Below are positions 1 to 64,000 of a DNA stretch of 64,000 bases, in pieces. Every line of letters starts with the position of its first letter. Positions within the stretch are counted from its first letter, which is position 1. This stretch comes from Phycisphaerae bacterium (GTDB lineage Bacteria; Planctomycetota; Phycisphaerae; UBA1845; Fen-1342), in contig CAXXWX010000001.1 of assembly GCA_963675745.2 (NCBI GenBank), positions 192,001 through 256,000 of the forward strand, given 5' to 3'. The position numbers were made by a program, and so were the translations under genes. The notes beneath the pieces are model-generated. The model was not told where the DNA came from, made no database searches, and was given only the letters and a program-made list of their open reading frames with translations.

Positions 1-128
1 GACCGATGGAAGCTCGACCGCGCCGGCGTTTCAGAAAGGTCTCTGGTGCCGAAGGCTCATTGTATGTACGGCTGGTTTCGCGTCCAGTTCAACCGGCGTT
101 CCGGTATTTGACTCTCAATTCGGGCGCA

Positions 129-539
129 TCACGCGTCGTTCTGCAAACGCCGGAGCCGGTATCGCCGGATCGCTTCCAGCAGGCCGAGCGTGGCAGCGCC
201 GCCGATGCTGTCCGCACACCAATCGCCCAGTTCGGCTCCGCGGCGCATGAGCGGCTGTGTCACCTCGTCAAAGGCCGCATACGCCAGCACAACCACCAGC
301 GCCTTCCAGACGAACCAAGGGCCGAGGGTTCCGTAGCACGATTTCATGAAACGCCAGAGGAGCAGCGCCAACAGCCCAAACGCCACCATGTGAACCACTT
401 TGTCGCTGCCGCGCGGTCCAGCCAGATTCAAGCCGGGGAAGTGTGTCACGCAGAACAGGAAAATCCAGTAGGCTGGGAAGATGCGTCGCCAGAAGTGGTC
501 CGCCGGCGACACTGGCAAACGCGCGTCGTCCGCGCTCAT
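129..539 (-). CDS. VanZ-like family membrane protein
   Basis: Motifs SDKVVHMVAFGLL, AFDEVTQP and R..ELGDWCADSIG. The start overlaps the parA stop (ATGA). Confidence 0.8.
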   Translation of the reverse strand: MSADDARLPVSPADHFWRRIFPAYWIFLFCVTHFPGLNLAGPRGSDKVVHMVAFGLLALLLWRFMKSCYGTLGPWFVWKALVVVLAYAAFDEVTQPLMRRGAELGDWCADSIGGAATLGLLEAIRRYRLRRLQNDA

Positions 540-1480
540 GACAGCGCTGCCTCCGAGGCGTCCGCGGCGGCGATGTCGCCAGGCTGGGGAGGGACATCCA
601 GCTCTGCGGCCGGCGCGCGCTGATCACAGGGCGCGGGTGGTGGCAGCTCACCCACGTCCTCACTTGCAAGTGTTGCGGCGTGGACAATGGGCGCAGATGA
701 CATCGACGTCAATTCGGCCGCCAGTGATTCGTAATCAGCGGCCCCGTGGCTGCCCGGGGCATAATCGAAGATTGTCTTCCCAAAGCTCGGGCACTCGGCG
801 AGCTTGATGTTGCGGCGAATCCGCGTGTCAAACACCTGCGCGCCGTGCCAGGCATCACCGGGCGACGCCCTCTCGACAAAGTTGCGCACGTCGCCCACGA
901 CTTCCTGGGCCAGCCGCGTGCCGCTTTCAAACATGCTGAACAAAATGCCGGAGATGCGCAGATCGGGGTTGATTTCATCGCGCACCAACGTGACCGTTTC
1001 GAGCAGCTTGCCCAGCCCCTGGAGCGCCAGAAAGTGCGGCTGAAGCGGGATCAAGACTTCGTGTACGGCCGCCAGAGCGTTGACCGCCAGCAACCCCAGA
1101 GACGGCGCGCAATCCACGAGACAGTAATCTACGTCTTCGAGCAAGGGCCGCAGAGCACCGGCAAGAATCGTATGGCGATCGGGTTGCTCGGCCATCTCGA
1201 TTTCGGCGGCGACCAGATCTACATGTGACGGGAGAACCAGCAGATTCTTGTCGAGCCGGCGCACAGCTTCGAGGACCGAGCGACGCCCGCAGAGCACATC
1301 ATAAATGCTGGGCTCTTGGCCATTGAGCTCAATGCCGAGGTGCATGCTTGCATGGGCCTGTGGATCGCAGTCGACCAGCAGGACGCGCCGGCCGCCACGC
1401 GCGATCGCGGCGGCGACATTCACCGCCGTCGTGGTTTTGCCCACACCACCCTTCTGATTGACCACCGCGATTGACCGCAT
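536..1480 (-). CDS. parA: ParA/Soj family ATPase
   Basis: Deviant Walker A NQKGGVGKTTT, DCDPQAH, DCAPSLG, IRRNIKLAECPSFG. Start placed at MRSIAVVN (ATG 1480). Confidence 0.9.
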   Translation of the reverse strand: MRSIAVVNQKGGVGKTTTAVNVAAAIARGGRRVLLVDCDPQAHASMHLGIELNGQEPSIYDVLCGRRSVLEAVRRLDKNLLVLPSHVDLVAAEIEMAEQPDRHTILAGALRPLLEDVDYCLVDCAPSLGLLAVNALAAVHEVLIPLQPHFLALQGLGKLLETVTLVRDEINPDLRISGILFSMFESGTRLAQEVVGDVRNFVERASPGDAWHGAQVFDTRIRRNIKLAECPSFGKTIFDYAPGSHGAADYESLAAELTSMSSAPIVHAATLASEDVGELPPPAPCDQRAPAAELDVPPQPGDIAAADASEAALS

Positions 1481-1620
1481 GCAACCAGTATAAGAACGAA
1501 CGCCGGGAAGACAAAGGTGATGCGCGCGCGGAATGTGCCGGGAGCGACGGTTGGCAAGACGCTGGCCGCCACGCTGTGGGGAGTCTGAGATCATCCTGAG
1601 TAGGCGTGGCAGGCCGCGCG

Positions 1621-2628
1621 CTACCAGTCTTTCTCGACCGGGCGGCTCTGTGCCTCGCGCAGCGCCTGGAGAATCTCGCGTGCCTTAAGCTGCTCGCGAC
1701 GTTCGCGGGCGTTATCGCGAATGCGTTGTAGCAAGGCCTCGGCTTGCTGGCGCGTCAGGGGCATGGCCTTTGCCGGCCGCTGTTCGTGCTCGCCATCCGA
1801 TTCAGACTCACCCTCGCGCGGTTCACCCTCATTCGCCTGTGGCTGGTTTTCTTCAACGTTCTGATCGCCGGATTGCTGCTCATCCTGAGGCTTGTCCTGG
1901 CCATCTTCGCCCGGCTGCTGCTGCTCATCCTGTTGGTCGGAGTTCTGCTGCTCGCCCTGGTCGCCGGCTTGCTCCTGATTATTCTGCCCATCTTGCTGTT
2001 GCTGCTGCTGGCCATCTTGCGGCTGGGTCGAGGGTTGCGTCGATGGTTGTGTCGACGGCTGGGATTGCGGCTGCTGGCCCTCGGGAGGCTCCAGTTGCTT
2101 GCGCAGTTTGCAGGCCAGTTCGAGATTGGCGCGCGCATCATCACATTGCGGGTCAAGCCGCAGGGCGTCGCGATATTGGGCGATGGCGCGTTCGAGCGAT
2201 GCGCCGGCCCGCTCGGCCACCTGTTGAAGCTGCGCTGGATCCTGTTGACCCTCCGCTGAAGACAAGGTCGCGAGCGTTTCCGCGTAGTTCACATTGCCGA
2301 GGTTGTAACGCATGCGCGCCTCAAACGCCGCGTCGCGCAGCGTGGCCGCCCGCACCCACAGGCCGCGCGCGTCGTCGTACTGCCCGAGCTCGAAATGCGC
2401 CGCCGCCCGATTCTGCAGGAGTTCGGGGAGGATCGACTCGTCGGCGTCCTCGTCAACCTGCGAATACAGCTCCAATGCATCGGCGTAACGCCCGGCCTGG
2501 AATTGCCCATTGCCGGCCTGGATGAGCTCGCGGGACGTGGCCGCAGTGCCGGTAGCCGCGGCCAGCGCGCAGAGGACGATCGGGAGCACTGCCATCCGGA
2601 GATAATCTCTGGAAGCCATCGCGCTCAT
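1621..2628 (-). CDS. BatC-like TPR protein with Q/E-rich linker
   Basis: Signal peptide, TPR motifs (YNLGN; DARANLELA), QPST repeats, and the C-terminal ..EKDW typical of BatC/BatB tails. Confidence 0.8.
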   Translation of the reverse strand: MSAMASRDYLRMAVLPIVLCALAAATGTAATSRELIQAGNGQFQAGRYADALELYSQVDEDADESILPELLQNRAAAHFELGQYDDARGLWVRAATLRDAAFEARMRYNLGNVNYAETLATLSSAEGQQDPAQLQQVAERAGASLERAIAQYRDALRLDPQCDDARANLELACKLRKQLEPPEGQQPQSQPSTQPSTQPSTQPQDGQQQQQQDGQNNQEQAGDQGEQQNSDQQDEQQQPGEDGQDKPQDEQQSGDQNVEENQPQANEGEPREGESESDGEHEQRPAKAMPLTRQQAEALLQRIRDNARERREQLKAREILQALREAQSRPVEKDW

Positions 2629-3680
2629 GCCGCCTCCTGTGCCTGCCAGCGCTGCGCGGCTCTGGCAAACCGCGGGCCGCCGCCCACCAGCGAATCGAGC
2701 AGCAACAGCGCAAAGGCCGCCACGGCAAAGGGATGATACCGCGACGGCTTGGGAATCAGCTCGCGCTGCTCCTCTTCATGATATTCGATCGCCGACACGA
2801 CGCGGTGGAAGATGCCACCCAAATCGAAGTTCTGCGTGCCGACCGGGACAAACACATTCAGGTCGGACACGCGCGCGATCTCGCGCAGTTGGCCGAAGTT
2901 CGCACGGGTCCAGACCGTATGGCCATCGTGTTCGACATACTCGGTGCCGCGCTCGGTCTGGATCGGGATGCGCGCCCCTTCCCGCTCGTCCCCCAGGGCC
3001 AGCGCCACGATCGGGATGCCATGGTCCTCCCACAGACCACGCGCCGCCTCGACCGGGTAGCTGTCCTGGTCCTCGCCATCGGTGATCAGCACGACCACCT
3101 TATATGTGTCGAGCGGGGAGTTGAACGCGTCGGCGGCCATGCGAATCGCGTCGCCGATGAGCGTACCGCCGCGCGGGCTGCTCTCGGTAGTAACATCCTC
3201 GAGCGCTAGCCGGAAGAATCCGTAATCACTGGTGAGCGGACACTTGAGTCGAGGCACGCCGGCAAACGTGATCAGGCCGACGCGATCGCCGCCCAGCGCC
3301 GGCAGCAGATCCTCGCGGATGGCGATCTTGGCGCGTTCCAGTCGGCTGGGCGCGATGTCGCGCGCCAGCATTGAGCGCGACACGTCAAGCACGACCAGCA
3401 CGTCGACATTGCGCCGAATAACCTTGCGCTCCGTCTCGCCCCAGCGCGGCCCGATCAGTGCGCCAACCAGAGCCACCAGGCAGGCGACCACCAGCACCAG
3501 TCGCAATAGGGGCCGGAGCCAGCCAACACGCGGGGCGAGCACGGCCAGCAACGGCGCATCGGCAAAGGCGCGCATCGCCCGACGTCGTTGCCAGTTGCCG
3601 TATACGCCGATCACGGCCACGCCCAGCGCGACCCACAGCAGGTGCAGCCATTGCAGATTGTCAAACGTCATTCGCGTCAC
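2625..3680 (-). CDS. BatB-like VWA domain protein
   Basis: MIDAS motif DVSRSM, SRLERAK, ITDGED. The GTG start overlaps the upstream TGA. Confidence 0.85.
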   Translation of the reverse strand: MTRMTFDNLQWLHLLWVALGVAVIGVYGNWQRRRAMRAFADAPLLAVLAPRVGWLRPLLRLVLVVACLVALVGALIGPRWGETERKVIRRNVDVLVVLDVSRSMLARDIAPSRLERAKIAIREDLLPALGGDRVGLITFAGVPRLKCPLTSDYGFFRLALEDVTTESSPRGGTLIGDAIRMAADAFNSPLDTYKVVVLITDGEDQDSYPVEAARGLWEDHGIPIVALALGDEREGARIPIQTERGTEYVEHDGHTVWTRANFGQLREIARVSDLNVFVPVGTQNFDLGGIFHRVVSAIEYHEEEQRELIPKPSRYHPFAVAAFALLLLDSLVGGGPRFARAAQRWQAQEAA

Positions 3681-4690
3681 GGGATTTTCCTCAGGCGAGT
3701 GGACGCGAGCAGTGTTTGCAGGCCCAGACACACGAACGCGGTGAGCAGCCACGGCTGTGCACGTTCGTCCCGCATTACAAAGCGTTTCTCCTCTGTGCGC
3801 GTGCGTTCCAGCTTGTCGATCTCGGTGTAAATGTCTTCCAAGGCGGCGGGCGTCCTGGCGCGGAAATGCCGGCCACCGGTGATTTCGGCGATGTGGCGCA
3901 ACGGCCGATCGTCAACCGGTGCGCGCCCGAACCCGAAACGCGCGCCGGTACCGGCTACGATCGTATAGACCTTGATGCCAAACGTCGCCGCCAGATCACC
4001 GGCCTGCTCCGGTGGAATCTCGCTGGCGTTGTCCTCGCCGTCGGTCAGCAGAATGATCACGCGGCTGGTGATGGTGAGCTGTTCGCCGGAGCCGGTCGTA
4101 CGCTTGAGTTCTTTGAGCCGGGCGGCGGCCAGCGCCAGCGCGTCGCCGATCGCGGTACGATTCTCTTCGCGGATGCGCACCGCCTCGGTTTCCTCGAGGA
4201 TCTCGAGCAGCGTGTCGTGGTCAAGCGTCAAGGGGCAGACGCTATCGGGATATAGTGCGAACTTGATCATGCCGATCAGGTCGTTCGGGCGGCCGGGCAA
4301 ATCCTGGCCATCACCCGCCACGAAACGCCGAAAGACGTCCTTGACGACATCGAGGCGAGACTGCGGCGCTTGGCCCACTTCGGTCATGTCCGGATCGAGC
4401 ATGCTGCTGGACGTATCGAGCACCATTTGAATGGCGATGCCCTCGGCGAAGATCTGTTTTGAAACGTCGGCCTTCTGAGGGCGGGCCACCGCAATGATCA
4501 GGGCAACCAGTGCCGCGGAGCGCAACGTGGGGAGAACCCAGCGCAAGCGTGCGGCGCCGCCGGCGGCCCGGATCGTGGCCAAGCCGGAGAACCGAATCAC
4601 CGGGCGCCGAGCCCGTCGTGACCAGTGCCACCACAGCAGCGGCAGCACCAGCAACAGAAAAAACGCCTGTGGATATGCAAAAACTATCAC
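3677..4690 (-). CDS. BatA-like VWA domain protein
   Basis: N-terminal BatA TM segment, DTSSSM, CPLTLDH, TAIGDAL, LTDGEDN, IDKLE. Confidence 0.85.
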   Translation of the reverse strand: MIVFAYPQAFFLLLVLPLLWWHWSRRARRPVIRFSGLATIRAAGGAARLRWVLPTLRSAALVALIIAVARPQKADVSKQIFAEGIAIQMVLDTSSSMLDPDMTEVGQAPQSRLDVVKDVFRRFVAGDGQDLPGRPNDLIGMIKFALYPDSVCPLTLDHDTLLEILEETEAVRIREENRTAIGDALALAAARLKELKRTTGSGEQLTITSRVIILLTDGEDNASEIPPEQAGDLAATFGIKVYTIVAGTGARFGFGRAPVDDRPLRHIAEITGGRHFRARTPAALEDIYTEIDKLERTRTEEKRFVMRDERAQPWLLTAFVCLGLQTLLASTRLRKIP

Positions 4691-5745
4691 GCCGCCCGCC
4701 CTCCCGCCGACGGCTTTGATGCCTCTGAGCCAATGCCGGCGCGTGTCGTGGATCTGACGAACGTGCGGGCAACATCGAGGGCCTCACCGGCCGCGTCGGC
4801 GTCCGGCTCAAACGCCGCGTATTTCACAACATCACAGCTCTGCATGAACACGCGGAGTTGGTCAACGTCTATGGCCGGCCAGCGATACGCCTCACGGGCG
4901 ATTCTCGTCAGGAACTCGTCGGTCGTCATCTCGGGGGCGGCGACATGAATCTGCTTCTCGATATAACGCCGCAGAATCTCGCTCAGGCCGTAGTAGTGCT
5001 CGCGGATACGCCCCGCGCGCGCCAGATCCTGCGCGGCCAGGGCCGACAGCGCACGCAGCGCCCAGACATCCGCGGGCAATGGCGGCTTGGGGCGCGTCAT
5101 GCGCCGGTGGATCAGCCAGATGGCGGCGATCGCCAGCGCCAGCGCCAGTACAGCCGCGGCCCACACAATCGGCCATAACCACGGATTGACCGGTTTGGGT
5201 GGGAGCAACGTGCCTGTGATTGGGCGCGGCTGCTCGATGCTGTCATGCTCGGTCAACGCGGTGCCCACGTTTATTGTCAGAGTGCTCGACGCAAGCTCAT
5301 GATCGAAGTGGGCCGATTCGTTTGGGTCCGCCGGCCGCGAGGCATACTTCATAACCAGCGGCGGGATTTCAAACGCGCCCGACAACCACGGTGTAACTTC
5401 GAACACACTGCGCCAGTTGAGACCCGCGCCCGCGCCTGGACGCGGCCCGGACGCATCCACGAGCGTTACATCGGCGTCCTTCAGCTCGTCGAGATCGGGA
5501 AACTCCACCAGGTGATCTTCAGGCGTCTCGGCACGAAGCTCAACGGTCAGCGGCTGACCATACGCGGGTGCCTTCGGCGATACTACTACCGTAAAGCTGA
5601 TCGGCCCGCGCTCGGCGGTGGTGCTGGCCACCGGGGGTACCTCGGGTTTGCTGCCACAACCCGCCGCCACCAACGCCAGCACGCACACCGGCAAGCATGC
5701 CACGCGCCGCTGCCGCGCGGCGGATTCGACGCCGCACGCACTCAT
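4687..5745 (-). CDS. Bat-cluster membrane protein/lipoprotein (DUF4381/BatD-like)
   Basis: Lipobox-like AAGC, one TM helix, C-terminal ILRRYIE..APEMTTDEF..CDVVKYA as found between DUF58 and BatA genes. Confidence 0.7.
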   Translation of the reverse strand: MSACGVESAARQRRVACLPVCVLALVAAGCGSKPEVPPVASTTAERGPISFTVVVSPKAPAYGQPLTVELRAETPEDHLVEFPDLDELKDADVTLVDASGPRPGAGAGLNWRSVFEVTPWLSGAFEIPPLVMKYASRPADPNESAHFDHELASSTLTINVGTALTEHDSIEQPRPITGTLLPPKPVNPWLWPIVWAAAVLALALAIAAIWLIHRRMTRPKPPLPADVWALRALSALAAQDLARAGRIREHYYGLSEILRRYIEKQIHVAAPEMTTDEFLTRIAREAYRWPAIDVDQLRVFMQSCDVVKYAAFEPDADAAGEALDVARTFVRSTTRAGIGSEASKPSAGGRAA

Positions 5746-6617
5746 CGCCGTGCCCCCCGCAAGTGGAAGAACTTCCGCAGGGGCTCGACGAATGACTCGC
5801 CGGTCCGCACCTGGATCGCGTCGATGCGGTGCTTGCGGAGCATGCTCAAAAGCTCCTGCCGGCGTTGATCGGCAATCTGTGCGAAACGCCGGCGGAATGC
5901 GCGCGAACTTGCATCCACGACCCGCTGGTCGCCGGTCTCCGGGTCATACAGCTCGAGCAGCCGCATCGGTGGCAGGTGGGCCTCACGGCGATCGCTCACA
6001 ATCACCGGAATCAGGTCGTGCCGGTGGCGGATGACCCGCAAGGCGCCGGTGAAATCGGGGGCCTGAAAATCGCTGATCAGGAAGACGACGGCGCGACGAT
6101 GCAGGACACGGTTAAGCTGCTCCAGCGGTACGCCAACGTTGGTGCCGCGGCCCTCTGGCTGGTGGTAAAGCAGTTCGCGCACGACGCGCAGCACGTGACG
6201 CAGCCCTTTGCGCGCCGGGATGAAGCGCTCGACGCGATCCGTGAACAGTATCATCCCCACTTTGTCGTTGTTCTGATTGGCGGAGAAAGCCAGTGTGGCG
6301 CCGAGCTCGGCAACCAGTTCGGACTTGAGCTGTTCGTGTGTACCGAATGCCTGCGAACGACTCACGTCGACCAGCAACATGATCGTCAGCTCGCGCTCTT
6401 CACGGAAACTCTTGACGAATGGCCGTCCCGCGCGGGCCGTGACGTTCCAGTCGAGCAGCCGGACGTCGTCGCCGGGCTGATACTCGCGCACCTCGTCAAA
6501 CTCGATCCCGCGCCCCTTGAACGCGGAGTGATACTGCCCCGCGAACATGTCATTGACCAGCGCGGACGTTTCGATCTGGATACGGCGGACTTTCTTGAGA
6601 ATCTCTGCGGGGATCAT
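5742..6617 (-). CDS. DUF58 family protein (MoxR-associated)
   Basis: SAFKGRGIEFDEVREYQPGDDVR..DWNVTAR, FREERELT, FLISDF. Confidence 0.9.
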   Translation of the reverse strand: MIPAEILKKVRRIQIETSALVNDMFAGQYHSAFKGRGIEFDEVREYQPGDDVRLLDWNVTARAGRPFVKSFREERELTIMLLVDVSRSQAFGTHEQLKSELVAELGATLAFSANQNNDKVGMILFTDRVERFIPARKGLRHVLRVVRELLYHQPEGRGTNVGVPLEQLNRVLHRRAVVFLISDFQAPDFTGALRVIRHRHDLIPVIVSDRREAHLPPMRLLELYDPETGDQRVVDASSRAFRRRFAQIADQRRQELLSMLRKHRIDAIQVRTGESFVEPLRKFFHLRGARR

Positions 6618-7028
6618 CTTTCCAACCGGCGTCGAGTCTGTCTTGCCGCGCTCACGATTACTACGCCAATTTTATTGACAGCGTCGCAAATTGCGAGCGT
6701 TCGGCGCACACGAGATGGTCGGCGGGTGCTTGCCAGCATGCCCCGGGCGTCAATCCACAGTTAGACGCGGATGTCACTCGATCGGATGGACCGGTGACTT
6801 CGGCCGCGGACCGCCCGCGGACAGGCAGTCCCGCCTCCGCGGACCTAACAGGCCCGCGAATACCACGCTGGTGAATCGGGTAGGTGCCGCGAGCCGGGTT
6901 CGGCGGGAGCAACTGGTGAACCAGTCATCCCCGCCGAACCTGGCCCCCAGGCACGAAATGCGGCATAGTGTGCCCGGCGACCGATAGAGAGACGGCGTCG
7001 GACGTGGTGCCAATCCCCCTGTACGCCG

Positions 7029-7439
7029 CTACGGAAGCGTGTACATGCTGCCGCGGCCGCCCTTGATCTTCTGCCGCTTGATCTTTTTCTCCTTGCACAG
7101 GACGGTCAGGGTGTTGTACGCATCGCCAGGCCGGCCGGCGGCCTTCCACGCCTTGCTGATCTGTGCACCGGTCGCCCCCTTGGCCCCCGCTTTTTTGATG
7201 GTGGTGGCAATCAGCTCGGAGGCGGTCATGTTGAACTTACGGCGTTTGCCTCTCTTTTTGACGGCCGTAAACGCGACCTTCTTGGCGGCGGCGCCGCGAC
7301 CGGTCTTCTTTGTGCTCGGCGTGATCCCAAGGGCGCGAAACGTCCCATCAATTGCGGCAACGGCATCGACGTAGCTCTGTCGCTCGGCCTGTAGCCGGGC
7401 CACTGTGGTCTGGAGATCGTCGATTAGTTTCTTTGACAT
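7029..7439 (-). CDS. Small basic Lys-rich protein, putative DNA-binding/nucleoid-associated
   Basis: N-terminal coiled coil, KKTGRGAAAKK linker, C-terminal wHTH-like segment. RBS GGAGG upstream. Confidence 0.6.
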   Translation of the reverse strand: MSKKLIDDLQTTVARLQAERQSYVDAVAAIDGTFRALGITPSTKKTGRGAAAKKVAFTAVKKRGKRRKFNMTASELIATTIKKAGAKGATGAQISKAWKAAGRPGDAYNTLTVLCKEKKIKRQKIKGGRGSMYTLP

Positions 7440-7901
7440 CCGGTGAGTCCTCCAACACTTTGATATCCGACCCCCGATCGGGTTGGGAGTATACGCGTTG
7501 ACTGCGTGGCTGTCACGTCGCGCTCACCGTCAAATAGTCGCCGAATTACAATTCCGGAGTTCACAGTCCAATCTTCAGATTCCAGATCCTGACGGCCATA
7601 GAGTCTGACCTGCCTCTATTTTCCCTGACATCATATACCGGCTGCTACCAGAGTGGTGTGTGTGGTCTTGCGTGTCGGACGCGACACATGCTCGCACAAT
7701 CACGATGACTCGGAGGTCGAACGCCACCAGCATACATGATTCGATTTGGTAGTAATGCCGGTGTTCCTTGTGGGAGGCAGCGTGGTCCACACGAGGGGCT
7801 GTGGCTGCGCCGATCCTGGCCGGGAGCATTGCGCAAAGTCGGCGGGCCGCCGCGGGAGGTGTCGGCGGCCCGCCAGGGGTGATTCGCTGATGGATAGTCA
7901 A

Positions 7902-10900
7902 CTATCCGCCGATGATAGCGACGAACGCGTCAATATCTCCATTGTTGACCAGCCCGTCACCGTTGCAGTCGGCGAGCATGATATCGCATGACGGGAAATT
8001 CGACGCATACAGGACCGGGTCGGTAACGGCGAGCACGAATGGATCAATGTCGCCATTGTTGACCAGACCGTCGCAATTCAGATCGCCGTCCTGGTATCCA
8101 CCACAGGCTACCGGCCAGGCACCGATCAGGTCGCAGTTCGCATTGGGCGGCGAGAACGGTGCGCAGGGAGAGCTGGCATCCAGCGTGAAGTCATTCGCGC
8201 CGGCGTTGCAGAACAGCGGGTCAAGCGAGATGTTGTTGGGGTCACTGTCCTGGCCGAACAGGCAGTTGACCCAGTCTCCGCCGACGTTACCCCACATGTC
8301 AGAGCAGGTGGCGATGGCGAACGATGGGTCATTCGGCTCACACGCGACGGCTTCGCCCGCGACACTGGACGCGATGATCGTGTTCGTGATCTCGGCGGAG
8401 GAGCCCCAGAAGACGTAGATGCCGCCACCGCCGTAGTTCGGATTGGGGTCGGGGGCGGAGTTGGCGTGGAAGGTGCAGTTATCGACCTGCACAGAGGTGC
8501 CGTTTCCGAGGCAGAGACCGCCGCCGCCGGCGGTGTTCGTGAGGTTGTCGTAGAACGTGCACTTCTCAATAGTGCCGCCGGGCAGGCCGTAGACGGAGAG
8601 TCCGCCGCCACCAACGTTAGCTGTGTTCCCGCCATAGACGCACTCGGAGATGATCGGAACATCGGGGGAAGCCATGGAGGTCATGCCACCGCCGTGACCG
8701 CCGGTGGTCTGATTCCCAGTGAAGGTGGAGCGTCGCAGCTCGACCCAGTTAAACGTCGCCAGGCCGCCACCATCATCGCCCGCGATGTTGTCCTCGAAGA
8801 GGCAGTCGTGCACGACGGCCCAAGTGTAGTGGTCCAGCAGCAGCCCGCCGCCAAAGCTCGGCGCGGTGGTGTTCGAGCGGAACTCACAATCGGTGATCTT
8901 CGGTGAGGCACCGTTGCGCAGCACGGCCATGCCGCCACCGGCGTAAGCGGTGTTATCTTCCAGAATACACTGGTCAATCGTGGGGGACGACGCATTTTTG
9001 ATCACGATGCCGCCGCCCTCGTAGTTGTTGGGATCACTGACCATGTATCCGTTGATGATCTTAACAGCGCGAAGGACGGAGTTGGGATCTTCATCGGACT
9101 GGAAGATAAACCCGCGGTGTTCGTTGGCGGCGCCGGCGGCGCAGTCGATGATGCAGGCTTCGGCGTCGCCGCTCTGCGACTCGACGGTGATCTTCTTGCC
9201 GCCAAAGTCGACATCAATGTTGCCGGCACCGGTGAACGTTGCATCACAGAGCTGGATGATGTCGCCGTCGTACGCGGCGTCAATCGCGGCCTGGATGGTG
9301 GTGAAATCAGCCGGCCCGGTGGGGCAGACCGTGTACGTCTTCGGCACGCCGCAGTTGACGGGCCAGGCACCGATCAGGTCGCAGTTTGAATTGGGCGTTG
9401 CGAACGCCGCACAGGGCGAGTTGGTGTTGAGCGTGAAGTCCTTGCCGGCGGCGTAGCAGAACATCGGGTCGAGCGAGATGTTGTTGGGGTCGGCATCCTG
9501 GCCAAACAGGCAATCGACCCAGTCACCGCCGGCGTTGTTATAGATGTCGCAGCACGTGGCGGTCGCGGTGGCATCGTTCGGCTCACACGCGACGGCCTCA
9601 CCGGCAACACTGGACGCGATGATCGTGTTCGTGATCTCGAGGGATGAGGTCCAGAAGACGTAGATACCTCCGCCAACGGACGGGTCGTTCGGGTCATACG
9701 GGTAAGCGGCGTTGGCGTGGAACGTGCAGTTGTCGACCTCGACACTGGTGTTGTTTCCGAGGCTGAGTCCGCCGCCAGGGCCGGAGTTCACCACGTTGTC
9801 GTAGAAGGTGCACTCATCTATCACGCCGCCGGACAGGCCGTAGACGGAAAGGCCGCCGCCACCAACGTTGGCGGTGTTTCCGCCATAGATGCACTCGGAG
9901 ATGATCGGGACGTCGGGCGAAGCCATGGAAGTCATGCCGCCGCCGTGACCGTTGGTGGTCTGATTCCCGGTGAAAGTGCAGCGTTGCAGGTCGACCCAGT
10001 TGAAGGTTGCCAGACCGCCGCCGTCGTCGCCGGCAACGTTGTCCTCGAAGAGGCAGTCATACACGACGGCCCAGGTGCTGTGGTCAAGCAACAGCCCACC
10101 GCCAAAGCTTGGCTCGGTGGTGTTCGAGCGGAACTCACAATCGGTGATCTTCGGTGAGGCACCGTTGCGCAGCACCGCCATGCCGCCACCCGCGTAAGCG
10201 GTATTATCCTCCAGAATGCACTGGTCGATCGTGGGGGACGACGCGTTCCTGATCACAATGCCGCCACCATCGGCGTCGTTGGGCTCGCCGGTCATGTATC
10301 CGTTGATGATCTTGACCGCGCGGAGCACTGAATTGGGGTCTTCGTCGGAGTGGAAGACGAACCCGCGGTGGCGGTTGGCCGCGCTGGCGGCACAGTCGAT
10401 CACACAGGCCTCGGCGTTGCCACTCTGCGACTCGACGGTGATCTTCTTGCCGCCGAAGTCGACATCGACGTTGCCGGCACCGGTGAAAGTCGCGTCACAA
10501 AGCTGGATGGTGTCACCGTCGGCGGCTGCATTGATTGCCGCCTGAATGGTGGTGTAGTCCGCCGTCCCGGTGGGACAGACCGTGTACGTCATGGCGCCCG
10601 AGCAACCGACGCCATAACAGCCCACCTGCCCGCAGGGCAGCGCCAGCGGAGCGCACGGCGAGTTGGCGTGGACGGTGAAGTCATTTGTGCCGGCACCGCA
10701 GAAGATTGGGTCGGCCTGCATGTTGTTGCGCAGGGCGAGCTGCCCGGACAGGCCGCTGACCCAGTCGCCACCCGAGTTGGAGTAGACATCGGTGCATGTC
10801 GCCGTGACCGAACCGCCGCTGTTCACCCAGGCGGCTTCGCCACCACCGATGCCAAAGGCGATGATGGTGTTGTTAACCGCGGCGCTGGCGTTGTCCCACA

Positions 10901-11819
10901 TGTCGAAGCCGCTGCCCAGGGGCGAGTCGTTCCCGTAGAAGGTGCAGTAGTCGACATCGATGCTGGTGGTATAGCCCCAGGCGTACACGGCACCGCCGTG
11001 CAGGCCACTGACGTTCCCGTAAAGCAGACAGCTCGCGAGCGTCACGTCCGAGAAGTTCGCGATCAAAGCTCCGCCCGAGTTCCGGCCGTCGTTGTCGGCG
11101 AAGGTACACTCTTCGATCCAGACGATCGAGCTTTCGGCGTAGAGACCGCCGCCGCCACCACCGCCGACGCCGCCGGTGACCAGGTTGTCTGAGAACACGC
11201 ACTCAAAGAAGAACGGATCGGACTCGAGGCTGTAGACACCGCCACCGAAGGCGTTGTTCAGTCCACCGTTGGCGGTGTTGTTGGAGATCGTTGTCTGCTG
11301 GACGTAGGGGGAGGAGTCTTCGATGATGTACATCCCACCCCCGTTTTGCGACGTGTTGCCGTCGATGACACACCCGGTGATCGTCGGCGAGCCGGAAGCT
11401 GGATAGGTGATCGGTGGAAACCCCGTCTTACCGCAGACGATGCCGTGACCGGCGGCCGTGATCGTGACATACTCGAGCTTGGAGTTGCGGCCCTCATCGT
11501 TGACGAACAGGACTCCCCCGCCCGCTGCCGAGGGGCCCTGAATGGTACAGCTCGCCGGATCACCGCTTTGAGATCGGATGGTGATCTCCTTGCCGTTGTA
11601 GCTGAACCCACAGTTGTCGGTGCCACTGAAGGTGCCGTCGGTCAGCTCGATAATGTCGGTGTTGCTGGCGGCGTTGATCGCGGCCTGGATGGTCGGGTAA
11701 TCGCCGGTTCCGTCAGGTTTGACCACATATGTTGTGCCAAACACCGGTGATGCCAGCCCCCCCACCACCAGCAGCACGGTGATGCACGCTAACGAGTTTT
11801 TCAATTTCGCGGTTGACAT
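7902..11819 (-). CDS. Secreted protein with three tandem right-handed beta-helix (pectin-lyase-like) modules and a C-terminal dockerin-like domain
   Basis: Signal peptide. Three TIQAAI-initiated units with GGG/N-ladder repeats. C-terminal GDLNCDGLVNNGDIDPFV...DCNGDGLVNNGDIDAFV. Confidence 0.85.
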   Translation of the reverse strand: MSTAKLKNSLACITVLLVVGGLASPVFGTTYVVKPDGTGDYPTIQAAINAASNTDIIELTDGTFSGTDNCGFSYNGKEITIRSQSGDPASCTIQGPSAAGGGVLFVNDEGRNSKLEYVTITAAGHGIVCGKTGFPPITYPASGSPTITGCVIDGNTSQNGGGMYIIEDSSPYVQQTTISNNTANGGLNNAFGGGVYSLESDPFFFECVFSDNLVTGGVGGGGGGGLYAESSIVWIEECTFADNDGRNSGGALIANFSDVTLASCLLYGNVSGLHGGAVYAWGYTTSIDVDYCTFYGNDSPLGSGFDMWDNASAAVNNTIIAFGIGGGEAAWVNSGGSVTATCTDVYSNSGGDWVSGLSGQLALRNNMQADPIFCGAGTNDFTVHANSPCAPLALPCGQVGCYGVGCSGAMTYTVCPTGTADYTTIQAAINAAADGDTIQLCDATFTGAGNVDVDFGGKKITVESQSGNAEACVIDCAASAANRHRGFVFHSDEDPNSVLRAVKIINGYMTGEPNDADGGGIVIRNASSPTIDQCILEDNTAYAGGGMAVLRNGASPKITDCEFRSNTTEPSFGGGLLLDHSTWAVVYDCLFEDNVAGDDGGGLATFNWVDLQRCTFTGNQTTNGHGGGMTSMASPDVPIISECIYGGNTANVGGGGLSVYGLSGGVIDECTFYDNVVNSGPGGGLSLGNNTSVEVDNCTFHANAAYPYDPNDPSVGGGIYVFWTSSLEITNTIIASSVAGEAVACEPNDATATATCCDIYNNAGGDWVDCLFGQDADPNNISLDPMFCYAAGKDFTLNTNSPCAAFATPNSNCDLIGAWPVNCGVPKTYTVCPTGPADFTTIQAAIDAAYDGDIIQLCDATFTGAGNIDVDFGGKKITVESQSGDAEACIIDCAAGAANEHRGFIFQSDEDPNSVLRAVKIINGYMVSDPNNYEGGGIVIKNASSPTIDQCILEDNTAYAGGGMAVLRNGASPKITDCEFRSNTTAPSFGGGLLLDHYTWAVVHDCLFEDNIAGDDGGGLATFNWVELRRSTFTGNQTTGGHGGGMTSMASPDVPIISECVYGGNTANVGGGGLSVYGLPGGTIEKCTFYDNLTNTAGGGGLCLGNGTSVQVDNCTFHANSAPDPNPNYGGGGIYVFWGSSAEITNTIIASSVAGEAVACEPNDPSFAIATCSDMWGNVGGDWVNCLFGQDSDPNNISLDPLFCNAGANDFTLDASSPCAPFSPPNANCDLIGAWPVACGGYQDGDLNCDGLVNNGDIDPFVLAVTDPVLYASNFPSCDIMLADCNGDGLVNNGDIDAFVAIIGG
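8105..10590 (-). repeat. Intragenic tandem duplication, unit ~1.25 kb (~417 aa)
   Basis: Units begin TYTVCPTG at ~10588 and ~9337 and share long identical DNA tracts (e.g. gtgttcgagcggaactcacaatcggtgatcttcggtgaggcaccgttgcgcagcac). Confidence 0.9.
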
Positions 11820-12009
11820 GGCTTAGCCTCCCGTGCACCTGATCCGCCACAGTGGTGAGGCCCGGTGCGGCTGCAATACCAAATTGACGTTCGCGGGGCA
11901 TCGTCTGTCCATTGCCAGCCCAACAAGGGTGACTGCGATGCCTGTCAATATGGGGAACGTAAGGCGCAGCGCGCGACGACGCGAAAAACCAGCTTTCCTG
12001 CCGGAATGC

Positions 12010-14478
12010 TCAGGGGGCCGGCTGCGTGGCGGGTGGTCTGGCCAGCGACTCCAGGCGCCAGAGGGCCAGTTCATACTCGTTCATGGGCAGCAGGACGAAA
12101 TTGTTCGTGTCGAGTTGCACATCGGTGGCTACGCAACGCTCGAACCAGTGCCGGGCGCGTGCGACATCGCCGCGCAGCAGACACACCTCGCCCGCGTAGT
12201 AACACCCCTCGCACAGCCTGGCCGGGTCATTATCGGCCGCTGCCACCAGCGCCTCGGGAGACAGATCGCCCTGCAAACAGGCGAAGATGCTCTCCAGCCA
12301 GACGTCGCCCGCGGCATCGTGGGCCTGGGCCAGCAAGCTCTCGGCTTCTGCGCGCTGCCCTAGCTCAAACAGTATGAGCGCCAGCCGCGCGTCCGCGTAG
12401 TGCGGCTGCCCATGCACGGCGCGGACTCCGCGATAGTCGTTGGCCGCCTCGGCAAGCCGACCGGTGATCCATAGCGATGTGGCGCGCTGATAGCGAAACC
12501 AGATTGGCGCGGTCCCCGGACGGCGCTGGGCATCGCCCAGCAAACGGTCGTAGTCAGCGATGGCGTCTTCGTGGCGGTTCAATCGGCGATAGGCGACGGC
12601 GCGAGAACCATAGGCCAGCGCCGGTACGGCGGCATGTTCGATGAACTCGGTGAACACGTCGACCGCCTTCTCAAACTCGCCGCGACGCACGAGGATCTCG
12701 CCGTGCAGAATCTGCCAGGAGACGGTATCAGGCCTTAGTTTTGCGAGATGCTGGACGGCATCGACCGCGCTATCGAGATCCCCTGAGTTGATGCCGAGAT
12801 ACGTCAGACGCGACCAGGCCAGCATGTGTGTGGGATCGCGCTCCACCACCCGCCGGGCGTGGGCTTCGGCCTGTGCGGGGTCGAAGGCCAGCAGCGAGCG
12901 CAGGTAACTTGCGTCGATGGTGTCGGGCATGATTGCCAGCGCCGTGGCCGACAGCTCCTCGGCCAAGCGGTGCTCACCCGTCTTGCGATACATCTCGGCC
13001 AGGACCAGCCGGGTGGCCCAGTAGCCGGGTTGGGTTGGCTGCAGGCGCTCCAGATCCAGGATGGTTTGCTCGGCCTGGCGCGTCTGAACACGGGCCCGCG
13101 CCAAAGCGATCTGCGGATCGATCAGGTTGGGATATTGCGCTTTTAGCGCCAACGCGAGGCCCACCGCCGCCTTGGCGTCGCCGCCCTCGAGCACCTGCAC
13201 CGCCCGCAGAGACTGTAGCCGCGCATATGCGATATCCCGCGCCTCGGCCGCGGCGCTCCGCGTGCGCTGCCACCACGCGCCGGTGAGGATCACCACGAGC
13301 ACGATGGCCACGATCCCGGATGTGACGGCGATGCGGGCGCGATGCTTGAGCAGTTTCTTGCGCATGTAATAGAAGCTGCTCGGACGCCGGGCCAGAATCG
13401 GCTCTCCGCTCAAGTACCTGCGCAGCTCGGCCGCCAATTCGGCCGCCGACGCGTAACGCGCGGTTTTGTCCTTGGCGAGGGCCTTCAAGACGATGATCTC
13501 CAGCTCGCCGTCGACTTGTGAGGTGAGCTTGGTCGGCAGCGGCGGCGCGGACTCGATAATCCGCTGGATGACTTCGGACGGCCGCCCCCGGGGTTCGATC
13601 GGGAGCTGGTGCGTCAGCGCCTCGAACAGCATCACGCCCAGCGCATACACATCCGTGCGCGCATCGACTTCGGCGGGCGCCCCGGCCGCCTGCTCCGGCG
13701 ACAGGTAGGCCAGCGTGCCCATGATCTGTCCGGGACTCGACAGGGAGGCGTAGGACGTCGGGGCGCTGTCCGTCTGGTCGACCGCCTTGGCGAGACCAAA
13801 ATCGAGCACGTGAGGGGCATCGTCCTGGTCGATCAGCACGTTGGCGGGCTTCAGATCGCGGTGGATGATCCCGTGCTCGTGCGCGGCCTGCACGCCGTCA
13901 CAGATCCGGGCGAAGAGTCGTACGATGTCCGGAAGTCCGAGATCCTGGGCCAGGTAACGATCCAGACGCTGGCCATCGACGTAATCCATCGCGAAATAGG
14001 GCTGTCCCGAAACCACACCGCTCTCGAGGATTCGAACAACGCCCGAGTGATCGAGGCGCGCGGCAAGCTGCACCTCGCGCTCGAATCGGCGGCGCGCGGC
14101 CGGCGAGGCGAATGGACCGGCCAGCATGACCTTGATCGCGACCGTGCGCCGCGTGGCGATCTGCAAGGCCTTGTACACAACCCCCATGCCGCCCCGGCCG
14201 ATCTCCCGCAGCAGTTCGTAACCCTCAATAGCCGGCAGGTCGGCATCCGCCGTCGCCGCCTTCGAGGCACCCACGTCGGATGCCAAAGGGCGAATGGTGT
14301 CCAGCAGCGATAGACCTTCGAGATACGGCAGCAGTTCATCAGCCAGATCAGGGTACTCGTCCGCAAAGCGGGCCGGCGTGAGCACCTCGCCGGATTGCTG
14401 GCGATCGAAGTACTCGTTAATCAGCGCGGCGATGCGCTCGTCCGGTTCCGGATGTTCACCCCGCTGTTCGGAATCCAT
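12010..14478 (-). CDS. Membrane Ser/Thr protein kinase (Hanks type) with C-terminal TPRs
   Basis: IGRGGMGVVY, VAIK, HRDLKPAN, DFG, GTLAYLSPE, DVYALG, then a TM helix and TPRs. Start is uncertain (14478 or 14517). Confidence 0.93.
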   Translation of the reverse strand: MDSEQRGEHPEPDERIAALINEYFDRQQSGEVLTPARFADEYPDLADELLPYLEGLSLLDTIRPLASDVGASKAATADADLPAIEGYELLREIGRGGMGVVYKALQIATRRTVAIKVMLAGPFASPAARRRFEREVQLAARLDHSGVVRILESGVVSGQPYFAMDYVDGQRLDRYLAQDLGLPDIVRLFARICDGVQAAHEHGIIHRDLKPANVLIDQDDAPHVLDFGLAKAVDQTDSAPTSYASLSSPGQIMGTLAYLSPEQAAGAPAEVDARTDVYALGVMLFEALTHQLPIEPRGRPSEVIQRIIESAPPLPTKLTSQVDGELEIIVLKALAKDKTARYASAAELAAELRRYLSGEPILARRPSSFYYMRKKLLKHRARIAVTSGIVAIVLVVILTGAWWQRTRSAAAEARDIAYARLQSLRAVQVLEGGDAKAAVGLALALKAQYPNLIDPQIALARARVQTRQAEQTILDLERLQPTQPGYWATRLVLAEMYRKTGEHRLAEELSATALAIMPDTIDASYLRSLLAFDPAQAEAHARRVVERDPTHMLAWSRLTYLGINSGDLDSAVDAVQHLAKLRPDTVSWQILHGEILVRRGEFEKAVDVFTEFIEHAAVPALAYGSRAVAYRRLNRHEDAIADYDRLLGDAQRRPGTAPIWFRYQRATSLWITGRLAEAANDYRGVRAVHGQPHYADARLALILFELGQRAEAESLLAQAHDAAGDVWLESIFACLQGDLSPEALVAAADNDPARLCEGCYYAGEVCLLRGDVARARHWFERCVATDVQLDTNNFVLLPMNEYELALWRLESLARPPATQPAP

Positions 14479-14715
14479 GTCATCGCCTCTGGCGATATGT
14501 TGGCACTTGACGTTCAACTCTCATCGGCGAAAACAACTCAGGACGTGCGAACACCCACGTAGTGGACTGAGGATCGCAGGTGCCCGGCACACGTGCCACG
14601 CGGGTGAATCGAACGGCCACTAAGCGCATAATAATTCAATTGCACAGAATCTCACAGCATATCCCACTCGGGCAGTCGGTTATCATGCGCATTGGTGAGA
14701 CTCGACGGCAATACA

Positions 14716-15345
14716 ATGGTCGATCATCGTCAAACAGAAGCCTGGGTAATCGCGGCGGCGCAGGGTGATGGCCTGGCACTGCGCAAACTGCTCGCGGCTT
14801 ATCACCCTTTGCTGCGCGCACGCGTAGCGACGCGCATGGACCGCGGCTTACGCGCTCGCGTCGAGCCCGAGGATATCCTGCAACAGGTGTATCTGGATGT
14901 CTTTCGCCGAATCGGTCATTTTGAGCAGCGCGGCCCGGACGCGTTTGTGAACTGGGTGCTGACGATCGCCGATAACAAGCTGGTTGACCTGCGCCGGGCG
15001 TTGCACGCGCAGATGCGGGACGTCGATCGAGAAATGCCGCCCGGTGGGGCCGGCGGCGCCGAGTCGTGTTGGAACCTGCTCGACCAGCTCTACACCGATT
15101 CGCAGACGCCGAGCCGGGTCGTGCGCAAAGACGAGGCCGTCGGGGCGCTGCTGGCGTGTCTGTCCGAGCTGTCGGAATCACATCGCCAGGTATTGCGGCT
15201 GCGTTTCCTCGAGGGACGCCCCGTCAGCGATATCGCCAAAGTGCTGGGGAAATCACCCGGCGCCGTGGTGGCCCTCTCCAAACGCGCCCTCGAGGCACTG
15301 CGAGCGGCAATGGACCATCTGGGCGATTTTACCCGTGGACCATAG
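14716..15345 (+). CDS. ECF RNA polymerase sigma factor (planctomycete STK-associated type)
   Basis: Region 2 RVEPEDILQQVY..FVNWVLTIADNKL, SQTPSR, region 4 LSESHRQVLRLRFLEG. Divergent from the kinase. Confidence 0.9.
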   Translation: MVDHRQTEAWVIAAAQGDGLALRKLLAAYHPLLRARVATRMDRGLRARVEPEDILQQVYLDVFRRIGHFEQRGPDAFVNWVLTIADNKLVDLRRALHAQMRDVDREMPPGGAGGAESCWNLLDQLYTDSQTPSRVVRKDEAVGALLACLSELSESHRQVLRLRFLEGRPVSDIAKVLGKSPGAVVALSKRALEALRAAMDHLGDFTRGP

Positions 15346-15389
15346 CGTTGGATCTTCTCACATCGGGCATCCATCGGAAGGTAACCAAG

Positions 15390-15698
15390 ATGCAACAGTA
15401 CAAGGTCGACTTCGACTCACTACCGTGGGACATCCCGATCAGTGGCGTGCGCTGCAAGGCCGTGCGCTCGGATGGCAGGCAACTGCGCCTGGTTGAATAC
15501 ACGCCCGAGATGGCACCGCACTGGTGTGAGAAGGGACACATCGGCTGCATCCTGGACGGGCGCTTCGAGATCCAATTCACTGACGAGACAATCATCTTCA
15601 ATGCCGGCGACGGTGTGTTCATACCATCCGGAGCGCAACACAAGCACATGGCGCGAGCGCTGTCGGATACGGTCCGCGCCGTGTTCGTGGAAGACTGA
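15390..15698 (+). CDS. Cupin domain protein
   Basis: HWCEKGHIG...GDGVFIPSG..HKH cupin motifs. ATG follows GGAAGG. Confidence 0.8.
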   Translation: MQQYKVDFDSLPWDIPISGVRCKAVRSDGRQLRLVEYTPEMAPHWCEKGHIGCILDGRFEIQFTDETIIFNAGDGVFIPSGAQHKHMARALSDTVRAVFVED

Positions 15699-15902
15699 TC
15701 GCCCCGAGCGCACATAAGCCGACACCCGCCACAACATTCGACAGCACACCCTACCAATTCACAGCGCAACGCAGACGTGCGGCGTGTACGCTGCATGTAC
15801 GGCCCTATCTCGGCGGGAGTGTGTGCGCGGGAGGGAATCCGACGGTCCAATGCGGGCGGCGCCGGGCGATAGCTCGCCGGCTCGCGACATGGAGCAACAA
15901 TA

Positions 15903-18221
15903 GTGAGACGTCATCGCTTCGCAATCGTGATGATGATATCCATGACATTGCTTGGCTTGGAGATCATCTGGACGCGTATCTTCTCCGCCGAGTTCTTCTA
16001 CACGTACGCGTTTCTCGTGCTCTCTCTGGCAGTCATGGGCTTGGGGCTGGGCGCGCTGGCGCTGCGCCTGTGGCCGGCGTTGCGGCGCAGATGGTGCCTG
16101 GGGCTCGTGCTGCTATTGACCGCGTGCATGTCGATGCTGGGGCCGCCGTTGGTATTTCAACTGGGCCTGAAGTTCTCGGAATTGTGCGATAGCTGGGCGA
16201 TGATCGGCAAGCTAGTGGCGGCCATTGCGCTACTCAGCTCGACGTACTTCCTGGGCGGTATCGCCCTGGGTTCCCTTTTCAGACGTAACCACCGGGACAT
16301 GCCTCGTCTGTACATGGCCGACCTCGTGGGCGCGGGCGTGGGAGTGGTCGGCGCCATTGTGCTGATGAACAGCATCGGCACGCCGGCCGCCACATTTGTG
16401 ATGACTATACCGATTCTGGCCGCCGCCATATTGGCAATACGCGGCGCCGCGCGTCTGCTTCCGGTGCTGCTGCTTGTTGCGCCGTTTGTGATGATGAGCC
16501 GCGCGGAGGGCCTGCTCGAGATGGAGCGTGAGGAGCGCGCCCCGGTGGTCTACAAGCATTGGGATGCCACAGCCAAGATCAAGCTCTTTGACTATGGCCC
16601 ACGGGCCCGCGGCATTAACATCGATAACGCCGCCAACACCCCGGTCTTTGCGTTTGACGGCAACTGGGACAGGCCGGAAGAGGATCGCTTCCAGTTTGGC
16701 ATCGACGTTTCCAACTTGATTGCGCGTTTCGACGACTGCACGTTTCTCTCGCTGGGTGCTGGCGGCGGCGGTGACGTGTTGCAGGCGCTGCAAGCCGGCG
16801 CAGCGGAGATTCACGCCGTCGAGGTCATCCCCCATATCAACGAGATGATGTTGACCGGTGAGCTGGCTGATTTTTCCGGGCACATTTATGACGACGCCCG
16901 CGTACGCGCCGTGACCGAAGATGCCCGCGCCTACGTTCGCCGACACCGTGGCGAATTCGATGTGATTTACTCGCTCAGCTCCAATTCCTGGGCGGCGCTG
17001 GCGTCCGGTTCCTTCGCGCTGGCGGAGAATTACCTGTTCACGACCGAGGCCTTCCAGGATTACTGGAACGCGTTGTCCGAAAACGGGTTCATGATGATGG
17101 AGCACCAGTTCTACATGCCACGCCTCGTCAGTGCCCTGATCGACGCGCTGGAGGCGTCGGGTGTCCCGCAACCACGCAGCCATTTCGCGATCTACAACCT
17201 GCCGAGCATGCGCCGCAAGATGCTGCTGCTGTCCAGGCAACCGCTCACCGCGGACATCATTAACAACGCCTTCGGCGAACTCACGCCGGAGATCCACGAA
17301 CACATCCACCTCTTGTATCCCACGTCCGGGCCGGAGGATGACAATCTGGTCGGCCGGATCGTCGAGCATGGTTGGCGCGAGGCGGCGGGCACAGCGCCGG
17401 TCAACATATCACCGACGACGGATGATCGACCGTTCGTCGGTCAGATGGGCCTTTGGCGTAATTTCAAATGGGAGAAGCCGCCGAAGAGCCTGGGACTGGG
17501 CGTGTTCGGTTACCCGCTGTCGCAGGTGATCGTGGTTGTGATCCTGTTGGTCGTCGTGGTTCTGGTGCTCCCGCTGAACCTGCTGCCCTACCTGGCAAAA
17601 GGAGCCCGCCTGGGAGTCGCGCCGTGGCTGTATTTCTTCACGATCGGAGCGGCGTTCATGGCGGTCGAGGTCGTGCTGATCCAGAAATACACGCTTTTTG
17701 TCGGACCGTCGGTCTATAGCGTCGCCGCCATCCTGCTGTCAGTGCTGATCGCATCCGGCATCGGCAGTCGTTTCTCGCGGCGTGTGCCGGCGAACGTCGT
17801 ATTCAGCGGCATAGTTGTGTGGTTGCTGCTCGAGGCGTTTGCACTCGCCTACATAACCGACGCGCTGGCGGCCCTGCCCCTGGGACCACGCATCGCAATC
17901 TCGGTGGTGCTCGTGCTACCCCTCGGCTTCTTCATGGGCATGCCGTTTCCGAAGGGCGCGCTGCGCGTCGGCCCGCTGATCGACTGGGGGTTTGCGGTGA
18001 ATGGAGCCGCATCGGTGCTGGGCGGGACGGCGGTCGTTCTGGTCTCAATGTCGCTCGGTTTCCGCGTAGCCCTGCTCATGGCGGCCGGCTTGTACGCGCT
18101 GGCGTACGTCCTGTTCGCGCGAGACGCCGGGTGGAACGGGCGCCATGGCCGGGGCATTTCACGGGCCGGGGCTGGCCCGGAAACCGCCCCGACGGAGCCA
18201 GCGACGCAATCCTCAATCTAG
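15903..18221 (+). CDS. Multi-TM protein with a central spermidine-synthase-like SAM-dependent domain
   Basis: TM blocks at both ends, LGAGGGGDV (SAM-binding), AVEV, EDARAYV, ENYLFTTEAF, TDDRPF. Confidence 0.8.
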   Translation: MRRHRFAIVMMISMTLLGLEIIWTRIFSAEFFYTYAFLVLSLAVMGLGLGALALRLWPALRRRWCLGLVLLLTACMSMLGPPLVFQLGLKFSELCDSWAMIGKLVAAIALLSSTYFLGGIALGSLFRRNHRDMPRLYMADLVGAGVGVVGAIVLMNSIGTPAATFVMTIPILAAAILAIRGAARLLPVLLLVAPFVMMSRAEGLLEMEREERAPVVYKHWDATAKIKLFDYGPRARGINIDNAANTPVFAFDGNWDRPEEDRFQFGIDVSNLIARFDDCTFLSLGAGGGGDVLQALQAGAAEIHAVEVIPHINEMMLTGELADFSGHIYDDARVRAVTEDARAYVRRHRGEFDVIYSLSSNSWAALASGSFALAENYLFTTEAFQDYWNALSENGFMMMEHQFYMPRLVSALIDALEASGVPQPRSHFAIYNLPSMRRKMLLLSRQPLTADIINNAFGELTPEIHEHIHLLYPTSGPEDDNLVGRIVEHGWREAAGTAPVNISPTTDDRPFVGQMGLWRNFKWEKPPKSLGLGVFGYPLSQVIVVVILLVVVVLVLPLNLLPYLAKGARLGVAPWLYFFTIGAAFMAVEVVLIQKYTLFVGPSVYSVAAILLSVLIASGIGSRFSRRVPANVVFSGIVVWLLLEAFALAYITDALAALPLGPRIAISVVLVLPLGFFMGMPFPKGALRVGPLIDWGFAVNGAASVLGGTAVVLVSMSLGFRVALLMAAGLYALAYVLFARDAGWNGRHGRGISRAGAGPETAPTEPATQSSI

Positions 18222-18449
18222 ACCCAGCCGCAAGCCAGTCCGGCAATTGCGGTCGGTGGGTGATTTCACTTGATTCCGTTGCGGGACTGTGTCATTGTAC
18301 AATGAACCGTTTCGGACAGCGTGTTTCGTGCGGCTCCAACGATTGCGGCACGACGCGAATAGCCATCGATGCGCGCGCCGAGCACCGAAACACCGGCCCG
18401 AACCAGCCGATAGACAGGCACGGCATACTTGCCTGGGAGAGAGAAAGTC

Positions 18450-21400
18450 ATGAGGGTCCACGCACAATCGATCCTGATTCTAATAGCCCTTGGTGCCGTG
18501 CTCGCCAGCGCTGACTCCTGGCAGATGCAGCATCGCGACAGGGAGCGGACAGGCCGCAGCGACTTCGTCGTGCCCGCCTCGCGCATGAACGACACGTTCT
18601 TCGACGTCATACGCTGGCAAAAACGCACGCCGAACTCCCCCAACGAGGGGAATCTCGGCGCCAGCAGCATGGTGTTCTTTGACGGCGTCGGTCCGGGCGG
18701 GGCCAACCTCGTGGTGTGCGGCTATCACTGGCCAAAAGGCGTGCAAGGCATGGACCGCCACACAGGCGCGTACTTCTGGTCGGGCAATCCGGCCGGCGGC
18801 GAGTCGATCGGCGAGTTCACACCCGCTTTCGCCAATTACGGCACGGTCGTTTACGTCTGCAATGACGCGACCGGCAGCCCCGGCCACCCCACGATGGCGT
18901 TTCTGGCCAACAGCGGGCCGGATAGCTTCTGGCACAACGGCGATAACCCCAATCCGAATGAACTAAGCAACGGATCGCCCGTCATCGCTCCCGACGGCCG
19001 TATCTTCCGCTTCGCCTGGAACGATCGTCCCTACGCCGCGATGGACTTCGGCACGACCATCACGCATTCCTGGGCCGCTCAGAGCGGCGGTGGCGTCTGC
19101 TTCAATTCGCCCGCTTTGTACCGCTACACGTCCGGCGACCTGCGCGTCATCACGAGCGGTCGCTGGGGGCTGATCCAGTCGTTTCTGGCGGACGACCCAA
19201 ACGGCACCCTGGCGTGGTCCGTGGCGACAAGCCGGGCCACCGATGCTTGTCCGACGGTCGACCCCGACAATGGCAACGTGTACGTGGCGGCGAGCAATGG
19301 CAGTGTGTGGATCATCGGCGTTGACCGCGACGGCAACCCGCTCTGGGACGCCGTCAACGCCTACAAGCTCGTGTACGAGTGGATTAATGGCGTCAACAAC
19401 ACGCAGTCGGTCGGAGGGGCCGGCTGCCTCAGCCACGACGGCGCGACCTACTACTTCCAGTCGCACAACGCCGAGGGAGAGGGCCGCCTGTGGGCCATCA
19501 ACACGGCCGATGGGACGGTCAAGTGGAGCTACGAGACCGGCGCGACCGGGACCGGCGATGGCTGGCGTGCGGCGCCGATTGTCACGCCCAACGGCGTAAT
19601 TATCGTCGGGAACAACGACGGCGGAGCATACTACGCGCTCAGTGACGACGTCACCGCCGCCACGTTGCTCGACACGCTGGTGATTGAGCCCAATACCTCG
19701 GGCATCGCGAACGCGGTCGCCACGCCGACGCTATCCGCCGACGGGATGCTCTACATCCCTGCCCGGCTGACCTGGATGGCGGGCAATGGCGACGGCGAGA
19801 TTCCCACTTTCAATACGCAGAACCTCTTCAACGCCTTTGATATCAACGACGGCGCGGTGATGGACCTTCCACCACCACCCGGGCAGTTGGCCAAGGCCCT
19901 CAACAACGCCGTCGATGTTTCCTGGCGCCCGATCAGCGACCCGACAGGCGTGTTCGACCACTACGCCGTCTATCGCGAGCTCGCCGACTTCGGCAGCGTC
20001 AGCGGCCTCACGCCGATCGACACCGTCCCGGATGTGGCGACCGACCACTACCGTGACGAGACGGCGGTCAACGGGACCACGTACCATTACGCCGTGACGG
20101 CCGTATCGACGGGAGGCGGCGAAACAACGGTCATCAACGCGCTGGCGCCGCGAACGCCGTACGATGAGGACGACCTGCAAATCATCAGCATGTCGCGTCT
20201 GCCGCGTTTTCCGCGCTATCTGCCGATTTACAACGTGGCCGCGATGACCGAGCCCTCTGGTTTCGGGCCATATATCACGAGTGCGGCCGTGAGCCTTGAC
20301 GGTGGACAGGACGAGTTCACGCAGCGCTGGCCGGAGCTCAACGACCCCGTCACCTATGTCGCCACCGTGCGCAACGCCGGCACGAACCCCTACAACGGCA
20401 CGCTGGGCGGCACTTGGGAGCTGGACGGCGGCGTGATTGCCACGCCGTCACAGGTCGTCGCACTCGAGCCCGGCGACACGGTGACCTTCGAGATCGCGGT
20501 GAACTGGGACGACCTGCTGCACGATATCACATTCACACTCGACGTCAGCGACGATCATCCCGAAAACGACACACGCTACATCGGCACGAAGTCGGTGCCG
20601 TTCCTTACGTACGTGGATGCGAGCTATATCGAGGATTTCCGCGAGATCAGTACGCCGGAACAACCGCTCTCGCAGACCGACGACATGCTCGACTGGCTCT
20701 GGCGTCACGCCGATCGCATGAACGAGATGTTCGACGAAGCCGGCAGCCTGAAGCGCGTGCATTACGACGTTCTGGCGGTGACGCGCGATGGCGACGCCGA
20801 CCCCAGCATCGACCGCACGCCGTTCGCGATCTTCCCGTTCCGGTATTACTACGAGCACCCCTACTGGGACCCGCGCTATCCGGGTTATTACGCCGACGAT
20901 GACATTGACTATGGCCTGTGCCACGAGATGTCGCACCAACTCGGGCTGATCGACCTGTATCGCCTCGACGTGCATGGCCAGAACAACTACGTCTCGGGTC
21001 TGACGCGCTGGGCCACCGATGGGCTCATGCGGGTCGTCTCGCATTACTACTCCGAGAACAGCGCCCACGCGATGGACCACTGGCTGCACAAGGCGCACGG
21101 CTATTACGGGCAGTATCTGTACTACCTGCCCGAGACCGTTCAGCTTCGCATCGTCGGCAACGCCGGCCAGCCGATCGACGGCGCGTCGATCAAGGTCTAC
21201 CAGAAATGCGAGCGCCCCGGCCTGGGTGAGGTCATCACCACGCAGATCAAGGCCCAGGGCGTCACCGATGAAAACGGGCTGTGGACCATTCCGAATGTTC
21301 CGCTCGACCCAGACTTCGCGCCGCAGACCTACGCCGGCGACCTGTTGCGCGATAACCCGTTCGGCTATATCGCCGTCACCGGCACAAACGGCATTCTGCA

Positions 21401-21722
21401 CTTCGAGATCGAGTACGACGGCGATATCACGTATGAGTGGCTCGAAATCACGGACGTGAACAACGCCTATTGGAACGGCCAGACCACGCTCGCCATCTTC
21501 GAGCGGCAGATTCCCGTCGACTACGAGCCGGTCGTCGGCGATCTGAATTGCGACGGCGCGGTCAACAACGGCGATATCGACCCGTTCGTGCTGGCAATCA
21601 CCGACCCGGCACAGTATCAGGCCGATTGGCCCAACTGCGATATCATGCTCGCCGATATCAACGGCGACGGCTTCGCCAACAACGGCGATATCGACGCTTT
21701 TGTGGCGCTGTTATCCGGCTGA
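18450..21722 (+). CDS. Secreted protein: PQQ-like beta-propeller, FN3, CARDB-like, HExxH metallopeptidase-like module, C-terminal dockerin-like domain
   Basis: Signal peptide. WQMQHRD..RTG and DGTVKWSYETG propeller motifs, YHYAVTAV, HEMSH (20922-20936), GDLNCDGAVNNGDIDPFV. Confidence 0.8.
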   Translation: MRVHAQSILILIALGAVLASADSWQMQHRDRERTGRSDFVVPASRMNDTFFDVIRWQKRTPNSPNEGNLGASSMVFFDGVGPGGANLVVCGYHWPKGVQGMDRHTGAYFWSGNPAGGESIGEFTPAFANYGTVVYVCNDATGSPGHPTMAFLANSGPDSFWHNGDNPNPNELSNGSPVIAPDGRIFRFAWNDRPYAAMDFGTTITHSWAAQSGGGVCFNSPALYRYTSGDLRVITSGRWGLIQSFLADDPNGTLAWSVATSRATDACPTVDPDNGNVYVAASNGSVWIIGVDRDGNPLWDAVNAYKLVYEWINGVNNTQSVGGAGCLSHDGATYYFQSHNAEGEGRLWAINTADGTVKWSYETGATGTGDGWRAAPIVTPNGVIIVGNNDGGAYYALSDDVTAATLLDTLVIEPNTSGIANAVATPTLSADGMLYIPARLTWMAGNGDGEIPTFNTQNLFNAFDINDGAVMDLPPPPGQLAKALNNAVDVSWRPISDPTGVFDHYAVYRELADFGSVSGLTPIDTVPDVATDHYRDETAVNGTTYHYAVTAVSTGGGETTVINALAPRTPYDEDDLQIISMSRLPRFPRYLPIYNVAAMTEPSGFGPYITSAAVSLDGGQDEFTQRWPELNDPVTYVATVRNAGTNPYNGTLGGTWELDGGVIATPSQVVALEPGDTVTFEIAVNWDDLLHDITFTLDVSDDHPENDTRYIGTKSVPFLTYVDASYIEDFREISTPEQPLSQTDDMLDWLWRHADRMNEMFDEAGSLKRVHYDVLAVTRDGDADPSIDRTPFAIFPFRYYYEHPYWDPRYPGYYADDDIDYGLCHEMSHQLGLIDLYRLDVHGQNNYVSGLTRWATDGLMRVVSHYYSENSAHAMDHWLHKAHGYYGQYLYYLPETVQLRIVGNAGQPIDGASIKVYQKCERPGLGEVITTQIKAQGVTDENGLWTIPNVPLDPDFAPQTYAGDLLRDNPFGYIAVTGTNGILHFEIEYDGDITYEWLEITDVNNAYWNGQTTLAIFERQIPVDYEPVVGDLNCDGAVNNGDIDPFVLAITDPAQYQADWPNCDIMLADINGDGFANNGDIDAFVALLSG

Positions 21723-21834
21723 TGATCGTCGGCTGAACTTGAGCCGACCGTGTCGCCCCCGGCGCGTGCTCGCGTCACGCGAGTGCCCCGGGAACGACAC
21801 GGTCGGCATATACGGTGGGACGGCCCGTTCACCC

Positions 21835-23409
21835 CTACCACGTCTGGCCGTACAGATCACCTTGCTCGGCGCCGGCCTGCATGAGTTGCAGCAATTCGTT
21901 CGCGAAATCAAGCTCGGCGTTCAGGGCCTCGTCCGCCAACGCCTCCGCCGTGTTGTCAAAGCGGGCGATGGCGTCTTCAAGTGTTGCGATCGCCGCTTCG
22001 GCATCAGTGCCGTACTGGTCAGCGGCGTCGGCCATCGCGGTCGTGAGCAGCGCGAGTGCGATCGTCTTGCGCACGCTCGCCTGCTGATACCACTCACCGT
22101 TGGCGTCCAGCTCTTCACCGGCATAGGCGACATCAATCGTCTCGGCGATCGGATCTCCGGCGGGAGTTTCGTAGCTCAGCTCGGCCGTGACCGCCATGCC
22201 GTCGAAACCGGCCCCGGCGCTGGGCACGAGCTGCATGAGCAGGGCGCCCTTGTTTTTGCTGAGGAACACGGTGGCAACGTCGAGGCCTGGAGCTTCGCCC
22301 GACTCGGCCGCCGGGAAGCCGTAGGCTTCACCGACCTCAAAGCCGGCGCTGGTCGTGAGTCGCACGTTGAGATCGTGCGCGATCGGGCTGACCAGCCAGG
22401 GCCAGTTGTCTTCCATCAGCGTGGTGACATCCTCGTAATCAAACAAGCTGAAGGCGTTACCGCCGCGCAGGTGGGCCATCGCGTTGAGCAGTTCCTGCCC
22501 GAGACCCACGCCGAAGGCCATGATGGTCATACCGATGTTCTCGTCGGCGCCGGCGGCGACCATTTGCTCGAATTCGCTGGGGGCGGTGCTGCCGACGTTG
22601 GGCTGCACGTCGGTAAAGAGCATGACGCGCGTCTCGGTGGTGTCGCCGGGCGCGGCGTTGGCTAGCTCATAGGCGCGCTGGACGCCGGCTTCGAGGTAGG
22701 TCGAGCCACCCTCGCCGAGGCCGTCGATGGCGCTGGTGATCAGCGCATCGCTGTCGCCCGGCGTGAGCTCCAGCGCCGTGGCAACTTCAGAGCCGAAGGT
22801 GACGATGGCAATGCGATCGTCGGGGCCGAGTTCGCCGGCGATGGCGCGCAACAGAGCCCGTGCCACCGTGCCGGGCGTGGGATACTCGGAGTCCTCGCTG
22901 CCATAGGGCCAACCCATCGAGCCTGAAACATCGACGCACGCGATGAGTGTCAGGCTGGGTCGGACGAACGTCTCCGGGTCGATGGTCGAGGACAGACCTA
23001 GCTGGAACCAGCCGGACGGATCGCCGGCGGCGTCGGGGACGATACCCAGCGCGCCGCGCACGCAAAGCTCGCGCTCGCAGGCGTCGCCGGTGAGGCCCAG
23101 GTCGTGCTCGGAGAACATGCCCTCGACGACAAACGCCTCGGCGGGCGGCACGCGGGCGTTATCGACGAGCTCGCGCGCCAGCCCCATGTCCTGGACGCCG
23201 CCCTGGGTAGCGCCGAATTCGCCGTCAAACGCGCCCGTGGGCCCGGCGTTGGCAAAGCCGCCACCACCGGGTGCCGCAGCGTCGAAGCCGGCTGGGCCAC
23301 CGACATTACTCAGTGTACCGACAGCCGGCAGACAGCCGATGATGGCCATTGTCAATGGGAGGATCGCAATTACGCAGCAGAACTTGAAAGGCCTGTGACG
23401 TCGAAGCAT
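21835..23409 (-). CDS. VWA domain lipoprotein (YfbK-like)
   Basis: Lipobox IIGC, DVSGSM MIDAS, GSTYLEAG, FTDVQPN. Confidence 0.8.
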   Translation of the reverse strand: MLRRHRPFKFCCVIAILPLTMAIIGCLPAVGTLSNVGGPAGFDAAAPGGGGFANAGPTGAFDGEFGATQGGVQDMGLARELVDNARVPPAEAFVVEGMFSEHDLGLTGDACERELCVRGALGIVPDAAGDPSGWFQLGLSSTIDPETFVRPSLTLIACVDVSGSMGWPYGSEDSEYPTPGTVARALLRAIAGELGPDDRIAIVTFGSEVATALELTPGDSDALITSAIDGLGEGGSTYLEAGVQRAYELANAAPGDTTETRVMLFTDVQPNVGSTAPSEFEQMVAAGADENIGMTIMAFGVGLGQELLNAMAHLRGGNAFSLFDYEDVTTLMEDNWPWLVSPIAHDLNVRLTTSAGFEVGEAYGFPAAESGEAPGLDVATVFLSKNKGALLMQLVPSAGAGFDGMAVTAELSYETPAGDPIAETIDVAYAGEELDANGEWYQQASVRKTIALALLTTAMADAADQYGTDAEAAIATLEDAIARFDNTAEALADEALNAELDFANELLQLMQAGAEQGDLYGQTW

Positions 23410-23436
23410 GGTGGACCCCTTGTTGAAAAGTTGGTG

Positions 23437-23630
23437 GAGTTCAGTGTTCAGAGGTTAGAGGTTAGAGGTTAGAGGTTAGAGTTCAGTAACAGCAACAACA
23501 GCGATCAGCTTTCGGCTTGAGCCCCAGGTGACGGTGGCCCGTTTCTGTTTCCGTTGCTGAAACCTGACCTCTGACCTCTACCCTCTGACCTCTGAACTCT
23601 GACCTCTGAACTCTGACCTCTGAACTCTGA
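23437..23630. repeat. Inverted heptamer tandem arrays: GAGGTTA/GAGTTCA-type x7 ... CTGACCT/CTGAACT-type x9-10
   Basis: Read directly. Left arm 23437-23485, right arm ~23557-23630, ~70 nt spacer. Confidence 0.9.
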
Positions 23631-23946
23631 AAACCCATCCCGCTCACGCGGCACATCGCCAAATGCTCACACCCATGGCAGTCTAGGACGCGCCCAGGTG
23701 CGATTCAACGCAAAACGTGTAAGAAAGTTCTCCGGCGCGCGAACTAATAAGTGGAGGGGTTCGCGCCGGTCGCCAGCGTCGCGCTGCGATAGACGATGAT
23801 CGCGCCGTCTTCGTATTCGATGGGCTCAACATGCGCCGCGCGGAAACCGCGCATTGCATCGACAACCATCGGCCAAGCTCGGCGCGGCGAAACCAGGTGA
23901 TCATCGCGCCGCCGGCTAAGCAGAAACCGGTGCGGCGAGCCGCACG

Positions 23947-25858
<1,912 letters not shown>

Positions 25859-25870
<12 letters not shown>

Positions 25871-25888
25871 AGTTCTGCATTCTGCATT
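25859..25888. repeat. Heptamer array (TCTGCAT-type) x4, 5' arm of the four-helix-bundle cassette
   Basis: tctgcat tcatagt tctgcat tctgcat. Reverse complement of the 25448 array. It contains the gene's ATG and abuts the atpG stop. Confidence 0.85.
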
Positions 25889-26768
25889 ACGATGCGATCG
25901 CTTCCGCTCCGCCCACGATGTCCAGCAGATCCATGGTGATCTGTGTTTGCCGCGCGCGGTTATAGCGCTGCGACAGGTATTTGATCATATCCCGCGCGGA
26001 ATCGGTCGCCGACTTCATCGCGACCATGCGCGCAACCTGCTCGCTGACGATCGAATCGTTGAAATACTGGTACAGCCGAACCTTCACCGTCTCCGGGATC
26101 AGACGCGCCAGCAATTCGGCCGGCGGCGGCGAGAACTCGAAATCAGCGGACGCGGTCCGCGACCCTTCTTCCGCCTCGCTCGTGGCCGGCGGCTCGATCG
26201 GCAACAGCCGCACAATCTCGGGTCGCTGCACACTCGTCGAGCAATAACGCGTGTAGGCAACGTCCACGCGCGCGATCGCACCGCGGGCATAGAGCTCCAT
26301 AAACCGATCGGCCATCTCCGCCACGCGCGCGTAAGCAATGCGGTCCTCAACATCAGTGACCTTGCGCGCCACGTCGATCCTGAGAAATCTGAAGTAGTTG
26401 ATGCCCTTCTTGCCAACCAGCTCCAATTCCGGCGCGAGACCTTCATCCACCGATGCCTGGCGATGCTCGAGCGCCCGGCGCAGGACGGCGGCATTGTACG
26501 CCCCGCACAACCCACGGTTCGACGTGATCACCAGCAGGACGCTGCTGTCAACGCCCTCATTCGGCTTGAGCAAGGCGTGCTCGACGGTGCCGGCCTGCGA
26601 GAGAGTCTGCACCATCTCGCCGATCGCCTGCGTATAAGGTTGGCCGGCCGTCGCGCGGCGCAGGCACTTCTGGTAACGCGCCGTCGCGATGAGCTGCATC
26701 GTCTGCGTGATCTTCTTGATGTTGGTGACCGCCTTGCGGCGTTTGACGATCGCGCGGGCCTTAGCCAT
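25887..26768 (-). CDS. atpG: F1 ATP synthase gamma subunit
   Basis: KITQTMQLIA, NRGLCGAYN, SEQVARMVAM, YNRARQTQIT. Confidence 0.97.
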   Translation of the reverse strand: MAKARAIVKRRKAVTNIKKITQTMQLIATARYQKCLRRATAGQPYTQAIGEMVQTLSQAGTVEHALLKPNEGVDSSVLLVITSNRGLCGAYNAAVLRRALEHRQASVDEGLAPELELVGKKGINYFRFLRIDVARKVTDVEDRIAYARVAEMADRFMELYARGAIARVDVAYTRYCSTSVQRPEIVRLLPIEPPATSEAEEGSRTASADFEFSPPPAELLARLIPETVKVRLYQYFNDSIVSEQVARMVAMKSATDSARDMIKYLSQRYNRARQTQITMDLLDIVGGAEAIAS

Positions 26769-26836
26769 ATCAAGCCTTCAAGGCTGGAAGCTCTAACCAG
26801 TCCACCGTGGCCTGGTTGTCACAGCACTGATCCCTC

Positions 26837-26906
26837 GTGGCACCGGTTTTCAACCGGTGACGGTCTTCAACCGGTGAACTCCACAGGTAACAAACCTGAG
26901 TCACAC
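26837..26906. repeat. REP-like palindrome, family A (GTGGCACCGGTTTTCAACCGGTGA)
   Basis: Internal palindrome caccggtt/aaccggtg. The same motif occurs at 30484-30580. Confidence 0.75.
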
Positions 26907-26969
26907 TTCGATTCCGGCCGAGGGTCACGCTAGGCCACAGCCCTCGGATACGCAGATTCCCGGCCCTCC

Positions 26970-28643
26970 CTACTCCGCCGGGCTCTCTTCCCGAAATCGC
27001 TTCTTGAAATTCGCGACGACCTCTTTCAGCTTGGCGTCGATCTCGTCGGTCATCTTCTTTTCAGTCGCCAGTTGTTCGCGCACTTCCGGGAACTCATCGC
27101 GGTAGTGCTTCAATAGACCCTCTTCAAACTCCGACACCCGGCTGAGCTTTATGTCGTCAAGGAAACCGCGGGCGCCGGCATGAATCGACAGAATCTGATC
27201 GATGATGTCCATGGGCTGATACTGCGGCTGCTTGAGCAACTCGACCATGCGGCGACCGCGGTCGAGCGATTTCTGCGTAGCGGCGTCCAACTCCGTACCA
27301 AGCTGGGCAAACGCCTCCAGCTCGCGATACGCCGCCAGGTCCAGGCGCAGCGACCCGGCGATCTTCTTCATCGCCGGTAGCTGGGCGTTGCCGCCAACGC
27401 GACTGACCGAGATGCCGACGTTGATGGCGGGGCGCACGCCGGCGAAGAACAGATCCGGCTCCAGGTAAATCTGCCCGTCGGTAATCGAAATCACGTTGGT
27501 GGGGATATACGCGGAGACCTCACCTTCGAGAGTTTCGATGACCGGTAAGGCCGTCAGACTCCCGCCCGAAGTCGGGTCGATGCGAATCTCGTGCGCGTCC
27601 TTGTCGGCCATGGCCGCGTGGTCTTGCTCGCAACGCTCTATGTCCTGATTGCCGACATAAACCGTGCCGTTGACGCCTTCGGCCGTGTCCGGCGGCGCGT
27701 CTTTCTTTACGATGACCCGGCGTTCGGCGAGTTTGCAGGAGCGCTCAAGCAGGCGGCTGTGCAGGTAAAACACGTCGCCGGGATAGGCCTCGCGGCCCGG
27801 AGGTCGCCGCAGGAGCAGGGACAACTGGCGATACGCGGCCGCTTGTTTCGAGAGATCGTCATAAACGCAGCAGGTGTGCCCGCCCCTCTCGTACATGAAA
27901 TACTCAGCCATCGCGCAGCCGGCGTACGGGGCGATGTACTGGAGCGGCGCCGAGTCGGCCGCCGATGCCGAAACCACAATCGTGTAGTCCATGGCGTCAT
28001 GCTTGCGCAGCGTCTCGACCATGGCCGCAACGGTCGATTCCTTTTGGCCGATCGCCACGTATACGCAGATCACGTCGCTGCCACGCTGGTTGATGATGGT
28101 GTCGATGGCGACGGCGGTCTTGCCGGTCTTGCGGTCACCGATGATCAACTCACGCTGCCCACGACCGATCGGGATCATGCTGTCGATGGCCTTGATACCG
28201 GTCTGAAGCGGCTGATTAACCGGCTGGCGTCCGGCAATGCCGGGCGCGTAGCTCTCAAGCGGACGGCGGTGCGGAGACTGGATCGGCCCCTTACCATCCA
28301 TCGGACGTCCGAGCGGATCGACCACGCGCCCGATCAGGGCGTCACCGACGGGCACACTGAGCAGCCGCCCCGTGGTCCGGACCTCGTCGCCCTCCTTGAT
28401 GTCGAGATAGTCGCCGAGCACGACCGCGCCGACCGAGTTTTCCTCCAGGTTGAACACCAGACCGACCGCACCGCTGCTGAATTCGAGCATCTCGCCGGCC
28501 ATCGCGCGGGCCAGGCCGTAGATCCGAGCGACGCCGTCGCCGACCTCGAGCACTTTGCCGACCTCGGAGACGTCCAGCGTGGTTTTGTACTGGGCGATCT
28601 CTTCCTTGATGATGCTGGCGATCTCGTCTGCCTGAATTCTCAT
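26970..28643 (-). CDS. atpA: F1 ATP synthase alpha subunit
   Basis: [44 protein letters not shown]. Start at MRIQADE after GAGG. Confidence 0.98.
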
Positions 28644-28662
28644 TGTTTCCTCACGCGCGGCG

Positions 28663-29250
28663 TTAGTCGCGAACACCGACCTCAAGTCCGCGATCACCCC
28701 GATCAGACAATTGCAGTTTCATGTCGTGGAGCTGGCGCCGTAGAGAATTGTCGTAACGCCAGTCACCGATTTGCAGGATCAGCCCGCCCAGCAGCTCCGA
28801 CTCGACCACAAAATCCATCAGCGGTTTCTTGCCGGATTTCTCGGCGGCAAGCTGCGTCACCGCGGCGCGCTGCGCGTCGGTAAGCGCCACGGCGCTGGTG
28901 GCCCTGGCCTCGATCTGGCCGGCGGCCTCTTCGAGCGCCAACACGTAGCTGCGCAAGAGCGCACGCAACAAGCCGCCGCGCCGGTGCCTGACCATCGCGA
29001 GCAGCGTGTTGAGCACCATGTCGCTGAGCTGGTTGCGGAAGATTCTCTCGAGCGAGGCGATCTGCTGATCGACGTCGAGCGCGACCGTCGCGAGAAACTC
29101 GGCGAATTCGGGATCAACCTCGGCCAGCCTGACCAGCTCCTCGAGTTCGGCGCGCACGTCCTCGACCCGGCTGGCTTCCCAGGCGAGCTCAAAGAGCGCC
29201 TCGGCGTATACGCCGGCGACGGCCATGCGTTCGTCGATCGTTGCGGCCAT
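28663..29250 (-). CDS. atpH: F1 ATP synthase delta subunit
   Basis: [31 protein letters not shown]. Operon position fits. Confidence 0.93.
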
Positions 29251-29298
29251 AACTCCTAACTCAACTCATCGTGGCGCTGGCGCCCTGCCATACGCCAC

Positions 29299-29919
29299 TC
29301 AATTAAAACGCGCTTCGTCCGAAGCGCGCATGCGCTCCAGTGATTCACGCACCAGATCCGCGTGATCCGCCGGCGACAGCTCTTTGCTGATCACGCTGCC
29401 GGCAACTCTGACCGCCACATCCGTGGTCATGTCATACAGCTTCTTGACCGCATCATCAGTGGCTATTTGAATCTCGCGCCTGGCTCGGTCGATCATCTGG
29501 TCGGCTTCCTGCTTGGCCTGTGCGTGGATCCGCTCACGCACCGCTTCGGCGTCGCGCTTGCCTTCCTCGACCAGCTCGGTCGCATCTTCACGCGCGCGGT
29601 CGATCTGCTCCTGGTACCTGGCCAGCAACTCGTCGGCCGCCTCGCGCTCGCGCTTGGCCTCAACCAGCGCGTTGTGGATCATGTCCTCACGCTGCTGGAG
29701 GACGTTAAGCACGGCCGGCCATGCGAACTTGCCCAGGAAGAAAACCACCAGGCCGAAGATGATGAGCGTGATCAGCGAATTGCCGATGTCGCTGCTGAGG
29801 AAGACGTCGGGATCCTCGCCGTGCGCCTGTCCTTCGGCGGCCACGACCGGCACGGCAAGTATCATGAGCGCGATGGCTGCACACTCGATACCGGACACGA
29901 AATTGAAGCGCTTTGACAC
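29299..29919 (-). CDS. atpF: Fo ATP synthase b subunit
   Basis: LIIFGLVVFFLGKFAWP followed by a coiled coil. GTG start after GGAGCAGG. Confidence 0.92.
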   Translation of the reverse strand: MSKRFNFVSGIECAAIALMILAVPVVAAEGQAHGEDPDVFLSSDIGNSLITLIIFGLVVFFLGKFAWPAVLNVLQQREDMIHNALVEAKREREAADELLARYQEQIDRAREDATELVEEGKRDAEAVRERIHAQAKQEADQMIDRARREIQIATDDAVKKLYDMTTDVAVRVAGSVISKELSPADHADLVRESLERMRASDEARFN

Positions 29920-29990
29920 GGACCTGCTCCGCACAATCGGCGGCGCCGCGGCAGCAACTCGGAGCTTGCGCGGCCCGCTCGTCTGCGTTC

Positions 29991-30341
29991 TCAGATTGCC
30001 AACAAGCACACCACCACGGCGAACAGCGTCGCACCTTCAATCATCGCCGCCGTGATCAACATCGCCGTGTTAATCGAGCCGGCGACCTCCGGTTGGCGCG
30101 CCATCGACTCGACAGCCGCGCCACCGATGCGGCCGATGCCGGCGGCACCACCCATGATGACCAGACCGGCACCGATACCGGCACCCACGCCACCAAACAC
30201 CTTCTCGGGCACCACGCTGGCACTGGCGGTTTCACCGTGCATCTCTTCTTCGTTTGGTTGAGCCAGGGCGGCGTCGGCGCCCATGATGCCGAAGCCAAAC
30301 AGTATCAGCGTCAAACCCACAATTGCTCGTGTTTTCTTCAT
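29991..30341 (-). CDS. atpE: Fo ATP synthase c subunit with N-terminal extension
   Basis: Gly-rich helix GIGAGL..GIGRIG, RQPE loop, IEGATLF ion-binding Glu. Confidence 0.95.
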   Translation of the reverse strand: MKKTRAIVGLTLILFGFGIMGADAALAQPNEEEMHGETASASVVPEKVFGGVGAGIGAGLVIMGGAAGIGRIGGAAVESMARQPEVAGSINTAMLITAAMIEGATLFAVVVCLLAI

Positions 30342-30483
30342 TGCAATGCGCCTTTCGTTTTGCCGCGTCATCCGGTGAGGTCGGAGACATTCTTGTCGAA
30401 TCTCGCCATCGCCTCTCAGCCTTGCGACCCGTTACCCCACTTACCGGGCATGGCGTTCGAACGCAGTTGTCAATACATCATTC

Positions 30484-30580
30484 GTGGCACCTGGAGGGTG
30501 GCACCGGTTCTCTGTGGCACCGGTTTTCTGTGGCACAGGTTTTCAACCGGTGAGACCACTGGTTGGAAACCAGTGCCACA
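30484..30580. repeat. REP-like cluster, family A
   Basis: Four gtggcac-initiated copies, then the inverted copy cactggttggaaaccagtgccac. Confidence 0.8.
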
Positions 30581-30595
30581 GCTATGGGATAGCCT

Positions 30596-31477
30596 CTAGT
30601 GTGCCGCATGTGCCGCTTCCTCCTCGTCATCGTGGTCATGGTGAATGCTCACGGCCATGCCGATGAACATGGCCGTCAGGAACGTGAAGATGAACGCCTG
30701 GAGGAAGGCGACGAATAGCTCAAGGAAGTTGATTGCGACACTACCCAGGATCACCGGAATCGAGATCAGCAACCCCCCACTGGTGCCCAGCGCGATCGTC
30801 GACATACTGACGAAACCCAGCAGGACGGCCAGCAAAATGTGTCCGGCGATCATGTTGGCAAATAGGCGCATGGCGAGCGCGAACGTCTTGGCCGCCAGGC
30901 CGACCACTTCGAGGATCGCGATAAACCACGCCAGATACCACGGGCCGATGAAGAAGTGCTTCACGTAATTCAGCCCGTGCAGGCGCAGCCCGTTATAGAC
31001 GATCATGAACAGCGTGCACAGCGCCAGCATGGCTGTCACGCAGATGTTGCCGGTTGATGTTCCGCCAATCGCGTGGCCGGGGATGAACGGCTTCGTCCAA
31101 TCCGCCAGCGGCAGCATCCCCAGCAGATTGCACGTCAGCACGAAGAAAAACGCCGACCAGATGTACGGGACGAACATATCCGTGTACTTGCCGAGGGCCG
31201 GCTCGGCGACATACTTCCGCAGCCCCTCGCAGAGACCCTCGATCGCGTTGCCAAAGCCGCGCGGCACGAGACGCCCGATGTCATCGGTTCCGCGGCGCAT
31301 CCGCACCGCCATCGGGATCAGCCAGATCAACAGCAGCATCGCGATGATCTGCATGAGAATATGATTGCTGAACAGCGTGAAGCTCTGGAATGGCCACGGC
31401 CCCCCCATGGGGACATCGATGATGCGATGCTGGACAACGTGATTGAGCGGGTTGTCGCTGGCCAACAGCAAGTCCAT
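30596..31477 (-). CDS. atpB: Fo ATP synthase a subunit
   Basis: NLLGMLP, ALAMRLFANMIAGH, ELFVAFLQAFIF. Confidence 0.97.
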   Translation of the reverse strand: MDLLLASDNPLNHVVQHRIIDVPMGGPWPFQSFTLFSNHILMQIIAMLLLIWLIPMAVRMRRGTDDIGRLVPRGFGNAIEGLCEGLRKYVAEPALGKYTDMFVPYIWSAFFFVLTCNLLGMLPLADWTKPFIPGHAIGGTSTGNICVTAMLALCTLFMIVYNGLRLHGLNYVKHFFIGPWYLAWFIAILEVVGLAAKTFALAMRLFANMIAGHILLAVLLGFVSMSTIALGTSGGLLISIPVILGSVAINFLELFVAFLQAFIFTFLTAMFIGMAVSIHHDHDDEEEAAHAAH

Positions 31478-31479
31478 TC

Positions 31480-31890
31480 TCAGGCTTCCCTCTCGAGCCG
31501 CTTGTAGAGCCAGGCCACCGCGCTGGTGTCAACGCCGAGCAACATAACGTACGAAATCGCTACCCAAATCAACAGCGGCTTGACCGCGATTTGGCCGCTG
31601 AGAGCGACCGCCGCCGTTAATAGGATAGTAGCGACCATCCGAATGGTCATCCCAAATAACAGCGCATTATGCCGCACGCGCGGCGGCTTGGGCAGTGAGG
31701 CCATGACGGGTATCAGGCCGACCAGCGTGGCAACGGCCCCGATCAGCAGGCCCACCAGCATCGCCCAGATGGCCGCCCGGCCGCCGACATTGATTGTCGG
31801 AAAATAGCCGACGGCACCCACCACGGCGACAGTCAACGCCGTGAGCAGCGCCAGGCCCGCATACGCTCGCATGGGGCTGATCTCACGCAT
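31480..31890 (-). CDS. AtpI-like 4-TM membrane protein
   Basis: Four hydrophobic segments, directly upstream of atpB. Start is inferred. Confidence 0.65.
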   Translation of the reverse strand: MREISPMRAYAGLALLTALTVAVVGAVGYFPTINVGGRAAIWAMLVGLLIGAVATLVGLIPVMASLPKPPRVRHNALLFGMTIRMVATILLTAAVALSGQIAVKPLLIWVAISYVMLLGVDTSAVAWLYKRLEREA

Positions 31891-32182
31891 GGTCGTCACT
31901 GTCGCTATCACGCCTGGCTGCGTCATCCTTGCTCGGCGGCGTCGTGAGCTTACTAAGCTGGATCGCTTGCCGGATGAAGTTGTAGAAACCGCCAATAACG
32001 CCAAGCACCGCACCGGTGAGCAGTCCGCGCGGTTCCGTACCATAGTGATAATCGACCCAATAGCCCACAAGAGTGAAGCCGATGACCGCGCCGCCCAGCT
32101 CAAGCCCCATCCCGGCGAACCGCAGCGACGGGGACGCTCGCCCCGGGCGTGCTCGATTCTCGCCACGCTTGGGCGCTGTCAC
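31883..32182 (-). CDS. AtpZ/AtpI family protein
   Basis: GLELGGAVIGFTLVGYWVD...G.EP.GLLTGAVLGVIGGFYN. GTG start after GGAGG. Confidence 0.85.
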   Translation of the reverse strand: MTAPKRGENRARPGRASPSLRFAGMGLELGGAVIGFTLVGYWVDYHYGTEPRGLLTGAVLGVIGGFYNFIRQAIQLSKLTTPPSKDDAARRDSDSDDHA

Positions 32183-32365
32183 ACCACCGCCTCCGCACAT
32201 TCGTCCCGGGCAGGGGCGCGAACTGTATAAGCGCGCGTGGGAATCGTCAAGCGCTGGCGACCGGACTGCCCGCCGCTTGAAAGCGCGCCCGCTGGCCTGC
32301 GCGATTGGGTTCGGATACAGTTGGCTCCCTGAAATGTGTCTACTCGCGAAAAGGGGCCAAAAGCA

Positions 32366-33763
32366 ATGGCAGAAACACGTATCGAACGCGACTCGATGGG
32401 GGAAATGGAGGTTCCCGCGGGAGCCTTTTATGGTGCCTCGACGCAGCGCGCCGTGCTCAATTTTCCGGTGAGCGGATATCGCTTCGGGCGCCCGTTCATC
32501 AGGGCCATGGGGCTGATCAAATACGCCGCCGCGATGGCCAATGAGAAGCTCGGCAAGCTCGACGGCAAGCTGTCTAAGCTGATCAAACAGGCGGCTCGTG
32601 AGGTGGCCGACGGACTGCACGACGAACATTTCGTCGTGGACATCTTTCAGACCGGCTCGGGCACCAGCACCAACATGAACGCCAACGAGGTCATCGCCAA
32701 CCGCGCAATAGAAATCGCCGGCGGCAAGATCGGCTCAAAGGACCCAGTGCATCCCAATGATCACGTCAACATGGGACAATCCTCCAACGACGTGATCCCG
32801 ACGGCCATGCACGTGGCGGCCGTGACGGCGCTGCACAAGGACCTCATGCCGGCCCTGCACCGTCTGCGCAACGCGCTGTCGGCGAAGGCCAAGGCCTGGG
32901 ACGACATCGTCAAGATCGGCCGAACCCACCTCCAGGACGCCACCCCGATACGCCTCGGGCAGGAATTCAGCGGCTATGCCAGCCAGATCGCCCACGCCGA
33001 CCGGCGGATCATGAGCAAGGTGATCGCGCTGCGCGAGCTGCCCATCGGCGGCACCGCGGTCGGCACCGGCATCAACACGCACCCGCAGTTCGCCAAGCTG
33101 GTCTGCGAGGTTCTGAATCACGAAACGGGCGAGGAGTTCCACGAGGCGCCCAATCACTTTGAGGCCCAGGCCGCCAAGGACAGCTTCGTCGGTACCAGTG
33201 CGGTGCTGCGGACAGTGGCGCTGAGCCTGACCAAGATCGCCAACGACATCCGCCTGCTCGGCAGCGGACCGCGTTGCGGCATCGGCGAGCTGCTGTTGCC
33301 GGCGACGCAGCCGGGCAGCTCGATCATGCCGGGCAAGGTCAACCCGGTGATGTGCGAAGCCGTGCTCCAGGTGTGTGCCCAGGTGATGGGCAACGACCAG
33401 ACGGCGGCCTTTGCGGGGGCGATGCTGGGCACGTTTGACCTGCACGTCGGCATGCCGGTGATGACGCACGCGGTCCTGGAATCGATTCGGCTGATGACGA
33501 ACGTGAGTGATGTGTTCGTCGAGAAGTGCATCGACGGCCTGGAGCCGAATACGGAGCGCTGCGCGGCGTTGATCGAAGGCTCGCTGGCGATGTGTACCAG
33601 CCTGGCTCCGCACATTGGTTACGATGCCGCCGCCGCGATCGCCAAGGAAGCCTTCAAGAGCGGAAAGACGGTGCGCGAGGTCGCGCTTGAGCAGAAGGTG
33701 CTCGACGCGGCGAAGCTCAACGAGGTGCTGGACCCGCGCTCGATGACCGAGCCCAGCGCGTAG
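32366..33763 (+). CDS. fumC: Fumarate hydratase class II
   Basis: RIERDSMG, QTGSGTSTNMNANEV, GRTHLQDATP, GSSIMPGKVNP. Confidence 0.95.
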   Translation: MAETRIERDSMGEMEVPAGAFYGASTQRAVLNFPVSGYRFGRPFIRAMGLIKYAAAMANEKLGKLDGKLSKLIKQAAREVADGLHDEHFVVDIFQTGSGTSTNMNANEVIANRAIEIAGGKIGSKDPVHPNDHVNMGQSSNDVIPTAMHVAAVTALHKDLMPALHRLRNALSAKAKAWDDIVKIGRTHLQDATPIRLGQEFSGYASQIAHADRRIMSKVIALRELPIGGTAVGTGINTHPQFAKLVCEVLNHETGEEFHEAPNHFEAQAAKDSFVGTSAVLRTVALSLTKIANDIRLLGSGPRCGIGELLLPATQPGSSIMPGKVNPVMCEAVLQVCAQVMGNDQTAAFAGAMLGTFDLHVGMPVMTHAVLESIRLMTNVSDVFVEKCIDGLEPNTERCAALIEGSLAMCTSLAPHIGYDAAAAIAKEAFKSGKTVREVALEQKVLDAAKLNEVLDPRSMTEPSA

Positions 33764-33870
33764 CGCCGGGTCTCTGTGCCCGACGACGGTGCAGTCCAGC
33801 CAACTGCGGGGCGCTCAGTCCCCCACCCCGCGCTGCGCGACGGGATGTGGCACCCGGCCGACGGTGTGCG

Positions 33871-33977
33871 GTGTGCCACGGCTCTGTGAGCCGTGCTTGG
33901 TTAACGGGCGTTCGACACACGGCTTACAAAGCCGTGGCAAGCTGCTGCTGGTGGGTGCCCCGCGGCTTGCCGTGGGG
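33871..33977. repeat. REP-like composite, family B (GTGTGCCACGGCTCTGTGAGCCGTG; GGGTGCCCCRCGGCTTGCCGTGGGG)
   Basis: A 25-nt identical copy lies at 34904-34928. The second motif has a copy at 34794-34818. Confidence 0.8.
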
Positions 33978-34016
33978 CACGGACACGATTGTGCCGCATC
34001 CACTGGAGGAACCACG

Positions 34017-34772
34017 ATGGCTGACGACACCGAACCCACACTCCCGCCTGACCTGGGTGGGCCGGTCACAACGCATTACGCCTCCGCACTAGACACCCCC
34101 GTACGCACCGGCATGGCGACAACCTCGCTGGTGCTTGGCATTCTCGCGCTGATCCCAGGGGCGTGCCTACCAATCGCCGGCCAATTGCTCGGCCTGATCG
34201 CGATCATCCTGGGCATCATCGCCTTGACCAGAAGTTCGGCCGAACCGCTGCTTTACGGCGGCAGAGGCAAGGCCATCGGCGGTATCTGCACCGGCGGCGC
34301 GTCGCTCGTGATCGTTGTGCCGGTGCTGCTGATGATCTCGATTCTGTTGCCATCCCTGGCGCGCGCGCGGGAATTGGCCAAGCGGGCCGTGTGCCGGGCG
34401 AACCTGCGCGGCATCGGCCAGGCGTGTCTTGTGTACGCAGCAGATGACGCCAGAGATTCCTTTCCACTGAACCTTCAGATGCTCATCACCGATGGATCCG
34501 TAGGCCCGGAGGTGCTTACGTCACCGTTGGATCCAAACGCACGGGCGGTGAGCTACTCCTATGTGACCGGGCTGACTGAAGACGATCAGGATGACTGGAT
34601 CGTGGCTTTTGCCAATCCGGCCTATTCCAACGGCGAAGGCGCCAGCATGCTCTTTCTGGACGGCCACGTCGAATTCGTCAAAGAGCCGAATTTCACCGGC
34701 TTTCTGGACGCATTCAAGAAGGAATACGAAGCCGCGCGCGGTGAGCCGCCGGTGATATTACCGCCGCAGTGA
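34017..34772 (+). CDS. DUF4190 membrane protein with DUF1559/H-X9-DG-like C-terminus
   Basis: ATTSLVLGIL..GRGKAIGGI, LLPSLARARELAKRAVCRANLRGIGQA, GASMLFLDGHVEF. Confidence 0.8.
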   Translation: MADDTEPTLPPDLGGPVTTHYASALDTPVRTGMATTSLVLGILALIPGACLPIAGQLLGLIAIILGIIALTRSSAEPLLYGGRGKAIGGICTGGASLVIVVPVLLMISILLPSLARARELAKRAVCRANLRGIGQACLVYAADDARDSFPLNLQMLITDGSVGPEVLTSPLDPNARAVSYSYVTGLTEDDQDDWIVAFANPAYSNGEGASMLFLDGHVEFVKEPNFTGFLDAFKKEYEAARGEPPVILPPQ

Positions 34773-34793
34773 CGGCAGGCGACGCAGGCCACC

Positions 34794-34966
34794 GGGTGCC
34801 CCACGGCTTGCCGTGGGGGACGGACGGGCGGCAGCAGTTGATTACGCAAACTGGGAGAGTCAGTGCCGCAGCCCATGGGCTGGGGCACCCGCACATCGTG
34901 TGGGTGTGCCACGGCTCTGTGAGCCGTGGGCCGCGTGTGGACAGCACGGCGCGCAGAGCCGTGGCA
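34794..34966. repeat. REP-like composite, family B, second copy
   Basis: Same motifs as 33871-33977, in a different order. Confidence 0.8.
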
Positions 34967-35061
34967 TGCGTTGGGGGGTGATTGCGGGACAGTTGGGATC
35001 ATGCACAATGGACGAGGCCGGCGGCCAGGGGGTCGCGGTCCATCTCTTGTTGGAGCGAGCC

Positions 35062-35850
35062 ATGTCTGACACACCGCGCCCAGCGCATACCGCCGACACC
35101 AAACTGGCGGCCGCCGCCCTGGTTCTTGGTTTGCTCGCATTCGTGCGGGCTATCTTCCCACTACCGGCCGAAGCATTACTTGGTATGGCGGCGATTCTGC
35201 TGGGCGTGCTGAGCTTATTGCGCGCGACGAACCGATCGCCGATGCACGCCGCCAAGCCGCTCGCGGTGATCGCAATCTGCGCCGGTGTCGTCGCCCTCGT
35301 ATTGGTGCCGCTCGGGCAGGCGATGGGCCCACGTGGCGGCGCGGGGACGATCGATCACCGGGCCATCCGACAGGCCGTTTTTGACGGCCTCGATGAGTAT
35401 CGCGCACAGAGCGAACAATCACCCGAGATGGCCAAGGCACGCGAGCAAGCCGCACGCGTGCGCTGTGCGGCCAATCTGCGCTCCATCGGTCAGGCGCTGA
35501 TGATTTACTCCAATGAATTCATGGAGGAAGTGCCCGCGCAGCTCACCATGCTGGACACCGAACTCGGCTACCTGCGCCCCGCCCAGTTGCGCTCGCCGTT
35601 GAACGAGAAACAGGACCGCGCGTGCGACTATTTCTTCGTGCAGGAAAGCCGACGGCGGAACCGCAACAAGAATTGGCTGATGGCCTGGGGTGATCCGGCG
35701 TACACCGACGGCGCCGGCGCCAGCGTGCTATACACCGACGGCCACACCGAGTTTCTCGAACAGCCCAAGTTCGACGAGGTGATGGAGCGCTTCCTGCGCG
35801 AGTTCCAAGAGAAGAACAAACGCGAGCCCAAGATCATCAAACCGCAGTGA
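35062..35850 (+). CDS. Paralogous DUF4190-like/H-X9-DG-like membrane protein
   Basis: AAALVLGLL, AREQAARVRCAANLRSIGQAL, GASVLYTDGHTEF. C-terminus EPKIIKPQ versus EPPVILPPQ in the first paralog. Confidence 0.75.
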   Translation: MSDTPRPAHTADTKLAAAALVLGLLAFVRAIFPLPAEALLGMAAILLGVLSLLRATNRSPMHAAKPLAVIAICAGVVALVLVPLGQAMGPRGGAGTIDHRAIRQAVFDGLDEYRAQSEQSPEMAKAREQAARVRCAANLRSIGQALMIYSNEFMEEVPAQLTMLDTELGYLRPAQLRSPLNEKQDRACDYFFVQESRRRNRNKNWLMAWGDPAYTDGAGASVLYTDGHTEFLEQPKFDEVMERFLREFQEKNKREPKIIKPQ

Positions 35851-35862
35851 TTGCGTGAGAAA

Positions 35863-35981
35863 AAGGGACTAAGGGACTAAGGGACTAAGGGTTGGCAATC
35901 GAGTGCGAGCCTCAATCCCATAGTCCCTCATTCCCGTAGTCCCTTTGTTCCCTGTTCCCCGTTCCCCGTTCCCTGTTCCCC
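35863..35981. repeat. Inverted octamer/heptamer arrays (AAGGGACT)3 ... TAGTCCCT/(YGTTCCC)n, between convergent genes
   Basis: Read directly. The arms are complementary, so it may act as a bidirectional terminator. Confidence 0.85.
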
Positions 35982-35985
35982 GCCT

Positions 35986-37255
35986 TTACGTTCCTTCGCC
36001 CGAACTCGCCAGATATATCTTCTGCACGCTGGTGAGCTTGTCGATGGCCACGTTCATCGACTGGAGTTTGAGCTTGGCGACCTGGTCTTCGATCTTGCTC
36101 GGCACGTCATGCACACATATATCGAACTTGCGGCCGCGCTTCGCCGCCCATTCGGCGCATAAGGCCTGGGTCGCGAAGCTCATGTCCATCACGCTGGCCG
36201 GATGGCCCGTAGCCGCGCTGAGATTTACCAGGCGGCCCTCGGCAAGCAGGAAAATGCTCTTCTTGCCGGTGATGACATACTCGTCGACGTTGGTGCGCAC
36301 GCCCTTGATGACCTTCTTGGACATCTTGCTTCAGCGCCGGGATATCTATCTCGACGTCGAAGTGCCCGCTGTTGCAGACCATGGCGCCGTTGGGCATCTT
36401 GCGGAAGTGCTCGCCCCGCAACACGTGCTTGTTGCCGGTGACGGTGATAAACAGCTCGCCGAACGTGGCGGCTTCGCTCATCGGACGGACGTCGAATCCG
36501 TCCATGACGGCTTCGAGGGCCTTCAGCGGATCGATTTCGGTGACGGTGACCAGTGCGCCGGCCCCGCGTGCCCGCATGGCCACGCCGCGCCCGCACCAGC
36601 CATAACCGACGACGACGGTTTTCTTGCCGGCCAGCAGCGTATCAGTCGCGCGGACGACACCGTCAAGCGTGCTCTGGCCCGTACCGTAGCGATTGTCGAA
36701 GAGGTGCTTGGTGGTGGCATCGTTGACGGCGATGACGGGGAAGGCGAGGTCGCCGTCCTTTTCCATCGCGCGCAGTCGGATCACGCCGGTGGTGGTTTCT
36801 TCCATGCTGGCGACGATGGTCTTCGCCTGCGCGGCGCGCTTGGTATGCAGCAGGTTCACCAGGTCAGCGCCGTCGTCCATCGTAATCTGCGGCTTGGTGT
36901 CCAGCACGGAGTTGAGGTGGTCGTAAAAGACCTTCACATTTTCGCCGCGCCGGGCGTAGACGGAAATTCCGAAGTCCTTGACCAGGCTGGCGGCGGTGGG
37001 ATCCTGGGTGCTGAGCGGGTTTGAAGCGCAGAGGGCGACCTCGGCTCCGCCTTCCTTGAGTGTCCGCATCAGATTGGCGGTCTCGCTGGTGACGTGCATG
37101 CAGCAGCCGGTGCGCACGCCTTTCAGCGGTTTCTGCTTCCTGAAGCGCTCGCGAATCAGCGCCAGTACGGGCATGTCACGATCGGCCCAGAGGATTTTCT
37201 TCTTGCCTTCCGGCGCCAGCCGGAGATCAGTTACGTCGCAGCGCGCTTTTGCCAT
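35986..37255 (-). pseudogene. ahcY: Adenosylhomocysteinase, frameshifted (real lesion or assembly error)
   Basis: [35 protein letters not shown] and GHFDVEI are in one frame. GRLVNL..ATGHP..MDMSF is in another. One extra base near 36328 accounts for the shift. Confidence 0.88.
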
Positions 37256-37422
37256 TGCTCTCACACTCCCTTCTGAGCAGTGAGCGTTTATTGTCGGTGT
37301 GGCCGGCCGGCGGTCGGCCGGACAGCGCGGTCGCATGACCGCACAAGTACGAATCGTGGAAATTAACCGGGATTGGTGACGCCGACAACCACCCGAGAAG
37401 TGGAAGCTACCTTCGGCGGTCG

Positions 37423-37860
37423 TCAGCGTACGGGCATATCGGGTTGCGAACAGAGCTCGGCTATCGTCGTCAGGAGTTGGCGGCGATCGATCGGCTTGCT
37501 GACGTGTTCATCACAACCGGCCTCGAGGCACTTCTCTCGGTCGCTGGACATTGCATGCGCTGTCAGCGCGATGATCGGGCAGTTGAAGCCGCGCTGGCGC
37601 AGCTCGCCGGCCGCCTCGTAGCCGTCCATGACGGGCATCTGCATGTCCAGCAGAATGATGTCGAATGGGCGTGCGTCGTTGCCTTGTGTTGCGGCCATTG
37701 CCATGTCGATGGCTTCGCGACCGTTTTCCGCAACTGACACCTCCGCCCCCGCGCGGCGCAGCAGCAGCGTGATCAGTCGCTGATTGTCGGGTCCGTCCTC
37801 GGCCAGCAATATCCGGCAATCGAGCGACGGCATGTCCGCTGTCGGCCGCTCCGTACGCAT
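37423..37860 (-). CDS. Response-regulator receiver domain (probably the C-terminus of a frameshifted hybrid kinase)
   Basis: [37 protein letters not shown]. Confidence 0.8.
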
Positions 37861-39086
37861 TGCGACGCAACCGCCAGATCCGCGCCGCCCTCAGCGATCT
37901 TCACGTTCCGCAACGAGCCGATCGCAACCGTGATCCGGAAGGTACTACCCACACCCACCCGGCTCTCGACCTGGACGTCGCCCCCCATTGACCGCGCCAG
38001 CCGGCGGCTGATGGTGAGACCTAGTCCCGTGCCCCCATACTTCCTCGTCGTCGACACATCCGTCTGCGTAAAGGGCTCAAACAGATCGGCAAGCGCGCTC
38101 GCGGGCATCCCGATCCCCGTGTCGCTCACGTCGAACCGCAGCATCGCTTTGTCCGGCGATTCCTCGACCAGGCCCACAGTAACGCACACGCTACCTGAGG
38201 TTGTGAACTTGACGGCGTTGCCAATGACGTTGACCAGAATCTGCCGCAGGCGTGTCGGATCGGTCTGGATGACCTCGGGAACCGGACCGGCGCAATTGAT
38301 CGTGAAGCTCAGCCCCTTGGCTTTGGCACGGCTGCGCATGAGCGAATCAACTTCGGCCAGCAACTGCGCCAGCGGATAGGACGTGTGCTCGATCTGAAGC
38401 CGTCCAGCCTCGATCTTGGACAAATCGAGAATGTCATTGATGAGGTGCAGCAGGTGTGTTCCGTTGCGACGGATCGTATCAACCGCCTCAAGCGCTTCCT
38501 CCGACACACTCGCCCCGCGCAGTTGCTCATCCAACTCGTCGGCGAAGCCCAGGATCCCCGTCATGGGCGTGCGAATCTCATGGCTCATGTTTGCCAGAAA
38601 AGCGCTCTTGAGACGATTGGCCTCTTCGGCGGCGTCCAGAGCCTCTGTAAGCTGGTAATTGGCAGCCGCCAGACGCTTTTGTTGCGCCCCCAGTTCCCGC
38701 GCCTGAACGTTGAGTTCAGTGTTCTGCCGTTCGAGCAACGCCGCCTGCTGGCGCAACTGGTCCTCGGCCTGCGCCCGGCGCCGAATCTCCTCCTTTGATT
38801 CTCTCCAGCGTCGCAGCGAAAAAACGATGAGCGACAGCGCCACAACCACGCTCGCGCTCAGGAACTCGTCCAGTTCCCAGTCCTCGTGCGCGCGGGAGAA
38901 CTGTACGAAACGCTCGAAGACTTCATGCCGCCTCGACAGGAATATGGCACACGCCGAAACCGCCGCCAGAACCAGCATATCCCTAACAACGGGCGGCAAG
39001 CGGAGAAGTCGCGTGACGGCCCCGGTCTGTGTAGCCTGGTGGCGTTCGTCTGTGGTCACGGCGTACCGACCCAACTCCCCCGCCAC
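37773..39086 (-). CDS. Sensor histidine kinase (2 TM, HisKA, HATPase)
   Basis: [31 protein letters not shown]. Start is uncertain. Confidence 0.9.
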
Positions 39087-39349
39087 GATACAGCGCTTTG
39101 GCTGTTATCGACGCAGAACGTGACGGGGCTTGAGCGGCGTCAACCGAATGGGCCATAGCGAGCCGGCCGACGGCACTGATAATATGGTCCGGTAATCCGG
39201 CGGATGTGTGGGTCGCTTCGCCGGCAACACAATCGCAACAAAAGCCAAGCCCCGCATGCGAGCACGCGCGGCGTGACGCCGCACATTCGCAATCACGGGG
39301 CTCGGAAACCCACGTCCGTACGTGGGACAGCTACGTTTCAATCAGTCGC

Positions 39350-40816
39350 CTAATCGGCGAGCCTCTTGGGCGCCCGCAGCATGAGGCCGATCACCGCGGC
39401 GACCAGGCAGGAGACGCCGGCGATGATGAACGGCGTTTGCCACGCGTTGGCCGATACCGAGGCCAGGAAATCCTGTGCGGACGCATCATCGGCGAGCTTG
39501 GTAGCCGCGGCCTTCGCGGCATCCTTGAAATACCCGGCCACGTATGGCCCGGCAATACCGGCAATGCCGTACGCCAGGAACACGAACGGGTAATTCGTGC
39601 CCACGCGCTTGTTGCCGAAGAAGTCGGCCGTCGCCGCGGGGAACAGGGCGAAGTTGCCACCGAAGTTGAAGCCGATGATACAGGCCCACACGATCAGGCC
39701 GAGAGGTGTTCTTCCAACATAGAAGAAGCTCAGCATGATGATGCCCTGAATCAGGCACATCAGGAAGAGGGCGGTCTTACGCCCGATCTTGTCCGACACG
39801 GTCCCCCAGACGATGCGCCCGAGTCCGTTCAGAATGGCGTACCACGCCATGGCGGTTCCGGCTATCGCGCCGGCCCACTTGGTGAATTCGGCGGCGATGT
39901 CGACGCCTTCACTCTCGAACGTCAATCCGCGCTCGGCCAGCGACGCCGTCACGTCCTTGAGCGCCGCGGCACCCTGGTGCACCAGCAGGCTGTCAACGCC
40001 GAACAAGCGGATGCAGTAGATGACCATTAGCCCGGCGAGTGCCGAACCGGTGAACATGAGCAGCAGGCCCCAGTACTGGGGGATTGCAACCATCTGGCCG
40101 ACCGTGAGGTCGACGCCGCCGCTTGAGGTGGCTGCGGCGCTGCCCGCCGTGGGCGGGTTCCAACCGGCGGGCTTCCAGCCGGCGGGCGGATTCACCATGA
40201 CGGCACTGCCGATCAGGACCATGACGAGAAAGACGGCGCCATAGATGACGAACACGCTCTGCACGCCCGGCAACCCGAACAACTCCGTTGTGTTGAGCAA
40301 TCCGCCAAACCAGCTACCAGCCAGTTTGACCCAGATCGTAGCGCCGAAGCCGAATCCGGCCACCGCCAACCCGGTGATCATCCCCTTCTTGTCGGGGAAC
40401 CACTTAACGCAGACGGCGATGGGGACGACGTAGGCCAGGCCGATACCGGCACCGCCGATCAGGCCAATGCAGACAAACTGCTGCATGAAGGCGGAACCGA
40501 TGAATCCACCCAGGATGTAGCCGACGCCAAGGACGATCCCACCGACAACAGCAACGATCCGGGGTCCGGATTTGGCCTGCCAGCGTCCGGCGAAGAGCAT
40601 GACGAATGCAAAGGATGCCAGGCCGGCCGAGAAGATGGCCGCGGTCTGCTTGTTTGAGAACGCATAGTCGCCGCCGGCAAGCTCGAGTTTCTTTGTGAAC
40701 ACGCTCCAGGCGTAAATCGCGCCGAGGGCGAGCTGAATCAAGATCGCCCCCACTACCACCAGCCAGCGGTTCATCACTGGCTGCCCGTGCCCGTCAGCGC
40801 TGTTTCCCTCTGTCAT
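39350..40816 (-). CDS. OFA (oxalate/formate antiporter) family MFS transporter
   Basis: LGAIYAWSVF, KWFPDKKGMITGLAVAGFG, NGLGRIVWG.SDKIGR. Confidence 0.88.
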   Translation of the reverse strand: MTEGNSADGHGQPVMNRWLVVVGAILIQLALGAIYAWSVFTKKLELAGGDYAFSNKQTAAIFSAGLASFAFVMLFAGRWQAKSGPRIVAVVGGIVLGVGYILGGFIGSAFMQQFVCIGLIGGAGIGLAYVVPIAVCVKWFPDKKGMITGLAVAGFGFGATIWVKLAGSWFGGLLNTTELFGLPGVQSVFVIYGAVFLVMVLIGSAVMVNPPAGWKPAGWNPPTAGSAAATSSGGVDLTVGQMVAIPQYWGLLLMFTGSALAGLMVIYCIRLFGVDSLLVHQGAAALKDVTASLAERGLTFESEGVDIAAEFTKWAGAIAGTAMAWYAILNGLGRIVWGTVSDKIGRKTALFLMCLIQGIIMLSFFYVGRTPLGLIVWACIIGFNFGGNFALFPAATADFFGNKRVGTNYPFVFLAYGIAGIAGPYVAGYFKDAAKAAATKLADDASAQDFLASVSANAWQTPFIIAGVSCLVAAVIGLMLRAPKRLAD

Positions 40817-40887
40817 ATTCTCTTCTCCTCTTGTGAGAACGCGACCATGGCGCGGCGACGAATGTGCTTGCCGCTGGTGTGAGAACC

Positions 40888-41058
40888 GCTGGTGCCGTTA
40901 ACCGCTGGTGCTGGTGCAAACCACTGGTGCGAGAATCCTTTCTCGCACCCATACCCGGGGAATCACTTCCCACGGCCATAGGTGCGAGATAGGAAACTCG
41001 CACCAGCACCGGCCGGCACTCGCACCAGCAACACTGCTCGACAGCAGTGGCACACCGG
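40888..41058. repeat. REP-like composite palindromes (GGTGCGAG...CTCGCACC x2; CACTGCTCGACAGCAGTGGCAC)
   Basis: Hairpins at 40926-40949 and 40981-41004. The terminal motif resembles the reverse complement of family B. Confidence 0.65.
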
Positions 41059-41076
41059 CCGGGATATTCTCCGCCC

Positions 41077-43014
<1,938 letters not shown>

Positions 43015-43097
43015 GATCTCCTGTAAAGCTGATTACGCGACCTGCAATCATCCGTTCCCGTTTGAGCACAGCCCTCAGCCGTGTTACGGTCGTCACA

Positions 43098-44531
43098 CTA
43101 GAATGTCACCCGCGCGCGAAAGCCCAGTACGACTGCATCCTTGTTGGACCGCAGTCCGCCGGGATCACGAATGTACTGGATATCCGGGGAAAAGGTCAGC
43201 CACGGCGTGAGCTGGAAGCTGTAGTACAGCTCGTAACCGGTCTCGCCGTAGAAATCACTGTTTACCTCGCGTTTGTATTCGTGCGAGGCCAGCGCCTGGT
43301 ACATGCCGAAGCCGGCGCGATCCTTGTCGCGCTCTGGAATCGGCCCCAGATACTCAACGCCGGTCGACCAGAAGTGGCCGATGCGGTTGACGTTGCCGCG
43401 GCGGAAGCCATAGCGGCAGAACCAACCCAGGCCCTGGTCATCCTCCGGGCTTTCGCGAAAGAGCTTCTGGTCGAAACTCAGATAGAACCCGTAGTCGCCA
43501 CGCTCATAATCCGGCTCGGCGCGGCCGCCGAGTTGACTACCGAATATCTCCTTGCGCCGCGGGTCGTATATCAGGCCGAAGCGGTAGTTGCCGGCCAGAT
43601 CGCCGTTGGGCCCCGGAATCTTCGGGCGCAGCTCGGTGTGGAGATAGCCGAAGTACGTCGCCTCATCATGGAAGGCCGTATCGAGCCCGGTGCGGAAGAT
43701 ACGGGCGTCGCCGTCGGACGCGCCGATGGCAAACCCGAGCCACTCGGTCGGATCCCAGAACAGCACCGCCCCCAACCCGATGGTGAGCGGCACGATGGCG
43801 TTGTCGTTGTCCAGGTACGTGTTAAAGAACTGCTTGTCCTCGGAGTTGGCGTAGGCGTTACGGTCAAACGCCATCTGCTGGTCGAGATAGCCGACTCGCA
43901 GCTTCAATTTGTCCTTGATCAGCGTCTGCTGGTATTGCAGCACGTCGATGTAGATCACCTTGTCGCCGTCCGCGTCATCGAAGGGGTCGGCCAAGGCACC
44001 CACTTTGGGGTTGATGTTGCGGCTGAAGTGCCCCTTGGGCCAGACGAACAGCTCGCCGCCGGGAATCAGCCCCATCTTCTCGAAGTCCAGGAACAGGTGC
44101 AGATCCAGCGTTGCACTGTTGCGTTGGGCATTGTTGAGATCCTGGCCACCCTGGAGCAGAATCCCGTAGAAGTGGTTGTAATAAAGATTGATCTTCACGC
44201 CCACGTCTTCCAGTTCGGGGCGTACGCCGCCCCAATCACCGGTCAATCGCGGCGTGGTGAGAATATTGTACGGCTCGCGCGCCGGCGGCGGCGGAGGCGG
44301 TGGTTCGGCGTCGGTTGATTCCGCGTCGGCGGGCAGCGCTGCGTCGGCCGGCACCGCCTCATCGTTCGTCGCCGAAGGCTCGTCGGCAACAAGTCCCATC
44401 GGCGCTGCCGCCAGCAGAGCCAGCAGCGCGACGACAGCCATCCATTGTGGCAGATACCCTCCAGGGGTGTGGCGGGTTCCGCGGTTGTTCCCAGCAATGC
44501 ACCAATCACAACGGACGTTTCGCCGCAACAT
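43098..44531 (-). CDS. OprB-family (carbohydrate-selective) porin
   Basis: LTGDWGGVR..L.DVG, ELYYSFQLTPWL..SPDIQYI..PGG, terminal F. Start is uncertain. Confidence 0.85.
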   Translation of the reverse strand: MLRRNVRCDWCIAGNNRGTRHTPGGYLPQWMAVVALLALLAAAPMGLVADEPSATNDEAVPADAALPADAESTDAEPPPPPPPAREPYNILTTPRLTGDWGGVRPELEDVGVKINLYYNHFYGILLQGGQDLNNAQRNSATLDLHLFLDFEKMGLIPGGELFVWPKGHFSRNINPKVGALADPFDDADGDKVIYIDVLQYQQTLIKDKLKLRVGYLDQQMAFDRNAYANSEDKQFFNTYLDNDNAIVPLTIGLGAVLFWDPTEWLGFAIGASDGDARIFRTGLDTAFHDEATYFGYLHTELRPKIPGPNGDLAGNYRFGLIYDPRRKEIFGSQLGGRAEPDYERGDYGFYLSFDQKLFRESPEDDQGLGWFCRYGFRRGNVNRIGHFWSTGVEYLGPIPERDKDRAGFGMYQALASHEYKREVNSDFYGETGYELYYSFQLTPWLTFSPDIQYIRDPGGLRSNKDAVVLGFRARVTF

Positions 44532-45328
44532 CAGTGCTCCTCTCGCAAAAGCTCAAGCCTGGGGAGCCGATCTCCCTGGCCAAACTCGATCCACTCGCCC
44601 CCGGAAAAGGGGTTCCGATGCACTCCGTGATGGTCTGAGGACGGCTTCCTGGCGACGGCCCCGTAGTCTGGTCGCAACAGACGACGGCCTCACCGTGAGC
44701 CATCCCGAGCGGCACTGCTGACGTCACGATTCACCCGTCCGGCACGTGGTTGGCCGCCGAGATTGCAAGTGTGCCGCGCGTTGGCCGAACGACCATATTG
44801 GGCGACCGTGTCTGCAGGTGATGCTGAACTCTGGCACTAAGGGCCGGCTTTCCGGCTTACCGCTCAGACCAAGTGTCTCAACCCCCGGACGCCTGTAGGA
44901 CGCACCGTTGCGGCCGGTGCCACCGTGTCGCGGTGGCCGCGGTACCGCGCGTCAAGACGCGCGATACTCTCCCCGAAATCAGCGAATTACGCAAGGGGGG
45001 AAATTGGTTTGGGCCCGGAGCGGATGATCCGGCCTGATGGCCACCTTAGCCCAGTCCGAGATGATCCGCTGCCGCCACCCGGCAAAACCGCGGCCTTTCG
45101 GAGATTCTGGCGCGACGTTTCGCATCCGCATGCGAGAACATCCCGGTCCCCCCCCACGCCGGCGCCGCCCCGGCGAAAATGGACGAGTATTTCGCGACCA
45201 CCTTTTGAGTTGGGCAATCGACACGCTAGCATGTTGGCTTCGGCCCGCGGCTGGGCCGTGGCTGGGAACACTTGGTCGGCACTGGGGCACCGGCGCCTGC
45301 CTGACTCGATGAGCGATGAGGCTCGCGG

Positions 45329-46807
45329 ATGATCACGATTGACGGGCTGGATGTGCAGCCGATCATCGGACTCGAGATCCACGTCCACCTGGCGACGCGC
45401 TCGAAGATGTTCTGCTCGTGCCCGATCGGCTACGGCGATCAGCCCAATTCACACACCTGCCCGGTCTGCCTGGGCCTGCCGGGCGCTCTGCCGGTTATCA
45501 ATCGCCAGGCGGTCGAACACTCCGTCCGCACGGCGCTGGCCCTCAACTGCAAGATCGCCGGCTTCACCAAGTGGGACCGCAAGAGCTATTACTACCCGGA
45601 TCTGCCCAAGAACTACCAGATCTCGCAGTACGACCTGCCGCTGTCCAGCGAGGGGTTTCTCGAGTTCCCGTTCGCCGACGGCATTTCAAAAGTGCGGATC
45701 ATCCGCGCGCACCTGGAGGAGGACGCCGGCAAGAACGTCCACGATTTCCCCGGCATGAGCGGCGTCGACTTGAACCGCGCCGGCACGCCTTTGCTGGAAA
45801 TCGTCACCGAGCCCGATCTGCGCAGCGCCGACGAGGCCCGCGAATTCGCCGTCCAGCTTCAGAGGTTGGTCAACTACCTGGGTGTCAGCGAAGCCAACAT
45901 GCAGAAAGGGCAGATGCGGTTCGAGCCGAATATCAACGTCAAGATCGTCAAAGCCGGTCGCGAGTACGTCACACCGATCGTCGAAGTGAAGAACCTCAAC
46001 TCGTTTCGTTCGCTGCATGGGGCGATCCTTTATGAGATTCCGCGCCAGGTCGAGCAGTGGCTGTCCGACGGTGTGACCGCGGCGGCGGGCAACAAATCCA
46101 ATCGGGGATGGGATGACGTCCGAGAGATCACGGTGCCGCAACGCGAGAAAGAGGAAGCCGATGATTACCGCTACTTCCCCGATCCCGACCTGGTGCCGAT
46201 GACTTTCGCAGCCGAGTGGGTGAACGAGATTCGCGAGCACATGCCCGAGCTGCCGATCACTCGGACGGAGCGTTTCCTCAGCGAATACAAGGTGTCGGCG
46301 AAAGACGCGCCAGCGCTGGTTGACGACCGGGCGACGGCCGATCTGCTCGACCACGCGGCCGACGCCGGTGCCGACAAGTCGACGCTGGCGAAGCACTTCC
46401 TCAGCTTCTGGGCGAAACACGCCAACGAGCGTGACACGACAATCGCACGATTGGGTGTTCCAGCAGAGCGCCTGGCGGAGTTGGCCAACCTGGTGAAAGA
46501 CGGCCGGATCAACGCCACCGCCGCCGCCCAGCTTTCCGCGGCCATGCTCGACAGCCCGGCGGCACCGGCGGCGCTCGCCGAGCAGCTTGGCCTGATCCAG
46601 AGCCACGACAGCGGTCAGATCGCCGCCTGGGTGGACGAGACGCTGGCGGCCAACGAAAAGGCGGTTCGCGATGCGCTGGAGAACCCCAAGAAGATGAAGG
46701 CCGCACGCGGCTTTCTCACCGGCCAGGTTATGAAACTCTCCGGCGGCCAGGCGGATCCCAAGCTCGTCGGGCAATTGTTGGAGCAGAAGCTGAGGGCCGC
46801 GCCATAG
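45329..46807 (+). CDS. gatB: Asp/Glu-tRNA amidotransferase subunit B
   Basis: IGLEIHVHL.T.SKMFC, RKSYYYPDLPKNYQISQ, DLNRAGTPLLEIVTEP, YRYFPDPDL. Confidence 0.97.
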   Translation: MITIDGLDVQPIIGLEIHVHLATRSKMFCSCPIGYGDQPNSHTCPVCLGLPGALPVINRQAVEHSVRTALALNCKIAGFTKWDRKSYYYPDLPKNYQISQYDLPLSSEGFLEFPFADGISKVRIIRAHLEEDAGKNVHDFPGMSGVDLNRAGTPLLEIVTEPDLRSADEAREFAVQLQRLVNYLGVSEANMQKGQMRFEPNINVKIVKAGREYVTPIVEVKNLNSFRSLHGAILYEIPRQVEQWLSDGVTAAAGNKSNRGWDDVREITVPQREKEEADDYRYFPDPDLVPMTFAAEWVNEIREHMPELPITRTERFLSEYKVSAKDAPALVDDRATADLLDHAADAGADKSTLAKHFLSFWAKHANERDTTIARLGVPAERLAELANLVKDGRINATAAAQLSAAMLDSPAAPAALAEQLGLIQSHDSGQIAAWVDETLAANEKAVRDALENPKKMKAARGFLTGQVMKLSGGQADPKLVGQLLEQKLRAAP

Positions 46808-46887
46808 CGACGGCGATGTCCGCGTGCCGCGTTCGGGCGGTCGGACGGCGTCGAACGGCAAGCGTGACCGGTCAACGGGGCGGCGAA

Positions 46888-48081
46888 TCAGGGGGTATTG
46901 CCCGGTCCCGCCAGCCCCAGCGGATCGTAACCGACGATCGTGAACGGGGACGTGCGCCAGACGCCTGCGTCCGCGTCGTAATACGGCTCTGTGATCGCGT
47001 CCTTTATCGCAGTCTCATCGACGTGCGCTGGATCGTATGTGACCTTCAAGTCCGCCGCTGCCGGCCCGGGCCAGGCCTCGATCTTCAGATAACCCGGCAG
47101 TCCGAGTTCATCGTCGCGTTCCAGGAAGTACACCAGCAGCGTCGCCCTTCCGCGACAGGTCAGCTCGCGGACCTCCAGGTTCAGCGTGGCAGTCCGTGCC
47201 GGCGACTGCCCGCGCGTATTCACAAAAGACGGCAGCGGGAACGCATAGCTAGCGGCAACCGCGGCGCCAACGCAACCCAGCATGATGGCGATCAAGCCCC
47301 ACTGCGGCCATCTGCCACCGACGGCCCTTGGGGGCCCCCAGTGAATAGCGCTGCCCGCCGAAGTCGGACATGTATCCACACAATTCAGACACGACAGGCA
47401 ACGCGCCGCCGTCACCTGGGACACTTTGTCCACCGGAATATCCATCGGACACACCGCGGCGCACTCGCCGCAATTGACGCACGCGTCGTCGTGCCGATGG
47501 ATGCGCGCAAGCCCTACGCGCGAGAACGGGTTCAATACCGCCGCCAGCGGGCAAAACCAGCGGCAGAATGGCAGCATCAGAAGCAGAGAAGCGACCAGGA
47601 TGCCACCGGCAATCACGTATGCCCACAGCGTAATGTCCTCGCCGTGTCGGCTGATCAGGGCATAGCACGGATCGTATCCGCGGAAGTGCAGCTCGGCGGC
47701 GCGCCACGTCACAACCAGAATGATCGCCAACACCGCGTACTTCATCAGGGCCAGCGCGCGGTCGACTGCGTAGGGTACACGGGGTGCCGGAACGCCGATC
47801 CGACCGGCGACCGCGCGCAACCACTCGGACACGGTGCCGATCGGGCACAAATAGCCGCAGAACACCCGGCGCAACAGCAGCGTCATGACCAGCACGGCGG
47901 CGAGGATGTAGAAGTTCGATACGCCCAGCGAGCAGAGCATGTTGCCCTCGCTCGCATACGTGTACAACGCTTCAACGCCGCCGAGGGGACACCAGCGTTC
48001 GGCGTTGCCCCTGACCACAAAGACGCCCACCAGCGTCATCAGCAGAAAGGCAAACTGGACGATTCGTCGCCTGGTCTTCAT
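46888..48081 (-). CDS. Membrane 4Fe-4S binding protein (NapH/YccM-like) with C-terminal HMA-like domain
   Basis: WCPLGG, FCGYLCPIG, FCRWFCP, CVNCGECAAVCP, CLSCLNCVDTCP. C-terminal ELTCRGRA. Confidence 0.85.
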   Translation of the reverse strand: MKTRRRIVQFAFLLMTLVGVFVVRGNAERWCPLGGVEALYTYASEGNMLCSLGVSNFYILAAVLVMTLLLRRVFCGYLCPIGTVSEWLRAVAGRIGVPAPRVPYAVDRALALMKYAVLAIILVVTWRAAELHFRGYDPCYALISRHGEDITLWAYVIAGGILVASLLLMLPFCRWFCPLAAVLNPFSRVGLARIHRHDDACVNCGECAAVCPMDIPVDKVSQVTAARCLSCLNCVDTCPTSAGSAIHWGPPRAVGGRWPQWGLIAIMLGCVGAAVAASYAFPLPSFVNTRGQSPARTATLNLEVRELTCRGRATLLVYFLERDDELGLPGYLKIEAWPGPAAADLKVTYDPAHVDETAIKDAITEPYYDADAGVWRTSPFTIVGYDPLGLAGPGNTP

Positions 48082-48243
48082 TGAGGGTGCGCCCATGTGC
48101 GGTGGCAAGTGCCGCACGCCGATCGGCGAAGCACCAAGGATGTAGATCGAGACGCTGGGGCGCGCGCCGCCAGCCCATCAACCAATCGGCCGCATGCCGA
48201 CGCGCTGTCTGGTGCGGATGCCCACCATGGTCCGGCGAGCACT

Positions 48244-49137
48244 CTAGGGCTTTTCGGCACAACCGTCTTTCTTGTCGTCCTTGCTCCCGGCGCTCGCGCA
48301 CTTGGTGCGACTCGGGCACTTTCCGCAGGCGCTGCCGCTGCTACAGCTCGATTCCTTCACCTCTGACTCGGTCTTCAGCGCGGTGGCGAACGCTTCGCCG
48401 CCCGCCAACGTCGCGAAATCGGGGCACTCGCGCGCAGCGGCCTTGACAGCGTCCAGACGGCTCGGCGTCGTCGCCTTAAAGCAGTGTGCCAGCGAACCCG
48501 TGGCCCCCTTCTTGTCGCCGATCAGCGCCCGCAGCCGGGCCACGTCGAACGCCAGTGTGACCGATGAATCCTCGGTCAGCTTGATCTCCTCACTCAGCGC
48601 CCGGGCCTTGTCGAGCTCTGCTTCACGCGCCAGCGCAATGCCAAGCAGGGCCTTGGTTTCAGGAGTCACCTGCGCATCGTCCATGCCGCTGAGCAGTTCG
48701 GCGGCCTCCTCATTCATCTTCAGCACGAGTTGTGACCGCGCCAGCAGAGCCGCCGACTCAGCGTTATTCAGGCGTTTGTGGATCTTGCGGCCGAGGTCGA
48801 GGGCCTCGGTGTGAATGTCGTTGTCTTCATAATACGTGTGCAACGCCAGCGCCATTTGGCTCCACTGCTCCTGGCCGGCGGTTTCATCGAGACGCTTGCG
48901 TATCGCAATGACGCGGCGCACCAGCCCGGCCTGCTGGCGATACTCCTCGTTATCCGGGGCCAGCCGGGCCGCTTCGGTAAACGCCTGCAAAGTCCCGTCA
49001 AAGTCGCCCTGTTGAAGGAGAACACGCCCCCGGGCGAATATCGCTTCGTGATCGGCGTCAGCCGGATCGGCCCCCTGAGCCGACGTAACCGCGGCACATC
49101 CAACAACGAAACATACAAACAGAACGCGAGCACTCAT
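48244..49137 (-). CDS. Exported TPR protein with Cys-rich C-terminus
   Basis: Signal peptide, TPR helices, SSCSSGSACGKCPSRTKC. Confidence 0.7.
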   Translation of the reverse strand: MSARVLFVCFVVGCAAVTSAQGADPADADHEAIFARGRVLLQQGDFDGTLQAFTEAARLAPDNEEYRQQAGLVRRVIAIRKRLDETAGQEQWSQMALALHTYYEDNDIHTEALDLGRKIHKRLNNAESAALLARSQLVLKMNEEAAELLSGMDDAQVTPETKALLGIALAREAELDKARALSEEIKLTEDSSVTLAFDVARLRALIGDKKGATGSLAHCFKATTPSRLDAVKAAARECPDFATLAGGEAFATALKTESEVKESSCSSGSACGKCPSRTKCASAGSKDDKKDGCAEKP

Positions 49138-49365
49138 CAGCGGTTCTCCTGAGAAAGCCACCCCCTATTCTCCATTATGCCCTTATACCAAAGCGCCCGA
49201 CGCGGGGGCAACCCCCATCCACCGTCCGACCCGCCGCACCCCTGTTGATGTCTGCAGATTGATGTCTACAAAGCCCCCCGCTGGGGATCAGCAACCCGTT
49301 CGTGACCCGTGGCGGCAACCGGCACGGCCGGACGATCATCGCAGATCGAACCGGCCGAGCGCGTT

Positions 49366-50136
49366 TCACCTGGCTTGTCCACCAGCCCGTTGCAGCGCCG
49401 GGAGGTGGTGGTTCAGCGAGACGTACCGCAGCCGCTCAAAAACAGCCTTGATATCCTCGTGCTCCGCCGCGCCGATAGATTGCTCGTACAGCCGCCCGTT
49501 GTCGATCTCAAGCCGTACCGCCTGCTGCATGGCCACCTGCCACGTGTCCGGCACGGTGCTTGGCGCAACTTCATCACGCGCCGGCGGGACCACACCGTAA
49601 CGTTCAAACAACCCAAGCAGTGCGCTGGCGTGCCGCCGTTCGGCCTCGCGAATGTTCGCCAGCTTGCGCGAGTGGCCAAACCTATCGAGGAGCGCTGTGT
49701 AGAAGTCATCCGCGGCGTACTCGTCGAGCAACGCCGCGCGCAGGGCGTCCAGCTCCGGCTGACTCAACGGGCCGCCAACAGTGTCTTGACGCGCGAGCGG
49801 AGCAGCAGCCGCGGCGCTACCGCATGGGTTGAGACAGCGAGTACCGCAGCCCGTGCGTTGCGCGACGCCTTGGCCGCGGAGAGATTGCCCCCTTAACAGC
49901 CGGCTGCCGCGCCACGGGCGCGCCGATCCACCGGAACTGCGCAAGCCGGCCCGCCGCCCCACCCACTGACTACTTTCAATAGACGCGTCATCGCCTGATT
50001 GATTTGTTGGCGGCGCTTGCGGGATGCGCATCATGACGCAGCGCTGCTTGGATCGGCCGTGATTGTGCGGACCCTGCGCCCAGGCAGCGGCGGCACCTGC
50101 GACCAACGCAATCGCTACGGCTGCGGATACTCTCAC
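49366..50136 (-). CDS. Exported ferritin-like (DUF2202-like) protein
   Basis: LLDEYAA..FY, NIREAERRH, EIDNGRLYE, S.NHHLPAL. Signal peptide present. Confidence 0.75.
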   Translation of the reverse strand: MRVSAAVAIALVAGAAAAWAQGPHNHGRSKQRCVMMRIPQAPPTNQSGDDASIESSQWVGRRAGLRSSGGSARPWRGSRLLRGQSLRGQGVAQRTGCGTRCLNPCGSAAAAAPLARQDTVGGPLSQPELDALRAALLDEYAADDFYTALLDRFGHSRKLANIREAERRHASALLGLFERYGVVPPARDEVAPSTVPDTWQVAMQQAVRLEIDNGRLYEQSIGAAEHEDIKAVFERLRYVSLNHHLPALQRAGGQAR

Positions 50137-50801
50137 GGATGCTCCTTTTCGTCATCTGATCCGGGATGGGATGTTGGGGTCGTGCCCGGCGGCTCATGGC
50201 CGGCCGGTGGTGGGCTTCCACGGCCCCCCCGCCACCTGCGTCCGTGTCCCTGGCCGGCGCCGTGGCCACCCCCATCGCCGCCACCATGGCCGGCTTCGTT
50301 GGCACCACGCGCCTCGCCCTGGCTGTGTCCGTGTCCGTGGCGCCAACGCCATCCGCCAGACTCCCGGATGCCCTTGGCACACGTTTGAAACAGTTTCGAT
50401 CGCTGCGCATCCGTAAGATGGGGACGCAGCGCGAGCAGGTGCGCGGCCACACGCCGTTCGAGCTGATCGTGAACCGTGATCACGGTCTCGACCTGACGCA
50501 GCAGGGCTTCATCCGTCGTGTCCGCGTCCTCAAACATGGTCGCCAGCGCCTCTCTTTCGGACGCCAGCTCGGCTTCCATCCGGGCGCTTTCTTCGGCAAA
50601 TGCCGGATCGACACTGGCGACGCGTTCGAGCTGCTCAGGCATCAGCCGCAGCCACCCTCCCAGAACCTCGGCCGGCTTGGCGGGCCTGGCCGGCGCGGCT
50701 GGTCTGGCCGGCTCCGCTTGCCAGGCATAGGTCGCAATGAAGCTGCCAAACATGCAGATACCGAACACGGCGATGATGATTCCGTTCAGCCTGGGTCTCA
50801 T
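50133..50801 (-). CDS. Spy/CpxP-like periplasmic heavy-metal sensor
   Basis: WLRLMPEQ..., LRPHLTDAQR (LTxxQ-like), His/Gly-rich tail. Confidence 0.75.
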   Translation of the reverse strand: MRPRLNGIIIAVFGICMFGSFIATYAWQAEPARPAAPARPAKPAEVLGGWLRLMPEQLERVASVDPAFAEESARMEAELASEREALATMFEDADTTDEALLRQVETVITVHDQLERRVAAHLLALRPHLTDAQRSKLFQTCAKGIRESGGWRWRHGHGHSQGEARGANEAGHGGGDGGGHGAGQGHGRRWRGGRGSPPPAGHEPPGTTPTSHPGSDDEKEHP

Positions 50802-51283
50802 CACGCACCTCCCTGCTCGGGTGCTTCGTCCACCAGGTCGAAAACCGTGGTGGCGAGGCCCGTTGCCGAAGGAGACTCGATAACGTGGAACAACAGCGCC
50901 TCAAGCGCCTCCTGCTCGCTGACCGTGACAGCGCCGGCCGGTGGTGTCGCCGTGTCACGGGGCACCGCTCTGCCAGCCAGGTGGCCCAAGCCGAGACCCA
51001 CGAGGACCACGGCGGCGACTCGGCCAACACTCAAAGCGGTGCTGCGGAGCGGGTGGGAGATAATCGGCAGCCGCTCGTCAAGCCGCCGATCGACGGCCGG
51101 CCAGAGGTCGCTGTCGCCGGTCACCTGCCATTGCCCGAGAATATCGCGAACCGCCCGCTGCTTCGCGAATGCCGCACGGCACTCGGCGCATGACTCGAGG
51201 TGCGCCTCGATGTTCGCTCGCTGGACATCGGAAAGCGCACCGGTGGACAGCTTGATCAGATTTGTCTCGCTCACATGTTCCAT
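50801..51283 (-). CDS. Zinc-finger (HxxxCxxC) anti-sigma factor
   Basis: EAHLESCAECR followed by one TM helix. Confidence 0.85.
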   Translation of the reverse strand: MEHVSETNLIKLSTGALSDVQRANIEAHLESCAECRAAFAKQRAVRDILGQWQVTGDSDLWPAVDRRLDERLPIISHPLRSTALSVGRVAAVVLVGLGLGHLAGRAVPRDTATPPAGAVTVSEQEALEALLFHVIESPSATGLATTVFDLVDEAPEQGGA

Positions 51284-51367
51284 TGCCCGGCCTCATTGTT
51301 TAAACGTATCTGCCCGTATGAATCCGGCGGCAGGTTCCTCGGATTTCTCGAAATTCCGTCGACATCG

Positions 51368-51976
51368 TCAGTCGTCCTTCAGGTCGGCGAGCAGTTCGCG
51401 CAACCTGGCGTAGGCCCTCACAAGACAGGATTCGACGGCCCCGGTGCTCCAGCCGGTGGCCGCGGCGATCTCCTTGTGCCCCATGTCCTGAAATCGGTGC
51501 ATAATCAGCGTCAGTCTTTGCCGGTCGGGCAAACTGGCGACGGCCCGACGGATCATCTCCTGTCGTTCACGAAGCTGCGCGGGCTCGGATGCATCGATGG
51601 CGCTGGTGCCTGGCGGCGACGAATCCAGGCCGCCAGGTTCGCGTCGAGCCCGCCGTCGATGGTCCCAGCACAGGTTGGCGACAATCCGATAAAACCACGT
51701 TGTGAACTGCGCCGTCGGGCGATAGGTGGCTGCCCGCTCGAACACGCGCACAAACGCGTCCTGGCACACGTCCTCGGCAACCTCACGCCGACCCAGAAAA
51801 CGCAGCGCCAGGCCGAGCGCCTTCTCCTGGTGGCGGCGCACAAGCACGGCCAGTGCCTCACGCTGTCGACATGCGACAAGCTCCATGAGCGCGTGGTCGT
51901 CGAGACTGTCGTATGACGGCGAGTCGCCGGGAAGTGTTGGCACGGGGCGCAAACATCCTCTCGAAGATTCTGGCAA
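51368..51976 (-). CDS. ECF sigma-70 factor
   Basis: AEDVCQDAF, FTTWFYRIVANLCWD, LPDRQR...EIA..AVESCLVRA. Start is uncertain. Confidence 0.92.
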   Translation of the reverse strand: MPESSRGCLRPVPTLPGDSPSYDSLDDHALMELVACRQREALAVLVRRHQEKALGLALRFLGRREVAEDVCQDAFVRVFERAATYRPTAQFTTWFYRIVANLCWDHRRRARREPGGLDSSPPGTSAIDASEPAQLRERQEMIRRAVASLPDRQRLTLIMHRFQDMGHKEIAAATGWSTGAVESCLVRAYARLRELLADLKDD

Positions 51977-52131
51977 TTGACCGCAGGAATGCCCGCGGGT
52001 GTTCGTTGCAACGAGTGGCGGTGGCGATTGTCCAGCGCCTCGCGGATCACTGCAACCAATCGGTCAATGGCGTTGGGCCGGTGACGTCCGTTAATGACTA
52101 TGGCAACGCCAATGGAATAGGAGTGCCAGGT

Positions 52132-52491
52132 ATGAAACGTGCTTTGATTGTGCTGTGCCCGCTGGCTCTGTTGGTGGGTGCGATCGGGTGTGACGACGCG
52201 ACGCTGGCGGGGCTGCCCGGTGACGTGCAAGCGCTGGTTTCCAGCGTGAGCGGCTTCAAGACCGACCTCACCGCGCTGGCCTCAGACCTCGGCCCTGATG
52301 CCCAGTCCTGCCCTCAGGTATTGAACGGCGGTGACCAGGTCCAGAATCAGATTCAGAATCGGCACGATTACGGCGGCGACAACGGCGCCGGCCCTGGCGG
52401 CACCGGTAGCGGCACCGGTGGCGGTGCTAACGGCCAGGGTGACCAACTTCGCCTGCGCGATGGAAGCTGCAACGACGACGGCGAAGGCTAA
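52132..52491 (+). CDS. Small Gly-rich lipoprotein with RLRDGSC motif
   Basis: MKRALIVLCPLALLVGAIGC lipobox. AGGAG upstream. Confidence 0.7.
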   Translation: MKRALIVLCPLALLVGAIGCDDATLAGLPGDVQALVSSVSGFKTDLTALASDLGPDAQSCPQVLNGGDQVQNQIQNRHDYGGDNGAGPGGTGSGTGGGANGQGDQLRLRDGSCNDDGEG

Positions 52492-52610
52492 CCAACCCTA
52501 TATCACCATATCACCTATCACCGGAGAGAAGCGGGCAACGTGGTGCGCTGCGTCCAGTTATGGGCCAGGCGCGCCCGTCCCGCGCGCCGAGGTGGCAGCC
52601 CTCAGCCACA

Positions 52611-53369
52611 TCAGCCACTGCGTGGCGGGTACGACGTCGACATCGATGTCTTCACGTTCAGGAAATGGCCAACCGGGTCTTGCAGTGGCATCGGATGGGG
52701 CAGCGCAAACAACTCACCATAGCGAAAGCCGCAGCGGCCGCCTTCGGCACCATCAATCGAGCGGATGCGGTGCAGAATTTTCTCCAACCGCTCCTCGTCA
52801 AACTGCGACTTGTACGCCGCAATCGCCGCCGCTTTCTGCTCAAACGTGTCGCTGGTATCGACCACGAAAGTCGCGTGCCAGTGGCCCTGCTCGGCCGCGA
52901 GCGCCACGGGGCGGTACCAGAGCCAGTCGATACGGTGTGGTGGCGTGTCGTCAAAACGCTCATCCCACTTCGTCAATTGCGAATAAAAACGCGCAGCCTC
53001 AACGATTAGCTGGCCTTGATAGTGGTCGGGGGACGCGCCCGGCGTGCGGCCGGCCATTGAGACCACGATTTTCGGGCGGAAACGCCTGAAGACGGTCGCG
53101 ACGGCATAACGCGACTCAGGCGAGTCCATCAGCTCACGGTTCGTCAGGGGCAGGATCTCCACATGTTGCACACCGAGAATCTCCGCCGCCCGGTGCAGCT
53201 CCTCGGCGCGCACCTCGGCTGAACCGCGCGGAGTCGGCTCACCATTGGTCAAGTGTACAATCCCCACGCGATGGCCATCACGGGTCAGTCGCGCTATCGT
53301 GCCGCCGCAGGTAATCTCGATGTCGTCGGGATGCGGCATGGCGAAGATGATGTCGAGCTGCTGGGCCAC
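52611..53369 (-). CDS. PIG-L/LmbE family deacetylase (BshB1-like)
   Basis: PHPDDIEI..GGT, LTNGEPTPRG, PDH, AYKSQF. Confidence 0.88.
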   Translation of the reverse strand: MAQQLDIIFAMPHPDDIEITCGGTIARLTRDGHRVGIVHLTNGEPTPRGSAEVRAEELHRAAEILGVQHVEILPLTNRELMDSPESRYAVATVFRRFRPKIVVSMAGRTPGASPDHYQGQLIVEAARFYSQLTKWDERFDDTPPHRIDWLWYRPVALAAEQGHWHATFVVDTSDTFEQKAAAIAAYKSQFDEERLEKILHRIRSIDGAEGGRCGFRYGELFALPHPMPLQDPVGHFLNVKTSMSTSYPPRSG

Positions 53370-53566
53370 TATCGTAACCTCCCGCGCTGCTTCCGCTTGC
53401 TGAGTGTCCCCGCAACGATGTTATCGACTTGGCGCGCAGGGGCAACACGGACCTTCCAGCAGGGATGGCCGGCGGCCGATGGGGCAGACCGAGCACAGAC
53501 AGTGCAGAACGACCGACCGGAGGTCGGTCCCACAGGTAGTTCCACGCAGTCTCTTCCGCGGCCTGC

Positions 53567-56422
53567 TCAGCCGCCCAGCAGTTGCACGAACGGGTCGATG
53601 TCGGCGTTGTTGACGCTTTCGTCACCATTGCAGTCCGCGGCCATGATGTTGCAGTCGGGATAGCTGGTGCCATACGTGCCCGGCTGAGTGATGGCGAGCA
53701 CGAACGCGTCGATATCGGCGTTGTTGATGAAACCGTCGCAATTGCAATCGCCGGTGAGCGTCTCTTCGCACTCATCGGGAATGCCGTTGTCGTTGAAATC
53801 GGTCGAGTTGGCCGGCATCAACTGAAGCGACAGCGTCGTGCCTACCGGTGATCCACCAACCACGGCGCCGCCGACATTGTATGACCACAGCACGGCCGAG
53901 CTGCCATCCTCCTGATATCCGACTGTCGCGGAGTAGCCGTCATCGTAGAGCGCGTTGTCAAAATCAGTGTCCAGGTAGAGGAACTGGGCATAGACGTTGG
54001 CGGTCGGTGTTTCGAAGATTTGAACCTGGAAGGTCACTTCGTCACCATCGAGAACCGTGTCTCCCAGATGGTGCGGGCGGTCTTTCCACTCAATGATGAA
54101 AGCCCGTTGCGGCGGATCTCCGACGACGTCCCAGTAGACGTTGCCGGTATCGGCGTCGAGGTCGTCCCAATACGGCAACAAGGCCTGCGCCCCGCCGAAC
54201 GCCAGCCCGCTGGGCAACGGGAAATTGTAGTTGTTGAGATTCAGCGTGCCGCCAAACCCAATCCCGCCGTTGTTGTGTACCTGCGCTGAACTGCTCGCAA
54301 ACACGTTGTTCGTGAAGGGCATGCTGACGCTAGCGCCACTGTCGTCACCGAGGCTGAGCGGCGTGCCGCTGGCGGAGATTTCAACCCAGCCGAGCACCGG
54401 GGCGACGGCGTCCAGTAGCTCCGGCGGGCGCAAGGCGATGTCGCACTCGTCCGGGATGCCGTTCGTGTTGCAGTCCTGGCTGAAGCCGCCACTGATGTCG
54501 TCGGCGTCGGGCAGGCTGTTGCCATTGCAGTCCGTCAATGGGTCGCAAACGTCTCCGATGCCGTCATCATCGCCGTCTTCCTGGTCGGGGTTGTAGTCGA
54601 GGATGCAGTTATCCGCGCCGTCGAGGATCGTATCGTCGTCGGAGTCGTCATCTAGCGGATCACTGTTGTACGTGTTGACTTCGTCGCCGTCGGTAAGGCC
54701 GTCGTCATCCGAGTCTTCGTCGAGCGGCTTGGTGCCGTGCTGCTGCTCCTCGAGATTGGTCAGGCCGTCGGGTTCCTCATCGACGTCGCCGTCGTGGCCG
54801 AGGTCGCCGAACCAGGTCGTTTCCCAATCGTCGTCCAACCCGTCGGCATCAGTATCACCCTCGATCGGCCCCGGCAGAGCCATGGTGTAGTACGCGTCGG
54901 TTGTATTTCCCATCCAGTACTCGAGATTGAATTCGGAAACCTCGATGAAGCGGTACCAGATAGTGCCGTAATGCTCGACGCGAACGATCAGCACGCCGTT
55001 GGCTTGTCCATAGGTGTGAACGATGTCTCCGCCGGGGTTGAAGGGGTTGCGACCGAAATCAACGTAGCCGTTGGCGTCGGCCGTGTAATAGGCATCGACG
55101 GTGTTGTCGAAGAGCTTGCCGTACCAGCCGGACGCGGGCTCGGCGCGATAGACGCGGACGTCGGCGCCGGTGCGCGGCCTGCCAAACGCATCCTCGAAAC
55201 GATAGTGGTTGTTGTCCGGCAGATCCTGAAGATACACGCCGATGTTGGCCGGCGCATTCTGGTTGCCGCCGTAGTTTGTTCCGCCATATCCGCAACAGGC
55301 ACGGTCGTAGGCGATCAACTGGAGCGCGCCGGCTTCGTACGGTGACCAGACGTATCCCCACGGTCCGCTCATCACGCCGCCGCTGCTGTTGTAGCGCAGC
55401 ACCTCGTCGAACGCGATGTATGGCATGTAGGCGCTGCCGCCGACGTAGGTAGCACCTTCCCAGATCTGGACCGAATCAAAGCCGCCGTGATCGGCCGTGT
55501 TGTGTACGTCAAAGCCGTACGAGTCGATCAGGTAACGCGCGTGCCCCAACTCGTGCAGCAGCGACTTCTCGAAGTAGAAGGGGTTGTCATCGCTTACGTT
55601 GCTGACGTCGGCGTAGAAAGTGCTCGGCGGGAGCAGGTCGGTGTTGAACCCCCACATCAGGTCCACTTCCTTGTTGTAGCGATCCGGGTTGTTGCTCGGA
55701 TAGCCGCCGGCCAGCGGCAACGCGTCATCGGGGACCACGACAATCTGGTCGATGCGCACGCGCGTGCCAACACCGCCCGGCGTAACATCCCAGACGGCAT
55801 CCTCGTACATGTCGTTCTGGCGGCTCATGTGGCGTTGAATCCAGTCTTCCCAGGAGTTCGAGCCGACGCCGAGACGCCACTGGTTCTCGTGGAAGTACCG
55901 CCACACCGATTCCTCGACCCAGAATCCGGCCAGGATCGCGTCGGTATAGTCCACGATCGAGTTGTTGCTCTCGCTCAATTCCGGAATCGCGTTTGCGGGA
56001 TCGACAATGAACTCGACCGTGTGCGGGCCGGCCTGCCAGATCCAGTCCAGCGTGACGATCCTGAGCCCCGTCGGCGGATCGTTCGGATCGTAAGGGTCAA
56101 AGTCATAGTCGAATGGCGGGGTAAGCGGCTCAAAGTTGGTGATCGTGCCGGTATCGGCGACGGCACCGTCGATCACCCAGGCGTAGGCGACGCTCGGCAG
56201 CGCGCCGGCGCCGGACTCGTCCCAGAGACGCACGTGCCCGTGGAATGTGACCAGGTTGCCGGTCTGTGGCATGTTGGGCACATCGTCGTAGTCGTAACGC
56301 GGCGTTCGCTCGATGAGCGTGACATTCAAATCGGTGTTGGGCCCGGCATACGCCGGCAGAGCGACAAACGTCACGGCAACGACGGCGCAACACGTGTGAA
56401 ACGCGATCCTGATACGGTTCAT
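53567..56422 (-). CDS. Secreted protein: CARDB-like, HExxH metallopeptidase-like module, TSP3-like Ca-binding repeats, nidogen-like domain, C-terminal dockerin-like domain
   Basis: Signal peptide, ELSESNN, HELGH (55541-55555), DSDDDGLTDG and DNC..NPDQ.D repeats, PYWDDLD, GDCNCDGFINNADID. Confidence 0.82.
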   Translation of the reverse strand: MNRIRIAFHTCCAVVAVTFVALPAYAGPNTDLNVTLIERTPRYDYDDVPNMPQTGNLVTFHGHVRLWDESGAGALPSVAYAWVIDGAVADTGTITNFEPLTPPFDYDFDPYDPNDPPTGLRIVTLDWIWQAGPHTVEFIVDPANAIPELSESNNSIVDYTDAILAGFWVEESVWRYFHENQWRLGVGSNSWEDWIQRHMSRQNDMYEDAVWDVTPGGVGTRVRIDQIVVVPDDALPLAGGYPSNNPDRYNKEVDLMWGFNTDLLPPSTFYADVSNVSDDNPFYFEKSLLHELGHARYLIDSYGFDVHNTADHGGFDSVQIWEGATYVGGSAYMPYIAFDEVLRYNSSGGVMSGPWGYVWSPYEAGALQLIAYDRACCGYGGTNYGGNQNAPANIGVYLQDLPDNNHYRFEDAFGRPRTGADVRVYRAEPASGWYGKLFDNTVDAYYTADANGYVDFGRNPFNPGGDIVHTYGQANGVLIVRVEHYGTIWYRFIEVSEFNLEYWMGNTTDAYYTMALPGPIEGDTDADGLDDDWETTWFGDLGHDGDVDEEPDGLTNLEEQQHGTKPLDEDSDDDGLTDGDEVNTYNSDPLDDDSDDDTILDGADNCILDYNPDQEDGDDDGIGDVCDPLTDCNGNSLPDADDISGGFSQDCNTNGIPDECDIALRPPELLDAVAPVLGWVEISASGTPLSLGDDSGASVSMPFTNNVFASSSAQVHNNGGIGFGGTLNLNNYNFPLPSGLAFGGAQALLPYWDDLDADTGNVYWDVVGDPPQRAFIIEWKDRPHHLGDTVLDGDEVTFQVQIFETPTANVYAQFLYLDTDFDNALYDDGYSATVGYQEDGSSAVLWSYNVGGAVVGGSPVGTTLSLQLMPANSTDFNDNGIPDECEETLTGDCNCDGFINNADIDAFVLAITQPGTYGTSYPDCNIMAADCNGDESVNNADIDPFVQLLGG

Positions 56423-56605
56423 TGCAATACCCTCGCAATCCCATCCGCTGGATTCCATTGATCCAGTATAGCCAACCCCGGTCCCCAGCGGGCGCAACCA
56501 ACCAGGAATTCTTGCATGTCGGCACCGCCGAGCGCCCCCGCGCCTGACGATCGCCCGAGCCCACGTCGCCAACCCGCACCGGAGAATCGGCACCTCCTGC
56601 CGGCC

Positions 56606-56685
56606 CGCAGGTTGGTAGGGCGCTTTGATGCACCGATTCCATCCGCAGAGCACGAATGGTGCGGCGAGCCACACTACACCTGCAC
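56606..56685 (+). repeat. GTAG-type REP-like element, direct-repeat copy 1
   Basis: Similar to 58479-58557. The 22-nt core cgaatggtgcggcgagccacac is identical (56653-56674 and 58529-58550). Confidence 0.8.
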
Positions 56686-56836
56686 CCGCCTCGAATCCAC
56701 CGTTTACGCCACGCACCCGGGTTCCACCTCCTCCCTCTCGAGGGAATCTCTTGTGTCATGCGGCGTCGGGCGCGATAATTAGATACCTGAAGGATCTACC
56801 TGATCTGGACGCGGCACTTCTGAAGGAGGGACACAC

Positions 56837-58051
56837 ATGCTTCCACGACACATCACCGTTGCCTTAACGCTGGTTCTAATCGTCGGTAGCCAGGCACAGG
56901 CCCAGGATCGTTATCCGCGGCGATGCGACCTGAACTGCGATGGTCTGCTCAACAACGGCGACATCGATGCATTCGCGCTGGCCATCACGTACCCGGGGCA
57001 GTACCTGTATGACTACCCCGACTGCGACATTAGCTTGGCCGACACAAACTGCGATGGCGCGGTCAACAACGGTGACATCGACGGCTTTGTGGCGGGACTG
57101 GGCGGCGGAAGCATTCCGGCGTGTCCAGGGGACATGGTGCTCGTCCCCGCCGGCGAGTTCGAGATGGGCGACAGCTTCGGCGAGGGATACTCCTATGAAC
57201 TCCCCGTCCACGACGTGTATCTCGACGCGTACTACATCGACACGTACGAGGTCACGAACGAGCAATACGCCGACGCGCTCAACTGGGCCTGGGACCAGGG
57301 TGGGCTGATTCATGTCAGCGGCGGCGTGGTGCTCAAGTACGGCGGCACAACCTATGGTTATTGTGATACCACGACCAGCTCGTCACACAGCCGCATCGAG
57401 TGGGACGGCGACATCTTCACGGTCACCCCAGGCAAGGAAGACCACCCGATGGCCAACGTAAGTTGGTACGGCGCGGTGGCCTTCAGCAACTGGCGCAGTG
57501 GCATGGAAGGGCGCACGGCGTGTTACGATCTGGCGACGTGGACGTGCAACTTCGACGCCGACGGCTACCGGTTGCCGACGGAGGCCGAGTGGGAGAAGGC
57601 AGCCGGCTGGGATCCGGTCCTGGAGCGGCATTTCCGCTTCGGCGAGCACACCGACGGCTGCGGATATAATTGCCTGGACGGCCATCGGGCCAACTACTGG
57701 GAGAGCGGACATCCGTACGAGAACGGTGCTTACCCGTGGACGACGCCGGTAGGCTACTACGACGGCCGCAACCATGGTGGGTACCAGACCGAGGATGCGC
57801 AGAGCTACTATGGCTGCCGCGACATGAGCGGTAACGTATGGGAGTGGTGCCACGACTGGTACGACTCAGGGTACTACAGCTCCAGCCCGTACCATAACCC
57901 GACGGGGCCCGCCTCGGGAACATACCGTGTTTTGCGCGGCGGCAGCTGGAACAGCAATCCGAGCCCCTGCCGCGCGGCGTATCGCGGCAGGGTCGACCCA
58001 CACCCCCGCCTCAACAACTACGGGTTTCGTTGCGTGCCGGGGACTCAGTAA
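56837..58051 (+). CDS. Secreted protein with an N-terminal dockerin-like domain and an FGE-sulfatase (C-type lectin fold) domain; putative DGR target
   Basis: Signal peptide, CDLNCDGLLNNGDID, MVLVPAGEFEMG, YEVTN, RLPTEAEWEKAA, DMSGNVWEWC, RVLRGGSW...GFRC at the extreme C-terminus. Confidence 0.9.
   Translation: MLPRHITVALTLVLIVGSQAQAQDRYPRRCDLNCDGLLNNGDIDAFALAITYPGQYLYDYPDCDISLADTNCDGAVNNGDIDGFVAGLGGGSIPACPGDMVLVPAGEFEMGDSFGEGYSYELPVHDVYLDAYYIDTYEVTNEQYADALNWAWDQGGLIHVSGGVVLKYGGTTYGYCDTTTSSSHSRIEWDGDIFTVTPGKEDHPMANVSWYGAVAFSNWRSGMEGRTACYDLATWTCNFDADGYRLPTEAEWEKAAGWDPVLERHFRFGEHTDGCGYNCLDGHRANYWESGHPYENGAYPWTTPVGYYDGRNHGGYQTEDAQSYYGCRDMSGNVWEWCHDWYDSGYYSSSPYHNPTGPASGTYRVLRGGSWNSNPSPCRAAYRGRVDPHPRLNNYGFRCVPGTQ
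57923..58051 (+). other. Putative DGR variable region (VR)
   Basis: Invariant scaffold codons (RGGSW, CRAA.R, GFR) interleaved with 15 NNC/NNT codons that could derive from AAY template codons. Confidence 0.7.
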
Positions 58052-58087
58052 CTGCTTGTGGCTTTACTGCTTTCTTTTTTCAATCTA

Positions 58088-58115
58088 GCGCGGCCCGAGG
58101 CCCGAAGGGCCGCGC
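58088..58115 (+). promoter_or_regulatory. GC-rich hairpin downstream of the VR (candidate DGR homing cis-element)
   Basis: GCGCGGCCC-N10-GGGCCGCGC, or alternatively GGCCC-GAA-GGGCC. The T-rich tract lies before it, not after. Confidence 0.65.
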
Positions 58116-58126
58116 AGCGCGCGAGA

Positions 58127-58198
58127 ATGGCCAACGACGAGTTGCTGGTTATCGAGCGGACGTATCAACTGCTGAAGTGGTTTCTGGAAAGACTGGGT
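58127..58198 (+). pseudogene. avd: Truncated avd (DGR accessory variability determinant), 5' fragment
   Basis: MANDELLVIERTYQLLKWFLERLG resembles the first helix of Avd proteins as I recall them. Similarity stops before the expected FP..R..LG..I segment. Confidence 0.7.
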
Positions 58199-58238
58199 TT
58201 GTCACAGCATCGCGGGGTCAAGTCTGCTGGCCATCTCC

Positions 58239-58432
58239 GCCCCGGAGGGGCAGCGGTCAGTAGCCGGGGGCGCCAGCCCCCGGTTAGCGCACCAACACGA
58301 TCGAGCCCCGGCGGGGCGCCGGTTGTGGGCGCCATAAGGCGGTTACCGTCGCCCCGCCGGGGCTCGATCACACATCGGCACACTGGCCGGGGGCTGCGCC
58401 CCCGGCTACTAACCAGCGCCCCTACCGGGGCT
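58239..58432. repeat. Nested palindromic REP/MITE-like element
   Basis: Outer imperfect IR 58239-58288 / 58383-58432. Inner perfect 20-bp IR 58299-58318 / 58350-58369. Confidence 0.85.
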
Positions 58433-58478
58433 CATCCGTCTGGTGGCCTCGAATGGCGCTCGCTCCAACGCCAATGCA

Positions 58479-58557
58479 CGCAGATTGGTAGGCGTACGTC
58501 TTGACGCACCGATTTCATCCATTGAGCGCGAATGGTGCGGCGAGCCACACCCTGCAC
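58479..58557 (+). repeat. GTAG-type REP-like element, direct-repeat copy 2
   Basis: ttggtaggcgtacgtcttgacgcaccg...aatggtgcggcgagccacaccctgcac. Confidence 0.8.
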
Positions 58558-58715
58558 GTACCGAACTTCGCCTCGTCTGCCCGGCGCCAGGCCCTGCTCG
58601 TGGACGGCTCCGCGGCGCCCCGCCCTTGACATGCACGCCTGTCGCCGTAACTCTACGAATCTGCGCTGCCCCTGGGAATGCGGCAGGCATACGTCGGCAT
58701 ATTGAGGCTTGGCTA

Positions 58716-59843
58716 ATGGGGTATGCGTACACACCCGGCTTGTCGGTCGCGGAAAACACTATTATCCGCAAGGTGCGAAGGCTGCCGCTCAAGGGACAGG
58801 TGCTGGTTAAGGTCGGTGATGAGGTTAACGCCGAGGACGTCGTCGCCCAAACCGAGCTGCCCGGCGAGGTTCGGCCGATAAACGTGGTCGGCAAGCTCGG
58901 CTGCGCGCCCGAGGAGTTGGTTGAGATCGTCCTCAAGAAGGAAGGCGACTCGGTAGCCGAAAACGAGGCGTTCGTCCGCACCAAGGGCTTTTTCGGGCTG
59001 TTCAGGAGCGAGGTGCGCTCGCCAATTGCCGGCAAGATCGAATCCATCTCGCACGTCACCGGCCAGGTGATCATCCGCGGCGCGCCGATCCTGCTCCAGA
59101 AGACGGCGTATGCGCGCGGCAAGGTGGTCGAGACGCACGAGGCCGAATCCGCCACGGTCGAGGTCAGCGGGACGTTCATCCAGGGAATCTTCGGCATCGG
59201 TGGCGAGACCTGGGGCGAAGTGGTTATGGCGGTCGATTCACCGGACGACGTGCTCGATGCCAAGCACATCACCGACGCCCATGCCGGCAAGATCATCGTG
59301 GGCGGCTGCCTGGTGACCGCATCGGCCGTCAAGCAGGCAATCAAGGTCGGGGTCAGCGGGATAGTGTGTGGCGGCCTGAATGACGCCGATTTGCGCGATT
59401 TTCTCGGATACGAGCTGGGAGTGGCGATCACTGGTGAGGAGAAGCTCGGCGTCACCGTCATGATTACGGAGGGCTTCGGCAAGATCGGGATGGCCAGGGC
59501 TACTTTTGATCTGCTCAAGAAGCGCGCCGGGCTGCTGGCCAGCATCAACGGCGCCACGCAGATTCGCGCCGGCGTGATTCGCCCCGAGCTGATCATCCCG
59601 CTCGATGAGAAAGCGGAAGTGACCGGCGCGGAAGATGATGAGATGGGCAGCGTGCTTCAGGTCGGCACGCCGCTGCGCGCCATCCGTGACCCGTTCTTCG
59701 GGCGCATCGGCAAGTGCGTGGCCCTGCCGGTCGAGTTGGAGCGGCTTTCGAGCGAAACCAAGGTGCGCGTGCTCGAAGTTGAGTTTGACGACGGCCAGCG
59801 GGCAACCATACCGCGTGCCAACGTGGAGTTGATCAAGAACTAG
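58716..59843 (+). CDS. Conserved hypothetical protein (barrel-sandwich N-terminus; family often found next to GlmL/MutL-type genes)
   Basis: MGYAYTPGL..RRLPLKG.VLV..GD.V, GVAITG.E, LTEGFG-like ITEGFG, PRANVELI. Confidence 0.7.
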   Translation: MGYAYTPGLSVAENTIIRKVRRLPLKGQVLVKVGDEVNAEDVVAQTELPGEVRPINVVGKLGCAPEELVEIVLKKEGDSVAENEAFVRTKGFFGLFRSEVRSPIAGKIESISHVTGQVIIRGAPILLQKTAYARGKVVETHEAESATVEVSGTFIQGIFGIGGETWGEVVMAVDSPDDVLDAKHITDAHAGKIIVGGCLVTASAVKQAIKVGVSGIVCGGLNDADLRDFLGYELGVAITGEEKLGVTVMITEGFGKIGMARATFDLLKKRAGLLASINGATQIRAGVIRPELIIPLDEKAEVTGAEDDEMGSVLQVGTPLRAIRDPFFGRIGKCVALPVELERLSSETKVRVLEVEFDDGQRATIPRANVELIKN

Positions 59844-59887
59844 CCGCGGTCGCCGGCCTGGAAGCCGGCGCGGCGCCGATAACAGGG

Positions 59888-60100
59888 ATGAACGCGATGC
59901 CAAGGCTCATGAAGTATCGCAAAATGTTGTATCAACTCAGCACCGGCGGAGTCTGCTTCGGCATGCTCGGCGCGTGGGAGTTGGTCGATTTTGGGTCCGT
60001 GTTTACACAGGTCATCGTCTCGCTGATCAGCCTTCTAATCAGCGCCTTCTTTGGGCAGTCGCTGGCGGACTTGTTCTACCAGCAGGCACTCGCTGGTTGA
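59888..60100 (+). CDS. Small hypothetical membrane protein
   Basis: 70-aa ORF with two hydrophobic segments, filling the gap in a same-strand run. Confidence 0.5.
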   Translation: MNAMPRLMKYRKMLYQLSTGGVCFGMLGAWELVDFGSVFTQVIVSLISLLISAFFGQSLADLFYQQALAG

Positions 60101-60240
60101 GAAAGCTCTTGCGGCTTCATGATCGCCCCGGTTGGGCGCGGCGCACACGGCGCCCGGTCGGCACGGCGCGGACCATGCAGATTTAATCCTGGCGATCGCC
60201 CACAACCGCGGTGCACGCCACGCAAACGGAGATTTTCCAA

Positions 60241-61680
60241 ATGGAGCAACCCGGACTGTCCGAGGCCCTGCACGATCCGGAGCTGATGGACGCGGCCGAT
60301 GAAAAGGCCCAGAAGCTGCTCGACGAGCTCAAGAAAGAAGCCAAGGTTGAAATCAAGGACATCGGCACGCTGCGCAAGGAGCTGCGCGTCACTGTGCCGG
60401 AAAAGGTGATTGCCGACCACGTTGACCACAACTACGAGGAATTGAGGCACGATGCCATGGTGCCCGGTTTCCGCAAGGGACATGCCCCGCGCCGGTTGAT
60501 CGAGAAACGCTTCGGCTCGGACGTGCGCAGCTCGCTGAAGACGGCCATCGTCGGGCAATCCTACTTCGCCGCCCTGGAAAACAACGAGCTCGAGGTGCTC
60601 GGCGACCCGCTGTTCTCCATTCAGACCGACGATGAGGTCAAGCTGATGGAGATCGGCGAGGCGCTCCAGCACTTTGAGCTGCCCGAGTCGGGTGATTTCA
60701 CCTACACGTGTGAGATTGAGATCAAGCCGACATTCGAGCTGCCGGAACTCAAGGGCATCAAGATCAAGACCCCTGTGGTGGAGATCACCGATGCCCAGAT
60801 TGACGAGCAGCTCGAACGGCAACGCAAGCTGCGCGGCCGCCTTGAACCAGTGAGCGAACCCGCGCAGGCGGATGACGTGCTGGTCGCCGACATCGCCCTG
60901 ACCGTCGCGGGCGAACAGGTCAAGAGCGAGGAAAACACCCAGGTAGCCGTGCGGGCGACGCGTCTTGATTCAGTTCCGCTCGAGAAGCTCGGTGAAGAGC
61001 TGGCCGGCGTGGAGATCGGACAGTCGCGGACCGTGGATTGCACGCTTCCCGACGACTATGAACGGGCCGATCTGCGCGGCAAGGCCGGTCAATTCAAGTT
61101 CACCGTACATGAAATCAAACGCCTGCGTCCGGCCGAGGTCCAGCAGATCGTGGAGCAGTTCGGCTGCGATTCGGAGGCGCAACTGCGCGGCTTTATTCGC
61201 GACGATCTCGAAGCGGAGAAGGAAGAGACCCTCCAACGCGAGAAACGCACGCAGGTTTACGACTATCTCCTCGACAAGTGCAAGCTGGAGCTGCCAGAGA
61301 AGCTCTCGGCTCGGCAGACCGATCGGGCCGTCGTGCGTCGCGTGCTCGAGCTGCGCCAGGCCGGCATCCCCGAGAGCGACATCGAGGCGCACATCGACGA
61401 ACTGCGCACCTCCGCCCGCGAGCAAGTGGCGCGCGATTTGCGGCTCAGCTTCATTCTCGAAAAGGTCGCCGAGCAGCTCGGCGTGGACGTGACCGACGAA
61501 GAGGTCAATACGGATATCGCGCAGATGGCGCGGCGATACAACCGCCGGTTTGACCGCATCCGTGATGATCTGCAGAAGGCGGGCATGCTGAGTCAGCTCG
61601 CCGAGCAGATCCGCCAGAACAAGTGCGTGGCGCAGTTGCTGGAGGACGCTGACATCACCGGCGAAGAGGCGGATAAGTAA
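60241..61680 (+). CDS. tig: Trigger factor
   Basis: Ribosome-binding motif VPGFRKGHAP, FKBP-like middle domain, upstream of clpP. Start is uncertain. Confidence 0.93.
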   Translation: MEQPGLSEALHDPELMDAADEKAQKLLDELKKEAKVEIKDIGTLRKELRVTVPEKVIADHVDHNYEELRHDAMVPGFRKGHAPRRLIEKRFGSDVRSSLKTAIVGQSYFAALENNELEVLGDPLFSIQTDDEVKLMEIGEALQHFELPESGDFTYTCEIEIKPTFELPELKGIKIKTPVVEITDAQIDEQLERQRKLRGRLEPVSEPAQADDVLVADIALTVAGEQVKSEENTQVAVRATRLDSVPLEKLGEELAGVEIGQSRTVDCTLPDDYERADLRGKAGQFKFTVHEIKRLRPAEVQQIVEQFGCDSEAQLRGFIRDDLEAEKEETLQREKRTQVYDYLLDKCKLELPEKLSARQTDRAVVRRVLELRQAGIPESDIEAHIDELRTSAREQVARDLRLSFILEKVAEQLGVDVTDEEVNTDIAQMARRYNRRFDRIRDDLQKAGMLSQLAEQIRQNKCVAQLLEDADITGEEADK

Positions 61681-61802
61681 GACGCCCTCGATGGCCGATA
61701 TTGTTGAGCGTACAGACAGCCATCAGCCCGGCGGAAAAGGCGGGGCCACCCGCCGGTACCGGTTGCGGCGGCCGTGTGCAAAATCGCAAGCAAGGAGAAC
61801 CG

Positions 61803-62441
61803 ATGCCGATGTGGCCTGACTACGAGCGTCCGCGAGCCCAGAGCGGAGGCCCTCAGCAGTGGCGACAGATGGGCCTCAACGAGATGCTCCTGGACAACAG
61901 GATCATCTTCCTCGACATGCCGCTCGATCCACGCATTACGATCAACGGCAACACGGTTTGCTCGCACATCATCAAGAGCATGCTCTATCTGCAATCCGTC
62001 AAACGCGACGCCGACATCCATCTGTACATCAATTGTCCCGGCGGCGACATCGACGACACGCTGGCAATCTTTGACACGATGCAGTTCCTGAAATGCGACG
62101 TGGCCACCTACTGCGTCGGAGCCGCCAGCAGCGGGGCCGCCGTGATTCTCGCGGCCGGCACGAAGGGCAAGCGTTTCGCACTGCCGCACGCCAACGTCAT
62201 GATCCATCAGCCCTGGGGCATGCTCGGCGGCCAGGCGTCGGATATGCGCATCCAGGCCCAGGAGATTCTCAAGGTCAAGGAAACTCTGATCGGGATCCTC
62301 TCAGACGCCACCGGCAAGCCGCGCGAGCAGATCGAGCGCGACACCGAACGCGACCGCTACATGGGCGCCGCGGAGGCCAAGGAGTACGGGTTGATCGACG
62401 AGGTTCTGGCAGAACCGCAGGCCGCTAACAAGCAGAAATAA
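61803..62441 (+). CDS. clpP: ATP-dependent Clp protease proteolytic subunit (paralog 1)
   Basis: LYINCPGG, GAASSGA, IHQP, TERDRYM..EAKEYGLID. Confidence 0.93.
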   Translation: MPMWPDYERPRAQSGGPQQWRQMGLNEMLLDNRIIFLDMPLDPRITINGNTVCSHIIKSMLYLQSVKRDADIHLYINCPGGDIDDTLAIFDTMQFLKCDVATYCVGAASSGAAVILAAGTKGKRFALPHANVMIHQPWGMLGGQASDMRIQAQEILKVKETLIGILSDATGKPREQIERDTERDRYMGAAEAKEYGLIDEVLAEPQAANKQK

Positions 62442-62454
62442 CGAGGACGCGTCT

Positions 62455-63084
62455 ATGTCATCGTCGCACTTGGTTCCCATCGTCATCGAGCATGAAGGCC
62501 GCGCCGAACGCTCTTACGATATCTACTCGCGGCTCTTGAAAGACCGCATCGTCTTTCTCGGCGACGAGATCGATCATGTCCTGGCCAATGTCGTGGTGGC
62601 GCAGTTGCTCTTCCTGGCCAACGACGACCGCAAGGCCGACATTCACATGTACATCAACTCCCCCGGCGGATCGGTGTACAGCGGCATGGCGATCTACGAC
62701 ACCATGCAATATGTGCCGTGCAATGTGGCGACATATGTCATCGGGGCCGCCGCCAGCATGGCCGCGGTGCTGGCGACCGCCGGCACTGAGGGCAAGCGCT
62801 ACATACTGCCGCACGGACGGTTCATGATTCACCAGCCCCTGTCGGGCGCGCGGGGACCGGCGACTGACCTCAAAATCGAGCTCGATGAGGTCATGCGCAC
62901 GCAGAAGCAGCTCTACGGCGTGCTTGCCAAGCACAGCGGCAAGTCGCCTGAGCAGATCGAGCAGGATTGCGATCGCAACAACTGGATGGATGCGGAGAGC
63001 AGCATCGCGTACGGGTTGTGTGACCGCGTGCTCGAGGCACTCCCGGAGCCCGGTCCGCGCAAGGTCAGCCCTCAGGATGGGTAG
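62455..63084 (+). CDS. clpP: ATP-dependent Clp protease proteolytic subunit (paralog 2)
   Basis: YDIYSRLLKDRIVFL, YINSPGG, AASMAA, IHQP. Confidence 0.95.
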   Translation: MSSSHLVPIVIEHEGRAERSYDIYSRLLKDRIVFLGDEIDHVLANVVVAQLLFLANDDRKADIHMYINSPGGSVYSGMAIYDTMQYVPCNVATYVIGAAASMAAVLATAGTEGKRYILPHGRFMIHQPLSGARGPATDLKIELDEVMRTQKQLYGVLAKHSGKSPEQIEQDCDRNNWMDAESSIAYGLCDRVLEALPEPGPRKVSPQDG

Positions 63085-63164
63085 GGATTGAATGAGGTAG
63101 TGGGGCGCGCCCGTGCCTGCCGGATACATCGGGATTCGCGCGGGCAGGAATACCGGTCAGCGCT

Positions 63165-63797
63165 ATGTCTTGGCGATCAACTGCGCATCTACGCCGACTT
63201 GTGCCACTCGCCGTATTTGCATACTGCGCACTGGGCGGGAGCGCTTGCGTGGATACGGAGAAGCTGGAACTCCGCCGCGAGGTCGGTTCGCTCAAGCACA
63301 CAGTCGCCGCCAAAGACCGCCAGCTTGTCGCGCAACAGGTCACGATTGACGGGCTGAATGAGCAGCTCAAGACTGTGCGCGCCATAGAGCCGCAAGACCT
63401 CGATTTCATCTTTCATCCCGTAAAGATCGAGATCGACTCGCTATCCGGCGGAGCCGACTATGACGGCGAGCCCGGTGACGACGGCGTGACCGTGTATCTC
63501 CGGCCGGTAGACCGGGACGGTGACTTTCTGAAAGCCGCCGGTGACATTCGTATCGAGCTGTTTGATCTTTCCGCCGCGCCCGAGCAGGCTCTGATCGGCC
63601 GCTGGGATTTTGACGCCGCCCAGGTCAACAAGCTGTGGTATGGCGATGTGTGGACCTACCACTACACGATCAAGTGCCCCTGGCCCGGTGATCCACCGGC
63701 CGGGCGCGAGATCACGATTCGAGCACGATTCACCGACTATCTGACACAGAGCGTAATGGCCGCGCAGGCCACCTGTGAGATCGAGCCCAGACCCTGA
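63165..63797 (+). CDS. Hypothetical lipoprotein
   Basis: Lipobox-like GSAC, coiled coil, YLRPVDRDGDFLKAAG. Confidence 0.7.
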   Translation: MSWRSTAHLRRLVPLAVFAYCALGGSACVDTEKLELRREVGSLKHTVAAKDRQLVAQQVTIDGLNEQLKTVRAIEPQDLDFIFHPVKIEIDSLSGGADYDGEPGDDGVTVYLRPVDRDGDFLKAAGDIRIELFDLSAAPEQALIGRWDFDAAQVNKLWYGDVWTYHYTIKCPWPGDPPAGREITIRARFTDYLTQSVMAAQATCEIEPRP

Positions 63798-64000
63798 CGG
63801 CGGCTTCCCGCGCGCAAAGAAGGGGGAAAAACGGCCCGTTGGGGCTGCACAATTGACGTCATATCCGACGCGAGCCGATATCTGTGTTGAGGGATCTTGC
63901 GGCGTGTTCGCGCCCTGTGACGCGCAAGATCTGCCTGAGTGCCGGACATTGTTGGCAATCGAGGCTGGAACGATGCTATACCATGAACGCGAGTTGCGGC

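What the first reader, a model, noticed from the sequence alone, without database searches (positions are those of the whole stretch)
56837..58198. Dockerin-tagged C-type-lectin/FGE gene with DGR variable region, hairpin and avd stub: a candidate hypervariable plug-in for a surface scaffold
Seen in the sequence: (1) The gene ends in RVLRGGSW-NSNPSP-CRAA-Y-R-G-R-VDPHP-R-LNNY-GFRC, and the non-scaffold codons are AAC AGC AAT AGC CCC TAT GGC GTC GAC CAC CCC CTC AAC AAC TAC, all NNY. (2) A pyrimidine tract and a GC hairpin follow (58088-58115). (3) An ATG at 58127 opens MANDELLVIERTYQLLKWFLERLG. Established: DGRs mutate TR adenines, typically in AAY codons, into a C-terminal VR of CLec-fold proteins, including FGE-type ones such as Treponema TvpA. 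A hairpin after the VR aids homing, and target-avd-TR-RT is a common gene order. Inference: this is a DGR target. Its N-terminal dockerin is the same type as on three other secreted proteins here, so diversified binding domains may be docked on a cohesin-like scaffold beside enzymes. I do not know of this combination being characterised. Caveat: high GC3 makes C-ending codons common anyway.
Basis: partly seen in the sequence, partly recalled or inferred. Interest (0 to 1): 0.92.

Follow-up and report, generated by a model that had tools for sequence, protein, structure and literature searches.

The report
Orphaned DGR target with dockerin tag
This secreted binding-protein gene was once rewritten by a bacterial hypermutation cassette that has since been cut away in this genome, so it is probably frozen, although related bacteria keep complete cassettes of the same design, one of them on a similar dockerin-tagged protein.

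Summary
The DGR anatomy is real, but the machinery is missing. The 404-aa gene (signal peptide, dockerin-like module, FGE/CLec domain) ends in a DGR variable region: all 11 codons that are AAY in most of 19 related TRs are NNY here. The tract, hairpin and avd stub match intact target-avd-RT-TR cassettes of relatives. The assembly (91% complete) holds no TR (best non-self hit 28/108 non-A mismatches), no DGR RT and no full Avd. The avd homology stops after about 24 codons, shortly before a palindrome, and the hairpin carries a 7-nt duplication. In the one run holding the locus, the VR lies on one unbranched contig (depth 4), and a second contig skips the whole 2-kb segment. Best reading: an orphaned, frozen DGR target. 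The dockerin-like tag is not special: 157 copies against one cohesin. It alternates with PEP-CTERM and an Ig-like module on related targets. One intact DGR with a dockerin-like FGE target was found (L304), a combination my literature searches did not find.

The parts
56837..58051 (+). Target gene, 404 aa, intact ORF with an AAGGAGG ribosome-binding site at 56823-56829
56837..56902 (+). Probable Sec signal peptide (aa 1-22, ending AQA)
   Evidence: hydropathy peak 3.3 and AxA motif; no SignalP run; inference
56927..57106 (+). Dockerin-like module (two DxNCDGxxNNGDID repeats), one of 157 in the genome
   Evidence: genome-built HMM iE 6.4e-27; family profile vs PDB: top hit a dockerin, E 2.7e-5; Pfam Dockerin_1 only 12.9 bits, below the 22.9 cut-off
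57131..58036 (+). FGE-sulfatase / CLec-fold domain (aa 99-400), lacking the first catalytic Cys of FGE
   Evidence: PF03781 E 1.9e-53; TvpA 2y3c E 1.1e-16 by sequence; AF2 pLDDT 95.4, Foldseek to FGE and TvpA
57926..58045 (+). Variable region (aa 364 onwards) with an IMH-like 3' end
   Evidence: 11/11 NNY at family AAY codons; A-biased mismatch to 19 related TRs; boundaries inferred from TR/VR pairs of intact relatives
58052..58081 (+). Pyrimidine tract, in the same position as in intact cassettes
58088..58115 (+). Homing hairpin with a 7-nt tandem duplication: either a 9-bp stem with a 10-nt loop or a 5-bp stem with the family GAA loop
   Evidence: one search compared with L233, L167, L168, L117
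58127..58198 (+). avd 5' remnant (about 24 codons); the frame then runs on into unrelated sequence
   Evidence: 57/72 nt to G459 avd, then 17/60
58239..58431 (.). GC-rich long palindrome (REP/MITE-like) where avd-RT-TR would be; one similar element on contig C4
56603..56685 (+). Left copy of an ~85-nt direct repeat flanking the gene
   Evidence: 79% over 86 nt to 58476-58557; core 88% over 50 nt
58476..58557 (+). Right copy of the direct repeat
56571..58619 (.). Segment skipped by an alternative contig (depth 5) in run X1; probably strain-variable
   Evidence: joint 56570->58620 and additive depths; inference

Best explanation
An orphaned DGR target. Shown: the gene and its 3' flank are the 5' part of a Planctomycetota (probably Phycisphaerae) DGR cassette of the order target-VR-tract-hairpin-avd-RT-TR, and everything after about avd codon 24 is missing from the assembly. 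Inferred: the VR was written by adenine-specific retrohoming while the cassette was whole. A deletion or replacement, possibly tied to the palindromic element, then removed the rest and froze one variant. The product is most likely a secreted, non-catalytic CLec-fold binding protein held at the cell surface or matrix through a Ca2+-binding dockerin-like tag that this genome puts on about 157 proteins. Its ligand is unknown; an extracellular polymer, another cell or a phage are the likely classes, by analogy with cellular DGR targets.
For: VR signature. The best DNA match to VR-hairpin-stub among 72 family genomes is the G459 cassette, 71% over 283 nt, which has full avd, RT and TR. Intact cassettes with zero non-A TR/VR mismatches: 5 of 11 loci and 7 of 10. 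No TR in the genome: 28/108 non-A mismatches at best, with A-rich background at 30-31. All four RT hits are copies of one group II intron-type RT. No full Avd. The family hairpin occurs nowhere else in the genome. Cut-off cassettes recur: 12 of 51 VR/TR-avd rows have avd cut to 20-56 residues with no full RT. G454 has a whole cassette with stops. A DGR-type RT was found in 4 of 72 family genomes. The hairpin duplication resembles changes that lower homing in BPP-1 (PMC3240598, passages). Precedents: T. denticola isolates with targets but no RT or TR (PMC4891356) and MITE-degraded DGR loci in Thiohalocapsa (PMC10907252).
Against: The assembly is 91.4% complete, 6.1% contaminated and in 28 contigs, so a DGR core could be unassembled or unbinned. 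Three other contigs of run X1 match the avd stub at 80% or more (summed depth 10.8) and their host is unknown. The VR looks fresh (7/7 NNY against 4-7/7 in paralogues). Contig depth 4 cannot show rare variants, and 311 difference rows were not displayed. Expression and function of the protein were not tested.
Confidence: 0.66

Rival explanations
1. Active remote target: a TR and RT elsewhere in the same cells (unassembled, unbinned, or on a plasmid or prophage) still diversify this VR in trans, and VR, tract and hairpin are kept as the homing site.
For: Remote and trans targets are known (PMC5758913, PMC10907252 passages). The genome is incomplete. Avd-like contigs occur in the same run. The VR and tract are well preserved.
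Against: No TR or RT in the assembly and no DGR RT in the congeners. Five relatives, three with several such targets or stubs, also show only group II-level RT matches (25-34%). The hairpin is altered. The VR lies on a single unbranched contig with 0 differences.
Confidence: 0.15
2. Neutral passenger: a recently acquired, already decaying fragment of a mobile DGR island with no selected role; the ORF is intact only because the loss is recent.
For: An alternative contig skips the 2-kb segment. No FGE gene lies within 1.5 kb upstream of the neighbouring gene in 3 of 3 congeners. Flanking repeats and palindrome. Decayed cassettes in relatives.
Against: The dockerin-like module is of this genome's own NNGDID type (73% to its nearest paralogue), and the signal peptide resembles that of the C15 paralogue, so the gene is integrated with the host's secreted repertoire. 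At least 13 FGE/CLec genes with intact VR-like ends persist in the genome.
Confidence: 0.16
3. An ordinary FGE-family enzyme; the NNY codons reflect high GC3 and the stub is chance.
For: The best sequence and fold hits are true FGEs. GC3 is high.
Against: The first of the two active-site cysteines is absent. The Avd stub, hairpin and tract are homologous to intact DGRs. A-biased mismatch to TRs.
Confidence: 0.03

Closest known systems
Treponema denticola DGR target TvpA (PDB 2y3c) and Wu et al. category 'b' CLec1/FGE-sulfatase targets (PMC5758913)
   Same: FGE-type CLec fold with a C-terminal VR, non-catalytic, varied N-terminal modules; T. denticola isolates also keep targets without RT/TR (PMC4891356)
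   Different: Sec signal plus a dockerin-like tag; order target-avd-RT-TR with an avd remnant left behind. No dockerin fusion was seen in the passages or supplement searched.
Degraded and remote DGR loci of Thiohalocapsa PB-PSB1 (Dore et al. 2024, PMC10907252)
   Same: Repeat elements replace DGR components; strains differ in locus structure; N-terminal domains are shuffled onto a CLec VR
   Different: Those targets are linked to conflict systems and a working RT/TR exists in that genome; here the target is a secreted surface protein and no RT/TR was found.
Bordetella phage BPP-1 DGR (mtd-avd-TR-brt; hairpin, PMC3240598)
   Same: VR, IMH-like end, GC-rich hairpin, avd directly after the target
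   Different: Cellular, not phage; TR lies after RT in relatives; GAA loop rather than a 4-nt GRNA loop; this copy is truncated.
'Planctosome' cohesin/dockerin hypothesis in freshwater Planctomycetes (PMC6461901)
   Same: Non-cellulosomal dockerin-bearing secreted proteins, and a protein with both cohesin and dockerin (here C13:87977-85608)
   Different: That model is hypothetical, concerns peptidases, and no DGR appears in the passages read; here 157 dockerin-like modules face one detectable cohesin.
Formylglycine-generating enzyme (PDB 2q17, 6muj)
   Same: Fold (Foldseek E 3e-23, TM about 0.63)
   Different: The first catalytic Cys is absent; the active-site region is the VR.

Membership tests
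Functional DGR | Target gene with a C-terminal CLec-fold VR | tested here: met
Functional DGR | VR differs from a TR mainly at TR adenines | tested here: inconclusive
   A-biased against non-cognate TRs of relatives (16/31 vs 8/77 at best); no cognate TR available
Functional DGR | Cognate TR in the same genome | tested here: not met
   best non-self hit 28/108 non-A mismatches; assembly 91% complete
Functional DGR | DGR-clade RT in the same genome | tested here: not met
   only a group II intron-type RT, 4 copies, 24-33% to DGR RTs
Functional DGR | Accessory Avd gene | tested here: not met
   24-codon remnant only; the two weak bAvd hits (below cut-off) do not follow a target and look like IVP four-helix-bundle genes (label recalled)
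Functional DGR | Hairpin downstream of VR | tested here: inconclusive
   present but with a 7-nt duplication relative to intact relatives
Functional DGR | Population hypervariation at VR | tested here: inconclusive
   one run, contigs only, depth 4.1, VR on one contig with 0 differences
DGR-derived (orphan) target | Homology of VR, 3' flank and avd start to intact cassettes | tested here: met
Dockerin type I | Duplicated DxNxDG calcium-binding loop-helix repeat | tested here: met
   alignment A3; profile hits PDB dockerins, best E 2.7e-5
Dockerin type I | Pfam PF00404 gathering score | tested here: not met
   12.9 bits vs 22.9 for this copy; 13 of 27 listed genome matches pass
Dockerin type I | Ca2+-dependent binding to a cohesin | not testable with these tools
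Cellulosome-like scaffold | Scaffoldin with several cohesins in the genome | tested here: not met
   one cohesin-like domain by Pfam and by a 31-sequence family HMM; a divergent receptor could be missed
Formylglycine-generating enzyme | Two active-site cysteines after RGGS | tested here: not met
   alignment to 6muj/2q17: only the second Cys is kept

The most novel reading that the evidence does not exclude
Phycisphaerae use DGRs as transient library generators for surface-displayed binders. A CLec/FGE VR is fused to interchangeable display tags (dockerin-like, PEP-CTERM, an N-terminal Ig-like module) and diversified while avd-RT-TR is present. Useful variants are then frozen by loss of the machinery and accumulate as a fixed repertoire (at least 13 such genes here). 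The dockerin-tagged ones plug into a shared surface receptor beside some 150 secreted proteins: a DGR-written recognition module for a non-cellulosomal multi-protein surface complex.
Probability: 0.2. Interest if true: 0.78.

Novelty: new variant of a known kind. Interest (0 to 1): 0.5.

Why it matters
Orphan DGR targets are known, so this locus alone is modest. What it points to is less ordinary. Intact planctomycete DGRs diversify secreted CLec proteins that carry dockerin-like, PEP-CTERM or Ig-like display tags, a set of architectures I did not find in print. Truncated copies are common in this lineage, and RT-centred DGR surveys miss them. L304 and the intact PEP-CTERM cassettes (L224, L344, L345) give direct test systems for what cellular DGR targets bind and for what the very abundant planctomycete dockerin-like module does.

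Tried and rejected
TR search in the genome by blastn, regular expression and A-tolerant scan: nothing; the same scan for a C26 paralogue found only its twin. RT and Avd searches in the genome: group II intron-type RT and two sub-threshold bAvd hits only. The TR next to the dockerin target in G024 is not cognate to its own VR (17/77 non-A mismatches, ungapped, one indel) and has no RT. The first AF2 model from 15 sequences failed (pLDDT 36); 120 sequences gave 95.4. No sigma-70-like promoter in 56400-58800. Idea that the stub is a fixed cis-element: rejected, because stubs end at 20-56 residues, although the window and G027 break at the same codon. The FGE-domain tree (45 sequences, VR removed, FastTree) puts the window among orphans with tag types scattered; two long-branch intact groups sit nearby and support is uneven, so no donor is claimed. 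Only one sequencing run holds the locus; it may be the source sample and is not independent. Three look-ups in earlier scan notes returned nothing. Literature: 'diversity-generating retroelement' + 'dockerin' gave 1 paper, unrelated by its listing; + 'PEP-CTERM' gave 0. Supplement searches found no dockerin in PMC8144416, PMC10907252 or PMC5758913. Two large PMC8144416 tables were searched only to about 4 million characters; bioRxiv supplements and subscription papers were not seen, so prior mention cannot be excluded.

Full report
Observation. The window is G000:C1:192001-256000 of a 5.2-Mb, 28-contig assembly, 91.4% complete and 6.1% contaminated. The closest named homologues of the gene come from Phycisphaerae/Planctomycetota MAGs, so the host is probably a planctomycete of that class (inference). 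ORF 56837-58051 encodes 404 aa: a hydrophobic N-terminus ending AQA, a two-repeat dockerin-like module, and PF03781 at aa 99-400 (E 1.9e-53). An AF2 model of the domain from 120 sequences has pLDDT 95.4 and matches FGEs and the DGR target TvpA. Only the second of the two FGE active-site cysteines is kept.

The VR is real. I collected 20 TRs from related loci, 19 of the same length as the window's VR. At the 11 codons that are AAY in at least 15 of the 19, the window has 11 NNY codons; the background third-position C+T is 165/268, p about 0.005. Mismatches to the nearest TRs fall on TR adenines: 16/31 vs 8/77 (L246) and 17/30 vs 13/78 (L233). Two of 19 comparisons were not significant (p 0.055, 0.064), and the TRs are related, so these are not independent tests.

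The parent element. G140 (L167), G274 (L168) and G459 (L233, same family) carry target-VR-tract-hairpin-avd-RT-TR with the same hairpin core and avd start; their Avd and RT pass Pfam cut-offs where tested (L168, L233). Zero non-A TR/VR mismatches were seen in 5 of 11 loci and 7 of 10; the rest had indels, decay, a non-cognate TR or no TR within the fetched DNA. G459's own VR has a 1-nt deletion. Among 72 family genomes the best match to window 57900-58200 is the G459 cassette (71% over 283 nt). The window's stub is 57/72 nt identical to G459 avd (8 synonymous, 4 non-synonymous codon changes) and falls to 17/60 beyond 58198.

The machinery is missing here. An A-tolerant scan of both strands of the genome found no TR: the best non-self hit, a paralogue's VR, has 28 non-A mismatches in 108 nt. 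The four RT hits are copies of one 469-aa group II intron-type RT, 24-33% identical to DGR RTs. No full Avd was found. The three congeners show no DGR RT (completeness 68-97%), and 4 of 72 family genomes have one, one of them with stops. A long palindrome (58239-58431) sits where avd-RT-TR should be, and an 85-nt direct repeat flanks the gene. The hairpin has a 7-nt duplication, leaving either a 10-nt loop or a 5-bp stem. In BPP-1, enlarging the loop by 2 nt or shortening the stem by 2 bp or more sharply lowers homing (PMC3240598, passages); transfer to this family is inference.

Population data are thin. One run holds the locus. Its contigs cover the VR with a single 1099-nt piece, depth 4.1, 0 differences; contigs drop rare variants and 311 rows were not shown. 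A contig of depth 5 joins 56570 to 58620. The flanking contigs have depth 8.8 and 9.3, and the bin depths 11.5, 5.98 and 9.27 are reproduced if that contig covers only 56487-56570 and 58620-58669 (my arithmetic). This looks like a co-occurring strain without this gene. What lies between is not known, and the tool warns that joints at 80% likeness can come from other organisms. Against my reading, three further contigs match the avd stub (summed depth 10.8), so related DGRs are in the sample, host unknown.

Truncation is a lineage habit. Of 51 distinct VR- or TR-plus-avd rows in the loci held (4 rows are TRs; G459 was missed because of its frameshift), 12 including the window have avd cut to 20-56 residues without a full RT, and 24 have an RT of at least 280 aligned residues. 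The loci were gathered by target, TR and avd searches, so this is not a frequency estimate. G008 has several targets with the tract but no avd, and G027 has three with stubs; neither has a DGR RT. Precedents exist: 8 of 17 T. denticola isolates have targets without TR/RT (PMC4891356, passages), and MITE-like repeats replace DGR parts in Thiohalocapsa (PMC10907252, passages).

The dockerin. This copy is below the Pfam cut-off (12.9 vs 22.9 bits), but an 18-sequence profile hits PDB dockerins first (E 2.7e-5). A genome-built HMM finds 157 domains at iE below 1e-6, 149 of them C-terminal. One cohesin-like domain was found (C13:87977-85608, a protein with its own dockerin). Its family occurs in 34 of 72 family genomes, and its profile hits cellulosomal cohesins (E 7.9e-7). 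A ratio of 157:1 does not fit a classical scaffoldin, though a divergent receptor could be missed. On a second FGE-like paralogue group in this genome the C-terminus is either VPEP (PEP-CTERM-like) or the dockerin-like module, suggesting an interchangeable display tag (inference). Binding was not tested. The 'planctosome' of PMC6461901 (passages) is itself a hypothesis.

The combination in working form. L304 (metagenome contig Ga0307990_1002898) has signal, dockerin-like module (PF00404 E 2.9e-4, 21.4 bits, just below cut-off), a MopE-type motif and FGE, followed by avd, RT and a TR differing from the VR at 8/34 adenines and 0/74 other positions. Other intact cassettes have PEP-CTERM after the VR (L224, L344, L345) or an N-terminal module with weak Ig/cadherin hits (L218, L221; similar in L216, L262). 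Dockerin-FGE orphans with stubs include L117, L125 (two), L226 and L354. Searches for DGR + dockerin and DGR + PEP-CTERM found 1 unrelated and 0 papers. Supplements of three DGR surveys had no dockerin (two tables truncated); Dore et al. list one Phycisphaerae DGR RT and show PEP-CTERM only as a neighbouring gene label. Roux et al. already describe cellular targets as mostly secreted or membrane-bound binders (passages), and Wu et al. describe varied N-terminal modules on FGE targets (passages).

Verdict. It works like a DGR target and descends from one, but it is not a member of a functional DGR in this assembly: TR, RT and full Avd were tested and not found. Most likely it is a frozen surface binder (0.66); a trans-activated remote target (0.15) or a neutral decaying passenger (0.16) remain open. 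Novelty: new variant of a known kind. Interest 0.5, carried mainly by the tagged, secreted DGR targets of this lineage rather than by this copy. All six papers were seen as search passages, three also by supplement search; none was read whole.

Noticed in passing
L224, L344, L345 (also L217/L247): Intact DGRs whose FGE/CLec target continues past the VR into a PEP-CTERM tail, so the VR is not C-terminal; TR/VR differ only at adenines in L224, L344 and L345.
   Followed up: partly
G000 C15, C17, C19, C24, C26 (e.g. C26:377930-376698, C19:134424-135590): Ten paralogues of that PEP-CTERM-type FGE family, ending in either VPEP or the dockerin-like module; one has SEVPE directly before the dockerin. 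NNY at seven family AAY positions is 4-7 of 7 against a background of about 0.6: possibly older frozen DGR products.
   Followed up: partly
G000 C26:67573-65981 and C26:7129-5759: Near-identical twin genes whose differences cluster in the VR-equivalent region (17 differing codons within the 35 before the GFR motif), but not only at adenine-type positions.
   Followed up: partly
G000 C13:87977-85608 (L329): 789-aa secreted protein with PMP-type repeats, the genome's only cohesin-like domain and a C-terminal dockerin-like module; the cohesin family is in 34 of 72 family genomes.
   Followed up: partly
window 7905-11822 (-), 18414-21719 (+), 53567-56716 (-): Three large secreted proteins with the C-terminal dockerin-like module; window 53278-53775 (-) also holds a dockerin-like fragment in an alternative frame at about 53500-53400.
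   Followed up: no
L117:7300-8150 (G024): Dockerin-FGE target, avd cut at about 41 aa, then an inserted GxxExxY-type gene (label recalled) with flanking repeats, then a short scrap of RT end and a TR that is not cognate to the adjacent VR.
   Followed up: partly
window 58127-58198 and L123: The avd remnant breaks at the same codon in two different families, although other stubs end elsewhere; unexplained.
   Followed up: partly
G000 C7:128037-129446, C26 (two copies), C16: Three copies of a 469-aa group II intron-type RT with identical scores and one 5'-truncated copy.
   Followed up: no
window 56348-56391: The run's contig differs from the window at 12 positions in this 44-nt stretch of the upstream gene's signal-peptide region, at full depth 8.8: strain variation or an assembly difference.
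   Followed up: no
window 58716-59843: Conserved 375-aa gene of unknown function (weak biotin-lipoyl hit), 69-77% identical in three congeners, with a TTGACA-type upstream motif also seen there.
   Followed up: no
L011, L017, L061, L064: DGR cassettes in other lineages with an HRDC-like gene (label recalled) between target and RT, beside or instead of avd.
   Followed up: no
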